Of a DNA stretch of 64,000 nucleotides, positions 1 to 64,000 are shown piece by piece. The notes under the pieces were generated by a model. The model was given only the letters and a program-made list of their open reading frames with translations, had not been told where the DNA came from and did no database searches. Within the stretch, counting starts at the first letter, position 1. The number at the start of each line of letters is the position of its first letter. The position numbers and the translations under genes are program-made. This stretch comes from Escherichia coli (GTDB taxonomy: Bacteria > Pseudomonadota > Gammaproteobacteria > Enterobacterales > Enterobacteriaceae). The stretch lies in the NCBI RefSeq assembly GCF_013122565.1, contig NZ_CP053258.1; one strand, 5' to 3'.

Positions 1-965
<965 letters not shown>

Positions 966-1239
966 TTATAATTGAATTAATCCACGGATGCGATAGTTGA
1001 GATCTTACATATTGTTGGTTAAAGAGATGTAGATCAAATTGATCGTAATTAAGCTTTTTTGATTATGTCCGAATTCGGACAAATGCTTTATAAAAAAGGG
1101 TTTTAGCTTCATATCCTTCAAGTAATGAGGGAGAAAACAAGGCTGACAACCTTATTTTCCCGCCCTCATTTCGAGGCAGCATTTTGTGCTCTGTTTAAAA
1201 TTTGTGATCACTGTGTGATTTTCACAAAAGCCACACTAT

Positions 1240-2133
<894 letters not shown>

Positions 2134-2171
2134 TTACCTCATCAATCGCTTGTTGTTATATGTTGTGTTGT

Positions 2172-2211
2172 GCACATCTATCCATTTAGACGTCCAGATG
2201 TAAAGATGAAG
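2172..2211 (-). promoter_or_regulatory. tandem met boxes (MetJ operator) upstream of metF
   Basis: Consecutive 8-mers AGACGTCC-AGATGTAA-AGATGAAG resembling met-box consensus AGACGTCT, 40-80 nt upstream of metF start. Confidence 0.6.
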
Positions 2212-2540
2212 GAAAAGCCGAAGGGCGTCAACCGAAAAATGACCACTGATGGTGAGGAAATATCAGGGAAGTTGAAATTTTTTCATCTGAAGAAAAAAAC
2301 AGGGATACCAATGTTCAGTATGAGGTGAATATTGGGAAAATGCTGACGTTATTAATTTTATATTTATTTAAATGATGATTCATTCTGATTTATTTACTTA
2401 AAAAATGAATTATATTTTCAAATAAAACAAAAAGATACTTTAAGCCTCTCCGGCCTCCTCGCTTTTAATTTTGAACCACTTCAAACAAATAATAAATTCC
2501 TAAGAATTAAGTTGCAGACAAATTATACATCCCTCACGAT

Positions 2541-2571
2541 AAGTAGAACGTTCTAGTAGAACGTTCTACTT
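2541..2571 (+). promoter_or_regulatory. tandem LacI-family-type palindromic operator upstream of PTS gene
   Basis: AAGTAGAACGTTCTAGTAGAACGTTCTACTT: two copies of palindrome TAGAACGTTCTA with central CG, ~50 nt upstream of the PTS EIICB start. Confidence 0.5.
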
Positions 2572-2623
2572 ATATAAATAATCGTTCTTGCGCAGTCATC
2601 TGCGCTATTCGGGGGAAATCAGC

Positions 2624-4123
2624 ATGGGTCTGATATCGAGTGTCGTAAAATCACTTTCTAAACTGTCGATGATTGGTCGCGCGCTGATGCTGCCAATTTC
2701 GCTTCTGCCTGCCGCCGGGTTGTTGCTGGCGTTCGGCGATAAATTCCACATGCCGTTGATGATGAATGCCGGCGGTATCATTTTTGATAACTTGCCGATG
2801 CTTTTTGCTATCGGTTCTGCCGTGGGACTGGCTTCAGAATCGGGTATTGCGGCGCTATCCGCAGCTGTATCCGTCTTTGTCACTAATATCACCATCGGTA
2901 CTGTCCTTGGCATCACACCAGAGATGGCCGGGCAAGGCGGTAAATATGCGATGGTGGTGGGGATCCCAACGCTGCAAATGGGCGTCTTCGGCGGCCTGAT
3001 ATGCGGGGTTCTGGCGGCGTGGTGTTACAACCGTTTTCATACCATGCAATTACCAGAATTCCTTGGCTTTTTCTCCGGCAAACGCTTCGTGGCTATCGCG
3101 ACGGCTTTTCTTTCCTTCATCCTTGGCTTGTTACTGCCCTATGTCTGGCAACATATTCAGTCGGGAATCGATGCCCTATCAGTTATCGTCAATGGTGATA
3201 ACCAGGCGGCATCGACCTTTATTTTTGGTGTGACAGAACGTGCGCTCATTCCGCTTGGCCTGCACCACATCTGGTATCCATCGTTCTGGTACTCTTTTGG
3301 TGATTACACCACCCAGGCAGGCCAAATGATCCACGGTGACCAAACAATTTGGTTCAAAATGCTGGAAGAAGGTGTGAAATCGTTCAGTAGCGACAGCTAC
3401 CATAACGCGGGTAAGTTTTTACAGGGCGAGTTCCCGCTCATGCTGTTCGCGCTGCCTGCGGCGTGTCTGGCGATGTACCATGAAGCACACACCAAAAATA
3501 AGAAAATTGCCGCCGGTATTCTGTTCTCTGCCGCATTAACCTGTTTCCTGACAGGTATTACAGAACCCGTTGAATTTACCTTTATTTTCGTGGCACCGGT
3601 ACTGTACGTATTCAACGCGATAATGGCTGGCCTCTCCTATATGGCGATGTATCTGCTCCATGCCCATATTGCAAAATCCTTCTCGGCAGGGCTTATCGAT
3701 TATATTTCGTTTGGCATCCTGCCATCATTTAACGGCTACGAAACCAACTTCCTGAGTGCCATTATTGTTGGCGTACCGATGGCGATTATCTATTACTTCA
3801 CTTTCCGCTTTGTTATTCGCCGTTTTGATGTGAAAACACCGGGTCGAGCCGAAAGCACCGTATCCGCTAACGATAAAACCGATGATGAACTGGCTACGGA
3901 AATTATCAGTCTGCTGGGCGGCCAACAAAATATCTCTTCCGTCGCATCCTGCATAACACGCCTGCGTCTGGAAGTGGCAGATAAGGATGTAGTTGATAAA
4001 GATGGACTGAACAATGTCGGTGCTCGTGGTGTGGTTTTTGTCGGCGATAACGGCATTCAGGTGATTTTTGGCGCACGTGCACAATTTATCGCGCAAACCA
4101 TGTCGACGATGATTGGCAAATAG
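2624..4123 (+). CDS. PTS glucose/maltose-family EIICB component
   Basis: Polytopic membrane N-terminal domain plus C-terminal EIIB with CITRLR phospho-cysteine motif; start placed at ATG 2624 after GGGGGA RBS (track ORF begins at TTG 2588). Confidence 0.8.
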   Translation: MGLISSVVKSLSKLSMIGRALMLPISLLPAAGLLLAFGDKFHMPLMMNAGGIIFDNLPMLFAIGSAVGLASESGIAALSAAVSVFVTNITIGTVLGITPEMAGQGGKYAMVVGIPTLQMGVFGGLICGVLAAWCYNRFHTMQLPEFLGFFSGKRFVAIATAFLSFILGLLLPYVWQHIQSGIDALSVIVNGDNQAASTFIFGVTERALIPLGLHHIWYPSFWYSFGDYTTQAGQMIHGDQTIWFKMLEEGVKSFSSDSYHNAGKFLQGEFPLMLFALPAACLAMYHEAHTKNKKIAAGILFSAALTCFLTGITEPVEFTFIFVAPVLYVFNAIMAGLSYMAMYLLHAHIAKSFSAGLIDYISFGILPSFNGYETNFLSAIIVGVPMAIIYYFTFRFVIRRFDVKTPGRAESTVSANDKTDDELATEIISLLGGQQNISSVASCITRLRLEVADKDVVDKDGLNNVGARGVVFVGDNGIQVIFGARAQFIAQTMSTMIGK

Positions 4124-4190
4124 TCATAAGATTACGCTTTGTTGGAGGTTCTGGTCCCTGACTGGAACCTTCGTACTTATTGTTCAGGGA

Positions 4191-5213
4191 GTGAAGTTGA
4201 AGAAAGTCAGCATAATTGATGTTGCCAAAAGCGCAGGAGTCTCGGTCTCTACTGTGTCGCTGGTCCTGCGCCAGAAAGGCAAAATTTCCGAGGCAACCAT
4301 CGAGAAAGTTCATGCTGCCATTACTGAGCTTGGCTACGTGCATAATGTTGCCGCCGCCAATTTACGCTCCAACACTTCAAATCTTATCGGTCTGATTTTA
4401 CGTGATTTTAGCGATAGCTTTTCCATCAAAGTGATGGCAAGTATTGTTCAGGAACTGGAAGCACAAGGATATATGGTTTTCCTCGGGCAACCACAGAACG
4501 AGCATGAACATCTTGAACGCTGTTTGCTTTCCTTCAAGCAACAAGGTGTTGCCGGAGTGATTTATCTGGCTTCCGATGCGCAGCGTGAAACCTTACCCGC
4601 GCTGATTCGCCAGTGCCCTCTTCCTCTTGTCGTCGCCTCACAATCCCCCATCAAAGATGAATGCAATCTGGTATTGCGCGACAACCAGCAGGCGGCAAGC
4701 CTTGCCACGCGTTATTTAATTGAGCGTGGACATCGTTACATTGCCTACCTCGGCGGCAGAGAAAGCGATCTTATCCGCCAACAGCGACTGGTGGGTTTTC
4801 GCCAGACCCTGGCAAAATTCGGTATTGCCAGTCGTGACGAGTTCACGCCAGCCTGTGACGATGATACATACGCCGCCAGCATGGCCACGCGCCAGTTGCT
4901 GGAGAATAACAATGCCATCACCGCCCTACTCTGCCATTCGCCCGAGGCCATGATTGGCGGTATCAACGGCATACATCAGGTGGGGCGCACCGTCGGGAGA
5001 GACATCTTTCTGACCCAGCAGGTGGCGCTAATTGGTTTTGAAGATATGCTGCACATCAATCTGACCTCGCCCGTTTTCACCTATGTCTCTTCCGCCAGTG
5101 AAGAAACCGGACGCCAGGCTGCTAATCTAATAATCCGCAAGTTAAAAGACCCGGAGCTGCAAATTCAAAGAATTGCGCTTTCCGGGCAACTGGTAGTGCG
5201 GGAATCGGCGTAA
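4191..5213 (+). CDS. LacI-family transcriptional regulator
   Basis: N-terminal HTH KKVSIIDVAKSAGVSVSTVSLVL followed by periplasmic-binding-protein-like sugar-binding fold; start at GTG 4191 or TTG 4197 is uncertain. Confidence 0.8.
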   Translation: MKLKKVSIIDVAKSAGVSVSTVSLVLRQKGKISEATIEKVHAAITELGYVHNVAAANLRSNTSNLIGLILRDFSDSFSIKVMASIVQELEAQGYMVFLGQPQNEHEHLERCLLSFKQQGVAGVIYLASDAQRETLPALIRQCPLPLVVASQSPIKDECNLVLRDNQQAASLATRYLIERGHRYIAYLGGRESDLIRQQRLVGFRQTLAKFGIASRDEFTPACDDDTYAASMATRQLLENNNAITALLCHSPEAMIGGINGIHQVGRTVGRDIFLTQQVALIGFEDMLHINLTSPVFTYVSSASEETGRQAANLIIRKLKDPELQIQRIALSGQLVVRESA

Positions 5214-5336
5214 TTATTTCTGCCAGTCTCCGTCTTTAGCCGGCGGTCATCGCCACAACTGCACTGATGGATATGGTATTCTTTCGAGTATCTTTGCGGG
5301 CACTAACGCCAGGAGTATCGCCATGAGAATGGCGCG

Positions 5337-6818
5337 ATGAACACAGGGAATTTCGAGTCGATACAAATCATACTCGACGCGCAAGAGTGGCGTAGCCTGC
5401 CGCTGCATCTGCGTCTGTATCACGCTTTTCGCCAATTGGTGATTTCCGGCGCGTTGTCTGATGGCGCAAAGCTGCCGTCCGCTCGCGCACTGGCCCAGCA
5501 ACTTGGTCTTTCCAGAGATACCGTCGAAAATGCCTATTCCCAGCTTCAGCGCGACGGTTTTATGACCCGCAGGCAGGGAGCCGGGAGTTTCGCCAGCCGC
5601 CAGGGGATCCCGCAAATTCAGGGGCAGCACGCTCAGCCCCCCTCGCCCGGACAAGCACCGGCATTAACCGCCCGCTGGCAGCCGATTGCCGATCGCGCCG
5701 TCTCTTTCGATGCCCGCCAGATGCAGACCTTTACGCTTGGCCTGCCGGAAACGCGAAACTTCCCGCTAAACATTTGGCAGAACTTTTCCCGCCAGATCCA
5801 ACGTGAGCAGGCGCATACGCTGATGTTAAATAGCGATCCGCAGGGCGAGCCGGAGCTGCGCCAGCAAATTGCGCATTACCTTAATTTTGAACGCGGCGCG
5901 AAGGTAGATGCAGAGCAGATTGTGATTGTCAGCGGCGCACGGCAGGCGTTCTGGCTGTGCGGGCAACTGCTGGCAGAGGCCGGGCAATCAGTGGCGATGG
6001 AAAATCCAGGCTATCCCGGCGCGCGTCAGGCGTTTTCTGCCGCACAGCTTAATCTTCTTCCCGTTGAAGTGGATGACGCCGGGATCCGGGTGGATAAACT
6101 GCCGCCCGCACCGCTGGTTTACGTCACGCCGTCGCACCAGTTTCCTTCTGGTCATTTGCTCACGCTGGCGCGCCGTCACGCCCTGATTGCCTGGGCACAG
6201 GCGCACAATGCGTGGATTATTGAAGACGACTACGACAGCGAATTTCACTACACCAGCGCGCCCGTCGCCTGTCTGCAAGGGTTAGACTGCGAGCAACGCA
6301 CCCTGTATGTCGGCACTTTCAGCAAAACGCTCTATCCTGGTTTGCGCATTGGTTATCTGGTGGTGCCTGCCTCGCTGGCTGCGCACTTTGCCGCCGCACG
6401 TAATTTGCTTGATGGCGCAACGCCTGCGTTATCCCAACTGACGCTGGCGCGATTTATCGAGTCCGGTCATTTTGCCGCCCATATTCGCACCATGCGCAAT
6501 ATGTACGCGGTGCGACAGGCGAGCCTTGCAGAGGCTATTCATCAGCACTTAAGTGAATGGGTCACGCCAGTGGTGACATCCGGTGGATTACAAATGCCCT
6601 GCTGGCTGCATGAAGATGTTGATGAGCAACAGACGCTGAACGCGGCGCGCCGCGCCGGGTTAAATATCGCCGGGATGCGCCAGTTCTGGCTGACGCACCC
6701 CGCGCCCGCGGGCTGGCTGCTGGGATTCGCCGCCTTTACCCCCTACGAAATTGAGCAGGGAGTCAAGCGTCTGCGGGCTGCATTATGCGCTGAAAACGTG
6801 CGCCCAGCCGGGTCATAA
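5337..6818 (+). CDS. MocR/GntR-family regulator with PLP-dependent aminotransferase-like domain
   Basis: 493 aa; N-terminal GntR-type HTH (LPSARALAQQLGLSRDTVENAYSQL) plus large C-terminal aminotransferase-fold domain. Confidence 0.75.
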   Translation: MNTGNFESIQIILDAQEWRSLPLHLRLYHAFRQLVISGALSDGAKLPSARALAQQLGLSRDTVENAYSQLQRDGFMTRRQGAGSFASRQGIPQIQGQHAQPPSPGQAPALTARWQPIADRAVSFDARQMQTFTLGLPETRNFPLNIWQNFSRQIQREQAHTLMLNSDPQGEPELRQQIAHYLNFERGAKVDAEQIVIVSGARQAFWLCGQLLAEAGQSVAMENPGYPGARQAFSAAQLNLLPVEVDDAGIRVDKLPPAPLVYVTPSHQFPSGHLLTLARRHALIAWAQAHNAWIIEDDYDSEFHYTSAPVACLQGLDCEQRTLYVGTFSKTLYPGLRIGYLVVPASLAAHFAAARNLLDGATPALSQLTLARFIESGHFAAHIRTMRNMYAVRQASLAEAIHQHLSEWVTPVVTSGGLQMPCWLHEDVDEQQTLNAARRAGLNIAGMRQFWLTHPAPAGWLLGFAAFTPYEIEQGVKRLRAALCAENVRPAGS

Positions 6819-7869
6819 TCTCATACGGGATGGTGTCGCAGGCAGCCGCAACCTCTTCCAGCGTCTGGCCTGTGCCAATAAACTCCACCTTATCGCCCGC
6901 CGTCGGCGTGACGGCGCTGGCATCGACCATAAAGCTGTCCATACACACCCGCCCCAACACCGGTAACCGCACCCCGCGCCAGCATACGCCCGCCGGAGGA
7001 CGCATATTTCGCGGAACGCCATCCGCGTAACCCGCGGATATCGTGGCGATACGCAGCGGACGCGTGGCGGTAACCGTGCTGCCGTAGCCAACTGGCGTTC
7101 CGGCCGGAACATCCTGCACGCGCAGTATGGTCAGCGTCAGCGTAAAGACCGGTTTTAACGGCCTGGAAAACCACGGCTGGGTGACGCCAAACAGCGCAAT
7201 CCCCGGACGGCAGAGATCTTCCCGCCAGCCCGAGTGCAAAAACATCCCGCAGGAGTTCGCCAGCGAAAATCGGCTGCTGGGGAAAACCGTTTTTGCCTGC
7301 TGAAGTCGCGCGTGTTGCGCCATATTTAACGCATGATCCGGCCTGTCGGCGTTCGCCAGATGGCTGATGATATAATCCGGCGCAGGCCAGTTACGCTCAC
7401 GAAAAATCGCCGCCAGACGCATCAGTTGTTGCGACATCACGCCCAGCCGCGACATCCCGGAATCGAGCTGAATCATCACCGCACGCCGCTGCTGGCGCGT
7501 TTCCAGTAACGTAAGCCACGCCATCACCTGGTCTACGGAATTGAGCAATGGCGTGATCTGCTGCGCGTAACAAAATGCCATCGCCTCCGGCATAACCCCA
7601 TTAAGCACCACCACCCGCGCATCAGCGGGCAAGCATTTACGCAGCGCCACACCTTCAGAAAGCTGCGCGACAAAAAAGATCCGGCAGTTCGCCGCATACA
7701 GGGCGGGAGCAATCGCCTCCGCCCCCAGACCATAGGCATTCGCCTTCAACACCGCGCCACATTGCGCACGGGCAGCATGGCGGGCCAGGGTGCGATAATT
7801 TTCGACAATGGCGGCGAGATTGACGCACATAACGCCGCACGCCGCCTGAATTTCAGCAAGAGTTATCAT
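6763..7869 (-). CDS. alanine racemase-family (fold-type III PLP) enzyme
   Basis: 368 aa; [11 protein letters not shown]-lysine motif typical of Alr; ATG overlaps stop of upstream GlyA-like ORF (ATGA). Confidence 0.75.
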
Positions 7870-8981
7870 TGATAAGGCAACGGATAGCGGTTGGTTAGTT
7901 GTATTACTTTTTGCTCAATATCGGCGCAAATGTCTGCAATATCTGACGCGTTAATGGCCAGAATGATTTCACTTATCCAGTCAGCAATAAGCGCAAAGTC
8001 ATCCGCCTGCATCCCACGCGTGGTGCAGGCCGCGCTGCCAATACGAACGCCGGAGGTAATCGACGGCGGCTGCGGATCGCCCGGCAGGGTGTTTTTATTA
8101 ACCGTGATCCCCGCCAGTTCGAGAAAATACTCTACCTGTGCGCCGGTTAACCCCTGCGGGCGCAGGTCGATAATCCCCAGATGGCAATCGGTGCCGCCCG
8201 TTAACAGCGTCAGACCGCGCTGCGCCAGTTGCTGGCACATCGCCTGCGCATTGTCGATGACCTGCCCGGCATAACGTTTAAATTCCGGTTGTAATGCCTC
8301 GCCAAGCGCCACCGCTTTCGCCGCGATAACGTGCATCAACGGCCCGCCCTGCAAACCGGGAAAGATGGCGCTGTCGATTTTTTTCGCAAGCCGGGCGTCG
8401 TTGGTGAGGATCATGCCGCCGCGCGGCCCGCGCAACGTTTTATGCGTGGTGGTGGTGACCACATCAGCATACGCCAGCGGCGAAGGGAAACAGCCGCCCG
8501 CCACCAGCCCGGCAAAGTGCGCCATATCCACCAGCAAAATGGCGCCCACGGCATCGGCAATGCGGCGAAAACGGGCAAAATCATAGCGGCGTGGATAAGC
8601 CGATCCTCCGGCAATAATCAACCGTGGGCGCTCACGCAGCGCGATCATCTCGACTTCATCCATATCAATCAGGCCACTATGGGCATCGACGCCATAGTGA
8701 AAAGCGTTAAACCATTTGCCAGATTGATTGACCGGCGAACCGTGCGTGAGATGCCCGCCGCATTGCAGGCTCATGCCAAGAATTTTGTCGCCGGGTTTCA
8801 GCAACGCCAGATAGACCGCCTGATTCGCCTGGCTGCCGGAGTGAGGCTGCACATTGACGTAACGTGCGCCAAAGAGTTGCTGGGCGCGGGTTATCGCCAG
8901 CATCTCAACCTCATCAATAAACTTACAGCCGCCGTAGTAGCGATGCTGGTAATAACCTTCGGCGTATTTATTGGTTAACAC
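7866..8981 (-). CDS. serine hydroxymethyltransferase (GlyA) paralog; N-terminus interrupted by in-frame TAG (possible pseudogene, intact frame would start at ATG 9104)
   Basis: ORF aligns to SHMT from LTNKYAEGY onward ([21 protein letters not shown] motifs). Upstream in-frame codons read [43 protein letters not shown], still SHMT-like. Confidence 0.65.
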
Positions 8982-9337
8982 CGACCCCTGCGCCGCGAGA
9001 ACAGCGGGGCTTACGAAATTCTCCGAGGCAATCAGTTCCAGCGACTACTGCTGGCGCTGTTGCTCCTGGTTAATCAATGCAAAAAGTGGATCGTTATTTA
9101 TCATGCGCTTCCCCCGAAAATTCATCATGCGATGATTTTCGCAGGGAAAACGTCGCCCGCACCCTGCCACTTTTTAGAATGAGCGCAGACCACCTATGTC
9201 GTTTTACTTAAAAGAAGAGGGAAGAAGGCTCCAGGCATCTCCATATGCGATTCTGGTTGGTAATACATCATATTCCAGCTGCTCTTATCTGCCTACGTTA
9301 TTGCATAGGCAGAATAAGGCAGCCTCAATACGTACTT

Positions 9338-10891
9338 TTACTTGATATATTTCACGCGCATACCGTTGATCTGTTCATCCGTGATGGTGTTACCCGCTTT
9401 GAAGTAATCAACCACGGCGTGATAAACGTAATAACCGCCCGTTGTGTTACGCGCTTTCCCTTCGGTAAAGGCGGTAAAACCATCTCCACCATCAGCAAGG
9501 AAACTCTGGGTGGCAATAGAATAAACTGTCGCATCTTCAATGGGTTTGCCATTCAGAGTCAGTGTGATTACCCGCTGACCAACCGGCTTGCTGCTGTCGT
9601 ACTTCATTTCCAGGCCTTTCGATACCTGTAAAACGCCATTACTTAAACTTGCGCCGTGTTCCATCAAACTGCGTAATTGTTTCCCTGTGAGATCCATCGT
9701 CACCAGTTCGTTGGGGAACGGGAAGGTACTGATGACGCCGCCCATCGTAATCGCCCCTGCGGGGATCTCATTGCGAATACCGCCAGAGTTGGTTAAGGCT
9801 ATTTGGGTGTTTTTACCCGCCGCTACCAGTAAAGCGTCAGCCGCCAGGTTCCCGAGGGAAGCCGATTCACCATAGGCACGTTTTAATTCAACCGGCGATT
9901 GCGCCACCGTTTGTTGCACCACTTCATCAAGCTTTTTATTCCAGCCGTCGATCACCTGTTTTGTTTGCGGATCGGGCTTCCACTCGTCGGCGTAAATGGT
10001 TTTCAGCTCGAAGTTTTTCACCGTAAAATCATGCGGCTTCTCTTTGTAGTCGAGGACCAGTTTGCCCACATCAATCCCGCCGCTGTCAGTGGAGAGGATG
10101 AGCGTATTGCCGACTTTAATCGGTTCCGGCGTACCCACATGTGCATGTCCGGTGATCAAAATATCCAGCCCTTTCACCTGACTTGCCGTCTGAATATCTT
10201 TATCCAGTGCGCGACGCACATCGGTCCCTCCCATACTGGACTGGCGGGCCGGAACACCTTCATGGATCAGGGCGACGGTCAAATCAACCTTGCCTTTAAG
10301 TTCATCGATATAACGTTGTAGCCATTTAATTTCATCGCGCGCTTCAATACCCACGCGCGTGGCAGCAGATACCGTATCGTTGAAAGCAAATACTCCGTGC
10401 AAACCTATAACGCCTATTTTCACGCCGTCTTTTTCGATGATGGTATATGGCTTATCCCAGAATGATTTACTGCTGTTCTGATAAAAAACATTGCCCTGCA
10501 CAATAGGGAATTTTGCCTGACTCAACTGTAATAATGTGTTGTCCCAGCCGTGGTCAAATTCATGGTTGCCTATCGTGACGGCATCAAACGGCATAGTATT
10601 CATAATATCGATAATAGCCTTACCTTTGGTCAGGCTGCTGATATATGGCCCGGTAAAATAATCACCCGCATCAAAAAACCATGTCGCTTTATTTTTTGCT
10701 TTTTCTTGCTTAACCAGCGTAGTGATATTTGCCCAGCCGCCAATATCCCGTTTACCGTCAGCGATCCACGGCACTTTATAAGGCTCGACATGCGCATGGA
10801 GGTCGTTGGTATAAATGATGGTGACATCTTTGGCGCAAGCCCAGAACGGCAATGTTAATGCGATACCCGCAGCAAGTATTTTAATTTTCAT
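9338..10891 (-). CDS. secreted bifunctional metallophosphatase/5'-nucleotidase (UshA-like)
   Basis: 517 aa; signal peptide [20 protein letters not shown]; calcineurin-like metallophosphatase motifs (GNHEFD, GHAH) and C-terminal 5'-nucleotidase domain. Confidence 0.8.
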
Positions 10892-11023
10892 AAATAGTCC
10901 CTTTCAGTGATTTAAAGGATTGCTACATTACGTTCTGAAAGAGTTATTTATGTGAGAGTAATCACATCCGCAGGGGATAGTTGCCGGACAAAATCAACGA
11001 CCTTGTGAAATCGTTGGTGATAT

Positions 11024-12154
11024 ATGTCAACTCTGTTTACGATTAATGCCTGCAAGTCGTTTGGTTGCCGTAATTTAGGGCAACCAACATCGACAGATTA
11101 CAGCTGGCCAGACTATCGACTGGGTTATCCGGCACTGCACTGTCGGGCATGTGGAAGTTACCCGCCGTTGTTTGACGAACAGCAATTTCGTGACTGGTTG
11201 TCAGTTCACTTATCTACTTTTGCAACTGAGAAAGGTCATTTCTGCCCGGTATGTTATGGCACAAAGACGATTTGTTATGGCCACAATCCACAGGGGTCGC
11301 AACGCATTCAATGTCGTAACTGCAAAAAAGTCTGGACACCTAAACAATATCAGAAAGAAATAACGCCTCCTGAAATAATCGAAACGGTTGCTCTTCTGGT
11401 GCCATTTCAGGGAGCCAGCAATGGGCAGAAACTGTATGTTTTAATCAGTTTTGATGCTCTTCGCGGTAATATTCTTCATCTTTCTACTAATTACACGCAG
11501 CATCAGGCTGGAGAAAGTCTGCATTATCGATACAGAGGAAATGCAGAACCAGAGTTACACGAGAGTAATATTGTACAACGCGTTGATATGCGCGAAGCAC
11601 AATTTCTACGCCGCAGTCAGTTTGATGAAATTCAGTATGGCAGCGCAGCGCTCAAACGCAATGCTAAAGGTATTATTCTGCGTCCGGTTATCACTGCACA
11701 CGGGCATTTCAGAGTACTGAATATTTTATTCCCTACAGTAAAAACACATGTAATTTCACACGAGTGTTTTTTAAGAGGTGCCATTATTACGGCATGGGCT
11801 GATCTGTTTCGCCAACAGCAAGGTGAAATTTGGTTTATTGAAGAGGAAATAGCTGACTATACCGATAATATGCCCTGGAGTTTTCAGGGAACAACATATC
11901 ACGGCTGGTGGAAAAATCAGTGGCAACTTTGGGGTCAGGGCAAAAATCGTAAAATGGTATGTGCATTAACAGGCGGAAATAACAGCAAAGCTGAAATGCT
12001 CTCTTTCGCAACCAGCAGACATTTTATCGACTGGCTACATAAACAAGCAGTATTTACTCACAGCACCCCGCTTTCCGCAGGGCGCGTTACGCAAATACTG
12101 CTTTCTCTGGCTCAGGATTACAACAACTGCGCCAGCCGGTTGATATCCGACTGA
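11024..12154 (+). CDS. hypothetical protein with InsA/IS1595-type zinc-ribbon motifs (transposase-like, likely domesticated or relic)
   Basis: 376 aa; paired CxxC motifs (HCRACG, CPVCYG...QCRNCKKVW) resembling transposase zinc ribbons; 3' end overlaps metL 3' end by 37 nt, so no room for a terminal inverted repeat. Confidence 0.5.
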   Translation: MSTLFTINACKSFGCRNLGQPTSTDYSWPDYRLGYPALHCRACGSYPPLFDEQQFRDWLSVHLSTFATEKGHFCPVCYGTKTICYGHNPQGSQRIQCRNCKKVWTPKQYQKEITPPEIIETVALLVPFQGASNGQKLYVLISFDALRGNILHLSTNYTQHQAGESLHYRYRGNAEPELHESNIVQRVDMREAQFLRRSQFDEIQYGSAALKRNAKGIILRPVITAHGHFRVLNILFPTVKTHVISHECFLRGAIITAWADLFRQQQGEIWFIEEEIADYTDNMPWSFQGTTYHGWWKNQWQLWGQGKNRKMVCALTGGNNSKAEMLSFATSRHFIDWLHKQAVFTHSTPLSAGRVTQILLSLAQDYNNCASRLISD

Positions 12155-14550
12155 ATCGCCCCGGCGGTGACATCGCGCCCTGCGCCTGGTCCGCGGATCA
12201 CCAGAGGGTTATCGCGATACCAGCGGCTTTCGATGGCAAAGACGTTATCGCACGGCAGCAGTGATGCCAGCGGATGATCTTCACGCACCGCTTCCACGCC
12301 CACACGCGCTTTGCCGTTGGCATCGAAACGCGCCACGTAGCGCAGCACCAGCCCCATTTCGCGGGCCGCTTCCAGCCGTTGCAACATCTGCTCGTTGAGT
12401 TCATCGCCGTTTTCAAAGAAATGGTCGATGCTACCGCCTTCGCAATGGGCAGGCACCAGCGATTCCACGCGCACCTGATCCGGTTCGATGTCGTAACCCG
12501 CTTCACGCGCCAGAATCACCAGCTTGCGCATTACGTCTTTGCCGGAGAGGTCGTCACGCGGATCAGGCTCGGTTAAGCCCTGCTGCCACGCCTGATCCAC
12601 CAGCTCGGTAAACGGCACGCTACCGTCGAATTGCAGGAACAGCCAGGAGAGCGTGCCGGAGAAGATCCCACTGATCGACAAAATAGTATCGCCGCTGTCG
12701 ATCAGATCGCGCACGGTGTGGTTGATCGGCAAGCCCGCGCCGACGGTAGCGTTGTACAGCCAGTGACGCCCGGTTTTTTCGAAGGCGTCGTGGATCTGGC
12801 GATATTTATTGCTGTCGCTGGCTCCTGCCAGTTTGTTGGCGCTAATGACGTGGAAACCGTGGCTGGCGAAATCGAGATACTGGTCAGCAAGCTGCTGGCT
12901 GGCGGTAACGTCCAGCACCACTAAATCATCATACGGATGGGCGCGCATCCACAGGAACAGCGACTCTTCATCCTGCTCAACCGCTTCATCGTTGAAGAAG
13001 GCTAACGCGCGGCTGGCGTCCAGCCCGTCATAACTCAACAGGCTGCGGCGGCTGTCCACCACGCCTGCCAGCACAAATTCAAAGCCGGTACGTGCCGAAA
13101 GCGTGCTCTGCTCACGGGCGAACAGTTCCAGCCAGCGGGAACCGATATTGCCCTTGCCGAACAATACCAGGCCGATGCGTTTTTCCGCGCGGAAGACGGA
13201 CTGATGCAGCCCCTGAATCAGGCTTTCGGTCGGGCCGGTGCGCAGAACTGCCACCAGGCTGATGCCGTCATCGGACTGCCAGGTAAACTCGACCGGCTGG
13301 CCTTTCAGTTGCTGCCAGAAGCGGTGGCAATGCAGCGGGTTACGGGTGACACCCGCCCCGACCATCGCCACCAGCGCCAACCCCTGACGCAGGCGCAGCT
13401 CGCCAGGTAATCCCGCTTCGTCTAGGATTTTCAGCGCACTGTCGGCCACTTCTGAGGTGTAGCAAAATTGCAGCAACTGGCGATCGTTATGCACGCCAAC
13501 CGCCAGTGGGCGCACCTGCGCGCGTTTCAGGATCTGGTCGATCTCTTTATGCGCCAGTTTGAAATCCTGGCTGGCGGGCACCTGAAACTCAATCAAGCAG
13601 ACATCGTCGTGGCTGGTGACAATACGCGCACCAGTACCGGAGGCCAGCACGCGTTCAATGCGCGTGGAACCTTGATCCGGCGTGTAGCTACAGCGCAGTT
13701 GCAGGTCAATTTCGCTGCCTGATACCGGCTGTAAAGTACGGGCGTGGAGAACCGGAGCCGCCAGACGCGCCAGTTCGCTGGCTTCATCCAGACGCAGCAA
13801 CGGCAACAGGCAGGCATCTTTCACTTTACGCGGGTCGGCACTGTATACCCCGGCGACGTCGCTCCAGATGGTTACACGAGAAACACCCGCCAGCGCACCG
13901 ATTTGTGTCGCGGAGTAGTCGGAACCGTTACGCCCCAGCAGCACCGTTTCACCGGCGTTGTTACGGCTGATAAACCCGGTCACCACCAGACGTTTACCCG
14001 GATGTTGTACCAGTAGCTGTTGCAGCAACGGGTAAGAAAGCCCTTCATCAACCTGCGGCTGCGCAGCGCGTTCAGCGCGTAAAAACTCGCGGGCATCAAG
14101 CCAGGCCGCTGGCAGCCCTTGTTGATTAAGTACCGCAGACATCAGGCGCGCCGACCACACTTCACCATGGCCCACCACTTCCGCATACACCGCATCGTTA
14201 ATACCGCTGTCGAGCAGCGCCGCCAGGCGCTCAAGATCGCTGACAAAAGCGCTAATGAGGCTATCGGCTTCTTCAGCGGGTAGCAGACCGCTAATCAGAT
14301 CGCACTGATAGCGACGCAGCGTTTGTTGAACCTGATGCGCAGAGAGACGATCGGTCTGGCTTAGTTTCAACCAGTTAATCAACTGGTTAGTGGTGCTACC
14401 AGCGGCGGAAACCACCATCATATCGTCAGGCTGAGAGTACTCCGCCATAATGCCCGCGACACGCAAATAACACTTCACATCAGCCAGACTACTGCCACCA
14501 AATTTATGCAGTTGACGACCTTTCGCCCCTGCCTGCGCAATCACACTCAT
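12118..14550 (-). CDS. metL: bifunctional aspartokinase II / homoserine dehydrogenase II
   Basis: 810-aa ORF MSVIAQAGAKGRQLHKFGGSSLADVKCYLRVAG... matches MetL full length. Confidence 0.95.
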   Translation of the reverse strand: MSVIAQAGAKGRQLHKFGGSSLADVKCYLRVAGIMAEYSQPDDMMVVSAAGSTTNQLINWLKLSQTDRLSAHQVQQTLRRYQCDLISGLLPAEEADSLISAFVSDLERLAALLDSGINDAVYAEVVGHGEVWSARLMSAVLNQQGLPAAWLDAREFLRAERAAQPQVDEGLSYPLLQQLLVQHPGKRLVVTGFISRNNAGETVLLGRNGSDYSATQIGALAGVSRVTIWSDVAGVYSADPRKVKDACLLPLLRLDEASELARLAAPVLHARTLQPVSGSEIDLQLRCSYTPDQGSTRIERVLASGTGARIVTSHDDVCLIEFQVPASQDFKLAHKEIDQILKRAQVRPLAVGVHNDRQLLQFCYTSEVADSALKILDEAGLPGELRLRQGLALVAMVGAGVTRNPLHCHRFWQQLKGQPVEFTWQSDDGISLVAVLRTGPTESLIQGLHQSVFRAEKRIGLVLFGKGNIGSRWLELFAREQSTLSARTGFEFVLAGVVDSRRSLLSYDGLDASRALAFFNDEAVEQDEESLFLWMRAHPYDDLVVLDVTASQQLADQYLDFASHGFHVISANKLAGASDSNKYRQIHDAFEKTGRHWLYNATVGAGLPINHTVRDLIDSGDTILSISGIFSGTLSWLFLQFDGSVPFTELVDQAWQQGLTEPDPRDDLSGKDVMRKLVILAREAGYDIEPDQVRVESLVPAHCEGGSIDHFFENGDELNEQMLQRLEAAREMGLVLRYVARFDANGKARVGVEAVREDHPLASLLPCDNVFAIESRWYRDNPLVIRGPGAGRDVTAGAIQSDINRLAQLL

Positions 14551-14552
14551 TT

Positions 14553-15713
14553 TTACCCCTTGTTTGCAGCCCGGAAGCCATTTTCCAGGTCGGCAATTAA
14601 ATCTTCGCCATCTTCAATACCGGTGGAGATACGCAGCAGCGTCTCGGAGATCCCGGCGGCAGCACGCGCTTCTGGTGCCATGCCTGCATGTGTCATGGTT
14701 GCGGCGTGAGAGATTAAACTTTCCACTCCCCCTAATGATTCCGCCAGCGTAAACAACGACAGCCCGCCCAGGAAACGACGCAGCGTCTGCTCATCGCCAT
14801 CCAGTTCAAAACTCAACATTGCGCCAAAGCCTTTTTGCTGACGCGCGGCAATTTCATGCCCCTGATTTTCCGGCAGCGACGGGTGATACAGTTTTTTCAC
14901 CAACGGCTGGGTTTGCAGATATTTCACAATCGCCTGCGCGTTACGCTGGGCCAGCTCCATACGCGGCACCAGCGTTCGCAACCCGCGTAGCAGCAGATAG
15001 CTGTCAAACGCGCCACCCGTCACGCCAATATTGTTTGCCCACCAGGCAAGTTCAGTGACAACGTCCGGGTCTTTAGCAATCACCACGCCGGCCACCACGT
15101 CTGAGTGACCGTTCAGATATTTCGTGCATGAATGCAACACCAGATCGGCACCTAATGCCAGCGGATTTTGTAATGCCGGGCTTAAGAAGGTGTTATCCAC
15201 CACGCTCACCGCCCCGACTTCCCTTGCCAGATGGCAGATTTTCGCAATATCCACGACGCGTAACAATGGATTACTTGGGCTTTCTACCAGTACCAGTTTG
15301 GGTTTTTCTGCCAGCGCTGCCCGTAATGCCTGTTCATCGCCTTGATCAACAAACAACACGCGATAGCAACCACGTTTCGCCAGGCTGTCGAACAGGCGAT
15401 AGCTACCGCCGTAGCAGTCGTGTGGCGCAACCAGCAGATCGCCAGGTTTCAAAAAGACGGTCGTTACCAGGTGAATCGCGGACATGCCGGTATTAGTAAG
15501 TACGGCACCAGCACCGCCTTCCAGTTCTGCCAGCGCACGCTGAACCACATCGCGCGTTGGGTTGCCGCGACGCGAGTAATCATGCACGCGCGGTTCATTA
15601 AATCCGGTAAAGTTATAGGTACTGGAAAGATGGATGGGTGGGACAACGCAACCATACTGTTCGTCGTCATTTAACCCGCTACGCACTGCGATGGTGGCCT
15701 GTTTACGCGTCAT
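14553..15713 (-). CDS. metB: cystathionine gamma-synthase
   Basis: Track ORF contains MTRKQATIAVRSGLNDDEQYGCV...; start refined to that Met (386 aa). Confidence 0.93.
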   Translation of the reverse strand: MTRKQATIAVRSGLNDDEQYGCVVPPIHLSSTYNFTGFNEPRVHDYSRRGNPTRDVVQRALAELEGGAGAVLTNTGMSAIHLVTTVFLKPGDLLVAPHDCYGGSYRLFDSLAKRGCYRVLFVDQGDEQALRAALAEKPKLVLVESPSNPLLRVVDIAKICHLAREVGAVSVVDNTFLSPALQNPLALGADLVLHSCTKYLNGHSDVVAGVVIAKDPDVVTELAWWANNIGVTGGAFDSYLLLRGLRTLVPRMELAQRNAQAIVKYLQTQPLVKKLYHPSLPENQGHEIAARQQKGFGAMLSFELDGDEQTLRRFLGGLSLFTLAESLGGVESLISHAATMTHAGMAPEARAAAGISETLLRISTGIEDGEDLIADLENGFRAANKG

Positions 15714-15785
15714 GTGATGAAGTTCCCTGGGCTTGGTCGGTGAAATGTCAGGCACCAGAGTAAACATTGTGTTAATGGACGTCAA

Positions 15786-15809
15786 TACATCTGGACATCT
15801 AAACTTCTT
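15786..15809. promoter_or_regulatory. met boxes in metB/metJ divergent control region
   Basis: ACATCTGG-ACATCTAA-ACTTCTTT (complement AGATGT-type met boxes) between metB and metJ starts. Confidence 0.55.
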
Positions 15810-15989
15810 TGCGTATAGATTGAGCAAATCCCAAATAGCCGTTAAAATTATATGCATTATCACGCCGACAGGTGCATTACACGATGTCACGGTAGCGCCT
15901 GTACGGTAAACTATGCGGGTTTACAGCCAGTGCCCACATTTACTGTGTGGTCTGGTCTCAATTTATTGACGAAGAGGATTAAGTATCTC

Positions 15990-16307
15990 ATGGCTGAATG
16001 GAGCGGCGAATATATCAGCCCATACGCTGAGCACGGCAAGAAGAGTGAACAAGTCAAAAAGATTACGGTTTCCATTCCTCTTAAGGTGTTAAAAATCCTC
16101 ACCGATGAACGCACGCGTCGTCAGGTGAACAACCTGCGTCACGCGACCAACAGCGAGCTGCTGTGCGAAGCGTTTCTGCATGCCTTTACCGGGCAACCTT
16201 TGCCGGATGATGCCGATCTGCGTAAAGAGCGCAGCGACGAAATCCCGGAAGCGGCAAAAGAGATCATGCGTGAGATGGGGATTAACCCGGAGACGTGGGA
16301 ATACTAA
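15990..16307 (+). CDS. metJ: methionine repressor MetJ
   Basis: [66 protein letters not shown]...; 105 aa. Confidence 0.95.
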
Positions 16308-16335
16308 AGCGGAAAAGAGCGGCGCGGAGTGGAAT

Positions 16336-16434
16336 CGCCTGATGCGCTACGCTTATCAGGCCTACGTCATATTGCAATTTATTGAATTTGCACGAACTTG
16401 TAGGCCGGATAAGGCGTTCACGCCGCATCCGGCA
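16336..16434. repeat. BIME/REP palindromic units downstream of metJ
   Basis: Two inverted REP units (CGCCTGATGCGCTACGCTTATCAGGCCTAC ... GTAGGCCGGATAAGGCGTTCACGCCGCATCCGGCA). Confidence 0.85.
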
Positions 16435-16490
16435 TAAACAACGAGCACGTTGTCTGCGACCCACCGCTTTTTATACATGGACGTTTAACG

Positions 16491-17099
16491 ATGAAATACA
16501 GGCTACTGATCCTCAGTCTGCTGGTTTCTGTGCCTGCATTTGCCTGGCAACCACAAACCGGCGACATCATCTTTCAGATCTCTCGCTCATCGCAAAGTAA
16601 AGCGATCCAACTGGCGACCCATTCCGATTACAGCCACACCGGTATGCTGGTGATACGCAACAAAAAGCCCTACGTTTTTGAAGCGGTCGGCCCGGTGAAA
16701 TACACCCCGCTCAAGCAGTGGATCGCCCATGGTGAAAAGGGCAAATACGTTGTTCGCCGCGTTGAAGGCGGACTGAGTGTTGAACAACAGCAAAAACTGG
16801 CGCAAACGGCAAAACGTTATCTCGGCAAACCGTACGATTTCAGCTTCTCATGGAGCGACGATCGCCAGTACTGTTCGGAAGTGGTGTGGAAGGTTTACCA
16901 GAATGCGCTGGGAATGCGCGTGGGCGAACAGCAAAAGTTGAAAGAGTTCGACCTTAGTAACCCGCTGGTTCAGGCAAAGCTCAAAGAACGCTACGGCAAA
17001 AATATTCCGCTTGAGGAAACGGTGGTCTCACCACAAGCCGTTTTCGATGCGCCACAACTCACCACGGTTGCCAAAGAGTGGCCGCTGTTTTCCTGGTGA
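16491..17099 (+). CDS. yiiX: YiiX-family permuted papain-fold peptidase
   Basis: 202 aa with signal peptide MKYRLLILSLLVSVPAFA; synteny metJ-yiiX-rpmE. Confidence 0.9.
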   Translation: MKYRLLILSLLVSVPAFAWQPQTGDIIFQISRSSQSKAIQLATHSDYSHTGMLVIRNKKPYVFEAVGPVKYTPLKQWIAHGEKGKYVVRRVEGGLSVEQQQKLAQTAKRYLGKPYDFSFSWSDDRQYCSEVVWKVYQNALGMRVGEQQKLKEFDLSNPLVQAKLKERYGKNIPLEETVVSPQAVFDAPQLTTVAKEWPLFSW

Positions 17100-17119
17100 T
17101 ACGACCAAAATTCAGGCAC

Positions 17120-17146
17120 AAAAAAAGCGCCGTGCGGCGCTTTTTT
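17120..17146. terminator. bidirectional rho-independent terminator between yiiX and rpmE
   Basis: AAAAAAAGCGCCGTGCGGCGCTTTTTT: GC hairpin flanked by A-run and T-run. Confidence 0.75.
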
Positions 17147-17159
17147 CGGAAATCCGGTC

Positions 17160-17411
<252 letters not shown>

Positions 17412-17415
17412 CTAA

Positions 17416-19773
<2,358 letters not shown>

Positions 19774-19928
19774 ACCGCTCACGATGCGAGGCGGATCGAA
19801 AAATTCAATATTCATCACACTTTTCATGAAAATTCTGTAACCGTTTTCACGCGCTATCTGCTAAAAATGTTGCCGATGTGAAGTAAACATGGATGTAGTA
19901 CGCCTGACGTGCCAGGCGAGGAGTGAGT

Positions 19929-20954
19929 GTGAAAGCGAAGAAGCAGGAAACTGCCGCGACCATGAAAGACGTTGCCCTCAAGGCAAAAGTCTCTACAGCG
20001 ACTGTCTCCCGAGCATTAATGAATCCCGATAAAGTCTCCCAGGCCACCCGTAATCGGGTTGAAAAAGCGGCCCGGGAAGTGGGTTATTTACCGCAGCCTA
20101 TGGGGCGCAACGTCAAGCGTAATGAATCCCGCACCATTCTGGTGATTGTCCCGGATATCTGCGATCCCTTCTTTAGCGAAATTATTCGCGGTATCGAAGT
20201 TACGGCGGCAAATCACGGATATCTGGTGCTGATTGGCGACTGTGCGCATCAAAATCAGCAAGAAAAAACCTTTATCGATTTGATCATCACCAAGCAAATT
20301 GATGGCATGTTGCTGCTGGGTTCAAGGCTGCCGTTTGATGCCAGCATTGAGGAACAGCGTAATCTGCCGCCGATGGTGATGGCGAACGAATTTGCACCGG
20401 AACTGGAGCTGCCTACCGTTCATATCGACAATCTGACCGCCGCATTTGATGCAGTAAATTATTTATATGAGCAAGGGCATAAACGGATTGGCTGTATAGC
20501 CGGTCCCGAAGAGATGCCGCTTTGTCACTACCGCCTGCAAGGCTACGTTCAGGCGCTGCGTCGCTGCGGCATTATGGTTGATCCGCAATACATCGCCCGT
20601 GGCGACTTCACCTTCGAAGCCGGAAGCAGAGCAATGCAGCAGCTACTTGATCTTCCACAACCGCCTACTGCTGTCTTCTGCCATAGCGATGTGATGGCGC
20701 TCGGCGCACTTTCTCAGGCAAAACGTCAGGGGCTGAAAGTCCCGGAAGACCTTTCCATAATCGGTTTTGATAACATTGACCTGACGCAATTTTGTGATCC
20801 GCCGCTGACAACCATCGCGCAGCCACGTTACGAAATCGGTCGGGAAGCTATGCTGTTATTGCTTGATCAAATGCAGGGGCAACACGTTGGCAGTGGCTCT
20901 CGTTTAATGGACTGCGAACTTATCATCCGGGGATCAACACGCGCGTTACCTTAA
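19929..20954 (+). CDS. cytR: LacI-family repressor CytR
   Basis: (V)KAKKQETAATMKDVALKAKVSTATVSRAL...; GTG start, 341 aa. Confidence 0.93.
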   Translation: MKAKKQETAATMKDVALKAKVSTATVSRALMNPDKVSQATRNRVEKAAREVGYLPQPMGRNVKRNESRTILVIVPDICDPFFSEIIRGIEVTAANHGYLVLIGDCAHQNQQEKTFIDLIITKQIDGMLLLGSRLPFDASIEEQRNLPPMVMANEFAPELELPTVHIDNLTAAFDAVNYLYEQGHKRIGCIAGPEEMPLCHYRLQGYVQALRRCGIMVDPQYIARGDFTFEAGSRAMQQLLDLPQPPTAVFCHSDVMALGALSQAKRQGLKVPEDLSIIGFDNIDLTQFCDPPLTTIAQPRYEIGREAMLLLLDQMQGQHVGSGSRLMDCELIIRGSTRALP

Positions 20955-21045
20955 AGTAAACCTTTAAGACTGCCGTGACTGGTCAAAGGCCCGCCGCTTA
21001 AGTAACATGGCGGGCTGACGAACGAATAAATACAGCGAAACGATA

Positions 21046-22005
21046 GTGGCACAACGAGATTATGTACGCCGCAGCCAACCGGCACCTTCGCGGCGAAAAA
21101 AGAGCACCTCACGGAAAAAGCAACGAAATCTGCCTGCGGTTTCTCCCGCTATGGTCGCTATTGCTGCCGCCGTTCTTGTGACCTTTATCGGTGGTCTGTA
21201 CTTCATTACGCATCACAAGAAAGAAGAGTCCGAGACGCTGCAAAGCCAGAAAGTGACCGGAAACGGACTACCACCAAAACCAGAAGAACGCTGGCGCTAC
21301 ATTAAAGAGCTGGAAAGCCGCCAGCCGGGTGTGCGTGCGCCCACAGAACCTTCTGCCGGTGGTGAAGTGAAAACGCCGGAGCAACTGACACCAGAACAAC
21401 GTCAGCTTCTTGAACAAATGCAGGCTGATATGCGCCAGCAGCCAACGCAGCTGGTTGAAGTTCCGTGGAATGAACAGACGCCGGAACAGCGTCAGCAAAC
21501 GCTACAGCGCCAGCGTCAGGCGCAGCAATTAGCGGAACAGCAACGTCTGGCTCAGCAGTCGCGTACGACTGAACAAAGCTGGCAGCAGCAGACGCGTACG
21601 TCGCAAGCCGCGCCGGTACAGGCGCAACCGCGCCAGTCTAAACCGGCTTCTACTCAGCAGCCTTACCAGGATCTGCTGCAAACCCCTGCGCACACCACCG
21701 CGCAGTCGAAGCCGCAGCAAGCTGCGCCAGTTGCTCGTGCCGCTGACGCGCCAAAACCGACGGCGGAGAAAAAAGACGAACGCCGCTGGATGGTGCAGTG
21801 CGGTTCGTTCAGAGGCGCGGAACAGGCTGAGACGGTACGTGCTCAGCTGGCGTTCGAAGGATTTGACTCGAAAATCACCACCAACAATGGCTGGAATCGT
21901 GTGGTCATTGGCCCGGTGAAAGGCAAAGAGAACGCAGACAGCACCCTCAATCGGTTGAAGATGGCGGGTCATACAAACTGCATTCGGCTCGCCGCCGGGG
22001 GTTGA
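21046..22005 (+). CDS. ftsN: cell division protein FtsN
   Basis: 319 aa; GTG start; Gln/Pro-rich linker and C-terminal SPOR domain. Confidence 0.95.
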   Translation: MAQRDYVRRSQPAPSRRKKSTSRKKQRNLPAVSPAMVAIAAAVLVTFIGGLYFITHHKKEESETLQSQKVTGNGLPPKPEERWRYIKELESRQPGVRAPTEPSAGGEVKTPEQLTPEQRQLLEQMQADMRQQPTQLVEVPWNEQTPEQRQQTLQRQRQAQQLAEQQRLAQQSRTTEQSWQQQTRTSQAAPVQAQPRQSKPASTQQPYQDLLQTPAHTTAQSKPQQAAPVARAADAPKPTAEKKDERRWMVQCGSFRGAEQAETVRAQLAFEGFDSKITTNNGWNRVVIGPVKGKENADSTLNRLKMAGHTNCIRLAAGG

Positions 22006-22029
22006 AACCCTCAAAATCCCCCCCATCTA
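22002..22029 (+). promoter_or_regulatory. sigma-32 heat-shock promoter of hslVU
   Basis: TTGAAA -N13- CCCCATCTA matches sigma-32 -35/-10 consensus; overlaps ftsN stop, ~70 nt upstream of hslV. Confidence 0.7.
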
Positions 22030-22097
22030 TAATTGCATTATGCCCCGTACTTTTGTACGGGGTTTGTACTCTGTATTCGTAACCAAGGGGTCAGCTC

Positions 22098-22628
22098 GTG
22101 ACAACTATAGTAAGCGTACGCCGTAACGGCCATGTGGTCATCGCTGGTGATGGTCAGGCCACGTTGGGCAATACCGTAATGAAAGGCAACGTGAAAAAGG
22201 TCCGCCGTCTGTACAACGACAAAGTCATCGCGGGCTTTGCGGGCGGTACTGCGGATGCTTTTACGCTGTTCGAACTGTTTGAACGTAAACTGGAAATGCA
22301 TCAGGGCCATCTGGTCAAAGCCGCCGTTGAGCTGGCAAAAGACTGGCGTACCGATCGCATGCTGCGCAAACTTGAAGCACTGCTGGCAGTCGCGGATGAA
22401 ACCGCTTCGCTTATCATCACCGGTAACGGTGACGTGGTGCAGCCAGAAAACGATCTTATTGCTATCGGCTCCGGCGGCCCTTACGCCCAGGCTGCGGCGC
22501 GCGCACTGTTAGAAAATACTGAACTGAGTGCTCGTGAAATTGCTGAAAAGGCGTTGGATATTGCAGGCGATATTTGCATCTATACCAACCATTTCCACAC
22601 CATCGAAGAATTAAGCTACAAAGCGTAA
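22098..22628 (+). CDS. hslV: ATP-dependent protease subunit HslV
   Basis: 176 aa (M)[30 protein letters not shown]... Confidence 0.95.
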
Positions 22629-22637
22629 GGATCTCCC

Positions 22638-23969
22638 ATGTCTGAAATGACCCCACGCGAAATCGTCAGCGAACTGGATAAGCACATCATCGGCCAGGAC
22701 AACGCCAAGCGTTCTGTGGCGATTGCTCTGCGTAACCGCTGGCGTCGCATGCAGCTCAACGAAGAGCTGCGCCATGAAGTGACCCCGAAAAATATCCTGA
22801 TGATCGGCCCGACCGGTGTCGGTAAAACTGAAATCGCCCGTCGTCTGGCTAAGCTGGCGAATGCGCCGTTCATCAAAGTTGAAGCGACCAAATTCACCGA
22901 GGTGGGCTATGTCGGTAAGGAAGTGGATTCTATTATTCGCGATCTGACCGATGCTGCCGTGAAAATGGTACGCGTCCAGGCTATCGAGAAAAACCGTTAT
23001 CGCGCTGAAGAACTGGCAGAAGAACGTATTCTCGACGTGCTGATCCCACCGGCTAAAAACAACTGGGGACAGACCGAACAGCAGCAGGAACCGTCCGCTG
23101 CTCGTCAGGCATTCCGCAAAAAACTGCGTGAAGGCCAGCTTGATGACAAAGAAATCGAGATCGATCTTGCCGCAGCACCGATGGGCGTTGAAATTATGGC
23201 TCCTCCGGGCATGGAAGAGATGACCAGCCAGCTGCAGTCCATGTTCCAGAACCTGGGCGGTCAGAAGCAAAAAGCGCGTAAGCTGAAAATCAAAGACGCC
23301 ATGAAGCTGCTGATTGAAGAAGAAGCGGCGAAACTGGTGAACCCGGAAGAGCTGAAGCAAGACGCTATCGACGCTGTTGAGCAGCACGGGATCGTGTTTA
23401 TCGACGAAATCGACAAAATCTGTAAGCGCGGCGAGTCTTCCGGTCCGGATGTTTCTCGTGAAGGTGTTCAGCGTGACCTGCTGCCGCTGGTAGAAGGTTG
23501 CACCGTTTCCACCAAACACGGGATGGTCAAAACTGACCACATTCTGTTTATCGCTTCTGGCGCGTTCCAGATTGCGAAACCGTCTGACCTGATCCCGGAA
23601 CTGCAAGGTCGTCTGCCAATCCGCGTTGAACTGCAGGCACTGACCACCAGCGACTTCGAGCGTATTCTGACCGAGCCGAATGCCTCTATCACCGTGCAGT
23701 ACAAAGCACTGATGGCGACTGAAGGCGTAAATATCGAGTTTACCGACTCCGGTATTAAACGCATCGCGGAAGCGGCATGGCAGGTGAACGAATCTACCGA
23801 AAACATCGGTGCTCGTCGTTTACACACTGTTCTGGAGCGTTTAATGGAAGAGATTTCCTACGACGCCAGCGATTTAAGCGGTCAAAATATCACTATTGAC
23901 GCAGATTATGTGAGCAAACATCTGGATGCGTTGGTGGCAGATGAAGATCTGAGCCGTTTTATCCTATAA
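22638..23969 (+). CDS. hslU: ATP-dependent protease ATPase subunit HslU
   Basis: 443 aa; Walker A GPTGVGKT; full-length match. Confidence 0.95.
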
Positions 23970-23997
23970 TCGCGTTCAATCATTTTCATCATTGTTT

Positions 23998-24025
23998 GAT
24001 GGGGCTGAAAGGCCCCATTTTTATT
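23998..24025 (+). terminator. rho-independent terminator after hslU
   Basis: GGGGCTGAAAGGCCCC hairpin followed by ATTTTTATT. Confidence 0.7.
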
Positions 24026-24035
24026 GGCGCGTATT

Positions 24036-24962
24036 ATGACTGAACAACAAATTAGCCGAACTCAGGCGTGGCTGGAAAGTTTACGACCTAAAACCCTCCC
24101 CCTCGCCTTTGCTGCAATTATCGTCGGGACAGCGCTGGCATGGTGGCAAGGTCACTTCGATCCGCTGGTCGCCCTGCTGGCACTGATTACCGCCGGGCTA
24201 TTACAGATCCTTTCTAACCTCGCCAATGATTACGGCGATGCGGTAAAAGGCAGCGATAAACCTGACCGCATTGGGCCGCTACGCGGCATGCAAAAAGGGG
24301 TCATTACCCAGCAAGAGATGAAACGGGCGCTCATTATTACCGTCGTGCTCATCTGTCTATCCGGGCTGGCACTGGTTGCAGTGGCATGCCATACGCTGGC
24401 CGATTTTGTCGGTTTCCTGATTCTTGGCGGGTTGTCGATCATTGCCGCTATCACCTACACCGTGGGCAATCGTCCTTATGGTTATATCGGTCTGGGTGAT
24501 ATTTCCGTACTGGTTTTCTTTGGCTGGTTGAGTGTCATGGGGAGCTGGTATTTACAGGCTCATACATTGATTCCGGCACTGATCCTTCCGGCGACCGCAT
24601 GCGGCCTGCTGGCAACGGCAGTACTGAATATTAATAACCTGCGTGATATCAATAGCGACCGCGAAAACGGCAAAAACACGCTGGTGGTGCGCTTAGGTGA
24701 AGTGAACGCGCGTCGTTACCATGCCTGCCTGCTGATGGGCTCTCTGGTGTGTCTGGCGCTGTTTAATCTCTTTTCGCTGCATAGCCTGTGGGGCTGGCTG
24801 TTCCTGCTGGCGGCACCGTTGCTGGTGAAGCAAGCCCGTTATGTGATGCGGGAAATGGACCCGGTGGCGATGCGACCAATGCTGGAACGCACTGTCAAGG
24901 GGGCGTTACTGACTAACCTGCTGTTTGTTTTAGGGATATTCCTAAGCCAGTGGGCAGCATAA
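24036..24962 (+). CDS. menA: 1,4-dihydroxy-2-naphthoate octaprenyltransferase
   Basis: MTEQQISRTQAWLESLRPKTLPLAFAAIIVG...; UbiA-family membrane prenyltransferase; start at ATG 24036. Confidence 0.93.
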   Translation: MTEQQISRTQAWLESLRPKTLPLAFAAIIVGTALAWWQGHFDPLVALLALITAGLLQILSNLANDYGDAVKGSDKPDRIGPLRGMQKGVITQQEMKRALIITVVLICLSGLALVAVACHTLADFVGFLILGGLSIIAAITYTVGNRPYGYIGLGDISVLVFFGWLSVMGSWYLQAHTLIPALILPATACGLLATAVLNINNLRDINSDRENGKNTLVVRLGEVNARRYHACLLMGSLVCLALFNLFSLHSLWGWLFLLAAPLLVKQARYVMREMDPVAMRPMLERTVKGALLTNLLFVLGIFLSQWAA

Positions 24963-25054
24963 CTGACAAATATCAATTAACAATTGATGATTTTGCCAAC
25001 AGCCCACATAGCGCGATATACTGAAAATTCTCGCAGCAACTGAATGTTAAGCCT

Positions 25055-25540
25055 ATGAAATACGATACTTCCGAGCTTTGTGACATCTATCAAGAAGATG
25101 TTAACGTCGTGGAACCGCTGTTCTCCAACTTTGGCGGACGGGCGTCGTTTGGCGGACAAATAATCACGGTAAAATGTTTCGAGGACAACGGGTTGCTGTA
25201 CGATCTGCTCGAACAGAATGGCCGTGGTCGTGTTCTTGTCGTCGATGGCGGTGGTTCTGTTCGTCGCGCACTGGTCGATGCTGAACTGGCGAGTCTGGCA
25301 GTACAAAATGAATGGGAAGGTCTGGTCATTTACGGCGCGGTGCGTCAGGTAGATGACCTGGAAGAGCTGGATATCGGCATCCAGGCGATGGCGGCAATTC
25401 CGGTTGGTGCCGCTGGCGAAGGCATTGGCGAAAGCGATGTCCGCGTCAATTTTGGCGGTGTTACCTTCTTCTCCGGCGACCATCTTTATGCCGACAATAC
25501 CGGGATTATTCTTTCAGAAGATCCGCTGGATATTGAATAA
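25055..25540 (+). CDS. rraA: RNase E inhibitor RraA
   Basis: 161 aa [46 protein letters not shown]... Confidence 0.95.
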
Positions 25541-25557
25541 GTATCTGCCATGCGTTA

Positions 25558-25584
25558 AAAGGGGAATTAAATTCCCCTTTTTTA
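25558..25584 (+). terminator. rho-independent terminator after rraA
   Basis: GGGGAAT-TAA-ATTCCCC hairpin followed by TTTTTT. Confidence 0.75.
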
Positions 25585-25587
25585 TAC

Positions 25588-26274
25588 ATGGACGTATTCA
25601 TGCAGAATATTATTCTTTTATTTATATATTTATCACTTATAGTCGTTAACCATTTCCGCTACAAATTTCTTTTATCTGGCAACGCGGGTGAAATGATTTT
25701 ATATTTTGCTAACGTATTTTTTAACCCACTTGCCGTATCATTTATTATCGCCACAATCATCTGTATAACGATAAAAAAAAGAAGCAGCCGTAGCTTTATT
25801 CGCGGCACTTGTTGGTTAATGGGATTATTTCTTATCTATAGCAGCTATACGGTGTGGGAACGACACAGCACATGGGATTATACTTTCCCGGGGCCAGGTA
25901 TCACCGTCACGGTTCCGAGCAAACAGTGGGTTACCAATATAGTAGAACAAGGCCCCACCCTGGTGACTCGGGATGCCCATGCTATTTTAGCTATTGTTGC
26001 CTTCTCACAAAATGAACTCGGTGTGCATTCAATCGAGGAGCTTACCGCGACTCAAAACGGAACTGCAGAAATGCATATTTGTGATGTTCAGGGATTTACC
26101 TGTGTTTATCAGGAAGAACTGCAAACAATGAGTGATGGTAAAACAAGACATGCTATTTTCATGACTCTACTGGATAACACTAATTTGATACAACTGGTCG
26201 CAGCCATCGACCAAGATTATTTGGACGAATATCAAGAAGAAGTAATGAAAATGATGCTTTCTGCCCGTCAATGA
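25588..26274 (+). CDS. hypothetical membrane-anchored protein, paralog 1 of a tandem pair
   Basis: 228 aa, two N-terminal hydrophobic helices then ~150-aa soluble domain; AT-rich; alternative start ATG 25600; paralogous to the next ORF. Confidence 0.6.
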   Translation: MDVFMQNIILLFIYLSLIVVNHFRYKFLLSGNAGEMILYFANVFFNPLAVSFIIATIICITIKKRSSRSFIRGTCWLMGLFLIYSSYTVWERHSTWDYTFPGPGITVTVPSKQWVTNIVEQGPTLVTRDAHAILAIVAFSQNELGVHSIEELTATQNGTAEMHICDVQGFTCVYQEELQTMSDGKTRHAIFMTLLDNTNLIQLVAAIDQDYLDEYQEEVMKMMLSARQ

Positions 26275-26306
26275 TCTGATGTGCATATTAATAATAAGGG
26301 ATTGAT

Positions 26307-27023
26307 ATGAGATACGTTATCTTATTAATACTATGGTTAATAACTGCTTTTCTTAGTCATCTTCAGCACAGCAACCTACTATCTGGAGATCCTGGCATGG
26401 TTGGCGAGTATATCGGTTCAGTATTTCTGGGGCCGTTATTACTTCCCGTGCTTGTGTCAGGTATTCTGTGCGCATTCACTAAAAAAACGCGTAACTGCGC
26501 CAGTTTTACTCGCGGGTGCTGCTGGGTATTGGGAGTCCTGCTTTTATCCAACGTCGGCAATACGTTTCGTATGTTCACCCCGTGGCAATATACGTTTGAG
26601 AATGCCGCTATTTCCGTGACTGTCCCGAACCGACACTGGAATACGGTTTCCATTCGTACAGATAAAACCATTGATATAAGAAGTGAAGATAATAGCGTCT
26701 TTATTTCTGCTTTCCGCCTGCCCGCAGGACGTAGCGCCGATGACTCGCTGGAAGAGTTAAAGAAGATGCAGCGAGACAATCTCAAGGATCAATACAATGA
26801 AGAAACCTTCCAGTTTCATGATTGTCATGCCAAACATTTCACCTGTAAGTATCAGGATGTGTTGATAAATTTTGATGGTCAGCAGAAGAGAACCATCAGT
26901 GTTTATCTTGAAGACACCCCCAGAGCTGTGGGGATCATTGCATTAATGGAGCCAGATACGGTAGATAAATATCGCCAACAGGCGATGGAGATTATGTTGT
27001 CTGCTAAAAATGCAGTGAAGTAA
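26307..27023 (+). CDS. hypothetical membrane-anchored protein, paralog 2 of a tandem pair
   Basis: 238 aa; shares blocks with paralog 1 (LLSGxxG, RGxCWxxGxLL, IxVTVPxxxW, FTCxYQ, MLSA). Confidence 0.6.
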   Translation: MRYVILLILWLITAFLSHLQHSNLLSGDPGMVGEYIGSVFLGPLLLPVLVSGILCAFTKKTRNCASFTRGCCWVLGVLLLSNVGNTFRMFTPWQYTFENAAISVTVPNRHWNTVSIRTDKTIDIRSEDNSVFISAFRLPAGRSADDSLEELKKMQRDNLKDQYNEETFQFHDCHAKHFTCKYQDVLINFDGQQKRTISVYLEDTPRAVGIIALMEPDTVDKYRQQAMEIMLSAKNAVK

Positions 27024-27050
27024 AAATAAGGCGCCTTGCGGCGCCTCTGC
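27024..27050. terminator. hairpin between convergent paralog 2 and zapB (candidate bidirectional terminator)
   Basis: AGGCGCC-TTGC-GGCGCCT inverted repeat in the 37-nt convergent gap. Confidence 0.4.
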
Positions 27051-27060
27051 GTGGAAGAGA

Positions 27061-27369
<309 letters not shown>

Positions 27370-27731
27370 TTAATAAATACGAGCGCACTTTAGTTAGCTC
27401 CGATTGTATGAAGCCGCGCCATCGCTGTCCAGCGGCACGCCTTGCAGATTACGGTTTGCCACACTTTTCATCCTTCTCCTGGAGACATAATCCACACCAA
27501 TCGAAAATGTTAATAAATTTGTTGCGCGAATGATCTAACAAACATGCATGATGTACAATCAGATGGAATAAATGGCGCGATAACGCTCATTTTATGACGA
27601 AGCACACACATTTTAAGTTCGATATTTCTCGTTTTTGCTCGTTAACGATAAGTTTACAGCATGCCTACAAGCATCGTGGAGGTCCGTGACTTTCACGCAT
27701 ACAACAAACATTAACTCTTCAGGATCCGATT

Positions 27732-30108
<2,377 letters not shown>

Positions 30109-30142
30109 TGTCAGGCACCTGAATCGATTGCCTGATGCTGAT

Positions 30143-30231
30143 CGCCTGATGCGACGCTTACGCGTCTTATCAGGCCTACGAGCCAATGCCATTTTGTGTA
30201 GGCGGGATAAGGCGTTCACGCCGCATCCGGC
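30143..30231. repeat. BIME/REP palindromic units downstream of glpK
   Basis: Two inverted REP units (GCCTGATGCGACGCTTACGCGTCTTATCAGGCCTAC ... GTAGGCGGGATAAGGCGTTCACGCCGCATCCGGCA). Confidence 0.85.
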
Positions 30232-30337
30232 ATCACGCAGACTCTGAAACCGTGCGGGGGCAACCCCGCACACATCAATAATCCCGCCCTTCCCCTGTGC
30301 TACACTTCGCGCCATTCCTTACTGCTTAGAGTTTGCT

Positions 30338-31348
30338 ATGAGACGAGAACTTGCCATCGAATTTTCCCGCGTCACCGAATCAGCGGCGCTGGCTGGCTAC
30401 AAATGGTTAGGACGCGGCGATAAAAACACCGCGGACGGCGCGGCGGTAAACGCCATGCGTATTATGCTCAACCAGGTCAACATTGACGGCACCATCGTCA
30501 TTGGTGAAGGTGAAATCGACGAAGCACCGATGCTCTACATTGGTGAAAAAGTCGGTACTGGTCGCGGCGACGCGGTAGATATTGCTGTTGATCCGATTGA
30601 AGGCACGCGCATGACGGCGATGGGCCAGGCTAACGCGCTGGCGGTGCTGGCAGTAGGCGATAAAGGCTGTTTCCTCAACGCGCCAGATATGTATATGGAG
30701 AAGCTGATCGTCGGACCGGGAGCCAAAGGCACCATTGATCTGAACCTGCCGCTGGCGGATAACCTGCGCAATGTTGCGGCGGCGCTCGGCAAACCGTTGA
30801 GCGAACTGACGGTAACGATTCTGGCTAAACCACGTCACGATGCCGTTATCGCTGAAATGCAGCAACTCGGCGTACGCGTATTTGCTATTCCGGATGGCGA
30901 CGTTGCGGCCTCAATTCTCACCTGTATGCCAGACAGCGAAGTTGACGTGCTGTACGGTATTGGTGGCGCGCCGGAAGGCGTAGTTTCTGCGGCGGTGATC
31001 CGCGCATTAGATGGCGACATGAACGGTCGTCTGCTGGCGCGTCATGACGTCAAAGGCGACAACGAAGAGAATCGTCGCATTGGCGAGCAGGAGCTGGCAC
31101 GCTGCAAAGCGATGGGCATCGAAGCCGGTAAAGTATTGCGCCTGGGCGATATGGCGCGCAGCGATAACGTCATCTTCTCTGCCACCGGTATTACCAAAGG
31201 CGATCTGCTGGAAGGCATTAGCCGCAAAGGCAATATCGCGACTACCGAAACGCTGCTGATCCGCGGCAAGTCACGCACCATTCGCCGCATTCAGTCCATC
31301 CACTATCTGGATCGCAAAGACCCGGAAATGCAGGTGCACATCCTCTGA
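30338..31348 (+). CDS. glpX: fructose-1,6-bisphosphatase class II
   Basis: 336 aa MRRELAIEFSRVTESAALAGYKWLGRGDKNTADGAAV... Confidence 0.95.
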   Translation: MRRELAIEFSRVTESAALAGYKWLGRGDKNTADGAAVNAMRIMLNQVNIDGTIVIGEGEIDEAPMLYIGEKVGTGRGDAVDIAVDPIEGTRMTAMGQANALAVLAVGDKGCFLNAPDMYMEKLIVGPGAKGTIDLNLPLADNLRNVAAALGKPLSELTVTILAKPRHDAVIAEMQQLGVRVFAIPDGDVAASILTCMPDSEVDVLYGIGGAPEGVVSAAVIRALDGDMNGRLLARHDVKGDNEENRRIGEQELARCKAMGIEAGKVLRLGDMARSDNVIFSATGITKGDLLEGISRKGNIATTETLLIRGKSRTIRRIQSIHYLDRKDPEMQVHIL

Positions 31349-31370
31349 TTGATTTGATCGATTGAGCCTT

Positions 31371-31400
31371 CCAGTCCTTCGGGACTGGAATTTTTTTGTT
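31371..31400 (+). terminator. rho-independent terminator after glpX
   Basis: CCAGTCCTTCGGGACTGG hairpin followed by AATTTTTTTGTT. Confidence 0.75.
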
Positions 31401-31444
31401 CGGAGAACGAAGATAAGGCAAGTCAATCAAAACAGGAGAAAAAC

Positions 31445-32191
31445 ATGGCTGATTGGGTAACAGGCAAAGTCACTAAAGTGCAGAACTGGACCGACGCCCT
31501 GTTTAGTCTCACCGTTCACGCCCCCGTGCTTCCGTTTACCGCCGGGCAATTCACCAAGCTTGGCCTTGAAATCGACGGCGAACGCGTCCAGCGCGCCTAC
31601 TCCTATGTTAACTCGCCCGATAATCCCGATCTGGAGTTTTACCTGGTCACCGTCCCCGATGGCAAATTAAGCCCACGATTGGCGGCACTGAAACCAGGCG
31701 ATGAAGTGCAGGTGGTTAGCGAAGCAGCTGGCTTCTTTGTTCTGGATGAAGTACCAGATTGCGAAACGCTATGGATGCTGGCAACCGGTACAGCGATTGG
31801 CCCTTATTTATCGATTCTGCAACTAGGCAAAGATTTAGATCGCTTCAAAAATCTGGTCCTGGTTCACGCCGCACGTTATGCCGCCGACTTAAGCTATTTG
31901 CCACTGATGCAAGAACTGGAAAAACGCTACGAAGGCAAACTGCGCATTCAGACGGTGGTCAGTCGGGAAACGGCAGCGGGGTCGCTCACCGGACGGATAC
32001 CGGCATTAATTGAAAGTGGGGAACTGGAAAGCGCGATTGGCCTGCCGATGAATAAAGAAACCAGCCATGTGATGCTGTGCGGCAATCCACAGATGGTGCG
32101 CGATACACAACAGTTGCTGAAAGAGACCCGGCAGATGACGAAACATTTACGTCGCCGACCGGGCCATATGACAGCGGAGCATTACTGGTAA
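31445..32191 (+). CDS. fpr: ferredoxin/flavodoxin-NADP+ reductase
   Basis: 248 aa MADWVTGKVTKVQNWTDALFSLTVHAPVLPFTAGQFTKLGL... Confidence 0.95.
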   Translation: MADWVTGKVTKVQNWTDALFSLTVHAPVLPFTAGQFTKLGLEIDGERVQRAYSYVNSPDNPDLEFYLVTVPDGKLSPRLAALKPGDEVQVVSEAAGFFVLDEVPDCETLWMLATGTAIGPYLSILQLGKDLDRFKNLVLVHAARYAADLSYLPLMQELEKRYEGKLRIQTVVSRETAAGSLTGRIPALIESGELESAIGLPMNKETSHVMLCGNPQMVRDTQQLLKETRQMTKHLRRRPGHMTAEHYW

Positions 32192-32195
32192 GCGG

Positions 32196-32624
32196 TTACT
32201 TATCGATAAACGGCACGATGAGCAAATCCGCACTCATCTTATTGATCATCCCGCGATATGCCGGCATCAAACGGTTGATAAATGAGTGATGATGACCACA
32301 GACAAGGAGGTCGCACTGCTCTTTTTGCATAATTTCCAGCAGTGTTTCCGGCATTTCTCCGCGTTCAATACGCAGTTTTGTCTTCGGCCATTGAATATTT
32401 TTCGTCAGTTTATACAGCTTGTTATCCGACTTATTCTTCAACAATTGAAGAATATCTTCTGTTGCAGGGAAGTAGATACCCGGATACAACTCGCTTAAGC
32501 CATCATCAATATGAATTAACGTCAGGTGAGCGTCATTATGTCTGGCGAGCTCCAGAGCTTTATTCACCAGTAAGGCATCTTCTTCATTCCCGGAAATTGC
32601 CACGCCAATGTGTTTATAAGCCAT
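32196..32624 (-). CDS. uspD: universal stress protein D
   Basis: 142 aa [40 protein letters not shown]... Confidence 0.93.
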
Positions 32625-32650
32625 GTTTAACTCCTTCTAAAGCAACTCCA

Positions 32651-32950
32651 TCAAGCTAACGAACGCAGTGATAACTCAAAAATAATCATCTCGGCCTGGC
32701 ATGAGAAAGTGAAGGCCGCATCAAGCTCAACTTGCCCCTCCAGATCCTTAATCTTGTAGGCCACGCTGGCCCCTTCATCTGCAGAGGATGCAGCGGCGGC
32801 AAGCTCTTTCAGTTTGGTCATAAAAGACTCTGCTTCTTCGCGGGTGGCAAAAAAGCGCGAAAACTTACTGGTACAGTTGTCGTTATCAATCACCGTACCG
32901 ATATCAATCGCACATCCTTTAGTACTGCATTTATCTACGACATCTTTCAT
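32651..32950 (-). CDS. yiiS: UPF0381/DUF406 family protein YiiS
   Basis: 99 aa; position between uspD and yiiR as in K-12. Confidence 0.88.
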
Positions 32951-33161
32951 AGGGCACCTCTGTATATTCGCCTCTCTGTCGATTACGACTTAAGAATAAT
33001 GCGCCGTTAAGGGAAGAACAAACAAGTAATGATCTTATGGATTACCATTTTTTTTGATATTGCTTAAGGTGAAGAGTTCAGAAGGATTTTCCGGGTATTG
33101 TCATTTGCATCGTGGAAATAACAATCCCGGAAAAAAATAGCAGTAAGAGATATATTAAAGG

Positions 33162-33602
33162 TTAATTACTTGATTTATTGTCGGCTTTATACTTCACATC
33201 CTGAGTATCTTTACCATATTTATTTTCGCCTTGTGTGCCAACAAACGCACCAAGATCGATAAGCATCATCACCAGAATCAACGTCGGAACAAAACGCCCC
33301 ACCGCCCATTGCCAGACACCCGGTAAAATCGCCCAGTTACCCGCCAGCAGCATCCACGCCACAATCATCAGAAATGCCCATGCGCCGGAACGCCCGCGAT
33401 CATGCAAGCGCTTAACGGTTACTGCCGCTGTTGGCCAGAGCAAGCACACCAGGCAAAACGCCGCGGTCTGAATATCGAGTAAATTTTTACCCGCCAGTGA
33501 GAAAAGCACCAGCATGCCTGCGAACCACAGGCCTATCCAAATCCAGAAATCACGGCGTCCAATACGCCCTTTAAATGAGAATAACCATTGCTGTATGGTC
33601 AT
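33162..33602 (-). CDS. yiiR: DUF805-family inner membrane protein YiiR
   Basis: 146 aa, multiple hydrophobic helices; synteny. Confidence 0.88.
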   Translation of the reverse strand: MTIQQWLFSFKGRIGRRDFWIWIGLWFAGMLVLFSLAGKNLLDIQTAAFCLVCLLWPTAAVTVKRLHDRGRSGAWAFLMIVAWMLLAGNWAILPGVWQWAVGRFVPTLILVMMLIDLGAFVGTQGENKYGKDTQDVKYKADNKSSN

Positions 33603-33702
33603 GTAAGTTCCTTGATGGTTGTCTTTTCCAGGATTCTACCCTTTTGACAAGGGCGACAGATATCGTTTTAATCGGAGCCAGTCATAACAAAAGGTACTGT
33701 CA

Positions 33703-34302
33703 ATGAAGCCAGGGTGTACGCTGTTTTTTCTCTTATGTTCTGCATTAACCGTTACAACAACGGCGCATGCACAAACACCAGATACGGCAACGACCGCGCC
33801 TTATCTGCTGGCTGGAGCCCCTACTTTCGATCTCTCCATCAGCCAGTTTCGAGAAGACTTTAACAGCCAGAATCCCAGCCTGCCACTGAACGAATTTCGT
33901 GCCATCGACAGCAGTCCCGACAAAGCCAATCTCACTCGTGCTGCCAGTAAAATTAACGAGAACTTGTATGCTTCTACAGCGCTGGAGCGCGGTACCTTAA
34001 AAATCAAAAGCATTCAAATGACCTGGCTACCCATCCAGGGGCCAGAGCAAAAAGCCGCGAAAGCGAAAGCTCAAGAATACATGGCAGCGGTGATCCGCAC
34101 ACTCACCCCATTAATGACCAAAACACAAAGCCAGAAAAAACTGCAGTCACTACTAACGGCGGGGAAAAACAAACGTTATTACACCGAGACAGAAGGTGCA
34201 CTGCGTTATGTGGTCGCGGACAACGGCGAAAAGGGGCTGACCTTCGCTGTTGAACCGATTAAGCTGGCGCTATCTGAATCGCTTGAAGGTTTGAATAAAT
34301 GA
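33703..34302 (+). CDS. yiiQ: DUF1454-family periplasmic protein YiiQ
   Basis: 199 aa with signal peptide MKPGCTLFFLLCSALTVTTTAHA; synteny upstream of tpiA. Confidence 0.88.
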   Translation: MKPGCTLFFLLCSALTVTTTAHAQTPDTATTAPYLLAGAPTFDLSISQFREDFNSQNPSLPLNEFRAIDSSPDKANLTRAASKINENLYASTALERGTLKIKSIQMTWLPIQGPEQKAAKAKAQEYMAAVIRTLTPLMTKTQSQKKLQSLLTAGKNKRYYTETEGALRYVVADNGEKGLTFAVEPIKLALSESLEGLNK

Positions 34303-34409
34303 CAAAAAGCAAAGCCTTTGTGCCGATGAATCTCTATACTGTTTCACAGACCTGCTGCCCTGCGGGGCGGCCATCTTCCTTTATTCGCTTATAAGCGTGG
34401 AGAATTAAA

Positions 34410-35177
34410 ATGCGACATCCTTTAGTGATGGGTAACTGGAAACTGAACGGCAGCCGCCACATGGTTCACGAGCTGGTTTCTAACCTGCGTAAAGAGCTGG
34501 CAGGTGTTGCTGGCTGTGCGGTTGCAATCGCACCACCGGAAATGTACATCGATATGGCGAAGCGTGAAGCTGAAGGCAGCCACATCATGCTGGGTGCGCA
34601 AAACGTGGACCTGAACCTGTCCGGCGCATTCACCGGTGAAACCTCTGCTGCTATGCTGAAAGACATCGGCGCACAGTACATCATCATCGGTCACTCTGAA
34701 CGTCGTACTTACCACAAAGAATCTGACGAACTGATCGCGAAAAAATTCGCGGTGCTGAAAGAGCAGGGCCTGACTCCGGTTCTGTGCATCGGTGAAACCG
34801 AAGCTGAAAACGAAGCGGGCAAAACTGAAGAAGTTTGCGCACGTCAGATCGACGCGGTACTGAAAACTCAGGGTGCTGCGGCATTCGAAGGTGCGGTTAT
34901 CGCTTACGAACCTGTATGGGCAATCGGTACTGGCAAATCTGCAACTCCGGCTCAGGCACAGGCTGTTCACAAATTCATTCGTGACCACATCGCTAAAGTT
35001 GACGCCAACATCGCTGAACAAGTGATCATTCAGTACGGCGGTTCTGTAAATGCTTCTAATGCTGCAGAACTGTTCGCTCAGCCGGATATCGACGGCGCGC
35101 TGGTTGGTGGTGCGTCTCTGAAAGCTGACGCCTTCGCAGTAATCGTTAAAGCTGCAGAAGCGGCTAAACAGGCTTAA
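34410..35177 (+). CDS. tpiA: triosephosphate isomerase
   Basis: 255 aa [32 protein letters not shown]...; [11 protein letters not shown] motif. Confidence 0.95.
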
Positions 35178-35231
35178 GTCTGACAGGTGCCGGATTTCAT
35201 ATCCGGCACTTACTTTCCTTAACTCTTCGCC

Positions 35232-35987
35232 TTAACGCAAAATCTCACACTGATGATCCTGAATTTCCTCGGCTGAAGCACGGTTAAGCGTCAGTAGATT
35301 TCGTTGTGTCGCCAGCAATACAAATGAGTTATCACTCTGCCGTACCATCGCCAGCCCGTAGCTTCCCATATGTTCCCGCGCCTCAGGTACTTCTTCTGCC
35401 AGCATCATAAATGGGCTGCGTTGTACCAGTTCGCTTTCCGTTACCCGACGCGCCAGGTATTCATGCCCGCGCAAACCACCTGGCAGTGGCAACCAGCGGC
35501 TGCTGATGTTCGCCAGATTGTTATCCAGTTGTTCGCGCACATCAGGACGAATACAAGAGATATGAATATGAAAATGGTTTTGCGTACGCCCGGTGCGGGA
35601 GTTGATCGCCAAAGAAACCGCGCGATCGGGAACCGGCTGGCCGTACTTTTTGCTCATAAAATCACGCGCCTGCCAGGCCAACCAAAAGAAGTTCGGCGTT
35701 GAAGGATCGGTCAACAAAGGACTTTCAGTACCGTTAATACGATACGTTGGCATCAACAGATATTGCAGTGGGCCATTAAGATCTTTTAAAACCACGTATC
35801 CGGCATTGGGTTTGACTTCCGCACATGGCGAAGGATTTTGATTTTGCTGCTGATTGGGCAAACATTCCTCAAGGACAATCTTACGTAATGTATCCGACTC
35901 TTCACCGGTTAATTTCCAGTAACCAATACCGGCAGCCACAACGGCGATAACTATCATCACCAAAAAAAGAAGACCCGCTTTTTTCAT
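35232..35987 (-). CDS. cdh: CDP-diacylglycerol pyrophosphatase
   Basis: Track ORF contains [24 protein letters not shown]...; start refined to that Met (251 aa). Confidence 0.9.
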
Positions 35988-36093
35988 CTTTTTTTCCCTG
36001 TACCTCAAAGAGATGCAAGGGTAACGCAAAATCGTGACAAATAAAAAACCCGGTCGCGAGAAACCACCGGGTTTGATAATTATCCTGGAGAAA

Positions 36094-37083
36094 TCAGCGT
36101 TTGCTGATCTGATCGAACGTACCGCCGTTAGCAAAATGCTCTTTTTGCGCTTTCGTCCAGCCGCCGAACTCTTCATCAATGGTGAATAACTTCAGCTTTG
36201 GAAACGCATTTTCGTACTTTTTCGCTACTTCAGCGTCGCGCGGACGGTAGTAGTTTTTCGCGGCAATTTCCTGACCTTCTGGCGAGTAGAGATATTTCAG
36301 GTAGGCTTCCGCCACCTCTTTGGTGCCTTTTTTCTCGACCACTTTATCGACCACCGACACGGTTGGCTCTGCGAGGATAGACTCACTCGGCGTGACGATT
36401 TCGAATTTATCTTTCCCCAGTTCATTCGCTGCCAGCAGAGCTTCGTTTTCCCAGGCAATCAGTACATCGCCAATTCCGCGCTCGACAAAAGTGTTAGTGG
36501 AGCCGCGCGCGCCAGAATCCAGAACTTCGACGTTTTTATACAGTGCCCGAACAAAATCCTGTGCTTTTGCCTGATCGTTGTTGTTGTGATGCAGCGCGTA
36601 GCCCCAGGCTGCCAGGTAGTTCCAGCGTGCGCCACCAGAGCTTTTCGGATTAGGCGTGATCACCGAAACACCCGGTTTAATCAGATCGTTCCAGTCATGG
36701 ATCTGCTTCGGATTGCCCTTACGTACCAGGAAAACAATGGTGGAAGTGTACGGTGCGGAGTTATCCGGCAGACGTTTGATCCACTCTTTATCAATCCGCC
36801 CGCGTTCCGCAATTGCGTCCACGTCATAGGCCAGAGCCAGCGTGACAACATCAGCTTCAATACCGTTGATTACCGACGTCGCTTGTTTGCCTGAACCACC
36901 GTGGGACTGACGGATCACCACGTTATCGCCAGTTTGCTGTTTCCAGTGGGCGCTGAATGCCTTGTTGTACTGTTCGTACAATTCGCGCGTTGGATCATAT
37001 GAAACGTTAAGAAGCTGAATATCCTTTGCCATAACGCTGGTTGCCGCCAGCAAAAATGTTAACCCTACGCCCCACTTGTTCAT
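36094..37083 (-). CDS. sbp: periplasmic sulfate-binding protein
   Basis: 329 aa; signal peptide [19 protein letters not shown]. Confidence 0.95.
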
Positions 37084-37247
37084 CGCCTGACTCTCTTATG
37101 TTGTGTTGTGATGAGCAAAGCGTGCCAGAAGGTTAACCAAACATTAAAGAATAAAAAAAGATTGGCTATAACTTGCGGGTATATGTTGGGGGTTAAAAAG
37201 GCGGAAGAAATCCGCCTCATATTGCTGACAAAGTGCGCTTTATCGAT

Positions 37248-37345
37248 GCCGGATGCGGCGCGAACGCCTTATCCGGCCTACAAAAGCTTGTAAATTCAAT
37301 AAATTGTAGAATTCATGTAGGCCTGATAAGCGAAGCGCATCAGGC
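37248..37345. repeat. BIME/REP palindromic units between sbp and pfkA
   Basis: GCCGGATGCGGCGCGAACGCCTTATCCGGCCTAC ... GTAGGCCTGATAAGCGAAGCGCATCAGGC. Confidence 0.85.
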
Positions 37346-37401
37346 CTTTTTGCTTCTGTCATCGGTTTCAGGCTAAAGGAATCTGCCTTTTTCCGAAATC
37401 A

Positions 37402-38364
37402 TTAATACAGTTTTTTCGCGCAGTCCAGCCAGTCGCCTTTGAACGGACGCTTCATGTTTTCGATAGCGTCGATGATGTCGTGGTGAACCAGCTGTTCGTT
37501 CTGGATACCTACGCAACGACCGCCGTAACCTGCCAGCAGCAGATCGATAGCGTAAGCGCCCATACGGGAAGCCAGAATACGGTCGTAAGGCACCGGAGAA
37601 CCACCGCGCTGGATGTGGCCCAGCACAGTTGCGCGGGTTTCACGACCGGTTTCTTTCTCGATGAAATGCGCCAGTTCGTCAACATCACACATATGTTCGG
37701 TAATCGCCACGATCGCGTGTTTTTTACCTTTCGCGATACCCGCTTTGATTTCGTTTACCAGGTCTTCACGGCTGAATTCAACTTCCGGAACCACAACGAA
37801 TTCACAGCCACCGGCAATGGCCGCAGCCAACGTCAGATCGCCACAATAACGGCCCATCACTTCCACCACGGAAATACGCTGGTGAGAAGAAGAGGTGTCA
37901 CGCAGACGGTCGATCGCTTCTACAACGGTGCTCAGCGCAGTGAAGAAACCGATAGTGTAGTCAGTGCCTTTGATGTCGTTGTCGATAGTGCCCGGCAGAC
38001 CGATGCACGGGAAGCCCATTTCGGTCAGACGCATTGCACCCATGTAGGAACCGTCACCGCCGATAACCACCAGCGCGTCGATACCACGTTTTTTCAGGTT
38101 TTCGATAGCCACGGCGCGGATGTTCTCGTCGCGGAATTCCGGGAAACGCGCAGAACCGAGGAACGTACCGCCACGGTTGATCATGTCAGAAACGCTGTAA
38201 CGGTCTAGCTGTACCATACGGTCTTCATACAGACCCAGATAGCCGTCATAAATACCCATTACTTCCAGACCTTCTGTCAGCGCAGAACGAACAACCCCGC
38301 GAATTGCGGCGTTCATGCCTGGCGCATCACCGCCGCTTGTCAACACACCGATTTTCTTAATCAT
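37402..38364 (-). CDS. pfkA: ATP-dependent 6-phosphofructokinase I
   Basis: [29 protein letters not shown]...; start refined (320 aa). Confidence 0.95.
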
Positions 38365-38544
38365 GACTACCTCTGAACTTTGGAATGCAAAATGAAATCT
38401 GTTGCCGGAAGTCTTCTTACACATCGAAGTGATCCAACGAATGTGCAAATAGTATAACAATCACTTCCTGCTGAATTGATTCAGGTCAGGCCAAATGGCG
38501 GTATTTTATACACAAAATGCGGGTCTGGCTCTCTTTTATACTGA

Positions 38545-39447
38545 TTATGAAAGCATAGACCGTTTACCCTCCCTGGGTACGACGGAACAGGGGTCCTGAT
38601 GGATAATCACATCCGATCCCGGAAAACGCCGTAAAATAGCCTGCTCTACCTGATCCGCCACCATATGTGCCTGAACCAAAGGCAGAGAGTCTTCCATTTC
38701 CAAATGAATCTGAATAAAGCGGGTCGGCCCTGACTGCCGCGTGCGAAGATCGTGAGCGCCGCTAACACCCGGCCAGGAAGTCACGATATCAATAATTTCT
38801 TGCCGTTCCTCATCAGGTAATGCGCGATCCAGTAATGACTGTACCGCCTCATATCCCATGCGTAACGCGCTATATAAAATATAGATGCCGATTCCCAATG
38901 CAAACAGAGCATCGGCGCGATGCCAGCCGTACCAGGACAACCCCAGCGCCAGCAGAATTGCGCCGTTCATCATAACATCAGACTGGTAATGTAGCATATC
39001 AGCCCGCACCGCCTGGCTTTGCGTCCGGCGCACCACCCAACGCTGAAACGAGACAAGGATAATCGTACAAATTAGCGCCACAATTGTCACGATAACCCCG
39101 ACGCCTGGATCTGTCATCGGTGTTGGAGATATCAGATGTTGAATACCCGTCAAAAACAGGAATAGTGCCGAACCGGAGATAAACATACTTTGCGCCAGCG
39201 CCGCGAGGGACTCAGCTTTACCGTGACCAAACGAGTGATTATCGTCGGCAGGTTGCAGGGAATATCGCACCACCAGTAAATTCGTCAACGACGCGCCGAT
39301 ATCCACCAGCGAATCCACCAGCGCGGCGAGAATACTCACCGACCCGGTATACCACCATGCAAAAATTTTAATCAGCAATAGCAGCGAAGCCATCGCCGTC
39401 GCAGCAATCGCCGCCCGACTGACCAGCCGTCCATAAGATTGATTCAT
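38545..39447 (-). CDS. fieF: cation-diffusion-facilitator Zn/Fe efflux transporter
   Basis: [36 protein letters not shown]...; 300 aa. Confidence 0.93.
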
Positions 39448-39528
39448 AAATACTCCCGCTATCAACTGACGCTAGTATAACGGAAGCAAATCATCTGCAA
39501 TGCATTAAGCAGCAGGCAAATTGAGGAT

Positions 39529-39586
39529 AAAAAAAACCCCCACATCATGTGGGGGAAGACAGGGATGGTGTCTATGGCAAGGAAAA
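39529..39586 (-). ncRNA. cpxQ: CpxQ sRNA (processed 3' UTR of cpxP) including the cpxP terminator
   Basis: Minus-strand TTTTCCTTGCCATAGACACCATCCCTGTCTTCCCCCACATGATGTGGGGGTTTTTTTT immediately after the cpxP stop; matches my recollection of CpxQ; terminator hairpin CCCCCACATGATGTGGGGG + U-run. Confidence 0.6.
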
Positions 39587-39595
39587 CAGGGTTTA

Positions 39596-40096
39596 CTACT
39601 GGGAACGTGAGTTGCTACTACTCAATAGCTTCAACGATGAACTTTTTTGCCATTGCGTCACGTCACGCAACTGCTCCATTCGTTGTTGATGTTTCTCGTT
39701 TAAAACCGCTTGCTGCTCCGGCGTTAACAGGCGATACATTTGGTTGCGGACTTTTGCCATCTCAACCTGACGAGCAATTTGCTCATTCGCCATTTTTTCT
39801 GCCTGTGCGCGCACAGCGTTTTCATCAAAATTTTCTGCGGTGACAAGGCGATGCATTGTCTCCAGTTCGCTAACATTAACAGGAGGCTGTTCGTGCCGGG
39901 CCTGTTGCATAAGATCTCGCATCTGCTGACGCTGATGTTCGGTTAAACTTATGCCGTCGAACATATGGCTCTGCGTACTGCGCTGCGTAAGTTCTTCACC
40001 CGGATGCCAGTTATCGCCTGAACCGACTTCAGCAGCGTGGCTTAATGAACTGACTGCCAGCGTTGAGGCCATGACGGCAGCGGTAACTATGCGCAT
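39596..40096 (-). CDS. cpxP: periplasmic Cpx stress adaptor CpxP
   Basis: [34 protein letters not shown]...; 166 aa. Confidence 0.95.
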
Positions 40097-40175
40097 CATT
40101 TGCTCCCAAAATCTTTCTGTCGCGATTCAACGATAGAGAGTTTACGATTCAGGCTGCAAACATGCGTCAGGGGGT

Positions 40176-40190
40176 GTAAAACAACGTAAA
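40176..40190. promoter_or_regulatory. CpxR-P binding box in cpxP/cpxRA divergent region
   Basis: GTAAA-ACAAC-GTAAA matches CpxR consensus GTAAA(N5)GTAAA. Confidence 0.7.
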
Positions 40191-40245
40191 GTCATGGATT
40201 AGCGACGTCTGATGACGTAATTTCTGCCTCGGAGGTATTTAAACA

Positions 40246-40944
40246 ATGAATAAAATCCTGTTAGTTGATGATGACCGAGAGCTGACTTCCCTATTAAAGG
40301 AGCTGCTCGAGATGGAAGGCTTCAACGTGATTGTTGCCCACGATGGGGAACAGGCGCTTGATCTTCTGGACGACAGCATTGATTTACTTTTGCTTGATGT
40401 AATGATGCCGAAGAAAAATGGTATCGACACATTAAAAGCACTTCGCCAGACACACCAGACGCCTGTCATTATGTTGACGGCGCGCGGCAGTGAACTTGAT
40501 CGCGTTCTCGGCCTTGAGCTGGGCGCAGATGACTATCTCCCGAAACCGTTTAATGATCGTGAGCTGGTGGCACGTATTCGCGCGATCCTGCGCCGTTCGC
40601 ACTGGAGCGAGCAACAGCAAAACAACGACAACGGTTCACCGACACTGGAAGTTGATGCCTTAGTGCTGAATCCAGGCCGTCAGGAAGCCAGCTTCGACGG
40701 GCAAACGCTGGAGTTAACCGGCACTGAGTTTACCCTGCTCTATTTGCTGGCACAGCATCTGGGTCAGGTGGTTTCCCGTGAGCATTTAAGCCAGGAAGTG
40801 CTGGGCAAACGCCTGACGCCTTTCGACCGCGCTATCGATATGCACATTTCCAACCTGCGTCGTAAACTGCCGGATCGTAAAGATGGTCACCCGTGGTTTA
40901 AAACCTTGCGTGGTCGCGGCTATCTGATGGTTTCTGCTTCATGA
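40246..40944 (+). CDS. cpxR: OmpR-family response regulator CpxR
   Basis: 232 aa MNKILLVDDDRELTSLLKELLEMEGFNVIVAHDGEQALDLL... Confidence 0.95.
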   Translation: MNKILLVDDDRELTSLLKELLEMEGFNVIVAHDGEQALDLLDDSIDLLLLDVMMPKKNGIDTLKALRQTHQTPVIMLTARGSELDRVLGLELGADDYLPKPFNDRELVARIRAILRRSHWSEQQQNNDNGSPTLEVDALVLNPGRQEASFDGQTLELTGTEFTLLYLLAQHLGQVVSREHLSQEVLGKRLTPFDRAIDMHISNLRRKLPDRKDGHPWFKTLRGRGYLMVSAS

Positions 40945-42314
40945 TAGGCAGCTTAACCGCGCGCATCTTCGCCATCTTCTGGCTGACGCTGGCGCTGGTG
41001 TTGATGTTGGTTTTGATGTTGCCCAAGCTCGATTCACGCCAGATGACCGAGCTTCTGGATAGCGAACAGCGTCAGGGGCTGATGATTGAGCAGCATGTTG
41101 AAGCGGAGCTGGCGAACGATCCGCCCAACGATTTAATGTGGTGGCGGCGTCTGTTCCGGGCGATTGATAAGTGGGCACCGCCAGGACAGCGTTTGTTATT
41201 GGTGACCACCGAAGGCCGCGTGATCGGCGCTGAACGCAGCGAAATGCAGATCATTCGTAACTTTATTGGTCAGGCCGATAACGCCGATCATCCGCAGAAG
41301 AAAAAGTATGGCCGCGTGGAACTGGTCGGTCCGTTCTCCGTGCGTGATGGCGAAGATAATTACCAACTTTATCTGATTCGTCCGGCCAGCAGTTCTCAAT
41401 CCGATTTCATTAACTTACTGTTTGACCGCCCGCTATTACTGCTGATTGTCACCATGTTGGTCAGTACGCCGCTGCTGTTGTGGTTGGCCTGGAGTCTGGC
41501 AAAACCGGCGCGTAAGCTGAAAAACGCTGCCGATGAAGTTGCCCAGGGAAACTTACGCCAGCACCCGGAACTGGAAGCGGGGCCACAGGAATTCCTTGCC
41601 GCAGGTGCCAGTTTTAACCAGATGGTCACCGCGCTGGAGCGCATGATGACCTCTCAGCAACGTTTGCTTTCTGATATCTCTCACGAGCTGCGCACCCCGC
41701 TGACGCGTCTGCAACTGGGTACGGCGTTACTGCGCCGTCGTAGCGGTGAAAGCAAAGAACTGGAGCGTATTGAAACCGAAGCGCAACGTCTGGACAGCAT
41801 GATTAACGACCTGTTGGTGATGTCACGTAATCAGCAGAAAAACGCGCTGGTAAGCGAGACATTGAAAGCTAACCAGTTGTGGGGCGAAGTGCTGGATAAC
41901 GCGGCGTTCGAAGCCGAGCAAATGGGCAAGTCGTTTACGGTTAACTTCCCGCCTGGGCCGTGGCCGTTGTATGGCAACCCGAACGCCCTGGAAAGTGCGC
42001 TGGAAAACATTGTCCGTAATGCTCTGCGTTATTCCCATACGAAGATTGAAGTGGGCTTTGCGGTAGATAAAGACGGTATCACCATTACGGTGGACGACGA
42101 TGGTCCTGGCGTTAGCCCGGAAGATCGCGAACAGATTTTCCGTCCGTTCTATCGGACCGATGAAGCACGCGATCGTGAATCTGGCGGCACGGGCTTAGGG
42201 CTGGCAATTGTTGAAACCGCCATTCAGCAGCATCGTGGCTGGGTGAAGGCAGAAGACAGCCCGCTAGGCGGTTTACGGCTGATGATTTGGTTGCCGCTGT
42301 ATAAGCGGAGTTAA
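40941..42314 (+). CDS. cpxA: envelope-stress sensor histidine kinase CpxA
   Basis: 457 aa; H-box SHELRTPLTRL; overlaps cpxR stop (ATGA). Confidence 0.95.
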   Translation: MIGSLTARIFAIFWLTLALVLMLVLMLPKLDSRQMTELLDSEQRQGLMIEQHVEAELANDPPNDLMWWRRLFRAIDKWAPPGQRLLLVTTEGRVIGAERSEMQIIRNFIGQADNADHPQKKKYGRVELVGPFSVRDGEDNYQLYLIRPASSSQSDFINLLFDRPLLLLIVTMLVSTPLLLWLAWSLAKPARKLKNAADEVAQGNLRQHPELEAGPQEFLAAGASFNQMVTALERMMTSQQRLLSDISHELRTPLTRLQLGTALLRRRSGESKELERIETEAQRLDSMINDLLVMSRNQQKNALVSETLKANQLWGEVLDNAAFEAEQMGKSFTVNFPPGPWPLYGNPNALESALENIVRNALRYSHTKIEVGFAVDKDGITITVDDDGPGVSPEDREQIFRPFYRTDEARDRESGGTGLGLAIVETAIQQHRGWVKAEDSPLGGLRLMIWLPLYKRS

Positions 42315-42325
42315 ACTCCGCATTT

Positions 42326-42409
42326 GTAGGCAGGATAAGGCGTTTACGCCGCATCCGGCATTTGAGCAGGATGCCTGATGCGATGCTGGTAGCGTCTTAT
42401 CAGGCCTAC
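42326..42409. repeat. BIME/REP palindromic units downstream of cpxA
   Basis: GTAGGCAGGATAAGGCGTTTACGCCGCATCCGGCA ... GCCTGATGCGATGCTGGTAGCGTCTTATCAGGCCTAC. Confidence 0.85.
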
Positions 42410-42419
42410 ACTCCGGGGG

Positions 42420-43094
42420 TTATTTTCCCCACAACCGGCGTGAAAAATCTTCGATCTTGCCGCTCAGTCGGCGCTTTTGCATCGTCCGCGTCCAGCTTTT
42501 CGATAACCCGGCGGCGGAGAGTAAACGGTGATACTGATCGTCATCAAACGGCATATGCCATGCGATGGCGGCAGCCTCCTGCACGGTCACATCACTGACA
42601 CGGGAAACCAGCTCCAGCGGTGCGTCCGCAGACACTTTCCCCGGCGCTATCACGCTATACAACCACCCCACTTTACCCGTGTTTTGCATCAACTGCGCTA
42701 TATCGCTGATATCAAAATGGTAATTGAGTTTATAGCAAGGCGAGCGTGGCTGGCTGACCTGAATTAATGCCTCTCCCCAGCGGAAAATATCGCCAATATA
42801 AACATTACTTTCCGTCAGGCCGTCGGTTGAGAGATTTTCGCCAAACGCAGGCGCCACAAACAACTCCGCCTGTTCCGGAAATTCCCGCGCCCAGTAGAGA
42901 TAATGCTCACGAGGATAATGACACAGCGCTCTGTCTGGTCCGCCGTGAACCTTTTTCTCCGCCTGCTCGTCACCTTCCAGCCCCAGCTCCGTCAGCATCA
43001 ACTCACCATCAACCTGGATTTTGGCAATTGCGCTGGGTTTGCCTTCGGGATAAGCCTGAATCTTGCCTGTGTATACATCAACCGGATATCGCAT
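42420..43094 (-). CDS. yiiM: MOSC-domain protein YiiM
   Basis: MRYPVDVYTGKIQAYPEGKPSAIAKIQVDGE...; start refined (224 aa). Confidence 0.9.
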   Translation of the reverse strand: MRYPVDVYTGKIQAYPEGKPSAIAKIQVDGELMLTELGLEGDEQAEKKVHGGPDRALCHYPREHYLYWAREFPEQAELFVAPAFGENLSTDGLTESNVYIGDIFRWGEALIQVSQPRSPCYKLNYHFDISDIAQLMQNTGKVGWLYSVIAPGKVSADAPLELVSRVSDVTVQEAAAIAWHMPFDDDQYHRLLSAAGLSKSWTRTMQKRRLSGKIEDFSRRLWGK

Positions 43095-43242
43095 CTGTTC
43101 CCTCTCCACGAGAAATTTCCCCATTAGACCATATTTATTTTATGTCAGGCGTGCTGTTTTCGCGGTAAGTATCCAGGCAGGAACTCAATAGCAAACCGGA
43201 CGAACGTTAGTTCATCCGGCGGTGGGGATTAAGGAAGCAGGT

Positions 43243-44226
43243 TTATTTCACCGTACCTAAAATTTCGATTTTCGCCGCTCTGGCTTTGACTTTACGTGAC
43301 CAGATAGAGGTAAGAATTGGCACCAGAATCGAAGTCACAATGACCGCCGTCGCTACCAGCGAAGTTGCTGCCGGAGCCATCGGTTTAAACGCAGGCACCA
43401 TTTCTGCAATCAGCACAGGTGTCGCTACCGCGGCCCCTGCGGAACTGGAAGCGGCAATTCCGGCAGTGCCATCGCCACCGCCAATCAATTTATCAGCGAT
43501 AATCAACGGAATACCGGTCACGATAATGACTGCCACACCCAACAGGATCCCCAGCAAACCTGTCTGGGCAATTACAGTCAAATCAATGGTATTGCCCAGT
43601 GCGAAGGCAAAGAATGGAATCAGCGTCTGCACCGCTTTGCTGAAAAATTCTCGTAATTCAGGGTCAAGGTTCCCAAGGGCAAAGCCCACCAGGAACGGTA
43701 ATACTGCGCCGACGAAAACATGCGGTTCAAACGAGGCAATCCCGGCAGTGCCCAGAATAATCATCGTCATGAGCGGCCCGGACTCCAACGACATCAACAC
43801 AAATGCCCCAGCTTCTTCTTTTGTGCCGTACTGCTGCATGATGGAAGCGTAAAGTCCGCCGTTGGTCATATCCATCGCCGCCACCAGCGCCAGCGTTGAA
43901 AGTCCGGCAAAGAATCCAACTTCAACACCATGTTCCGGAATAATGCGCGAGGCAATTGCCGCAACCACCCACGCGACGGCAATTTTAGTTACCACCAGCG
44001 TACCGGATTTACGCAGTACCGTTCCCGTCGCGCTTAATTTTATTGACGCCCCCATGCAAAAAAACCACACCGCCAGAATGGGCACCGTACCGGTAATCAT
44101 CCCGTTGGTGAATGATCCAAAATATTTCCCCGCCCCCGGCGAGAAGGTGTGGCACAGTGCGCCAAGGAATAGCGGGACGAGCATCATCCCCCCCGGGATT
44201 TTCTCAATCGAGCGTTTTATCTGCAT
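43243..44226 (-). CDS. kdgT: 2-keto-3-deoxygluconate permease
   Basis: [31 protein letters not shown]...; start refined (327 aa). Confidence 0.92.
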
Positions 44227-44345
44227 TTCCATCACCTGTCGGCATATTTTTAAGGGCTGATGCGTCATTCCTCAACGGAGCATCAGTGTTGATGGAAACG
44301 AAGATAGACATTCATTTGATCAATAAAAGTGATCAAAACCACATC

Positions 44346-44365
44346 AATTGAAACAGTGTTTTATT
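44346..44365. promoter_or_regulatory. candidate KdgR operator upstream of kdgT
   Basis: AATTGAAACAGTGTTTTATT, AT-rich near-palindrome of KdgR-box type, ~120 nt upstream of kdgT start. Confidence 0.4.
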
Positions 44366-44401
44366 TTTATCGGATCATTGTTTTTATTTTGAAATTGATC
44401 A

Positions 44402-44430
44402 CAAAAAAACCACCGCCATTGGCGATGGTT
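44402..44430 (-). terminator. rho-independent terminator after sodA
   Basis: Minus strand ACCATCGCCAATGGCGGTGG hairpin followed by TTTTTTT. Confidence 0.7.
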
Positions 44431-44485
44431 CATTTTTTAAGCTGATATGCGGCGTAAACGCCTCATTGCAGCAGACGGCAAATGA

Positions 44486-45106
44486 TTATTTTTTCGCCGC
44501 GAAACGTGCCGCTGCTTCGTCCCAGTTCACCACGTTCCAGAACTCTTTGATGTAGTCCGGACGGCGGTTCTGGAATTTCAGATAGTAAGCATGTTCCCAC
44601 ACATCCAGGCCCAGAATAGGGAAGCCGGATGCGCCAGAAATAGCTTCACCCATCAGCGGGGAGTCCTGGTTAGCAGTAGAAACCACCGCCAGTTTATCGC
44701 CTTTCAGCACCAGCCATGCCCAGCCGGAACCAAAGCGGGAAGCTGCCGCTTTTTCAAATTCTGCTTTGAAGTTATCAACGGAGCCGAAGTCACGTTCGAT
44801 AGCCGCTTTCAGGTCACCCTGCAGGGTGGTGCCTTTTTTCAAACCTTTCCAGAACAGGCTGTGGTTAGCGTGACCGCCAGCGTTGTTGCGCAGTACGGTT
44901 TTCTTGTCTGCTGGCAGCTGGTCCAGTTTGGTGATCAGCTCTTCAACCGGCAGGTTGGCAAATTCTGGCAGGCTTTCCAGCGCCGCGTTGGCATTGTTGA
45001 CATAGGTCTGATGGTGTTTGGTGTGGTGGATTTCCATGGTCTGCTTATCGAAGTGCGGTTCCAGGGCATCGTAAGCATACGGCAGGGATGGCAGGGTATA
45101 GCTCAT
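44486..45106 (-). CDS. sodA: manganese superoxide dismutase
   Basis: [38 protein letters not shown]...; 206 aa. Confidence 0.95.
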
Positions 45107-45390
45107 ATTCATCTCCAGTATTGTCGGGCGGCCGATTGTTAATGCCGCGTAAGCAGTTGGATCATTATAGTTAATTAAATGATATTGAAAATGATTATCA
45201 ATGCCGTACTTTTCGTAAGGGTATGGTTTTGCAGGAAAATGCCCGAGATGTGAAGCAAATCACCCACTTAATGCCGTGATTGCCAGTAAATCGACAACGG
45301 CGGCAACAGGCGAAAGGTTAATCGACAGCACGATTTTTACACTCATCTCGTCGGAGATGTGACGCGACGAAAAATGATGAGGATAAGAAG

Positions 45391-46425
45391 ATGAGTAACG
45401 CGATTACGATGGGGATATTTTGGCATTTGATCGGCGCGGCCAGTGCAGCCTGTTTTTACGCTCCGTTCAAAAAAGTAAAAAAATGGTCATGGGAAACCAT
45501 GTGGTCAGTCGGTGGGATTGTTTCGTGGATTATTCTGCCGTGGGCTATCAGCGCCCTGTTACTACCGAATTTCTGGGCGTATTACAGCTCGTTTAGTCTC
45601 TCTACGCTGCTGCCTGTTTTTCTGTTCGGCGCTATGTGGGGGATCGGTAATATCAACTACGGCCTGACCATGCGTTATCTCGGCATGTCGATGGGAATTG
45701 GCATCGCCATTGGCATTACGTTGATTGTCGGTACGCTGATGACGCCAATTATCAACGGCAATTTCGATGTGTTGATTAGCACCGAAGGCGGACGCATGAC
45801 GTTGCTCGGCGTTCTGGTGGCGCTGATTGGCGTAGGGATTGTAACTCGAGCCGGGCAGTTGAAAGAGCGCAAGATGGGCATTAAAGCCGAAGAGTTCAAT
45901 CTGAAAAAAGGACTGGTGCTGGCGGTGATGTGCGGCATTTTCTCTGCCGGGATGTCCTTTGCGATGAACGCCGCAAAACCGATGCATGAAGCCGCTGCCG
46001 CACTAGGCGTCGATCCACTGTATGTCGCTCTGCCAAGCTATGTTGTCATCATGGGCGGCGGCGCGATCATCAACCTCGGTTTCTGTTTTATTCGTCTGGC
46101 AAAAGTGAAGGATTTGTCGCTAAAAGCCGACTTCTCGCTGGCAAAACCGCTGATCATTCACAATGTGTTACTCTCAGCACTGGGCGGGTTGATGTGGTAT
46201 CTGCAATTCTTTTTCTATGCCTGGGGCCACGCCCGCATTCCGGCGCAGTATGACTACATCAGTTGGATGCTGCATATGAGTTTCTATGTATTGTGCGGCG
46301 GTATCGTCGGGCTGGTGCTGAAAGAGTGGAACAATGCAGGACGCCGTCCGGTAACGGTGTTGAGCCTTGGTTGTGTGGTGATTATTGTTGCCGCCAACAT
46401 CGTTGGCATGGGCATGGCGAATTAA
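45391..46425 (+). CDS. rhaT: L-rhamnose-proton symporter
   Basis: 344 aa [38 protein letters not shown]... Confidence 0.95.
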
Positions 46426-47360
46426 TCTTTCTGCGAATTGAGATGACGCCACTGGCTGGGCGTCATCCCGGTTTCCCGGGTAAACACCACCGAAAAATAG
46501 TTACTATCTTCAAAGCCACATTCGGTCGAAATATCACTGATTAACAGGCGGCTATGCTGGAGAAGATATTGCGCATGACACACTCTGACCTGCCGCAGAT
46601 ATTGATTGATGGTCATTCCAGTCTGCTGGCGAAATTGCTGACGCAAAACGCGCTCACTGCACGATGCCTCATCACAAAATTTATCCAGCGCAAAGGGACT
46701 TTTCAGGCTGGCCGCCAGCCGGGTAATCAGATTATCCAGCAACGTTTCGCTGGATGTTGGCGGCAACGAATCACTGGTGTAACGATGGCGATTCAGCAAC
46801 ATCACCAACTGCCCGAACAGCAACTCTGCCATTTCGTTAGCAAACGGCACATGCTGACTACTTTCATGCTCAAGCTGACCGATAACCTGCCGCGCCTGCG
46901 CCATCCCAACGCTACCTAAGCGCCAGTGTGGTTGCCCTGCGCTGGCGCTAAATCCCGGAATCGCCCCCTGCCAGTCAAGATTCAGCTTCAGCCGCTCCGG
47001 GCAATAAATAATATTCTGCAAAACCAGATCGTTAACGGAAGCGTAGGAGTGTTTATCGTCAGCATGAATGTAAAAGAGATCGCCACGGGTAATGCGATAA
47101 GGGCGATCGTTGAGTACATGCAGGCCATTACCGCGCCAGACAATCACCAGCTCACAAAAATCATGTGTATGTTCAGCAAAGACATCTTGCGGATAACGGT
47201 CAGCCACAGCGACTGCCTGCTGGTCGCTGGCAAAAAAATCATCTTTGAAAAGTTTTAACTGATGCGCCACCGTGGCTACCTCGGCCAGAGAACGAAGTTG
47301 ATTATTCGCAATATGGCGTACAAATACGTTGAGTAGATTCGCGTTATTGCAGAAAGCCAT
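46422..47360 (-). CDS. rhaR: AraC-family activator RhaR
   Basis: ...[49 protein letters not shown]...; C-terminal AraC HTH; true start ambiguous (ATG 47360, or the GTG giving the 282-aa form). Confidence 0.9.
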
Positions 47361-48180
47361 CCCGTCCCTGACGAATATCACGCGGTGACCAGTTAAACTC
47401 TCGGCGAAAAAGCGTCGAAAAGTGGTTACTGTCGCTGAATCCGCAGCGATAGGCGATGTCAGTAACGCTGGCCTCGCTGTGGCGTAGTAGATGTCGGGCC
47501 TTCATCAGTCGCAGGCGGTTCAGGTAACGCTGAGGCGTCAGTCCCGTTTGCTGCTTAAGCTGCCGATGTAGCGTACGCAGCGAAAGAGAAAATTGATCCG
47601 CCACGGCATCCCAATTCACCTCATCGGCAAAATGGTCCTCCAGCCAGGCCAGAAGCAAGTTGAGACGTGATGCGCTGTTTTCCAGGTTCTCCTGCAAACT
47701 GCTTTTACGCAGCAAGAGCAGTAATTGCATAAACAAGATCTCGCGACTGGCGGTCGAGGGTAAATCATTTTCCCCTTCCTGCTGTTCCATCTGTGCAACC
47801 AGCTGTCGCACCTGCTGCAATACGCTGTGATTAACGCGCCAGTGAGACGGATACTGCCCATCCAGCTCTTGTGGCAGCAACTGATTCAGCCCGGTGAGAA
47901 ACTGAAATCGATCCGGCGAACGATACAGCACATTGGTCAGACACAGATTATCGGTATGTTCATACAGATGCCGATCATGGTCGCGCACAAAACAGACCGT
48001 GCCACCGGTGATGGTATAGGGCTGCCCATTAAACACATGAATACCCGTGCCATGTTCGACAATCACAATTTCATGAAAATCATGATGATGTTCAGGGAAA
48101 TCCGCCTGCGGGAGCCGGGGTTCTATCGCCACGGACGCGTTACCAGACGGAAAAAAATCCACACTATGTAATACGGTCAT
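47344..48180 (-). CDS. rhaS: AraC-family activator RhaS
   Basis: 278 aa [46 protein letters not shown]... Confidence 0.95.
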
Positions 48181-51193
<3,013 letters not shown>

Positions 51194-51198
51194 ACACT

Positions 51199-51324
51199 GC
51201 CGGATGCGGCGCGAGCGCCTTATCCGGCCTACAGGTCGGCAACAGTTGTAGGCCTGATAAGACGCGACAGCGTCGCATCAGGCATTGATTGCCGGATGCG
51301 GCACGAGTGCCTTATCCGGCCTAC
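51199..51324. repeat. BIME with three REP units between rhaA and rhaD
   Basis: GCCGGATGCGGCGCGAGCGCCTTATCCGGCCTAC / GTAGGCCTGATAAGACGCGACAGCGTCGCATCAGGC / GCCGGATGCGGCACGAGTGCCTTATCCGGCCTAC. Confidence 0.9.
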
Positions 51325-51367
51325 AGGTCGTGCATCTGACAACACCGAATTTACAGGAACACAGAAC

Positions 51368-52192
51368 ATGCAAAACATTACCCAGTCCTGGTTTGTCCAG
51401 GAAATGATCAAAGCCACCACCGATGCCTGGCTGAAAGGCTGGGACGAACGCAACGGCGGCAACCTGACGCTGCGCCTGGATGACGCCGATATCGCACCAT
51501 ATCACGACAATTTCCACCCACAACCGCGCTATATCCCGCTCAGCCAGCCCATGCCTTTACTGGCAAATACACCGTTTATTGTCACCGGCTCCGGCAAATT
51601 CTTCCGTAACGTCCAGCTTGATCCTGCAGCTAACTTAGGCGTCGTAAAAGTCGACAGCGACGGCGCGGGCTACCATATTCTCTGGGGGTTAACCAACGAA
51701 GCCGTTCCCACTTCTGAACTTCCGGCTCACTTTCTCTCCCACTGCGAGCGCATTAAAGCCACCAACGGTAAAGATCGGGTGATCATGCACTGCCATGCCA
51801 CCAACCTGATCGCCCTCACCTATGTACTGGAAAACGACACCGCGGTCTTCACTCGCCAACTGTGGGAAGGCAGCACCGAGTGTCTGGTAGTGTTCCCGGA
51901 TGGCGTTGGCATTCTGCCGTGGATGGTACCCGGCACGGACGAAATCGGCCAGGCGACCGCACAAGAAATGCAAAAACATTCGCTGGTGTTGTGGCCCTTC
52001 CACGGTGTGTTCGGTTCCGGACCGACACTGGATGAAGCCTTTGGTTTGATAGATACCGCAGAAAAATCAGCACAAGTATTAGTGAAGGTTTATTCGATGG
52101 GCGGCATGAAACAGACTATCAGCCGTGAAGAGTTGATAGCGCTCGGCCAGCGTTTCGGCGTTACACCACTCGCCAGTGCGCTGGCGCTGTAA
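51368..52192 (+). CDS. rhaD: rhamnulose-1-phosphate aldolase
   Basis: [39 protein letters not shown]...; start refined (274 aa). Confidence 0.95.
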
Positions 52193-52201
52193 GGAGCAAA
52201 C

Positions 52202-52516
52202 ATGATCCGCAAAGCCTTTGTCATGCAGGTAAACCCAGACGCCCACGAAGAGTATCAGCGTCGGCATAATCCCATCTGGCCGGAACTGGAAGCAGTGCTG
52301 AAATCTCACGGTGCGCATAACTACGCCATCTATCTCGACAAAGCGCGTAATCTGCTGTTTGCCATGGTAGAGATTGAATCTGAAGAACGCTGGAATGCGG
52401 TTGCCAGTACTGATGTTTGCCAACGTTGGTGGAAATATATGACCGATGTTATGCCAGCTAATGCGGATAACAGCCCGGTGAGTAGCGAGCTGCAAGAAGT
52501 GTTTTACCTGCCTTAA
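52202..52516 (+). CDS. rhaM: L-rhamnose mutarotase
   Basis: 104 aa [46 protein letters not shown]... Confidence 0.93.
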
Positions 52517-52556
52517 TGAGTAGCGGTGCCGGAAAATATCCAGCACCGCGCCTTCA

Positions 52557-53951
52557 TCAGAAGAAGTATTTAAAGCGAACGCGTGCGCCGTAACGGTCAT
52601 CAGTATCATCACCGTGTTTTTTATCACCGTCGCTATCCAGAATTGAGTAATACGTCCCAAGGTAAATATTAAAGTTCTCCATATCCATCACATTAGCGAA
52701 CTGATATGACGCATGAATGGTGTGAATGGTGTACGTCCCTTCATCATCAATCCAGCAGTCGTTATCACAAACTACACCGCTGAATTCATCAATCTTATTG
52801 TGCGCGTAGATATAACCGAGCTCGAAACGTTTCCACAGCGCGTTAATCCCGGCAGTGAAATCTTTCTCATTATTAGCATCTAAATAGGCGGTATTAAGAT
52901 TAACCACAATGCCATTGTCCGGATCCGTTTTCAGGCCATTCCAGGTCATACTCATACCATAGCCGGTACGATCGGACTGATCGACAAAGTTACCCTTACT
53001 ATCGGTATAACCGTAAGCATTATTTACCACGTTCGCTTCCATCGCTGCGGAAACGGTGAATTCTTCCGTCGGCGACCAGGCAATTACCGGACGCAGATAA
53101 GCAACATTTTTCTGCTGCTCCATATCGCGTCCATGATAATTACCGTCATTATATAAAGATGTTCCGTCTTCAAGTAACGTGTTTAATTCAAAATACCAGT
53201 TATCGAGTTGTTTGCTGACGAGGAAATTACCGCCAGCGTTAGAACGCCCGCGGCCCTCTTTCATCATATAGATATAACCGCTGCCATCATCATAAAGATC
53301 GTTCGCAGTATTGCCGGAATGTTCAACAAAGGTATCCTGATTCAGCGGGAACATATCGTAGGCTTCAAAACGGCCTACTTTGACCTTCCAGTCGTTTTCT
53401 TTGCCAAAGAAGAATACCGCATCATCGATATTTACTGAACCGTGCATATCCCCCAGCGGTTGTGCGGAGAACCCGGCGAAATAACCATTATCCAGTTTTC
53501 GCATACCATCAAAACCTAACAGAATACGACCATTGAGATTCCACTGTTCATTAGTGGGATCGCTATTCACATCAGCGTTGGTCATTGCCAGCAGGCCATG
53601 ATTACTTTCCGCATCCATATTAAATTCTACGTCGCCGTAGATTTTTAAATCGCCATAACCTGAAAGCAAAAGATTAGGTGAGGTGGCATTTTTCTTTGCA
53701 GATTCCGCCGTTGTCTGTCCATTTACCGGCATATTGCCCTGGGCAGCCTTAATTTCGCGGATCTCAGCGGCTTGTTGTGTCTGCAGCTGTTTTACCTGCC
53801 CCTCTGCTTTTGCTGCCCGCATTTCTGCCGCTTCCAGGCGTTCTTCCAGCAATGCCATGCGTTGTTCCAGCGTTAAATGCTGTGTTTTTGCCATACCGGT
53901 ACTACATGCCAATAATAAACCGATGGCTAAAGATAATGTCGATTTTTTCAT
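52557..53951 (-). CDS. putative carbohydrate-selective outer-membrane porin (ScrY/BglH/LamB-like) with N-terminal coiled-coil extension
   Basis: 464 aa; signal peptide MKKSTLSLAIGLLLACSTGMA; N-terminus TLEQRMALLEERLEAAEMRAAKAEGQVKQL resembles the ScrY sugar-porin coiled coil; beta-rich body with alternating aromatics; C-terminal ...RVRFKYFF. Confidence 0.6.
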   Translation of the reverse strand: MKKSTLSLAIGLLLACSTGMAKTQHLTLEQRMALLEERLEAAEMRAAKAEGQVKQLQTQQAAEIREIKAAQGNMPVNGQTTAESAKKNATSPNLLLSGYGDLKIYGDVEFNMDAESNHGLLAMTNADVNSDPTNEQWNLNGRILLGFDGMRKLDNGYFAGFSAQPLGDMHGSVNIDDAVFFFGKENDWKVKVGRFEAYDMFPLNQDTFVEHSGNTANDLYDDGSGYIYMMKEGRGRSNAGGNFLVSKQLDNWYFELNTLLEDGTSLYNDGNYHGRDMEQQKNVAYLRPVIAWSPTEEFTVSAAMEANVVNNAYGYTDSKGNFVDQSDRTGYGMSMTWNGLKTDPDNGIVVNLNTAYLDANNEKDFTAGINALWKRFELGYIYAHNKIDEFSGVVCDNDCWIDDEGTYTIHTIHASYQFANVMDMENFNIYLGTYYSILDSDGDKKHGDDTDDRYGARVRFKYFF

Positions 53952-54428
53952 TATTTACGTTCCCTGAAATAAAGGAGACCCTACGCTTTCCAAAAGGAAT
54001 ACGTATATAGAGAAATATAAGGTGTGCACTTTCGAATTTTTAATCCAACTTCAGCAGGCCGATGGATAGTATCCCGCCGCATAATATGAGTAAATCCGCT
54101 GATTTCCTGGAACGTGAGGAATATAACAATAGTGCCGTTTTTAACTAAATATCGTAAAAAATATTAGATATGATTCACGCTGACTCATAAGCCACAAATA
54201 TAAATAACGTTTAGACAAATTATCTGAGACATTTAAACATTCACAAAATCATTAAATAATAACTCTTTATTCACAAGATTTATTTTACCTACTAATATGT
54301 GCCTTACGCCGCAAAATTTATCCTTCACTCTGCTTTATATTGTCACGACTTCACGACATATCCGCGCTCATCACAAACACGCCTCGCTATTACAATTAAC
54401 TGAAATATTTTTTCATGGAGTCCGATTT

Positions 54429-54875
54429 ATGGCAGCTCTTACTGCAAGCTGTATTGACCTGAATATTCAGGGCAATGGCGCTTATTCCGTTCTGAAGCAG
54501 TTGGCGACAATAGCGTTACAAAACGGTTTTATCACCGACTCACACCAGTTCCTGCAAATTCTGCTGCTGCGCGAAAAAATGCACTCCACCGGTTTTGGTT
54601 CCGGCATCGCCGTGCCGCACGGTAAAAGCGCCTGCGTTAAACAACCGTTCGTGTTATTCGCCCGCAAAGCGCAGGCCATTGACTGGAAAGCCAGCGACGG
54701 CGAAGACGTCAATTGCTGGATCTGCCTCGGCGTGCCGCAAAGCGGCGAAGAGGATCAGGTCAAAATCATCGGCACACTGTGTCGCAAAATTATTCACAAG
54801 GAATTTATTCATCAACTGCAACAGGGCGATACCGACCAGGTGCTTGCCTTGTTAAATCAAACCCTCAGCTCATAA
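54429..54875 (+). CDS. frvA: PTS fructose-like EIIA component
   Basis: MAALTASCIDLNIQGNGAYSVLKQLATIALQNGFITDSHQFLQILLLREKMHSTGFGSGIAVPHGKS...; 148 aa. Confidence 0.92.
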   Translation: MAALTASCIDLNIQGNGAYSVLKQLATIALQNGFITDSHQFLQILLLREKMHSTGFGSGIAVPHGKSACVKQPFVLFARKAQAIDWKASDGEDVNCWICLGVPQSGEEDQVKIIGTLCRKIIHKEFIHQLQQGDTDQVLALLNQTLSS

Positions 54876-54885
54876 GGAAGTGGCG

Positions 54886-56337
54886 ATGGAGTCATCCTTA
54901 CGTATTGTCGCGATCACCAACTGCCCCGCCGGGATCGCTCACACCTACATGGTGGCGGAAGCCCTGGAACAGAAAGCCCGTTCTCTCGGCCATACCATAA
55001 AAGTGGAAACTCAAGGGTCCAGTGGCGTTGAAAACCGCTTATCCAGCGAAGAGATTGCCGCTGCCGATTACGTGATTCTCGCCACCGGGCGTGGCCTGAG
55101 CGGTGACGATCGCGCGCGGTTTGCCGGGAAAAAGGTTTATGAGATTGCCATCTCCCAGGCGCTGAAAAATATCGATCAGATTTTCAGCGAATTACCAACA
55201 AACTCGCAGCTTTTTGCCGCAGATAGCGGCGTGAAGCTAGGCAAACAGGAAGTACAAAGCGGCAGCGTGATGAGCCACCTGATGGCGGGCGTCTCTGCGG
55301 CGCTGCCGTTTGTCATCGGCGGTGGTATCCTGGTGGCGCTTGCCAACATGCTGGTGCAGTTCGGTTTGCCATATACCGATATGTCGAAAGGCGCGCCGTC
55401 GTTTACCTGGGTAGTTGAATCCATCGGTTACCTTGGCTTCACCTTTATGATCCCCATCATGGGCGCTTATATTGCCTCGTCGATTGCCGATAAACCGGCT
55501 TTCGCTCCGGCGTTTCTGGTTTGCTATCTGGCGAACGACAAAGCGCTGCTCGGCACCCAGTCGGGTGCGGGATTCCTCGGCGCGGTGGTGCTGGGGCTGG
55601 CGATTGGCTATTTCGTCTTCTGGTTCCGCAAAGTGCGCCTTGGCAAAGCATTACAACCTCTGCTCGGTTCAATGCTTATCCCGTTCGTTACTCTGCTGGT
55701 TTTTGGCGTACTGACTTACTACGTTATCGGACCGGTGATGTCCGATATTATGGGCGGGCTGCTGCACTTCCTGAATACCATTCCTCCATCAATGAAGTTT
55801 GCGGCGGCGTTTCTGGTTGGTGCGATGCTGGCGTTCGATATGGGCGGCCCCATCAATAAAACTGCCTGGTTCTTCTGCTTCTCACTGCTGGAAAAACACA
55901 TTTATGACTGGTATGCCATCGTCGGCGTTGTCGCGCTGATGCCGCCCGTCGCGGCGGGTCTTGCAACGTTCATTGCGCCCAAACTGTTTACCCGACAGGA
56001 AAAAGAGGCTGCCAGTAGTGCCATTGTGGTCGGTGCCACAGTCGCAACCGAACCGGCTATTCCTTACGCTCTGGCAGCTCCGTTGCCGATGATTACCGCC
56101 AATACGCTGGCGGGCGGTATTACCGGCGTGCTGGTGATCGCTTTCGGAATCAAACGTCTGGCGCCGGGTTTGGGTATCTTTGACCCGCTGATCGGCCTGA
56201 TGTCACCGGTGGGTTCGTTTTATCTGGTGCTGGCGATTGGCCTTGCGCTAAACATTTCATTCATTATCGTCCTGAAAGGATTGTGGTTACGCCGCAAAGC
56301 GAAAGCCGCGCAACAGGAGCTTGTCCATGAACATTGA
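54886..56337 (+). CDS. frvB: PTS fructose-like EIIBC component
   Basis: MESSLRIVAITNCPAGIAHTYMVAEALEQKARSLGHT...; EIIB CPAG cysteine motif plus EIIC membrane domain. Confidence 0.92.
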   Translation: MESSLRIVAITNCPAGIAHTYMVAEALEQKARSLGHTIKVETQGSSGVENRLSSEEIAAADYVILATGRGLSGDDRARFAGKKVYEIAISQALKNIDQIFSELPTNSQLFAADSGVKLGKQEVQSGSVMSHLMAGVSAALPFVIGGGILVALANMLVQFGLPYTDMSKGAPSFTWVVESIGYLGFTFMIPIMGAYIASSIADKPAFAPAFLVCYLANDKALLGTQSGAGFLGAVVLGLAIGYFVFWFRKVRLGKALQPLLGSMLIPFVTLLVFGVLTYYVIGPVMSDIMGGLLHFLNTIPPSMKFAAAFLVGAMLAFDMGGPINKTAWFFCFSLLEKHIYDWYAIVGVVALMPPVAAGLATFIAPKLFTRQEKEAASSAIVVGATVATEPAIPYALAAPLPMITANTLAGGITGVLVIAFGIKRLAPGLGIFDPLIGLMSPVGSFYLVLAIGLALNISFIIVLKGLWLRRKAKAAQQELVHEH

Positions 56338-57397
56338 GTTACTGCAACAGTTGTGCGAAGCCAGCGCCGTCAGCGGCGATGAACAGGAAGTTCGCAATAT
56401 CCTCATCAAGAAGCTGGAGCCTTGCGTTAATGAGATCACCTTTGATGGTCTGGGCAGCTTTGTCGCCCGTAAGGGGAATAAAGGTCCAAAAGTTGCCGTT
56501 GTCGGGCATATGGATGAAGTCGGCTTTATGGTCACCCACATCGACGAGAGCGGTTTTCTGCGTTTCACCACCATTGGTGGCTGGTGGAATCAGTCGATGC
56601 TCAACCACCGGGTAACCATACGCACACACAAGGGAGTGAAAATCCCTGGTGTGATTGGTTCCGTCGCGCCTCATGCGTTAACCGAAAAACAAAAGCAACA
56701 ACCGCTGTCATTTGATGAGATGTTCATTGATATTGGTGCAAACAGTCGCGAAGAGGTGGAAAAACGCGGCGTGGAAATTGGCGATTTTATTAGCCCGGAA
56801 GCCAATTTTGCCTGCTGGGGCGAAGATAAAGTGGTCGGCAAGGCACTGGATAATCGCATCGGCTGCGCAATGATGGCTGAGCTATTACAGACAGTAAATA
56901 ACCCCGAAATTACGCTGTATGGTGTTGGCAGTGTGGAAGAAGAAGTTGGGCTACGCGGGGCACAAACCTCGGCTGAACACACTAAACCGGATGTGGTGAT
57001 CGTGCTGGATACTGCTGTCGCAGGTGATGTTCCGGGCATTGATAACATAAAATACCCTCTGAAACTGGGCCAGGGGCCGGGGCTGATGCTGTTTGACAAG
57101 CGCTACTTCCCCAACCAGAAACTGGTAGCAGCGTTAAAAAACTGTGCCGCACATAACGATTTACCGCTGCAATTTTCCACCATGAAAACCGGAGCGACGG
57201 ATGGCGGGCGCTACAACGTAATGGGCGGCGGGCGTCCGGTTGTCGCGCTGTGTCTGCCAACTCGCTATCTGCACGCTAACAGCGGTATGATTTCAAAAGC
57301 CGATTACGATGCTCTGCTCACGCTGATACGGGATTTTCTGACGACCTTAACTGCGGAGAAAGTCAACGCGTTTAGCCAGTTCCGTCAGGTGGATTAA
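56321..57397 (+). CDS. frvX: M42-family aminopeptidase/endoglucanase-like protein FrvX
   Basis: 358-aa ORF; synteny within the frv operon. Confidence 0.9.
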   Translation: MSMNIELLQQLCEASAVSGDEQEVRNILIKKLEPCVNEITFDGLGSFVARKGNKGPKVAVVGHMDEVGFMVTHIDESGFLRFTTIGGWWNQSMLNHRVTIRTHKGVKIPGVIGSVAPHALTEKQKQQPLSFDEMFIDIGANSREEVEKRGVEIGDFISPEANFACWGEDKVVGKALDNRIGCAMMAELLQTVNNPEITLYGVGSVEEEVGLRGAQTSAEHTKPDVVIVLDTAVAGDVPGIDNIKYPLKLGQGPGLMLFDKRYFPNQKLVAALKNCAAHNDLPLQFSTMKTGATDGGRYNVMGGGRPVVALCLPTRYLHANSGMISKADYDALLTLIRDFLTTLTAEKVNAFSQFRQVD

Positions 57398-59145
57398 TGC
57401 TAAACGAACGCCAGTTAAAGATTGTCGATCTGCTGGAGCAACAGCCGCGCACGCCTGGCGAGCTGGCGCAACAGACTGGCGTTTCAGGCAGGACCATCCT
57501 GCGTGATATTGACTATCTCAACTTTACCCTTAACGGCAAAGCCCGCATTTCCGCCAGTGGTAACGCGGGCTATCAGTTGGAAATCTTCGAACGCCGCAGC
57601 TTTTTTCAGTTGCTGCAAAAGCACGATAACGACGATCGGCTGCTGGCGCTGTTATTACTGAATACTTTCACTCCCCGCGCGCAACTCGCCTCGGCGCTTA
57701 ATTTGCCAGAAACGTGGGTCGCAGAGCGTCTGCCACGATTAAAGCAACGTTATGAGCGCACTTGCTGCCTGGCCAGTCGCCCCGGTTTGGGCCATTTCAT
57801 TGATGAGACAGAAGAGAAACGCGTTATATTGCTGGCGAACTTGCTGCGCAAAGATCCGTTTTTAATTCCGCTGGCGGGCGTAACACGAGACAACCTTCAG
57901 CATTTATCCACGGCCTGCGACAACCAACACCGCTGGCCGCTGATGCAGGGTGATTATCTCTCCAGCCTGATTCTGGCTATTTACGCCCTGCGTAATCAAC
58001 TGACCGATGAGTGGCCGCAATATCCCGGTAACGAGATAAAACAAATCGTTGAACAGAGCGGCCTGTTTCTTGGTGATAACGCTGTAAGAACCCTGACGGG
58101 TTTGATAGAGAAACAACATCAGCAAGCGCAAATAATTTCTGCCGATAATGTGCAGGGGTTGCTGCAAAGGGTGCCGGGTATCGCGTCATTGAATATTATT
58201 GATACGCAGCTGGTTGAGAACATTACCGGGCATTTATTACGTTGCCTTGCCGCCCCGGTGTGGATTGCTGAGCATCGCCAAAGCAGCATGAATAACCTGA
58301 AAGCCGCCTGGCCTGCGGCCTTTGATATGAGTCTGCACTTTATTACGCTACTGCGTGAACAGCTCGATATTCCCCTTTTCGACAGCGATCTGATCGGTTT
58401 GTATTTTGCCTGTGCGCTGGAACGACATCAAAACGAACGCCAGCCGATCATTTTGCTCTCGGACCAGAACGCGATTGCCACTATTAATCAGCTCGCCATT
58501 GAGCGCGATGTTTTACATTGTCGGGTGATTATTGCCCGTAGCTTAAGCGAACTTGTTGCCATTCGCGAAGAGATTGAGCCGTTATTGATCATTAACAACA
58601 GCCATTATTTACTGGATGACGCGGTAAATAATTACATCACCGTAAAAAATATCATTACGGCTGCCGGTATCGAACAAATAAAACATTTTCTGGCGACGGC
58701 ATTTATTCGCCAGCAACCGGAGCGTTTTTTCTCTGCCCCCGGAAGTTTTCATTATTCGAATGTACGCGGTGAAAGCTGGCAACATATTACCCGGCAAATT
58801 TGTGCGCAATTAGTCGCACAACACCATATTACCGCCGATGAAGCGCAACGGATCATCGCCCGCGAAGGCGAAGGTGAAAACCTGATTGTTAATCGCCTCG
58901 CCATCCCACATTGCTGGAGCGAACAGGAGCGACGTTTTCGTGGATTTTTTATTACCCTCGCCCAACCAGTTGAGGTGAATAACGAAGTCATTAACCATGT
59001 CTTGATCGCCTGCGCCGCCGCCGATGCGCGTCATGAGCTAAAAATATTTAGCTATCTGGCAAGCGTATTGTGTCAGCATCCGGCAGAAGTTATTGCCGGG
59101 TTAACAGGATATGAGGCATTTATGGAGTTACTTCACAAGGGGTGA
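57397..59145 (+). CDS. frvR: putative frv operon regulator (HTH plus PTS regulation domains)
   Basis: 582 aa; N-terminal HTH MLNERQLKIVDLLEQQPRTPGELAQQTGVSGRTILRDIDYLN; synteny. Confidence 0.9.
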   Translation: MLNERQLKIVDLLEQQPRTPGELAQQTGVSGRTILRDIDYLNFTLNGKARISASGNAGYQLEIFERRSFFQLLQKHDNDDRLLALLLLNTFTPRAQLASALNLPETWVAERLPRLKQRYERTCCLASRPGLGHFIDETEEKRVILLANLLRKDPFLIPLAGVTRDNLQHLSTACDNQHRWPLMQGDYLSSLILAIYALRNQLTDEWPQYPGNEIKQIVEQSGLFLGDNAVRTLTGLIEKQHQQAQIISADNVQGLLQRVPGIASLNIIDTQLVENITGHLLRCLAAPVWIAEHRQSSMNNLKAAWPAAFDMSLHFITLLREQLDIPLFDSDLIGLYFACALERHQNERQPIILLSDQNAIATINQLAIERDVLHCRVIIARSLSELVAIREEIEPLLIINNSHYLLDDAVNNYITVKNIITAAGIEQIKHFLATAFIRQQPERFFSAPGSFHYSNVRGESWQHITRQICAQLVAQHHITADEAQRIIAREGEGENLIVNRLAIPHCWSEQERRFRGFFITLAQPVEVNNEVINHVLIACAAADARHELKIFSYLASVLCQHPAEVIAGLTGYEAFMELLHKG

Positions 59146-59194
59146 ACTGTGTCGGATGCGCCGCATCCGACACTGCATTTATCATCAAAAACGT

Positions 59195-60250
59195 TTAACG
59201 CAGGCTATTATAGTCATCAACCATTTCGTTGTACTCGCGTAACGCGCGTGGAAATGAGTCTTCGACCATCCAGCTTGTGTTTGCATCCTGAAGATGCTCT
59301 TTATCCCAGTCAGAGTACGGGACTTTATCTCTGACGCGGCGAACATATTTTTTAGTCTCGAGTTGATACTGGTCTGCCGAATTAATGAACGAGAAATTCA
59401 TACCGCCTTTATCCGCTTCTTTGGCCTGCGCTACCAGCGTTTCCAGTTCAGAGACTTTCTTCATTGCCGCATCAACATCAAACTTCTCTTGCGATATCAG
59501 GTTATTAATTTGTTTCGCTGAAATCATGACTGCCAGAGAGTAGTAGTGGAATGTTTTCCCTTCTCTTTCTTCAATATTTTTCAGTTCCGCAAGCTGACGC
59601 TTATCGTTAATTTCCTGAATCGCCGCATGATAAGATTCTGCTACAGGTTCAAAGGCTTCCAGATTTTTTAAGAATGTCTGGTGCAGCGTTTTCCCTTTCG
59701 CAAACGCATCGTCTTTATAATTTTCCTGGGTGTAATATTTATCCATTTCGTTAATGGTATTACCCAACGCCACGGCAGCATCGATATAACTCACCGCCAC
59801 GCCATCAATTGGTTGCAGCGCAGGCGTTAACGCCACGACTCTTTTTATTCCTTTTTGACACTCAGAGAGATTGGATTCACTAATGCCGTAAATGCCATAA
59901 ACAAGGCTCTCTCTACCCGTTGGCCCCTGTTTAAAATCTTTCAGCCAGTCAGCGTAACGCGCCAGACTGTTCTGTACAGGAATCTGTAACTTGTTGTAGC
60001 ACTTGATATAGACATCCATTTTTTCGTCGAAAACCGCTTGTTCATCGACCACCGGTTGCGCAGGCGTTTCAGGTTTAACTTCTGCTTTTGCAACGGGAGC
60101 TTCAGTAGGTTTCGCTTCAGGAGCTGGTGCGGCAGGTTGACTATTGGCAGGCGGGGGCGTTTCTGTTTCGGCTTTTTTATCATCACAACCCGTGAGACCG
60201 AGGGACATGATGGCGACTATAATAGCGGAAGATAATAAATTCCTTTTCAT
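59195..60250 (-). CDS. yiiG: DUF3829-family lipoprotein YiiG
   Basis: 351 aa; lipobox MSLGLTGC; Pro/Ala-rich linker; convergent with frvR as in K-12. Confidence 0.9.
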   Translation of the reverse strand: MKRNLLSSAIIVAIMSLGLTGCDDKKAETETPPPANSQPAAPAPEAKPTEAPVAKAEVKPETPAQPVVDEQAVFDEKMDVYIKCYNKLQIPVQNSLARYADWLKDFKQGPTGRESLVYGIYGISESNLSECQKGIKRVVALTPALQPIDGVAVSYIDAAVALGNTINEMDKYYTQENYKDDAFAKGKTLHQTFLKNLEAFEPVAESYHAAIQEINDKRQLAELKNIEEREGKTFHYYSLAVMISAKQINNLISQEKFDVDAAMKKVSELETLVAQAKEADKGGMNFSFINSADQYQLETKKYVRRVRDKVPYSDWDKEHLQDANTSWMVEDSFPRALREYNEMVDDYNSLR

Positions 60251-60444
60251 TTAATTGCCTTATAAATATATAGATAAGAGAGATAATATTTTAAATGAAA
60301 AAATGATCCGTCACTATACACATCTTGCTTATAAACAAACCGAAATTATTCATACCCCAAATAATTCCTGCGACTTAAAATATAAATCGCAGGAAGCTAT
60401 TTTAATTACCCGCTCTACCAGTGGCGCAGGATATAAACTCTCAC

Positions 60445-62751
60445 CTACATTCCATAACGTTCAGAAATAGCAGCATGTTTCTCTTCATTCGCCCCGGCTT
60501 CTTTGGCAAGACGCCACCAGCACAACGGATGTTCCCAGTCAGCGGTCAATTCGTGCAAGGTCTTATCGATATCACCTTTAGAAACTGAACGCGGCGCACT
60601 GATAACAAAGTAGAATGCGGGAAGTGGCTGCGCATCTTCACCCTGATGACTGTCCGTTAACGTATAGTCGTCATTACTGTTGCTCCAGTAGTACCAGTTT
60701 CGTTCGCGGAGCGCCTCACGGAAGGCATTAAACTGTTCTTCACCAGGCATGACACCTTCGCAGAACCAGGACTCGCCGTATTCGGTCGGAATAATGGTTT
60801 GCAGGCAGGCATAAAGTGGCGTGAAATTCTTCTGCTCTTCCTCATCCTCTGGTCGGGAGTTCAACATTTCTGCATCGAATACCACAACTTCATCAACATG
60901 TTGCGGATAATCGGTCCGGTAAGTTGGCTCAATGATCCTTGCTGTTACCGGCCCAATACGTTGAGCATAGTAATAGCGGTATTCATAATTTTCCCGGAAG
61001 CGGATGTTTAACAACCCCCATTTTTCGTCAATAAAACCTTCGCCTTCCGTGAGTTCGATTTCCAGTTCAGCAGCAATAGCACGAACCAAATCCCATTGTT
61101 GCAGGATGCTGGCGGTCGCCATGATATCCCACTGGAGATTTCGAATATCTTCTTCACGGCTAATCATCAGTTGCTGCAATTGCTGTAAATAATCCAGTTG
61201 TCGATCCCAGGCTTCCTGTTTTTGTGCTGCCCAGGAGCACATGCGATAAACGCCAACCCACTCACGCCCTTTTTCGTGTTGCAGCAACTGTTGCCCAATC
61301 GACTCCAGTTCACTCCAGTCTTCCTGTTGGTTGATCACTCGCGCGCGGAACCACAAGGCCATATGTAGCAGCCCCGCCTGTTCATACTGCTTCGCCAGAT
61401 GCTCGATAGTTTGCAAATCGTCACGGTGGAGCAAGAGATCCAACAGATCGAAGCAAAGTCCATTATCTTCCTGAAGATGGCTTTCAACGTAGCGTTGCAG
61501 GAGTTCAATCGATTCATCAATCGCATTGCAGGCGTTTAACGCATTGACCAGCTTGCCCAGCAATTCCGCATCATCAGGCGTGTTCAGATAAGCGCGGCGG
61601 AATGTTTCTACGTCTTTTTCTGGATCTGGCTGCGTTTCTTCATCGCTATTTTCAGGTACTTCTACAACCGGACGAGCCAGCAACTCTGCTTCTTTGGCGG
61701 CTATTTTTTCACTCAGTTCGAGAAATTCGCGATCGACGCCCAGTAACGCGCGTAATTTTGGCATGTGTCGCTGGGCCAGTTTCATCGCTATTTTGGCAAC
61801 CCAGACGGATTCACGCTCCAGCGCCAGGGTAATTTGCAGTTTCGCCAGATCAACCACTTTGCGGTGCGCCCCGGCCTGTGAACGTTGCTCCAGCATTTTC
61901 TGGATGATGCGCGCCAGTTGCCAGTTGTTTCTTTGTGGATGACGGGGAAGTAACACAGTAATGATTTTCAGCCATGACCCCCATGAATGCGGAGTCAGAT
62001 CGGACCAACGCGGTAATTCCTCCCAGACTTCTTCGTCCTGCCCGCATAACGCCATGATGTACAGTTTTTTTAGGTGATTACTAATGCGGTCGCGGCCCCA
62101 GTAATCATTGCTTTCTGTCAGCTCATCAATCAGTTTGCGTGCTTCATCATAACGCTGAAGTTCAATCAGAATATCGGCGCGAGTATAAAGTAATGGATCA
62201 AAATCATCTTCCCCGGCGGCTTTAACCGCGTCGATTTGCCGATCCAGATAAGCCAGTGCCTCCTCTGTTCTTTTGGAATCTATCAGTGCACTGGCATATT
62301 CAGTGGACAAACACTGAAAACAGCTCCAGGTTGCATCAATGCGCGCGATGGTTTCTTCACACACCGCCATGCGTTCATTCGCCCAGCCAGGTGCATCAAT
62401 ATTTTCGTAGCAGGCGGATAAATCCTGGGTAACGCAGATAGATTGCGGGCAATCTTTCGCCTCTTCCCGGTGCGCTTTTTCAAACAGCGCCACCACGTCT
62501 GGCAGTACTTTTTCGCCTTCTTCGCGGTTAGTGAGACGATGGCGCATTTCCCAGTGACCAATAAAAATCTCCAGCCACGGATTTTTTGCCACCTGGGTAA
62601 GCGCTTTTACTTCAGGTAATAGCGAATCGCACTTTTCCATTTGCAGGTGCATAACGCCTTCCGAATAATCATCGATAAGTTGCGGAATATACTCCTGCCC
62701 GGCATCGCGCAACTCCTTAGTATATTTATGGTACCAATCCCATATATCCAT
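60445..62751 (-). CDS. large (768 aa) protein of unknown function, operon partner of the Hsp90 paralog
   Basis: Complete ORF MDIWDWYHKYTKELRDAGQEYIPQLIDDYSEGV...; start is 2 nt from the stop of the upstream Hsp90-like gene; acidic, no signal peptide or TM segment, no motif I recognise. Confidence 0.7.
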   Translation of the reverse strand: MDIWDWYHKYTKELRDAGQEYIPQLIDDYSEGVMHLQMEKCDSLLPEVKALTQVAKNPWLEIFIGHWEMRHRLTNREEGEKVLPDVVALFEKAHREEAKDCPQSICVTQDLSACYENIDAPGWANERMAVCEETIARIDATWSCFQCLSTEYASALIDSKRTEEALAYLDRQIDAVKAAGEDDFDPLLYTRADILIELQRYDEARKLIDELTESNDYWGRDRISNHLKKLYIMALCGQDEEVWEELPRWSDLTPHSWGSWLKIITVLLPRHPQRNNWQLARIIQKMLEQRSQAGAHRKVVDLAKLQITLALERESVWVAKIAMKLAQRHMPKLRALLGVDREFLELSEKIAAKEAELLARPVVEVPENSDEETQPDPEKDVETFRRAYLNTPDDAELLGKLVNALNACNAIDESIELLQRYVESHLQEDNGLCFDLLDLLLHRDDLQTIEHLAKQYEQAGLLHMALWFRARVINQQEDWSELESIGQQLLQHEKGREWVGVYRMCSWAAQKQEAWDRQLDYLQQLQQLMISREEDIRNLQWDIMATASILQQWDLVRAIAAELEIELTEGEGFIDEKWGLLNIRFRENYEYRYYYAQRIGPVTARIIEPTYRTDYPQHVDEVVVFDAEMLNSRPEDEEEQKNFTPLYACLQTIIPTEYGESWFCEGVMPGEEQFNAFREALRERNWYYWSNSNDDYTLTDSHQGEDAQPLPAFYFVISAPRSVSKGDIDKTLHELTADWEHPLCWWRLAKEAGANEEKHAAISERYGM

Positions 62752-62752
62752 T

Positions 62753-64000
62753 TTATTTTCCTTGATTAATTAAAACGGGAATAACCTGAGTAAAATCTTC
62801 CAGTGCCTGGTGTAAATCCCACTGCTGTTCTTTATTGCCGCTGGAGCACAAAATCACTTTCAGCGATTTTAATAACCGTAATGCTGCCGCTGGCTGTTGA
62901 TGGTGTTGTAAGGCAGTCACCAGTTGCATGACACAGGGGTTATTAAGATTGATATACAGACTTGAGGTTTTCGTTTTTTGGATTTGCGAGGTAAATTGCC
63001 GCGCCAGCATTAACGCTGCGGTACTGATGCGTTTATCTGCGTCATCCTGTTCGAGAATTTGTTTTAATTCTGCTTCCCGGTCTGGCGTGACCACTAACGG
63101 CAAAACGGCGGGTTCGAAGCGGGAGATAATTAATTGCTCGCCATCGCAAAGATGCTCTTCCAGATAAGCCACTTGCTCTTCGGGTAATTCCGCCAGGCTG
63201 AACAATTGCTCATTGCCCGTTTGCGTACCGACTTCGATAATCCGGCAATGATATAACAGCGCCCAACGGCGTAAAAATGGCACCACCGCATAGCGATCGC
63301 CACGGGCTACAGGCCGTTGCAGAATATGGAACAACATCTCTTCAAAACCGCCGTCGCGGCTTAACAGAATATGAATGCTGTTATTAACGCGTAAATCCTT
63401 CGCCAACAGTGCGCCTTTTGACGTTGGCACCTGTAAGCGATCTTTGAGCAAATCAAACAGACGGTCATCACACAATGCCGCGCCCAGCAACGCTTCGTTG
63501 TGGCGCATTAATACACGCCGCCAGATTTCTGGCTGATTTTGTGCGAGATCGGACAAACCAGAAATCAGCGCCTCTTTTAACGCCTCCTGCACCGCAACCC
63601 AGGTTTCATCCCGCTGGAGATCTTCCCTGCTCGCCGTCGGCGTCAGTTTCGATGACTCAATCACGCCACCAATAAATCCGGCCCAGGGCGGTAACAACTC
63701 ACGCGCTTCGTCATCCAGTAACATACCGCGCAAAAACAACGACAGGTTGCGGTTATCGCTGGTGCCGTAGGTTGCGCCATCCTGAATCCATAAAATCCCG
63801 ACCGCGTCGCTCATCCCCGCTGGCACCACCGGAATGGTGCAAATCGGTTCGAAGGAGGATTCAAACTGTGCGGCAAAGGCGAGATTTTTACGCTGCACCA
63901 GCGCGCGGTGCATGGTCACGCCTTCGGGGGCAACTTCACGCCACGGTGGTTGAAGTTTATTTACCGGCTCGCTGGCATCGCCGACATAAACCGGTTCGTG
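62753..64000 (-). CDS. Hsp90/HtpG-family paralog, middle and C-terminal domains only (5' part beyond window end)
   Basis: Frame open to the window edge (27 stop-free codons upstream of the track GTG at 63919). Matches HtpG middle domain (LPPWAGFIGGVIESSKLTPTASREDLQ vs HtpG [21 protein letters not shown]) and C-terminal motif (YINLNNPCVMQLV vs IFELNPDHVLVKR). Confidence 0.75.
   Translation of the reverse strand, partial: HEPVYVGDASEPVNKLQPPWREVAPEGVTMHRALVQRKNLAFAAQFESSFEPICTIPVVPAGMSDAVGILWIQDGATYGTSDNRNLSLFLRGMLLDDEARELLPPWAGFIGGVIESSKLTPTASREDLQRDETWVAVQEALKEALISGLSDLAQNQPEIWRRVLMRHNEALLGAALCDDRLFDLLKDRLQVPTSKGALLAKDLRVNNSIHILLSRDGGFEEMLFHILQRPVARGDRYAVVPFLRRWALLYHCRIIEVGTQTGNEQLFSLAELPEEQVAYLEEHLCDGEQLIISRFEPAVLPLVVTPDREAELKQILEQDDADKRISTAALMLARQFTSQIQKTKTSSLYINLNNPCVMQLVTALQHHQQPAAALRLLKSLKVILCSSGNKEQQWDLHQALEDFTQVIPVLINQGK

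Follow-up and report, generated by a model that had tools for sequence, protein, structure and literature searches.

The question raised by this locus is why two unrelated genes in one stretch of Escherichia coli DNA should carry the same 17 nucleotides immediately upstream of their start codons. In the window, by which we mean the whole stretch of DNA that was analysed (64 kb), the string TTTTTATACATGGACGT was found in two exact copies, at 16468-16484 and 25579-25595 and both on the + strand, and no further copies were observed in the window even when up to two mismatches were allowed. Both positions had been given in a preliminary description of this DNA and were confirmed when the exact string was read again at the two sites. 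Six nucleotides separate the first copy from the ATG of yiiX (16491) and four separate the second from the ATG at 25600; a further, in-frame ATG (25588) lies within the second copy. These spacings and the internal ATG had also been described correctly. Sequence identity between the two sites is confined to the 17-mer, with unrelated flanks on both sides. The downstream proteins are unrelated as well, as was claimed earlier, since YiiX is a Peptidase_C92 member and the protein encoded after the second copy has no Pfam match. The gene order in the window is metL-metB-metJ-yiiX-rpmE-priA-cytR-ftsN-hslVU-menA-rraA-(two ORFs)-zapB-glpFKX, where the two ORFs between rraA and zapB form the island that carries the second copy.

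The explanation that we consider likely is that the 17-mer consists of two ordinary elements joined together, which arose independently at the two loci through convergence on an operator type already known, helped by some chance. Bases 1-5 (UUUUU) would be the end of the U-tract of an upstream Rho-independent terminator, that of metJ at yiiX and that of rraA at the island. Bases 6-17 (AUACAUGGACGU) would be the translation-initiation operator of the downstream gene, in which the Shine-Dalgarno GGA lies within a near-consensus CsrA site. The features of the yiiX site, all on the + strand, are as follows.

16308-16330, + strand: A-tract and left arm of the metJ intrinsic terminator, from alignment with REP-less strains
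16337-16457, + strand: REP/BIME elements within the metJ terminator, from repeat families; polymorphic among E. coli
16461-16472, + strand: right arm (CCACCGC) and T-tract of the metJ terminator, from strain and outgroup alignments
16468-16484, + strand: copy 1 of the 17-mer, exact match, in the yiiX leader
16473-16484, + strand: AUACAUGGACGU, CsrA-type site over the yiiX Shine-Dalgarno GGA (16479-16481), from consensus match and CLIP-seq
16477-16488, + strand: upstream mini-ORF of three codons, ATG GAC GTT TAA, from reading of the sequence
16491-17099, + strand: yiiX, 202 aa, a permuted papain-like Peptidase_C92 protein, from gene call and domain search

The TTTTT at 16468-16472 belongs to the metJ T-tract and forms the first five nucleotides of copy 1. 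In REP-less strains the metJ terminator was observed to be contiguous (AAAAGAGCGGCGCGGAGTTAACCAGCCGCTTTTTT; fold of -22.8 kcal/mol), and an uninterrupted hairpin, AAAAGAGCGGCGCGGAGTTAACCAGCCGC followed by T6 or T7, is seen both in E. coli without REP and in other genera. In this strain and in K-12, a REP/BIME insertion separates the two arms of the terminator. A match to the Rfam sRNA family ES036 (CssrF) was also observed inside the REP/BIME segment, at 16358-16399 on the - strand. The full query for this region was covered in 2811 of 5425 genomes and, among the shorter matches listed, the start fell at query positions 162-169 (window 16461-16468). The GGA is located 9 nt upstream of the yiiX start codon. 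The mini-ORF was made by the Escherichia change from AAGGA to ATGGA and is absent from the outgroups and from the O157 haplotype.

The second site lies at the left end of the rraA-zapB island, where the following features, again all on the + strand, were identified.

25055-25540, + strand: rraA, from gene call
25539-27064, + strand: island-specific segment of 1.5 kb, from comparison of the window and O157 with the empty-site strain USML2
25557-25583, + strand: rraA intrinsic terminator, island allele, with A-tract, GGGGAATT/AAATTCCCC stem-loop and T6 (25578-25583), from scan and fold
25579-25595, + strand: copy 2 of the 17-mer, exact match, in the island leader
25584-25595, + strand: AUACAUGGACGU, predicted CsrA-type site over a Shine-Dalgarno-like GGA (25590-25592); the same 12-mer as at yiiX
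25594-25610, + strand: predicted hairpin GUAUUC-AUGCA-GAAUAU with the start codon in its loop, from RNAalifold on five island leaders
25600-26274, + strand: island paralog 1, 224 aa from the RefSeq start, from gene call
26307-27023, + strand: island paralog 2, 238 aa, from gene call

The island segment takes the place of the whole rraA-zapB spacer and of the final bases of the two flanking stop codons, and is carried by 658 of the 5426 complete E. coli genomes. Directly 3' of rraA, the terminator has the layout AAAA-GGGGAATT-AAATTCCCC-TTTTTT; its hairpin GGGGAATTAAATTCCCC is followed by T6, and this T-tract supplies the TTTTT of copy 2. The terminator scan matched 25561-25576, and an 81-nt fold gave -23.3 kcal/mol with a z-score of -4.4. 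As TTTTT is terminator T-tract at both sites, five of the 17 bases are generic terminator sequence. The 12-mer ATACATGGACGT carries the sole Shine-Dalgarno-like element (GGA) of each downstream gene, and at the island this GGA is found 7 nt upstream of the start codon. A search for a sigma-70 promoter inside the 17-mer and in the stretch from rraA to the island ORF found none. Rfam searches by gathering threshold and by E-value gave no family at the yiiX site, at the island site or at the marine repeats discussed below.

The two island paralogs are 31% identical to each other, and no match was found for the island proteins in Pfam, NCBIfam or PADLOC. The family is represented by only 32 proteins among 1.84 billion clustered proteins. 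A start at the upstream ATG (25588), which would give M-D-V-F-M, was rejected because AAG is present there in the distant ortholog L046; lacking the upstream ATG, this ortholog points to 25600 as the likely start. The leader of L046 reads T6-ATACAAGGATGTATTT-ATG and that of a second distant island, L047, reads T6-ATATATGGATGTATAT-ATG. In E. coli, E. albertii and Superficieibacter the island leader CCCTTTTTTATACATGGACGTAT was observed to be identical, with paralog-1 proteins that are only 34% identical, and the sequence just 3' of the rraA stop codon is scrambled between the two genera. The terminator stem in Superficieibacter contains a compensatory G-C to A-U change and the start-codon hairpin shows compensatory changes in two pairs among the five island leaders (RNAalifold). 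The terminator, the Shine-Dalgarno element and the start-codon hairpin could by themselves explain the conservation of the island leader.

The 12-mer resembles the sites recognized by CsrA. The SELEX consensus for this protein, attributed to Dubey et al. (2005), is RUACARGGAUGU with ACA and GGA invariant, and the in vivo CLIP-seq motif is AuGGAug within a short stem-loop (Potts et al. 2017). In both copies, AUACAUGGACGU agrees with RUACARGGAUGU at 10 of 12 positions with ACA, GGA and GU intact, and the O157 haplotype of the yiiX leader agrees at 11 of 12. The L046 island leader (AUACAAGGAUGU) matches at all 12 positions, for which we calculated a chance of about 6e-6 in a 25-nt leader, and the L047 leader (AUAUAUGGAUGU) matches at 10 of 12 with AUA in place of the invariant ACA.

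In K-12, CsrA crosslinks in vivo to the yiiX leader, where CLIP-seq peak_403 (4127842-4128117; logFC 2.11; padj 2.2e-16) extends from the metJ 3' end to yiiX +52 and has its read maximum at peakStart+53, which is yiiX position -1, with a mean read length of 17 nt (Potts et al. 2017, Supplementary Data 1). The GGA nearest to this summit is that of the 12-mer (-12 to -10), 9-11 nt away, and the next one is located about 83 nt away. The earlier suggestion of a shared regulatory or ribosome-binding element is thereby supported in a particular form, a T-tract followed by a CsrA-like site over the GGA, with the yiiX copy under the CLIP-seq summit. In the csrA mutant data of that study, neither the RNA level nor the ribosome occupancy nor the translation efficiency of yiiX changed significantly (class NS; Supplementary Data 2), and nothing useful linking yiiX with CsrA was found in main-text literature. 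The CsrA peak at yiiX is thus already published, and what we add is the predicted CsrA-type site in front of the island gene pair.

Five consensus-like sites of the window with ACA and GGA exist in K-12, of which three (yiiX, cytR and the fpr 3'UTR) are located in CLIP peaks. The sites at window 4461 and 39557 lie outside CLIP peaks, and the two further sites inside peaks are given here.

19885, + strand: cytR AAACAUGGAUGU, consensus-like with ACA and GGA intact, in a CLIP peak
32300, + strand: fpr 3'UTR AGACAAGGAGGU, consensus-like with ACA and GGA intact, in a CLIP peak

Sites with at most two mismatches to the consensus are not enriched across the window (15 found against 10.3 expected). 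Beyond the window, the CLIP-bound leader of yigG (AUACAAGGAUGU) is the same 12-mer as the L046 island leader, and the CLIP-bound leader of yjfL (UACAAGGACGUUUA) matches the ancestral-type yiiX leader. These identities suggest that long shared strings recur among CsrA-bound leaders as a by-product of the long consensus.

We also looked at how the GGA might be presented. In the island leaders, AUAC and GUAU could form a 4-bp stem with AUGGAC as its loop. Both RNAfold and RNAalifold prefer to pair CAUGG with an upstream CCAUG, as an outer stem around the terminator, and GUAU within the start-codon hairpin. In yiiX, GUUU is present and therefore only three of the four AUAC/GUAU pairs could form. 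No obvious second single-stranded GGA was observed near the island site.

The history of the yiiX leader was followed across genera. The two Citrobacter species nearest to E. coli have T7-AATGGTGTAACAAGGACGTT...ATG with a canonical AAGGA, and the outgroup type in Citrobacter, Pseudocitrobacter and Klebsiella is T7-AATGGTGTAACAAGGACGT, with close variants. Variant leaders that retain ACA-n-GGA-n-GU were found in C. freundii, Pseudocitrobacter and Klebsiella, and the columns A-ACA-n-GGA-n-GTT are invariant over five genera. This invariance of ACA-n-GGA-n-GU appears to reflect an information-rich CsrA motif that goes beyond a mere Shine-Dalgarno element. Relative to the outgroups, the Escherichia leaders differ by a 7-nt deletion, an A-to-T change giving ATAC and a polymorphic A-to-T change that turns AAGGA into ATGGA. 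The outgroup genera indicate that the yiiX copy was formed locally by these Escherichia-specific mutations, and the two copies are not homologous. A recombination scar, which was one of the readings first proposed, does not agree with a yiiX copy built by local Escherichia mutations and an island copy that is conserved in other genera. Three haplotypes of the yiiX leader coexist in Escherichia and are distributed as follows.

T6-C-ATACAAGGACGT: O157 LSU61, two mismatches to the 17-mer, of the island-bearing O157 lineage
T6-C-ATACAAGGACGT: GPT24-02, two mismatches to the 17-mer, island present
T6-C-ATACATGGACGT: UPEC 26-1
T6-C-ATACATGGACGT: GF60, one mismatch to the 17-mer, island present
T5-7-ATACATGGACGT: K-12, exact 17-mer, island absent
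T5-7-ATACATGGACGT: this window, 10035776-3 and E. albertii, island present
T5-7-ATACATGGACGT: 2020N21-110-24, E. whittamii and Escherichia sp. E1V33

The exact yiiX match is lineage-specific and does not track carriage of the island. Aligning strains with and without the insertion, a check put forward with the preliminary description, shows the yiiX 17-mer in island-free K-12 and variation at this position among island-bearing strains. An insertion-site signature had also been suggested; the island copy lies inside island-specific DNA and the yiiX copy occurs in K-12, which lacks the island, and both observations speak against it.

How surprising a shared 17-mer is was estimated from shuffled windows, of which 7-9% contained at least one direct exact 17-mer pair. 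Outside REP, maximal repeats of lengths 12, 13, 14, 15, 16 and 17 number 175, 61, 25, 6, 1 and 1 in the real window against 69, 17, 4.2, 1.3, 0.2 and 0.12 in the shuffles, so that repeats of 12-15 nt are 2.5-6 times as frequent in the non-REP sequence as in the shuffles. From this comparison a single 17-mer is the natural tail of the distribution, and our own extrapolation from the repeat-length series gives roughly 0.3-0.5 expected 17-mer pairs in the real window. The zero expectation obtained from the window search applies to one given string and not to any 17-mer pair. The initial statement that such a 17-mer match would hardly arise by chance in 64 kb was therefore too strong. Less expected than the match itself is that both copies should be found in 5' leaders between a terminator and a start codon.

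When 100,044 species genomes (298 Gb) were searched for exact matches to the 17-mer, 24 were found, and a uniform expectation for a random 17-mer of this length in 298 Gb is about 35 by our own calculation. Two of the 24 are yiiX leaders (E. whittamii and Escherichia sp. E1V33) and one is the Superficieibacter island. Only these two Escherichia genomes were matched, with a single copy apiece. Escherichia does not carry the 17-mer as a dispersed repeat, and the possibility raised at the outset that it might be a common repeat at many unrelated loci is not borne out by so few matches.

Pure coincidence would mean that two AT-rich leaders each happen to have a weak Shine-Dalgarno GGA after a T-tract, with no CsrA at the island and a CLIP signal of no consequence at yiiX. 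The frequency of 17-mer pairs in the shuffles, together with short repeats that are several-fold commoner in the real sequence, would fit such an account, as would the lack of enrichment of consensus-like 12-mers in the window, the unaltered expression of yiiX in the csrA data and the restriction of exact identity to certain lineages. Nevertheless, we regard it as rather unlikely because the yiiX leader lies under the CLIP summit and an island ortholog (L046) matches an independently defined consensus at 12 of 12 positions, at a chance of about 6e-6 per 25-nt leader. Furthermore, the invariance in the yiiX leaders of five genera covers ACA-n-GGA-n-GU and not the GGA alone, and the island leader has remained unaltered while the proteins have diverged to 34% identity.

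An ectopic templated mutation, by microhomology-primed template switching or very short gene conversion with the island leader as template for yiiX, is improbable. It would require that in an island-bearing ancestor of Escherichia the stretch of the yiiX leader from the T-tract to GGACGT was overwritten once, and that later point mutations gave rise to the other haplotypes. The deletion and both substitutions in the Escherichia yiiX leader all shift it towards the island sequence, and under convergence this shared direction must be left to chance. The changed tract is also flanked by pre-existing microhomologies (T6-7A and GGACGT), the island leader is the older and invariant one, and both E. 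coli and E. albertii carry the island. On the other hand, the flanking microhomologies are only 6-8 nt long, and RecA-dependent conversion needs homology well over this length. The donor is 9.1 kb away on the same strand, which is far for replication template switching, the intermediate haplotypes fit stepwise change, and the exact yiiX state is not associated with carriage of the island. When gene conversion or duplication was examined as a tract, no homology was found past the 17-mer and the yiiX copy was seen to vary independently of the invariant island copy. Chance and consensus-driven convergence already account for the data. In its strictest form, in which a 12-nt CsrA operator would have been copied from the island to yiiX across 9 kb in one microhomology-primed step that replaced the canonical AAGGA, the idea is quite improbable; if it were true, operator copying of this kind would have moved a regulatory site from one gene to an unrelated one while the genes themselves did not recombine.

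That the 17-mer is a mobile or dispersed repeat, or the target-site or attachment signature of the island insertion, is extremely improbable, for although the island occupies the place of the rraA-zapB spacer and the 17-mer opens a tandem intergenic repeat at seven marine gammaproteobacterial loci, the right border of the island lacks a copy, the second copy is 9.1 kb off, the yiiX copy is present in island-free genomes, the 24 matches in 298 Gb are close to the roughly 35 expected under uniformity, each Escherichia genome matched having just one, no near-copies occur in the window, and the marine repeats share only the leader string with either locus.

Under the preferred reading, the convergence of two ordinary elements, transcripts leaving metJ or rraA would meet an attenuating terminator, which for metJ is broken by the REP in this strain and in K-12. 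Translation of the downstream cistron would start from a weak Shine-Dalgarno element, a GGA that also serves as CsrA operator, and CsrA bound to that GGA would compete with or occlude the ribosome. As one 12-nt consensus would constrain both leaders, a coincidence would have been needed only at three free positions and in the abutment of the T-tract, and it is found in some lineages only. At the island, binding of CsrA is predicted from the similarity of its leader to the consensus, and any regulatory effect of CsrA on yiiX or on the island gene is likewise putative.

The 17-mer match is uninformative on how the rraA-zapB island arrived. The leader of the two-gene island, with its terminator, CsrA-like operator and start-codon hairpin and its strong conservation, does suggest a concrete candidate for the regulator of these genes. 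In addition, the pairs yiiX/island, yiiX/yjfL and L046/yigG illustrate that convergence on a long protein-binding consensus can mimic homology, with identities of 12-17 nt.

Other operators were compared with the 17-mer by eye. MetJ boxes (AGACGTCT) gave only one half-site with 6 of 8 positions, and operators of CRP, CytR, GlpR, TyrR, TrpR and NanR did not fit; all were rejected. The marine repeat is a REP/BIME-like tandem repeat of 52 nt in Marinobacterium, Shewanella, Thalassotalea and Algicola which follows a terminator and starts with TTTATACATGGACGTATTTATCC, agreeing with the island leader at 20 of 21 positions, a similarity that was preselected by the exact-match search and drops to 7 of 12 bases past the 17-mer. 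The Escherichia sites differ from it in being single-copy, in functional leaders and without a repeat unit or array. We considered whether the marine arrays might be CsrA-titrating sponge RNAs, as GGA density is raised in three of the loci (L013, L012 and L020), and rejected this; GGA in most marine loci is not strand-specific and many GGAs are paired, so that the arrays look REP-like. A near-threshold Rfam match (ncS54) was observed in locus L018, in the upstream terminator region outside the repeat.

Classical CsrA sites that overlap the Shine-Dalgarno sequence are found in the glgC, cstA and hfq leaders. Closer in form are the Shine-Dalgarno sites of CsrA (RsmA) in the yigG, yjfL and cytR leaders, where, as at both of our sites, GGA is set in ACA-n-GGA-n-GU and located 4-10 nt before the start codon (Potts et al. 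2017). The sites described here differ from these in that the predicted folds do not clearly expose the GGA in a loop and that no clear second site is seen at the island, where the site is a predicted one; yiiX, for its part, showed no regulatory effect. Both sites also differ in abutting the T-tract of the terminator of the upstream gene. As for Rho-independent terminators, those of metJ and rraA have the usual GC-rich hairpin with A-tract and T-tract right after the stop codon. Unlike the usual arrangement, the hairpin upstream of yiiX is split by REP/BIME in this strain, and at both loci the T-tract runs directly into the translation-initiation region of the next gene, so that downstream expression presumably depends on read-through.

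The hairpin of the metJ terminator, the intrinsic terminator upstream of yiiX, was found to be split by a REP/BIME insertion at 16337-16457 of the window. This form was observed in 2811 of 5425 complete E. coli genomes (about half); in the remaining genomes the terminator is intact and located only 59 nt upstream of yiiX. Among the matches listed, the boundary of the polymorphism (query positions 162-169) falls either at the start of the 17-mer or 7 nt before it. The yiiX leader also carries a three-codon upstream ORF, ATG GAC GTT TAA (16477-16488), which originated in an Escherichia-specific AAGGA to ATGGA change in the Shine-Dalgarno sequence. Its stop codon lies 2 nt upstream of the yiiX ATG and the two frames might be coupled by termination-reinitiation.

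The tandem ORF pair of the island is located immediately 3' of rraA in E. coli, E. albertii, Superficieibacter and a more distant contig (L046), where the gene of an IS200-like Y1 transposase adjoins it. A single copy is visible in the distant locus L047, likewise after rraA, and the far flank in Superficieibacter is pfkA/fieF, not zapB. Loci of the family noticed are the window (25600-27023), L021 (11289-12754), L046, L047 and L048. The family is very small: 1.84 billion proteins contain 32 cluster representatives of it, and 21 of these reach E<=1e-10. The proteins have hydrophobic N-terminal regions and gave no match in Pfam, NCBIfam or PADLOC.

For O157 and E. albertii, RefSeq gives paralog 2 a length of 208 aa; the window ORF encodes 238 aa (26307-27023, compared with 1598-2224 of L001). 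Because the first 30 residues of the window protein align well to the N-terminus of paralog 1, the annotated start may be too far downstream; alternatively, the O157 and E. albertii alleles may differ at their 5' ends. Among 5426 complete E. coli genomes, the best match to the island allele (25400-27400) was 97.6% identical and paralog 1 shows at most 92% identity to any clustered protein. A 100% match to the metJ-yiiX segment (16300-16620) exists among the same genomes. These identities suggest that the alleles of the island are old or diverse relative to their core flanks.

Two sites resembling the CsrA consensus were noticed elsewhere in the window, both inside published K-12 CsrA CLIP-seq peaks:
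19885-19896, cytR leader, AAACATGGATGT, in peak_402
32300-32311, fpr 3'UTR, AGACAAGGAGGT, in peak_400
The zapB 5'UTR contains a further K-12 CsrA peak, peak_401. Rfam elements matched at gathering score were:
17379-17431, minus strand, L31 ribosomal-protein leader upstream of rpmE
22043-22100, plus strand, ClpQY (hslVU) promoter element
42329-42406, plus strand, naRNA4 (REP-derived)
51251-51321, minus strand, naRNA4 (REP-derived)

Intergenic repeats starting with the 17-mer, right behind a terminator, were observed at L008, L012, L013, L018, L019, L020 and L022. These loci belong to three Marinobacterium species, Shewanella atlantica, Thalassotalea and Algicola. At L013 the repeat is a tandem array:
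L013 8095-8369, 52-nt unit TTTATACATGGACGTATTTATCCTGCGATCACATGGAGGTGAATGAGTAGGG, 5.3 copies, 96% identity
The marine units are rich in hairpins, several with (A/U)GGA in their loops, and no Rfam family was found for them. Since GGA enrichment lacks strand specificity at most loci, these repeats seem to resemble REP elements and not a CsrA sponge.

Follow-up and report, generated by a model that had tools for sequence, protein, structure and literature searches.

Between rraA and zapB, the window (the entire 64,000-nt stretch of Escherichia coli DNA that was analyzed) carries two adjacent genes, ORF1 and ORF2. They are real genes that encode paralogous inner-membrane proteins, each with a soluble domain of Mog1p/PsbP/DUF1795-type fold. 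Their distribution and divergence suggest that the pair is an old resident of the slot after rraA in the Enterobacteriaceae that passes by vertical descent, evolves fast, and is dispensable. By analogy with proteins of the same fold, they would most likely be binding proteins of the periplasm, non-enzymatic and tethered to the membrane; their expression would depend on read-through of the rraA terminator. Of these points, paralogy, selection, synteny, and fold are shown, whereas topology, the disulfide, read-through, and binding are inferred. We hold this explanation, taken as a whole, with moderate confidence.

Organization of the gene pair

Features of the region are as follows.

25055–25540, + strand: rraA, from the ORF list and the annotation of syntenic E. 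coli loci
25557–25582, + strand: intrinsic terminator of rraA (hairpin core 25561–25576, T-run 25577–25582), from a terminator scan; dG −13.2 kcal/mol
25590–25592, + strand: weak Shine-Dalgarno GGA, 7 nt 5' of ATG 25600
25600–26274, + strand: ORF1, 224 aa (longest ORF from 25588, 228 aa); three N-terminal helices and a PsbP-like domain
25773–25780, + strand: A8 run coding for Lys-Lys after ORF1 helix 2; assemblies differ here
26080–26082 and 26101–26103, + strand: conserved Cys pair of ORF1
26275–26306, + strand: ORF1–ORF2 spacer of 32 nt, with AAGGGA at 26296–26301, 5 nt before the ORF2 start
26307–27023, + strand: ORF2, 238 aa
26481–26487, + strand: A7 run coding for Lys-Lys after ORF2 helix 2
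26577–27020, + strand: PsbP-like domain of ORF2, residues 91–238
26823–26825 and 26844–26846, + strand: Cys173 and Cys180 of ORF2, opposite each other across a beta-hairpin
27028–27047, no strand assigned: GC-rich hairpin between the ORF2 and zapB stop codons
27061–27306, − strand: zapB, the convergent downstream neighbor and right border of the variable slot

As the sequence-only reading had proposed, ORF1 and ORF2 form a tandem pair of membrane-anchored paralogs. They lie on the same strand and share 31% identity over ∼236 aligned columns (BLASTP, E 5e-37), and all motifs quoted for them are present (LLSGxxG, RGxCWxxGxLL, I(T/S)VTVP, FTCxYQ, and MLSA). The AT richness described for the block is also confirmed: GC content is 39.9% in ORF1, 43.8% in ORF2, and 41.8% overall, against 51–54% in flanking genes and 51.3% across the window. 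In K-12 MG1655, rraA and zapB are near-adjacent; the gap is 84 bp and the pair is absent. Because K-12 is without these genes, laboratory work has never touched them.

Both genes are labeled "hypothetical" in all annotations. The exact 224-aa sequence of ORF1 is WP_171460027.1, "hypothetical protein [Escherichia coli]", and the equivalents of ORF1 and ORF2 in O157:H7 strain Sakai are ECs_4855 and ECs_4854, respectively. The annotated start of ORF2 is often too late, causing the first membrane helix to be lost; ECs_4854, for example, is annotated from Met31. The start of ORF1 is most likely ATG 25600 and not ATG 25588. The former aligns with Met1 of ORF2, is the start in the Sakai and GF60 annotations, and is the only one of the two with an equivalent in an ortholog from another genus. 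It also follows a Shine-Dalgarno sequence (GGA or AAGGA) by 7–8 nt, with the AAGGA form occurring in orthologous loci L014 and L017. A start at 25600 places ORF1 17 nt past the T-run of rraA; ATG 25588 is 5 nt past it.

Occupancy of the slot between rraA and zapB and probable gene loss

Relatives of the pair occupy the same position well beyond E. coli. Contexts covered include E. coli, E. albertii, E. whittamii, Escherichia sp., one related genus, and Kluyvera-, Enterobacter-, and Atlantibacter-type contigs. Flanks could be read in seven other enterobacterial contexts, and in all seven, one or two family members sit immediately after rraA, next to zapB, or in both positions. Every context with a readable upstream flank has rraA accompanying the family; rraA is immediately 5' of a family member in L014, L004–L007, L017, L032, and L034, and the position after rraA and/or before zapB also recurs in L033 and L034. 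Identity of family members in other contexts is 24–49%, compared with 91–97% for the flanks. The pair in the related genus (L014) keeps its order and is 49% and 39% identical to ORF1 and ORF2, respectively, with flanking proteins at 93–97%. Genomes that have only ORF2 retain a decayed 5' end of ORF1.

No signs of mobility were found. A repeat search for island borders revealed no flanking direct or inverted repeats, and there is no integrase, tRNA, or mobility gene between rraA and zapB. Copies were found neither in phage collections nor on plasmids; the sole "plasmid" match is a 4.9-Mb chromosome-sized record. An Rfam scan of the region yielded nothing near threshold. The region does not qualify as a mobile genomic island. 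With the slot occupied across contexts, remnants of ORF1 present, and mobility signs lacking, K-12 most likely lost the genes, and the initial view of the pair as an insertion is not supported.

A recent foreign island, with AT richness reflecting foreign origin, would be consistent with the 42% GC of the block, with the locus missing in K-12 and in 4717 of 5426 complete E. coli genomes, and with indel borders located exactly at both stop codons. We nevertheless regard it as improbable given that orthologs in the same slot and order across species and genera have diverged far beyond their flanks, in addition to the ORF1 remnants and the lack of repeats, integrase, tRNA, and plasmid- or phage-borne copies. 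Under the preferred explanation of an old resident pair, E. albertii and E. whittamii would have lost ORF1 from an ancestral ORF1-like/ORF2-like pair, and K-12 and ∼87% of E. coli would have lost both genes.

The locus is present in 679 of the 5426 complete E. coli genomes, including O157:H7. A further ∼30 complete genomes show a widened space between rraA and zapB without a match to ORF2. Among the matches listed, all O157:H7, O55:H7, and O145 genomes carry both genes; the pair is also present in phylogroup D-type strains, such as those of ST69. E. coli, Escherichia sp., and the related genus (L014) have intact copies of the two ORFs, and at least 80% of ORF2 is found in 677 of the 679 complete genomes with a match. 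Disruptions are occasional: the genes are interrupted by IS5, by an internal stop codon, or, in Shigella dysenteriae, by an IS. Many database entries that appear truncated are homopolymer assembly errors, and two such loci also show fragmented neighbor genes or a glpK with homopolymer errors, which marks them as assembly artifacts. Phase variation at the A7 and A8 runs was considered and dropped: an A6 frameshift allele of ORF2 that looks real is in one draft genome (L025 alignment) and in none of the 679 complete genomes.

Fold and predicted membrane topology of the proteins

Three N-terminal helices, and not the two first described, are predicted for each protein (residues 2–25, 30–57, and 64–90 in ORF2), and this number sets the topology. 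The RGxCWxxGxLL block is the beginning of the third helix. Averaged across 21 relatives, the helix 2–3 loop carries +4.1/−0.1 charges and the first loop +0.5/−1.3. Because the helix 2–3 loop is strongly positive, the C-terminal domain of ∼150 residues is predicted to be periplasmic, with the N terminus and the helix 2–3 loop in the cytoplasm. Cys173 and Cys180 are kept in 20 of 21 relatives, and 19 of 21 have exactly two cysteines in the domain. The two residues oppose each other on a hairpin (strands E171–175 and E178–189), suggesting the domain is probably stabilized by a disulfide. Conservation across the family extends to the P107/W111 motif and the basic loop.

The soluble domain, in which no known domain had initially been recognized, has a Mog1p/PsbP/DUF1795-type fold. 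It is an alpha-beta-alpha sandwich with a central antiparallel sheet and superposes on solved members of the Mog1p/PsbP-like superfamily; Foldseek matches carry the names DUF1795 or PsbP C-terminal domain. Proteins with this fold are as diverse as photosystem subunits, chaperones, and immunity proteins, and the fold is uninformative on specific function.

DcrB and PsbP are related to the two proteins by fold only. Searches of Pfam (each protein and the 21 relatives) and NCBIfam gave nothing significant. For Pfam PsbP (PF01789), ORF1 and ORF2 had no match up to E 10 and one of the 21 relatives matched weakly (3.4e-3). Neither the two proteins nor the 21 relatives matched Pfam DcrB/DUF1795 (PF08786) or RDD. 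An hhalign comparison of the 21-sequence profile with E. coli DcrB gave a probability of 0.1%, and the only PDB sequences recovered with a profile were chance hits on transmembrane segments, with neither 6e8a nor 1tu1 among them. PADLOC reported 0 families, the best PHROGs match had an E of only 0.12, and a literature search found no published mention of ORF1 or ORF2, all in agreement with the suggestion of an uncharacterized family. The family is tiny, since only 31 relatives emerged when 1.84 billion representative proteins were searched with a profile. A second, word-indexed search with a wider alignment recovered no further ones, and a peptide-pattern scan with a narrower alignment found Escherichia loci only.

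DcrB (PF08786, DUF1795; PDB 6e8a) is an inner-membrane lipoprotein of Salmonella and E. coli. It has an N-terminal lipid anchor, whereas ORF1 and ORF2 lack a lipobox and have three hydrophobic transmembrane helices before the domain. They further differ from DcrB in being tandem paralogs with a conserved Cys pair on a hairpin, and the dcrB locus of K-12 is elsewhere, not in the slot between rraA and zapB. Relative to PsbP and CyanoP (PF01789; PDB 2xb3 and 3jcu_P), which they do not significantly match by HMM, the two proteins bring their own membrane anchor and are from a nonphotosynthetic host. The periplasmic type VI secretion system (T6SS) immunity proteins TplEi/Tli4 (5h7y), Tsi3 (4luq), and PA3488/Tli5 (7wdk) have the same fold without sequence similarity; these have a signal peptide or lipobox, in contrast to the three-helix anchor and fixed core-genome position of ORF1 and ORF2.

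Among AFDB models, membrane-anchored PsbP/DUF1795 proteins have the same architecture of N-terminal helices and a C-terminal PsbP-like domain. A0A6N3FQV8 of Klebsiella oxytoca (32% identity) and A0A5B0K846 (29%) genuinely belong to the family. RDD-family–PsbP fusions of Firmicutes are longer (330–400 aa), 10–16% identical, and themselves uncharacterized. Eag chaperones, with DUF1795 structures EagT6/PA0094 (1tu1) and SciW (6xrb), are soluble and cytoplasmic and are encoded beside vgrG/Rhs effector genes (PMC7216683). The domain of ORF1 and ORF2 is instead fused to helices and, on the basis of charge distribution and the Cys pair, predicted to be periplasmic; neighboring genes are hslVU, menA, rraA, zapB, and glpFK, with no vgrG or PAAR-Rhs gene among them.

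Selection, transcription, and candidate functions

Purifying selection on the two genes is significant, though relaxed. Their dN/dS is 0.14–0.77 (0.36–0.77 for ORF1), compared with 0.01–0.06 for flanking genes, and the deficit of dN relative to dS is significant (Fisher p 2.5e-3 to 5e-16). Divergence is ∼10–20 times that of the flanking genes. The fast divergence, absence from 87% of E. coli, and disruptions by IS elements or stops indicate that the genes are dispensable. The periplasmic domain shows no stronger diversifying selection; in ORF2, pN/pS is 0.23, versus 0.24 in the helices.

It is very unlikely that the ORFs are functionless relics that persist by chance while decaying. Elevated dN/dS, up to 0.77 for ORF1 between close strains, as well as the lack of their own promoter, the disruptions, and the loss from most E. 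coli would fit decay. However, purifying selection is significant on both genes, frames are intact across genera despite amino-acid divergence of 50–75%, and the Cys pair, P107/W111 motif, and basic loop are conserved throughout the family; many of the apparent truncations are, as noted, errors of assembly.

The rraA terminator consists of an A-tract, a GGGGAAT/ATTCCCC hairpin, and a T6 run, in a variant common to genomes that carry the genes; the hairpin in K-12 differs. The identical hairpin is present in E. albertii, E. whittamii, L012, L014, L034, L004, and L017, and the order of terminator, Shine-Dalgarno, and ATG is kept across genera. As suspected, there is no promoter of their own: no sigma-70-like site is located between the terminator and ORF1, nor is a promoter-like site found from the promoter region of rraA to ORF1. 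ORF1 and ORF2 are thus probably transcribed by read-through of the rraA terminator. The terminator scan found none in the ORF1–ORF2 spacer, which makes the arrangement operon-like, and transcription is probably at a low level as one two-gene unit; with −13 kcal/mol, the upstream terminator could permit very little. The hairpin at 27028–27047 has a T-run only on the − strand and is therefore the terminator of zapB, and weak for ORF2.

Under the preferred explanation, read-through would yield a low-level transcript spanning both genes, and the three helices would anchor each protein such that the PsbP-like domain is exposed to the periplasm. The domain would work without catalysis, by analogy to DcrB, LpqN, and Tli/Tsi proteins of the same fold, and its predicted ligand is another envelope protein or a lipid-linked molecule on the periplasmic side of the inner membrane. 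Together, ORF1 and ORF2 may form a hetero-oligomer.

Two more specific roles were weighed against this explanation. In the first, the tethered domains are orphan immunity-type proteins that neutralize periplasm- or membrane-acting toxins of competitors, such as T6SS lipases and muramidases, with the two paralogs covering different toxin variants. Tandem paralogy with a copy number of 0, 1, or 2, very fast protein divergence at a fixed locus, and patchy presence within the species (679 of 5426 genomes) are consistent with this role, and a membrane-adjacent periplasmic location would suit lipase immunity. It is still unlikely, since neither the window nor any related context examined has a toxin or cognate effector gene next to a family member, where neighbors are rraA, zapB, glpF, and unrelated metabolic genes, and there is no sequence match to immunity or defense families. 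In addition, generic PsbP-type structures outscore immunity-protein structures of the same fold, dN/dS stays under 1, with the periplasmic domain no higher than the helices, and descent appears vertical rather than mobile.

In the second, the domains act as an inner-membrane component through which phage DNA enters or colicins are imported, or else they mask such a component. DcrB provides the analogy through its fold and membrane-proximal periplasmic location: sensitivity to certain phages depends on it, and K-12 annotates it as "periplasmic bacteriophage sensitivity protein". Such a role would account for rapid sequence change, patchy presence, and frequent loss. We nonetheless consider it improbable, because support is purely circumstantial, sequence relation to DcrB, PHROG and PADLOC matches, and phage-borne copies are all lacking, and the periplasmic domain is without a signal of diversifying selection.

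The analysis assigns the proteins an architecture, a likely location, and a fold, along with corrected gene starts. The evolutionary pattern is unusual: genera share a constant location next to rraA, yet the proteins diverge fast and are repeatedly lost. More speculatively, and with a low probability for the combination, ORF1 and ORF2 could represent an Enterobacteriaceae-wide, previously unrecognized, and rapidly diversifying family whose periplasmic domains are stand-alone protective receptors that either confer orphan immunity to toxins acting in the periplasm or on the membrane or block phage entry, with tandem paralogs broadening specificity. If so, the locus would be a core-genome, effector-independent envelope defense locus that is read through from the stationary-phase rraA transcript, and, for immunity, its defense genes would be embedded in the core genome without a cognate weapon. 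If not, the family would be another accessory member of the DcrB/PsbP-like periplasmic adaptors. This small locus is amenable to testing as a candidate for an envelope function on which selection changes.

A tandem pair of paralogous genes between rraA and zapB

Two co-oriented genes, ORF1 and ORF2, lie between rraA and zapB and are separated by a 32-nt spacer without a terminator. The convergent zapB is followed by glpF and glpK, and hslU and menA are also in the window.

Features of the rraA-zapB interval (window coordinates)
25055-25540, rraA, upstream neighbor of ORF1
25561-25576, hairpin of the rraA intrinsic terminator (-13.2 kcal/mol), with T-run at 25577-25582, just upstream of ORF1
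25588-26274, + strand, ORF1 (longest frame), following rraA
26307-27023, + strand, ORF2, following ORF1
27061-27306, - strand, zapB

The two predicted proteins align over their full length (31% identity, 52% positives, E 5e-37), contain every motif quoted in the sequence-only reading, and on this alignment are clear paralogs. The block is AT-rich, as described, with a GC content of 41.8% (39.9% in ORF1 and 43.8% in ORF2) versus 51-54% in flanking genes. The near-adjacency of rraA and zapB in K-12 is borne out by a gap of 84 bp in MG1655, and the difference from the window runs from stop codon to stop codon. The pair also has no obvious promoter of its own: the rraA terminator is directly 5' of ORF1 and, beyond the rraA promoter region, a consensus scan found nothing resembling a promoter ahead of ORF1. 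Paralogy, motifs, composition, the K-12 gap, and the terminator thus confirm the initial observation.

The most likely start of ORF1 is ATG 25600, yielding a protein of 224 aa, because this codon aligns with Met1 of ORF2, is the annotated start in O157:H7 Sakai (ECs_4855) and GF60 (GTG in GF60), is the sole start available in the other-genus ortholog, and has GGA (AAGGA elsewhere) 7-8 nt upstream. The window's ORF1 protein is identical to the E. coli RefSeq entry WP_171460027.1. The ORF2 start at 26307 is preceded by a good AAGGGA. RefSeq/PGAP and Sakai (ECs_4854) annotations begin ORF2 at Met31 (208 aa) and thereby omit the first transmembrane helix (window 26307-26396; in two other compared loci, L001 4857 and L019 2482-3108); this helix is conserved in all species examined.

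All loci with the block share a terminator variant, GGGG(G)A(A)TT...AATTCCCC(C)-T6, from which the K-12 hairpin differs, and the terminator-SD-ATG arrangement downstream of rraA is conserved. ORF1 and ORF2 would be cotranscribed with rraA at a low level through terminator read-through; rraA reportedly has its own sigma-S-dependent promoter. A hairpin beside zapB (27028-27047) has a stem and GCAA loop nearly those of the K-12 rraA terminator (4815-4840 in K-12 locus L002) in the opposite orientation, and the two states are not interconvertible by simple deletion. No Rfam element was found at the locus.

Elsewhere in the window, a block of ~10 kb (2588-12154) lies between metF (1240-2130, - strand) and metL (12118-14550, - strand), which are adjacent in O157:H7 Sakai. 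It encodes a glucose-type PTS IIBC, a MalI-like LacI-family regulator, a MocR/PdxR-like regulator, and alanine-racemase-like, serine-hydroxymethyltransferase-like, and UshA/5'-nucleotidase-like proteins; a further 376-aa ORF in it matched nothing in NCBIfam.

Membrane topology and fold

Each protein has three hydrophobic helices (residues 2-25, 30-57, and 64-90 in ORF2) rather than the two first proposed. Across 21 family members, mean charges are +4.1/-0.1 in the loop linking helices 2 and 3 (loop 2) and +0.5/-1.3 in the first loop, a pattern that, by the positive-inside rule, suggests a cytoplasmic location for the N terminus and loop 2 and a periplasmic one for the C-terminal domain. Two cysteines (Cys173 and Cys180 in ORF2) are kept in 20 of the 21 members, and 19 have exactly two in the domain. 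In the structural model they face each other across the hairpin E171-175/E178-189, an arrangement consistent with a periplasmic disulfide. At equivalent codon positions after helix 2, Lys-Lys is encoded by homopolymers, A8 in ORF1 (25773-25780) and A7 in ORF2 (26481-26487). Database variants of these runs include -1 (a frameshift in L025, a draft genome) and +3 (an extra Lys in protein P0005).

The claim that the proteins contain no recognizable domain stands for sequence families: nothing in Pfam, NCBIfam, PADLOC, or PHROGs matched significantly, a PDB sequence search returned chance matches only, and hhalign against E. coli DcrB gave a probability of 0.1%. It does not stand for structure, as the modeled soluble domain has a Mog1p/PsbP-like fold.

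Structure-comparison scores of the soluble domain
3lyd, 13.9
Cyanobacterial PsbP, 12.3
BT_1490, 12.1
PA0094/EagT6, 11.5
Plant PsbP and PnsL, about 11
LpqN, 10.6
TplEi, 10.6
Mog1, 9.7
DcrB, 9.6
SciW, 9.1
Tsi3, 9.0

Foldseek against AFDB50 recovered two true homologs, one from Klebsiella oxytoca, and hundreds of further matches annotated as 'DUF1795' or 'PsbP C-terminal domain'; some of the latter matches carry membrane domains at the N terminus. Because structural matches come without a match in sequence, the soluble domain is assigned to the fold class only. When tested, the pair fell outside Pfam DcrB/DUF1795 and PsbP as defined, Eag chaperones, effector-linked immunity proteins, and PADLOC systems. 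Structurally, 3lyd and PsbP come closest; in behavior, the closest characterized analogue is DcrB. Bacterial members of the fold class such as DcrB are described in PMC7716261 (citing Rasmussen et al. 2018) as membrane-anchored periplasmic proteins of diverse function. We found no mention of ECs_4854/4855 in the literature, and a survey of EHEC T6SS treats only the vgrG-linked DUF1795 protein EagR (PMC7216683).

Distribution and history of the slot

The family is tiny: in a set of 1.84 billion proteins it has 31 representatives at the 50% identity level. Across 5426 complete E. coli genomes, 679 have any match to the block, 4717 have a K-12-like short gap, and about 30 have an enlarged gap (> about 800 bp) without a match to ORF2. 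At least 80% of the block is present in 657 of the 679 matching genomes and at least 80% of ORF2 in 677; carriers include O157:H7, O55:H7, O145:H28, and O15:H18 ST69. Both genes occupy the slot in Escherichia sp. MOD1-EC7003, and ORF2 alone does so in E. albertii, E. whittamii, and one E. coli strain. In a related genus (L014), ORF1-like and ORF2-like genes (49% and 39% identical to those of the window) occur in the same order, flanked by HslU, MenA, RraA, ZapB, GlpF, and GlpK that are 93-97% identical. Kluyvera-type contigs have one copy (32% identity) immediately 3' of rraA, Enterobacter-type contigs have a copy (~24%) between rraA and zapB (each 91% identical), and Atlantibacter has a copy downstream of rraA and one extra gene, upstream of zapB. 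Two more contigs have a family copy before zapB or after rraA. Among relatives with enough readable flank, a single distant, metagenome-assembled one is elsewhere in the genome; three additional contexts were too short or uninformative for placement.

These patterns reverse the earlier reading of the pair as an insertion. A recent foreign insertion between rraA and zapB is improbable: the slot is occupied across genera, no flanking repeats were found at the borders of the block, and plasmid and phage collections hold no family copies. Furthermore, a decayed ORF1 start persists directly after the terminator in ORF2-only loci and in L034, another compared locus. The simplest reading is that an ancient tandem pair was lost, partly or wholly, many times, and that the K-12 gap would be a loss state, not the ancestral one. 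The block was also assessed as a mobile island and did not qualify as one.

Identity to the block is 97.4% in its best E. coli match and 96.4% in O157:H7, against up to 99.3% for 3.5 kb of neighboring core genes. Relative to Sakai, synonymous divergence is 0.07-0.10 in ORF1 and ORF2 and 0.009-0.06 in flanking genes, a hint that the locus has older allelic lineages or has recombined. Other contents of the slot include REP-like sequences with a duplicated hairpin in E. coli SCPM-O-B-8794 (L012 5263-5477), a Y1 (RAYT/IS200-type) transposase gene (L014 7497-8395), an NlpA/Lipoprotein_9 gene in Atlantibacter (L032 2796-3614), esterase/MFS/AraC genes in a Kluyvera-type contig (L004 1429-4572), and pfkA-fieF with a P2-like prophage (L034 4827-8720).

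Constraint and candidate function

In Nei-Gojobori comparisons of window genes with seven other loci, dN/dS is 0.36-0.77 for ORF1 within Escherichia (0.23 versus L014), 0.14-0.31 for ORF2, and 0.00-0.06 for hslU, menA, rraA, glpF, glpK, and zapB, except for one rraA value of 0.32 reflecting a single substitution of each kind. For both ORFs dN is significantly lower than dS (p 2.5e-3 to 5e-16), except in the two closest ORF1 pairs. Significantly lower dN, yet raised dN/dS, argues that the genes are functional but weakly constrained; that they are functionless relics is, given this deficit, the least probable of the alternatives. Helices and periplasmic domain do not differ (0.24 vs. 0.23 in ORF2), and at the present sampling depth the analysis detected no localized diversifying selection.

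Genuine disruptions, rather than being frequent, are rare: strain TCM3e1 has an IS5, one ORF2-only strain has an internal stop, Shigella dysenteriae 1617 shows an IS fusion, and a single draft genome (L025) has an A7-to-A6 frameshift, which occurs in 0 of the 679 complete E. coli genomes. At two other 'truncated' database loci, the assemblies show homopolymer errors in neighboring genes.

We propose that the proteins, expressed by read-through, insert into the inner membrane with the PsbP-like domain in the periplasm, where they would bind noncatalytically at the outer face of the membrane, by analogy with DcrB, LpqN, and Tli/Tsi immunity proteins; ORF1 and ORF2 may form a hetero-oligomer. We consider this general mechanism about evenly balanced between right and wrong. 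Within it, a DcrB-type accessory envelope role is slightly favored over an immunity-like role because homologs are never accompanied by a toxin gene, inheritance looks vertical, and diversifying selection specific to one domain is not seen. That the pair are orphan immunity proteins is unlikely, though the likeliest of the alternatives, and an interaction with phages or colicins is about as doubtful as a recent insertion.

The pair represents an undescribed family. Its three-helix anchor, tandem paralogs, and fixed slot are new, the kind of protein, membrane-proximal periplasmic and PsbP-like, is known, and the results contradict nothing in current understanding. Fast evolution at a fixed position, together with presence in EHEC, merits a small experimental follow-up.

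Follow-up and report, generated by a model that had tools for sequence, protein, structure and literature searches.

The window analysed here is a stretch of 64,000 nucleotides from Escherichia coli (GCF_013122565.1 NZ_CP053258.1), given as one strand. On its minus strand, between rhaM and the frv genes, an open reading frame that starts with ATG encodes a protein of 464 aa followed by a stop codon. The frame is convergent with rhaM (52202..52516, plus strand) and divergent from frvA (54429..54875, plus strand), from which it is spaced by 477 bp; the ORF listing agrees in this with an earlier note, made from the sequence alone, that had read a 464-aa gene divergent to frvA at 52557-53951. The gene has a GC content of 0.43-0.46, and the rha and frv genes on either side of it about 0.55; in the AT-rich region immediately upstream of the gene it is 0.34. 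The gene and the parts of its product are located as follows.

52557..53951, minus strand: coding sequence of the porin, RafY family (ORF listing, Pfam Porin_8, identity to RafY, RefSeq name)
53889..53951, minus strand: signal peptide, residues 1-21, with predicted SPase I cleavage between A21 and K22 (sequence; conserved A-K junction)
53739..53870, minus strand: predicted periplasmic N-terminal coiled-coil helix, residues 28-71, probably an extension of the ScrY type (AF2, Sugarporin_N)
53658..53738, minus strand: low-confidence linker, residues 72-98, predicted to be disordered (pLDDT below 50, AF2)
52560..53657, minus strand: predicted 16-stranded beta-barrel, residues 99-464 (AF2; aromatic C-terminus FKYFF)
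53232..53369, minus strand: long loop between strands 5 and 6, residues 195-240, 46 residues (AF2 topology)

Its sequence places the product in the RafY family of outer-membrane glycoporins, as the chromosomal sister of the RafY carried on plasmids and an island. Pfam PF16966, Porin_8 ("Porin-like glycoporin RafY"), matches residues 104-464 over model positions 1-372 of 372 with E = 7.7e-154, and the same profile matches 45 of 45 aligned relatives; the earlier reading of the gene as a sugar-type porin is upheld by this match. The identity to RafY of the mobile rafR-A-B-D-Y operon is 79% over 450 aa. An NCBIfam scan placed the porin in no family, its single match being a chance coiled-coil one (E = 0.35), the LamB-family profile PF02264 gave no Pfam match to it at E <= 10, and a PDB search, in which the protein alone and a profile of 45 sequences served as queries, found no solved relative, 1a0s and 1mpr included. 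The RafY/Porin_8 family is small, amounting to 234 clusters at 50% identity among 1.84 billion representatives.

The gene is routinely annotated, and its family is described, curated and provided with a characterised founder. RefSeq gives the window-type gene the product name "carbohydrate porin", annotated in thousands of genomes, while a comparative-genomics paper on O157:H7 names it "rafY2" and has O157 carrying rafY2 without rafRABD (PMC4809568). No functional study of the chromosomal porin, under rafY2 or as a carbohydrate porin near rhaM, was found in the literature searched. A cluster first taken for a common truncated allele (P0057) is not one allele; it is made up of partial sequences at contig ends.

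The N-terminus of the protein, MKKSTLSLAIGLLLACSTGMA followed by KTQ, is a Sec-type signal, and the A-K cleavage context is kept in the orthologues, in keeping with the signal peptide that had been noticed earlier. The stretch LLLAC16 resembles a lipobox, and a lipoprotein was considered and rejected: the Cys is restricted to Escherichia alleles, the orthologues having LLLVANTGFA and then K at the junction.

AlphaFold2 (AF2), supplied with 45 aligned members of the family (24-85% identity), returned a model with a mean pLDDT of 80 and a pTM of 0.71. The coiled coil proposed in the earlier note is present in this model as the helix of residues 28-71, and in the sequence as a core with unbroken 3-4 spacing (L28, M32, L35, L39, A42, A46, A49, V53, L56), with further core positions at I64 and I67 after L56. 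By profile and alignment, this helix is probably akin to the N-terminal extension of ScrY: Sugarporin_N (PF11471) gives E = 0.08 only on the window porin, and among the 45 aligned family members it gives E <= 1e-3 in 6 (best 5.9e-07) and E <= 0.1 in 18. The N-terminal segment is clearly homologous among the enterobacterial members of the RafY family in the alignment; distant members of about 350-390 aa are without the extension.

Residues 99-464 form the beta-barrel body that had been surmised, with pLDDT mostly above 90. In the predicted model, the barrel topology is that of the general trimeric porins and not that of 18-stranded LamB/ScrY. Of the earlier description of the protein as ScrY-like, the N-terminal extension probably stands, and the assignment of the barrel to that family does not, given 16 strands and the lack of a LamB-profile match. 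The strand count given by TCDB for the RafY family (1.B.15) is also 16 (PMC4827864). The loop between strands 5 and 6 carries the invariant or near-invariant residues E196, A197, P202, D206, Y228, R234, G235 and R236, and is a candidate constriction loop like L3 of the general porins; going by where L3 lies in OmpF-type porins, it would be inside the pore.

At the rhaM locus, the porin is found in 2542 of 5426 complete E. coli genomes (~47%). BL21, O157:H7 and ST131 carry it and K-12 does not: in the annotation of MG1655, frvA (b3900) and rhaM (b3901) lie 300 bp apart with no gene between them. The gene is therefore accessory, and K-12 has the short rhaM-frvA gap, both as the earlier note had stated. 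Two segments of the window are missing from other types of E. coli genome.

52518..54240, no strand assigned: porin and promoter region, 1,723 bp, replaced in K-12-type genomes (BLAST breakpoints, MG1655 annotation)
54411..59213, no strand assigned: frvABXR and the 5' part of yiiG, absent from ST131-type genomes (genome comparison)

The replaced 1,723 bp consist of the porin and 290 bp upstream, and what takes their place, as seen by BLAST against a K-12-type genome, is an unrelated 111 bp with its own rhaM terminator hairpin. A porin remnant was sought in the 111-bp K-12-type replacement and none was found. In the ST131-type genomes, the porin is still there, along with the sequence upstream of it as far as 54410.

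Outside Escherichia, orthologues with 67-85% identity occupy the corresponding position. The gene rhaM follows downstream in convergent orientation in 30 of 34 orthologous loci, at a distance within 350 bp in 23 of these, and this convergence of porin and rhaM spans Citrobacter, Kluyvera, Klebsiella, Raoultella, Pseudocitrobacter, Superficieibacter, Trabulsiella and other Enterobacteriaceae; among representatives of Escherichia species, the scan covered E. coli and Escherichia sp. MOD1-EC7003 only. In Trabulsiella odontotermitis, the gene order (frvRXBA - porin - rhaM - rhaD - rhaA) is that of the window. Because the porin-rhaM convergence is conserved across genera and Trabulsiella has the same order, the porin looks like an old resident of the fdhD-...-rhaM neighbourhood and the K-12 state looks like a loss, not the porin like an insertion here. 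The earlier note, which had the porin "inserted" between rhaM and the frv operon, evidently took the event in the wrong direction.

The locus as a whole is laid out as fdhD - yiiG - (frvRXBA) - (azlDC, HTH-cupin) - (rafRAB) - porin, with rhaM converging on the porin, the cassettes in parentheses being variable. The upstream neighbour of the porin differs by genus and is frvA, the gene for the HTH-cupin regulator, or rafB. In every genus, the GC content of the porin lies 8-10 points under that of its flanks; thus the low GC belongs to the gene itself and does not mark a recent arrival. Between the window and ST131, dS is 0.218 for the porin, 0.183 for rhaA and 0.172 for rhaM, and a synonymous divergence this near to that of the rha genes fits long residence.

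The region upstream of the porin and the junction downstream of it contain the following elements.

54113..54128, minus strand: CRP-like site TGTTATATTCCTCACG (single match in the 64-kb window, 0.12 expected by chance)
54089..54094, minus strand: putative -35 hexamer TTTACT (TTTACN exactly 18 nt past the site in 22 of 31 loci)
54066..54071, minus strand: putative -10 hexamer TACTAT (TAnnnT-like, 16-18 nt past the -35 in most loci)
52523..52549, no strand assigned: stable hairpin between the stop codons of rhaM and the porin (RNA fold)

The 16-bp motif TGTTA-N6-TCAC(G/A) occurs in 30 of the 34 orthologous loci, 177-242 nt upstream of the ATG and regardless of which gene lies upstream. In the window, it has one mismatch per half-site (TGTTA, TCACG), its inner six bases are partly conserved across loci, and its half-sites resemble those of TGTGAACATCATCACG at rhaBAD in the same window, which we take to be a CRP site. 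The centre of the motif is at about -61.5 relative to the putative transcription start, and a centre at -61.5 is the geometry of class I CRP-dependent promoters. We infer that CRP binds here, although another regulator could bind a CRP-like motif; with the site conserved and in the class I position, expression of the porin probably responds to carbon limitation. With these elements, the 5' UTR would measure about 105-170 nt. A generic scan of the region for sigma-70 promoters and terminators gave no more sites than in shuffled sequence, and an Rfam scan and a small-ORF listing of the intergenic region returned nothing. The AT-rich upstream region could be subject to H-NS silencing under laboratory conditions.

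Since the porin and frvA are divergent, they are not co-transcribed. In each of the two natural deletions, the K-12-type (52518..54240) and the ST131-type (54411..59213), a single unit is gone and the region upstream of the other is left intact, which is consistent with the porin and frv being two independent transcription units, with a boundary between 54241 and 54410. On the other side of the gene, the hairpin at 52523..52549 folds with -32.1 kcal/mol (z = -6.46), none of 200 shuffles having folded as well. It has no T-run, and from its fold and position it is a probable bidirectional terminator.

The porin is under purifying selection: dN/dS comes to 0.042 in the comparison with the ST131 allele, 0.057 with C. 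rodentium and 0.043 with Kluyvera, and the ORF is intact in 8 of 8 translated copies. This selection, together with the intact ORFs, argues against a decaying remnant.

Plasmids and a tRNA-Phe island carry paralogues with about 87% nucleotide identity, recovered in a search of complete E. coli genomes. In these clusters, the porin comes last in the order LacI-type regulator, alpha-galactosidase, MFS permease, GH32 and porin, the rafR-A-B-D-Y of the classical raffinose operon. The mobile RafY is 77% identical to the Escherichia chromosomal protein over the alignment and no more than 71% identical to any other sampled orthologue, and a neighbour-joining tree, drawn with no bootstrap values, places it as sister to the Escherichia chromosomal clade on a long branch. 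On that branch, dS is 0.95 and dN/dS is 0.14, versus about 0.05 for the chromosomal copy. This suggests that the mobile RafY came from a chromosome like that of Escherichia and has evolved at a higher rate since its capture.

Taken together, we consider it likely that the gene encodes a RafY-type outer-membrane channel that forms its own CRP-linked unit, is an old resident of the locus lost in K-12, and stands outside the function of frv. The Sec signal peptide would export the porin, which would insert into the outer membrane as a 16-stranded barrel, probably as a trimer that the N-terminal coiled coil keeps together on its periplasmic face. As in the homologous RafY, a glycoporin for maltose, sucrose and raffinose (PMC4809568), the channel would be wide and weakly selective, and would pass di- to oligosaccharides such as raffinose-family sugars, maltodextrins and sucrose, along with other solutes too large for OmpF/OmpC; once in the periplasm, these would be imported by whichever inner-membrane carriers the strain has. 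The class I promoter of CRP-like type would tie expression of this single-gene unit to carbon limitation, and the K-12 lineage would have lost the porin through the replacement deletion; the porin would not be a functional part of the frv operon. In this account, the analysis shows the family membership, the predicted fold, the distribution, the synteny, the purifying selection and the conserved motif upstream; the channel properties, the trimer, the control by CRP and the physiological substrates are what we infer, the channel properties by extrapolation from a 79%-identical paralogue on a long branch.

Three other partners for the porin have to be weighed, of which the raffinose genes fare best. 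The gene may be the porin for alpha-galactosides (raffinose or melibiose) of a formerly adjacent rafR-rafA-rafB cluster, left in E. coli as an orphan that may be cryptic or silenced. The rafRAB-like genes are the only neighbours whose function fits the characterised RafY, and they flank the orthologue in 9 of 34 species, being upstream in Klebsiella, Raoultella, Enterobacter sp. JUb54 and Superficieibacter and downstream in two Enterobacter spp. In addition, the characterised RafY closes the mobile raf operon, and the region upstream of the E. coli gene is AT-rich. Against such an origin, the porin, even where raf genes are present, stands 387 to more than 5000 bp from rafB and retains its own conserved promoter region, in 21 of the 34 loci the HTH-cupin gene comes next upstream and raf genes are absent, and a dN/dS of about 0.05 within E. 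coli is at odds with a decaying remnant. With its own promoter beside raf, and with most species having no raf genes there, the notion that the gene is merely the orphaned last gene of a raf operon was downgraded, and we hold this history to be unlikely. It overlaps with the preferred explanation as to the function of the channel and differs from it only in history and in expression state.

A second possibility, and the one raised by the earlier note, is that the porin is the dedicated outer-membrane entry route for the substrate of the frvABXR PTS, the two being co-regulated through the intergenic region between their divergent genes. The divergent porin and frvA genes are 477 bp apart, frvA directly adjoins the porin in 5 of 34 orthologous loci (Escherichia sp., two of Trabulsiella and two Enterobacter spp.), and frv is within 10 kb upstream in 13 of 34. 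Nevertheless, the gene for the HTH-cupin regulator and azlCD separate frv from the porin in 8 of those 13 loci, and in at least 19 species no frv lies near the porin. In the 5426 complete E. coli genomes, the porin was counted in 2542, an intact porin-frvA junction in 1378 and frvB-frvX in 4186, from which 1378 have both, ~1164 the porin only, ~2808 frv only and ~76 neither. Were the two independent, ~1961 genomes would be expected to have both, against the 1378 observed (counts without phylogenetic correction); there is no positive association of porin and frv in E. coli, and if anything a negative one. Furthermore, ST131-type genomes have lost frvABXR and retained a porin that is intact and under purifying selection; the conserved motif upstream stays with the porin, whichever its neighbour. 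The claim that the porin serves the frv substrate is thus left without support, and we regard a dedicated frv channel as quite improbable. Equally improbable, in our estimate, is a narrower form of it, in which the frvA-porin pair of Escherichia, Trabulsiella and two Enterobacter spp. is a real module whose channel admits a bulky glyco-conjugate for the frv PTS and the M42 peptidase FrvX; if true, it would be the first handle on the frv substrate. The adjacency is best described as a shared residence in a variable neighbourhood of sugar genes, and not as a demonstrated functional unit. A converse proposal, that frv is an E. coli-specific insert beside an older porin, was withdrawn, as frv occurs in the same neighbourhood in several genera.

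Least probable of all is a role in the rhamnose regulon, with the porin importing rhamnose, or oligosaccharides that contain it, for the rhaBAD-rhaM pathway: rhaM is indeed its most constant neighbour, but the two genes are convergent with a strong hairpin between their stop codons and hence not co-transcribed, other operons stand between them in Pseudocitrobacter and some other genera, a search of the porin's upstream region for RhaS boxes, based on those of the window at 48363-48411 and on its rhaBAD and rhaT regions, found chance words only, and K-12 grows on rhamnose without the porin gene.

If the porin is the RafY-type channel that we favour, BL21, O157:H7 and ST131 would have an extra large-channel porin compared with K-12, which could affect the scavenging of oligosaccharides. 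It could also affect the reception of phages and colicins, as well as the entry of antibiotics when OmpF/OmpC are lost, as in the case of the Klebsiella member of the family discussed below. A spare porin under CRP control that would alter nutrient and antibiotic permeability in about half of E. coli, like GlyP in Klebsiella, is, in our analysis, more likely than a module with frv. The comparative results are incremental, and comprise (I) the ancestral position of the gene, (II) its loss in K-12, (III) the conserved promoter of CRP type and (IV) its place as sister of the mobile RafY.

Among known systems, RafY of the pRSD2-type raffinose operon rafRABDY (PF16966; TCDB 1.B.15) is the closest. 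Both proteins are 464 aa long, fall in the same Pfam family over their full length, and share the N-terminal coiled coil LTLEQRMALLEERLEAAE and the C-terminus FKYFF. Unlike RafY, the window porin is chromosomal, monocistronic and convergent with rhaM, and has no rafRABD; RafY is typically the terminal gene of an oligosaccharide operon, a trait that is not strictly defining, and the window porin is not. The CRP-like site lies upstream of the window porin and is absent from the 194-bp spacer between rafD and rafY, and it is solely for the mobile RafY copy that channel properties have been measured.

ScrY and LamB (PF02264; TCDB 1.B.3) have a similar role in the passage of oligosaccharides across the outer membrane, and a superfamily analysis finds the RafY and ScrY/LamB families to be nearest neighbours (PMC4827864). 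ScrY has an N-terminal periplasmic coiled coil of the type that the porin resembles, the Sugarporin_N profile being significant in 6 family members; the ScrY/LamB barrels have 18 strands, versus 16 in the AF2 model of the porin. The 16-stranded trimeric porins OprP, Omp-Pst1, Omp32, PorB, OmpF/OmpC and DcaP of Acinetobacter baumannii are 7-14% identical to the window porin, in which Pfam Porin_1 has no match. The porin belongs to a different family from these, and its barrel is larger (~365 residues), with longer loops.

Finally, GlyP of Klebsiella pneumoniae is a member of the RafY family like the window porin and is controlled by the LacI-type repressor GlyR. When derepressed, GlyP alone suffices for a gain in nutritional fitness upon the loss of OmpK35/36 (bioRxiv 10.64898/2026.03.29.715108). 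Its gene stands behind those for a permease and a hydrolase in an operon under repressor control, whereas the E. coli porin locus is without a LacI-type regulator. Distant relatives with 57-64% identity end other oligosaccharide operons, with an ABC transporter, GH13 and GH130 in Buttiauxella and with a permease and GH32 in Klebsiella, Raoultella, Erwinia and Rahnella. The layout of GlyP is that of a distant paralogue group with about 60% identity (RafB-like permease, GH32 and porin; loci L079-L098), and not that of the orthologues at the rhaM locus.

Divergence is mosaic across window 48468..53951 when compared with loci L004, L018 and L027. The sugar porin gene (52557..53951, minus strand) is similar to the BL21 allele, with a dS of 0.05, and its neighbour rhaM has a dS of 0.175 against BL21. 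No complete E. coli genome exceeds ~98% identity across window 52100..54600. Taken together, this mosaic divergence and the lack of a closer complete genome suggest that recombination has occurred within the rha-porin locus.

Two intervals of the adjoining rha region also vary. Citrobacter, Kluyvera and Klebsiella have a gene for a fucO-like lactaldehyde reductase separating rhaD from rhaM, as does at least one strain of E. coli, CFSAN027350. The window and K-12 are without this gene at the junction, where rhaD is followed after 9 bp by rhaM.

L005 2856..4004, and L006-L013: fucO-like lactaldehyde reductase gene at the rhaD-rhaM junction
Window 52192..52202: rhaD-rhaM junction

The second interval, between rhaA and rhaD, carries a REP/BIME-like repeat (window 51198..51330). 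It is a single unit in the window, whereas in L003, a genome of the K-12 type, several units follow one another in tandem every 92 bp, expanding the rhaA-rhaD gap to ~450 bp from 174 bp. Related copies are present elsewhere in the window:

near 42325-42410
near 30144-30232
near 37247-37282
near 16389-16434

Upstream of the porin, the palindrome GCTAAT-N4-ATTAGC overlies the inferred -10 region in Citrobacter, Pseudocitrobacter and Kluyvera.

~20-40 nt downstream of the inferred -35, in L022, L026, L032, L036 and others: palindrome GCTAAT-N4-ATTAGC

The Escherichia version is degenerate (GATACTATCCATCGGC; equivalent window region ~54055-54075), and the palindrome may be an operator whose cognate repressor is no longer in use in E. 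coli. Within the signal peptide, codon 16 of the Escherichia alleles (window 53904..53906) encodes a Cys whose surroundings, LLLAC|S, resemble a lipobox, while orthologues from other genera have LLLVAN instead, with no such Cys. Such a residue could in principle divert the porin precursor into the lipoprotein pathway; nevertheless, it is probably irrelevant.

Arrangements around the porin differ further among other records. Enterobacter sp. kpr-6 and ENT03 (L030 and L039) share the order frvRXBA - porin - rafR - rafA - rafB, with the raf genes occupying rhaM's place downstream of the porin, making this a third way in which one set of cassettes is arranged. A record titled 'Chryseobacterium sp. 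18061' (L040) places frvRXBA, azlC, an HTH-cupin gene, the porin and rhaM on one contig, its proteins being 54-88% identical to enterobacterial counterparts. The sequence is evidently enterobacterial, so the record must be either mislabelled or contaminated.

Finally, the nearest orthologue of the RafY encoded by mobile raffinose operons (L002 9003..10397) is, above all others, the Escherichia chromosomal porin (window 52557..53951). Nucleotide homology between the two ends at the ORF boundaries. Given this closest relationship, the long branch of mobile RafY and its raised dN/dS (0.14), the comparison suggests that mobile RafY was captured from an Escherichia-like chromosome and evolved faster thereafter.

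Follow-up and report, generated by a model that had tools for sequence, protein, structure and literature searches.

A divergent Hsp90-type gene and an adjoining TPR protein gene between fdhD and yiiG of Escherichia coli: a candidate two-component Hsp90 machine

To our knowledge, the usual account of bacterial Hsp90 gives it no co-chaperones. In eukaryotes, Hsp90 co-chaperones (Hop/Sti1, PP5, FKBP51/52, CHIP) use the tetratricopeptide repeat (TPR) fold, and the Hsp90 ATPase is tied to a TPR protein. Besides the canonical Hsp90s, HtpG and TRAP1 ('group A'), there are divergent bacterial paralogs of unknown function that are gathered in the model NF010683 / PRK14083 ('HSP90 family protein'). They probably represent the non-A bacterial HtpG lineages, i.e. 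groups B and C of Chen et al. 2006 (PMC1525184) and 'hsp90B/C' of Press et al. 2013 (PMC3708813). In the former study gamma-proteobacteria fall into groups A and C (PMC1525184), and a putative assignment to group C in the present case follows from that placement rather than from a tree. Functional studies have set the non-canonical lineages aside (PMC3708813). Literature searches gave no paper on the gene pair described here, and neither PADLOC, NCBIfam, Pfam, PHROGs nor the PDB matched it to a characterised pathway or defence system, so that a specialised chaperone or GHKL-ATPase module of uncharacterised type, as proposed in a reading of the DNA made without database searches (the sequence-only reading), is still a fair description.

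The pair lies at the end of a 64,000-nt stretch of E. coli DNA (contig NZ_CP053258.1; 'the window'). On the minus strand, an Hsp90-like ORF (62753–64000) is followed after 1 nt by an ORF for a 768-aa protein (60445–62751). Both were correctly placed in the sequence-only reading, which also noted that the upstream frame is open to the window edge. This frame runs from base 64000 to its stop codon (TAA, 62753–62755) through 415 sense codons with no break, and they specify residues 197–611 of a 611-aa protein, or the 3' two-thirds of the gene; residues 1–196, the N-terminal ATPase domain, are encoded by about 588 bases past the edge. Direct reading of the junction (62749–62763, minus strand) shows the TAA separated by a single nucleotide, not the two counted earlier, from the ATG of the partner gene (62749–62751), and an AAGGA Shine-Dalgarno motif for the partner at 62759–62763, inside the Hsp90-like gene. 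A 1-nt gap combined with an internal ribosome-binding site is typical of translational coupling. Junctions in Cronobacter and in three distant metagenomic pairs also abut or overlap.

E. coli UTME-7 supplied the complete Hsp90-like gene (611 aa; L001:14554-16389); its identity to the source DNA is 99.9% across the 3.8-kb query and 100% in the final 301 bases of the window. Extending the gene in search of Bergerat motifs had been suggested as a check, and it proved to be full length, with the motifs and the catalytic arginine kept. The GHKL motifs ELVQNGHDA, DTGAGL and GMFGLGFLSAF are found in the UTME-7 N-terminus, outside the window. Residues E38, N42, D45, D78, G80, G82, G114 and G117, together with the GxxGxG stretch, do not vary in alignments of the clade with HtpG. 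The catalytic R321 is likewise invariant, and lies in the middle-domain SRE loop, where LTPTASREDLQ aligns to PLNLSRELLQ of TRAP1 and also to HtpG. Pfam detects the HATPase_c_3 and HSP90 domains, and searches of the PDB matched the N and M domains of TRAP1/HtpG with E-values of 7.5e-30 (single sequence) and 1.6e-52 (family profile, covering HtpG residues 7–418). No Hsp90 in the PDB matches the sequence past about residue 400, and sequence comparison detects no relationship between the C-terminal third and the dimerisation domain of HtpG; the alignment to NF010683 is near end to end (protein residues 13–571, model positions 8–562 of 604). We propose that this protein of 611 aa functions as an active clamp of the Hsp90 type, powered by ATP, and belongs to a lineage apart from the housekeeping HtpG. 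Certain database records label it 'Hsp90xo'.

HtpG and TRAP1 share with this protein the catalytic Glu/Asn/Asp, the glycine motifs, the SRE arginine and a similar size (~610–625 aa). However, it is only 23% identical to HtpG, and its gene is coupled to a partner and accessory in E. coli, whereas the HtpG gene stands alone between recR and adk. The best NCBIfam family is NF010683 (288.9 bits; cut-off 455), and the HtpG model NF003555 scores 198.7 bits (cut-off 371); five further TPR-linked homologs reach neither cut-off. Judged by these scores, the protein is a member of the Hsp90 superfamily that lies outside both curated equivalogs. All TPR-linked proteins tested score between 249 and 289 bits against the 455-bit cut-off of NF010683, and so form a clade separate from the members of that model.

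Other GHKL ATPases are more remote. The Bergerat fold of the first ~130–190 residues is held in common with TmtA (PADLOC-DB v2.0.0; E 5.2e-6, residues 13–137) and with BbrUII/HgiDII-type restriction enzymes (E 5.7e-10), both weak matches, far below cut-off, that reflect the generic fold only, while the remainder of the protein is Hsp90-like. Weak matches at the GHKL level to the restriction enzyme model NF050001 and to topoisomerase II phrog_543 could be read as signs of a non-chaperone clamp that works on nucleic acid or chromatin-like substrates in the manner of MutL, GyrB or MORC, with the TPR protein as scaffold. We consider this highly improbable, since the similarity to Hsp90 continues through the middle domain and includes the Hsp90-specific catalytic Arg loop, whereas the other GHKL matches are confined to the first ~190 residues, and since a DNA-binding domain was undetected in both proteins.

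No domain could be named in the 768-aa partner when its sequence was first read, but Pfam TPR_19 is present at residues 156–215 (E 6.8e-5), and RefSeq names it a 'tetratricopeptide repeat protein'. Its AF2 model contains two helical-repeat arrays, and the top Foldseek matches of the whole model are TPR superhelices, all of them generic TPR proteins. TPR families were also the only matches in a domain scan of 46 homologs, and PADLOC, NCBIfam, Pfam and PHROGs gave nothing for the partner but TPR matches. The protein begins with a highly conserved helical region (residues 1–160) that carries a near-invariant His/Cys4/Asp set, and TPR-like helical repeats extend up to residue 360. A low-confidence linker (361–376), a second helical-repeat array (377–562) and a family-specific alpha/beta domain (579–768) follow, the last of which matched no named fold and, by sequence, no PDB entry below E 0.1. 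With the whole protein as query, phmmer found nothing better than E 0.11 among all PDB chains, and no similarity to known co-chaperones. The C-terminal domain is unique to the family and has been kept despite the faster evolution of the partner.

The near-invariant residues are H66, C101-P-Q-x2-C106, D110, D119 and C144-x2-C147. Among 216 homologs with a median identity of 30%, H66 and C101 are present in all, C144 in 215, and C106 and C147 in 214. Hsp33 is a redox-regulated chaperone in which four cysteines bind zinc and serve as an oxidative-stress switch, and to these the two cysteine pairs of the partner (C-x4-C and C-x2-C) may be likened as a putative metal site. The partner differs from Hsp33 in its helical-repeat fold, and no search gave any homology between the two. 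The nearest working model for the pair is that of eukaryotic Hsp90 and its TPR co-chaperones, but here also the differences are considerable. The partner is without sequence similarity to any solved co-chaperone, is far larger than these, and combines two solenoids with a conserved region rich in cysteine and a novel domain at the C-terminus. The Hsp90-like proteins have no acidic tail resembling MEEVD, their C-termini being short, non-acidic and unconserved (…LINQGK, …LLAR, …LLGQ, …LTEK), so any docking of TPRs must differ from the eukaryotic mode. Any resemblance between the two arrangements would be convergent.

Neighbor conservation had been suggested as a check on the pair, and the genes stay adjacent far beyond E. 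coli. Of 80 species-representative loci, 76 have an Hsp90-like gene immediately 5' of the partner gene and on its strand; three of the remaining four are truncated on that side (76/77 testable). Adjacency is also kept in all three distant metagenomic relatives, the partners of which are 27–30% identical to that of E. coli. Pairs occur in Gamma- and Betaproteobacteria, in Holophaga and in one Chloroflexi MAG, a distribution that is patchy across phyla. The pairwise distances of the two proteins are closely correlated (r = 0.97, 1326 pairs), and this co-divergence, together with the conserved adjacency and the operon coupling, lends indirect support to a physical or functional interaction. A third conserved gene was sought across the 80 loci and none was seen beyond genus-level synteny; the neighboring genes are housekeeping ones that differ between genera. 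The dN/dS ratios of the two genes are 0.024 and 0.076 within E. coli, and 0.035 and 0.059 in comparison with Salmonella, so both are under strong purifying selection, and values of 0.02–0.08 rule out a decaying or functionless pair.

Partner homologs without an adjacent Hsp90-like gene are found in Thorsellia, in Nonomuraea and on one metagenomic contig, showing that the partner can exist unlinked from the chaperone gene. These cases would suit a reading in which the 768-aa protein is itself the functional product, a sensor or an enzyme that depends on metal or redox state, and the Hsp90 paralog serves only, like a dedicated maturation factor, to fold, metallate or activate it. The set H66/C101/C106/D110/D119/C144/C147 is more like an active or metal site than a docking scaffold, and the partner, while evolving about 1.4 times faster than the chaperone, has kept a steady length (730–800 aa) and its unique C-terminal domain. 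However, none of its domains could be recognised as a catalytic fold or as part of an enzyme family, and the stoichiometric, translationally coupled layout suits a stable complex equally well. We regard the client reading as unlikely.

The reading we prefer, and to which we give roughly an even chance of being correct, is that the pair specifies a dedicated Hsp90 machine of two components, the 768-aa protein being its obligate TPR cofactor. The cofactor would be co-translated with the 611-aa clamp, and its two TPR-like solenoids would dock onto the chaperone, grip substrate segments, or both. The His/Cys4/Asp cluster may form a metal site (probably zinc) or act as a redox-sensitive switch, and the family-specific C-terminal domain may help in contacting the client or the chaperone. 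We infer a physical complex of the two proteins that would act as a chaperone, folding, assembling or holding a limited range of clients in the cytoplasm. More tentatively, and with the balance somewhat against it, the pair may be the first prokaryotic Hsp90 with an obligate, dedicated TPR cofactor, an independently evolved counterpart of the eukaryotic arrangement in which a Cys4/His/Asp centre couples the chaperone to metal or redox state. A conserved, co-evolving operon of an Hsp90 paralog and a TPR protein is a concrete genetic handle, and could reveal how Hsp90 clamps gain specificity factors.

In E. coli, the pair is found between fdhD and yiiG in 254 of 5426 complete genomes (4.7%), and the site is biallelic, being either empty or occupied by this pair; a multi-cargo hotspot is thereby ruled out. 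In K-12 the two flanking genes are directly side by side, as stated in the sequence-only reading. Natural strains with and without the pair at one locus mean that the system could be studied in E. coli itself. The presence/absence polymorphism agrees with the earlier description of the pair as accessory DNA, but not with its having been inserted. On a Salmonella contig the pair also adjoins fdhD. In GC content the pair matches its host, and at synonymous sites it has diverged about as far as the genes on either side. These three features argue against a recent horizontal insertion, and because of them the pair looks like an old resident that has been lost from most lineages. Apart from one 29-kb record of Xanthomonas vasicola, the setting is chromosomal and non-mobile: only three plasmid records matched, the other two being of chromosome-like size, and the single 'phage' match is a Salmonella chromosomal contig.

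This setting bears on whether the pair serves in conflict with phages, an idea raised by the sequence-only reading. The TPR protein would then sense a phage or other foreign component, and the GHKL ATPase response would block infection or kill the cell. A compact two-gene module that is accessory in E. coli and patchy across phyla would suit such a role, and both GHKL ATPases and TPR sensors are known in defence systems. The Hsp90-like protein shows weak N-terminal GHKL similarity to TmtA and to a type II restriction enzyme model, and is matched by a phage protein family of unknown function (phrog_32952, E 3.5e-19). The TmtA match, however, extends to the generic ATP-binding fold only, the partner has zero matches in PADLOC-DB v2.0.0 and no defence model there fits the pair, and no effector domain (nuclease, TIR, protease, pore or other) was found. 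The flanks are housekeeping genes, among those listed no restriction-modification or Abi genes were seen, and the scarcity of plasmid and phage records and the biallelic site also count against a defence role. Many species representatives of Xanthomonas and Stenotrophomonas carry the pair with genus-level conserved synteny, a distribution that fits physiology better than sporadic immunity, and the strong purifying selection comes without any hypervariable sensor region. The evidence thus leans away from phage defence, which we consider quite unlikely; if the pair were an immune module, it would add a new class of ATPase to bacterial defence.

No convincing sigma-70 or heat-shock promoter was found in a scan 5' of the Hsp90-like gene, and in an alignment of the upstream regions the sole conserved segment adjoins the start codon. 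Downstream, a terminator scan located a terminator-like hairpin, TTCCTGCGA...TCGCAGGAA, 3' of the partner gene (60365–60395, minus strand; L001 12196-12166), which can be extended to 13 pairs. It had been noticed before, but at 60363–60393, two bases away from its correct position. The alignment with the K-12 fdhD–yiiG spacer shows a counterpart of this hairpin directly after fdhD, which marks it as ancestral E. coli sequence. In the same alignment, similarity stops after CTATTTTAATTA, so placing the left boundary of the pair-specific DNA at 60397–60408. The other boundary, about 900 bases past the window edge at the fdhD stop codon, carries the similar sequence ATTTAATTA, and the pair could have been deleted or inserted by way of this microhomology.

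In the window, a stretch of the E. coli chromosome, the frvABXR genes are followed by yiiG (59195-60250) and then by two minus-strand ORFs, both located where the sequence-only reading had placed them. The first, coding for the 768-aa partner, occupies 60445-62751, and the second is the 3' portion of the Hsp90-like gene, which ends with a TAA at 62753-62755 and stays open up to base 64000 (415 sense codons). Read from the sequence, the Hsp90-like stop and the partner ATG are 1 nt apart, a junction as close as first described but not the 2 nt then given, and a ribosome-binding site (AAGGA, 62759-62763, minus strand) lies within the upstream Hsp90-like gene. The hairpin reported downstream of the pair was scored as terminator-like in a terminator scan, and its position is 60365-60395 rather than about 60363-60393. 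RefSeq annotates both genes of the pair in generic terms only. In E. coli UTME-7, which matches 60200-64000 at 99.9% identity and the window's final 301 bases without a difference, the order is yiiG, 'tetratricopeptide repeat protein' (768 aa), 'ATP-binding protein' (611 aa) and fdhD. A possible 5-codon ORF (ATG GAT TAT GAG TAT TGA, specifying MDYEY; minus strand, 16393-16410 of the UTME-7 locus, about 590-610 bases past the window edge) terminates 3 nt ahead of the Hsp90-like start codon. This segment is kept in E. coli, E. whittamii and Salmonella (as MDYEC), and partly in Superficieibacter, and could be a leader peptide or merely a conserved ribosome-binding region.

The GHKL-type gene anticipated from the truncated ORF is complete in UTME-7, and all of the Bergerat motifs (ELVQNGHDA, DTGAGL and GMFGLGFLSAF) were found at the start of the 611-aa protein, so the ATPase domain outside the window is present and intact. 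Pfam detects HATPase_c_3 and HSP90, and among solved structures TRAP1 and HtpG match best, in the N and middle domains only (E 7.5e-30, single sequence); a nine-member clade profile matched at E 1.6e-52, spanning HtpG residues 7-418. Overall identity to HtpG is 23%. Invariant in the HtpG alignments are the ATPase residues (catalytic Glu, Mg-binding Asn and adenine-binding Asp), the glycine motifs and, in the middle domain, the Arg within the 'SRE' loop. Conservation of the Hsp90-specific middle domain makes a GHKL clamp acting on nucleic acid unlikely. No sequence match to any solved Hsp90 was found for the last ~200 residues, and clade alignments contain no conserved acidic C-terminal tail. 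The top NCBIfam model, NF010683 ('HSP90 family protein'), matches near end-to-end at 288.9 bits (cut-off 455), the HtpG model NF003555 scores 198.7 (cut-off 371), and five further homologs linked to a TPR partner reach 249-277 bits with NF010683. On these sub-cut-off scores, the TPR-linked proteins would form a separate clade beside that family. Divergent bacterial Hsp90 paralogs are already known; a 2006 paper described the HtpG lineages of groups B and C (PMC1525184), which a later functional study explicitly set aside (PMC3708813). In some database records the 611-aa protein is named 'Hsp90xo' or 'molecular chaperone HtpG'. Its residues 127-415 (mostly window 63344-64000, the rest past the window edge) match phrog_32952, a family of phage proteins without known function (E 3.5e-19), and Hsp90-like proteins of this general type are therefore encoded by some phages.

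For the partner, in which no domain had at first been named, Pfam detects TPR_19 (residues 156-215, E 6.8e-5), and 46 homologs have matches to TPR families alone. Searches with it gave no match in PADLOC or PHROGs and no significant match in NCBIfam, and no effector domain was recognised in the pair. An AlphaFold2 model built on the 46 homologs (pLDDT 91.6) consists of helical repeats (residues 1-360), a low-confidence linker (361-376), a second helical-repeat array (377-562) and an alpha/beta domain (579-768), and structure comparison of the whole model returned generic TPR superhelices only. Conservation is highest in the N-terminal 160 residues. Across 216 homologs (median identity to the query 30%), H66, C101, P102 and D119 are conserved in all, D110 and C144 in 215, and C106 and C147 in 214, a His/Cys/Asp pattern that looks like a putative metal-binding or redox-active site. 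This constellation lends some weight to a rather doubtful variant of the cofactor reading given below, in which the partner would be the chaperone's single private client and itself the real functional protein. A loop of the C-terminal domain, P-E-D-E-E-E (residues 634-639; window ~60835-60852, minus strand), is acidic in most of the 216 homologs and recalls the acidic peptides bound by TPR domains.

A megablast search of 5426 complete E. coli genomes with 60200-64000 found the whole stretch in 254, chromosomal every time. K-12 has fdhD adjoining yiiG, as first described, with a 152-bp spacer that aligns to the yiiG side of the allele with the pair, through the hairpin to TATTTTAATTA (window ~60408); a similar ATTTAATTA is found at the opposite junction, which falls at the stop codon of fdhD. 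This short AT-rich microhomology bordering the pair-specific DNA on either side (window 60397-60408 and UTME-7 locus 16694-16706) could have mediated a deletion or insertion. With the right edge at the stop codon, FdhD ends in ...RLIHN in carriers of the pair and in ...RLSN in K-12. In addition, fdhD in carriers has a second and different terminator hairpin (16667-16693 of the UTME-7 locus). Among 5424 genomes, the K-12-like contiguous arrangement is present in 3638, and fdhD and yiiG give two separate matches in about 249, consistent with the number of carriers (254); yiiG is shortened in many of the rest, and IS1 occurs in one genome among the matches listed. The site thus has essentially two alleles, and a multi-cargo hotspot was rejected. 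In non-carriers such as ST131, yiiG is often shortened or divergent.

In GC content (0.45-0.55) the pair matches its host. Between two carriers, UTME-7 and SMS-3-5, dS is 0.19-0.24 for the pair, near the 0.16-0.17 of the flanking yiiG and fdhD; the Hsp90-like gene has a dN/dS of 0.024 and the partner one of 0.076. Since the flanking values are high for E. coli core genes, the whole locus would appear to belong to deeply split haplotypes. The pair also lies beside fdhD on a Salmonella Infantis contig, its products being 92% and 76% identical to those of E. coli, with dN/dS of 0.035 and 0.059. Only three plasmid records matched, two of chromosome-like size (847 kb and 11.85 Mb) and one of 29 kb from Xanthomonas vasicola, and no genuine phage record did. 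Taken together, the GC content, flank-like dS, fdhD linkage in Salmonella and scarcity of plasmid and phage matches point to a probable old chromosomal resident lost from most E. coli lineages. The description as accessory DNA thus stands for presence and absence but not for recent insertion, and a recently acquired mobile module was rejected.

The Hsp90-like gene lies directly upstream of the partner homolog, on the same strand, in Cronobacter, Xanthomonas, P. aeruginosa, a Rhodocyclaceae MAG and Parabeggiatoa, with flanks unrelated among them. When 100,044 species, each represented by one genome, were scanned with two conserved peptide patterns, 124 relatives were detected. In 76 of the 80 retained, tBLASTn located the Hsp90-like gene just upstream; these include Enterobacterales, many Xanthomonas and Stenotrophomonas species, Lysobacter, Pseudomonas, Betaproteobacteria, Holophaga foetida and a Chloroflexi MAG. 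Three of the other four lacked full upstream sequence or had a match cut at the locus start; only Thorsellia anophelis is genuinely without the gene. When 1.84 billion representatives were searched with a partner profile, 486 clusters reached E <= 1e-30; the best 150 were nearly all full-length (716-801 aa), with a few shorter fragments. Three of the most distant members among the matches listed (27-30% identity to the E. coli partner) have an Hsp90-like gene upstream that abuts or overlaps the partner gene, and two other distant homologs, on a metagenomic contig and in Nonomuraea, have none adjacent. The two genes are thus conserved neighbours well beyond E. coli. Pairwise distances of the two proteins correlate closely (r = 0.97), the partner evolving about 1.4 times faster, and no third gene conserved across genera was found at these loci. 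The homologs without an adjoining Hsp90-like gene are full-length and 25-33% identical; in T. anophelis a NAMPT-like gene lies upstream, beyond ~850 bp of AT-rich DNA, and in Nonomuraea gerenzanensis the homolog is a neighbour of a 255-aa unknown protein, after dapF-like and miaA-like genes.

A role in defence seems quite improbable given the gene neighbourhoods and distribution of the pair, and its lack of an effector or a matching PADLOC model. The best fit, held at about even confidence, is that the pair would be a dedicated two-component Hsp90 machine with the TPR protein as obligate cofactor, favoured by the intact ATPase core, a compact operon that includes a TPR-rich protein, adjacency that is almost universal, co-divergence of the two genes under strong purifying selection, a non-mobile setting without a recognisable effector domain, and broad occurrence in Xanthomonas and Stenotrophomonas species with synteny preserved. 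Eukaryotic Hsp90/TPR co-chaperone pairs are analogous, not homologous: unlike these, the Hsp90-like protein has no MEEVD tail and the partner has no similarity to known co-chaperones. The full-text literature, with many subscription-journal papers outside coverage, yielded no study of the pair, of 'Hsp90xo' function or of a bacterial Hsp90 with a TPR partner, and the cautious first description, a specialised chaperone or GHKL module matching no characterised system, holds. This conserved, uncharacterised operon is of interest to chaperone biology and readily testable in E. coli.

In Xanthomonas, a 451-476-aa AraC-family (HTH_18) regulator precedes the pair on the same strand and a divergent Old Yellow Enzyme-type oxidoreductase follows it. 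This arrangement recurs in ~19-26 species loci, and the regulator may control the pair.
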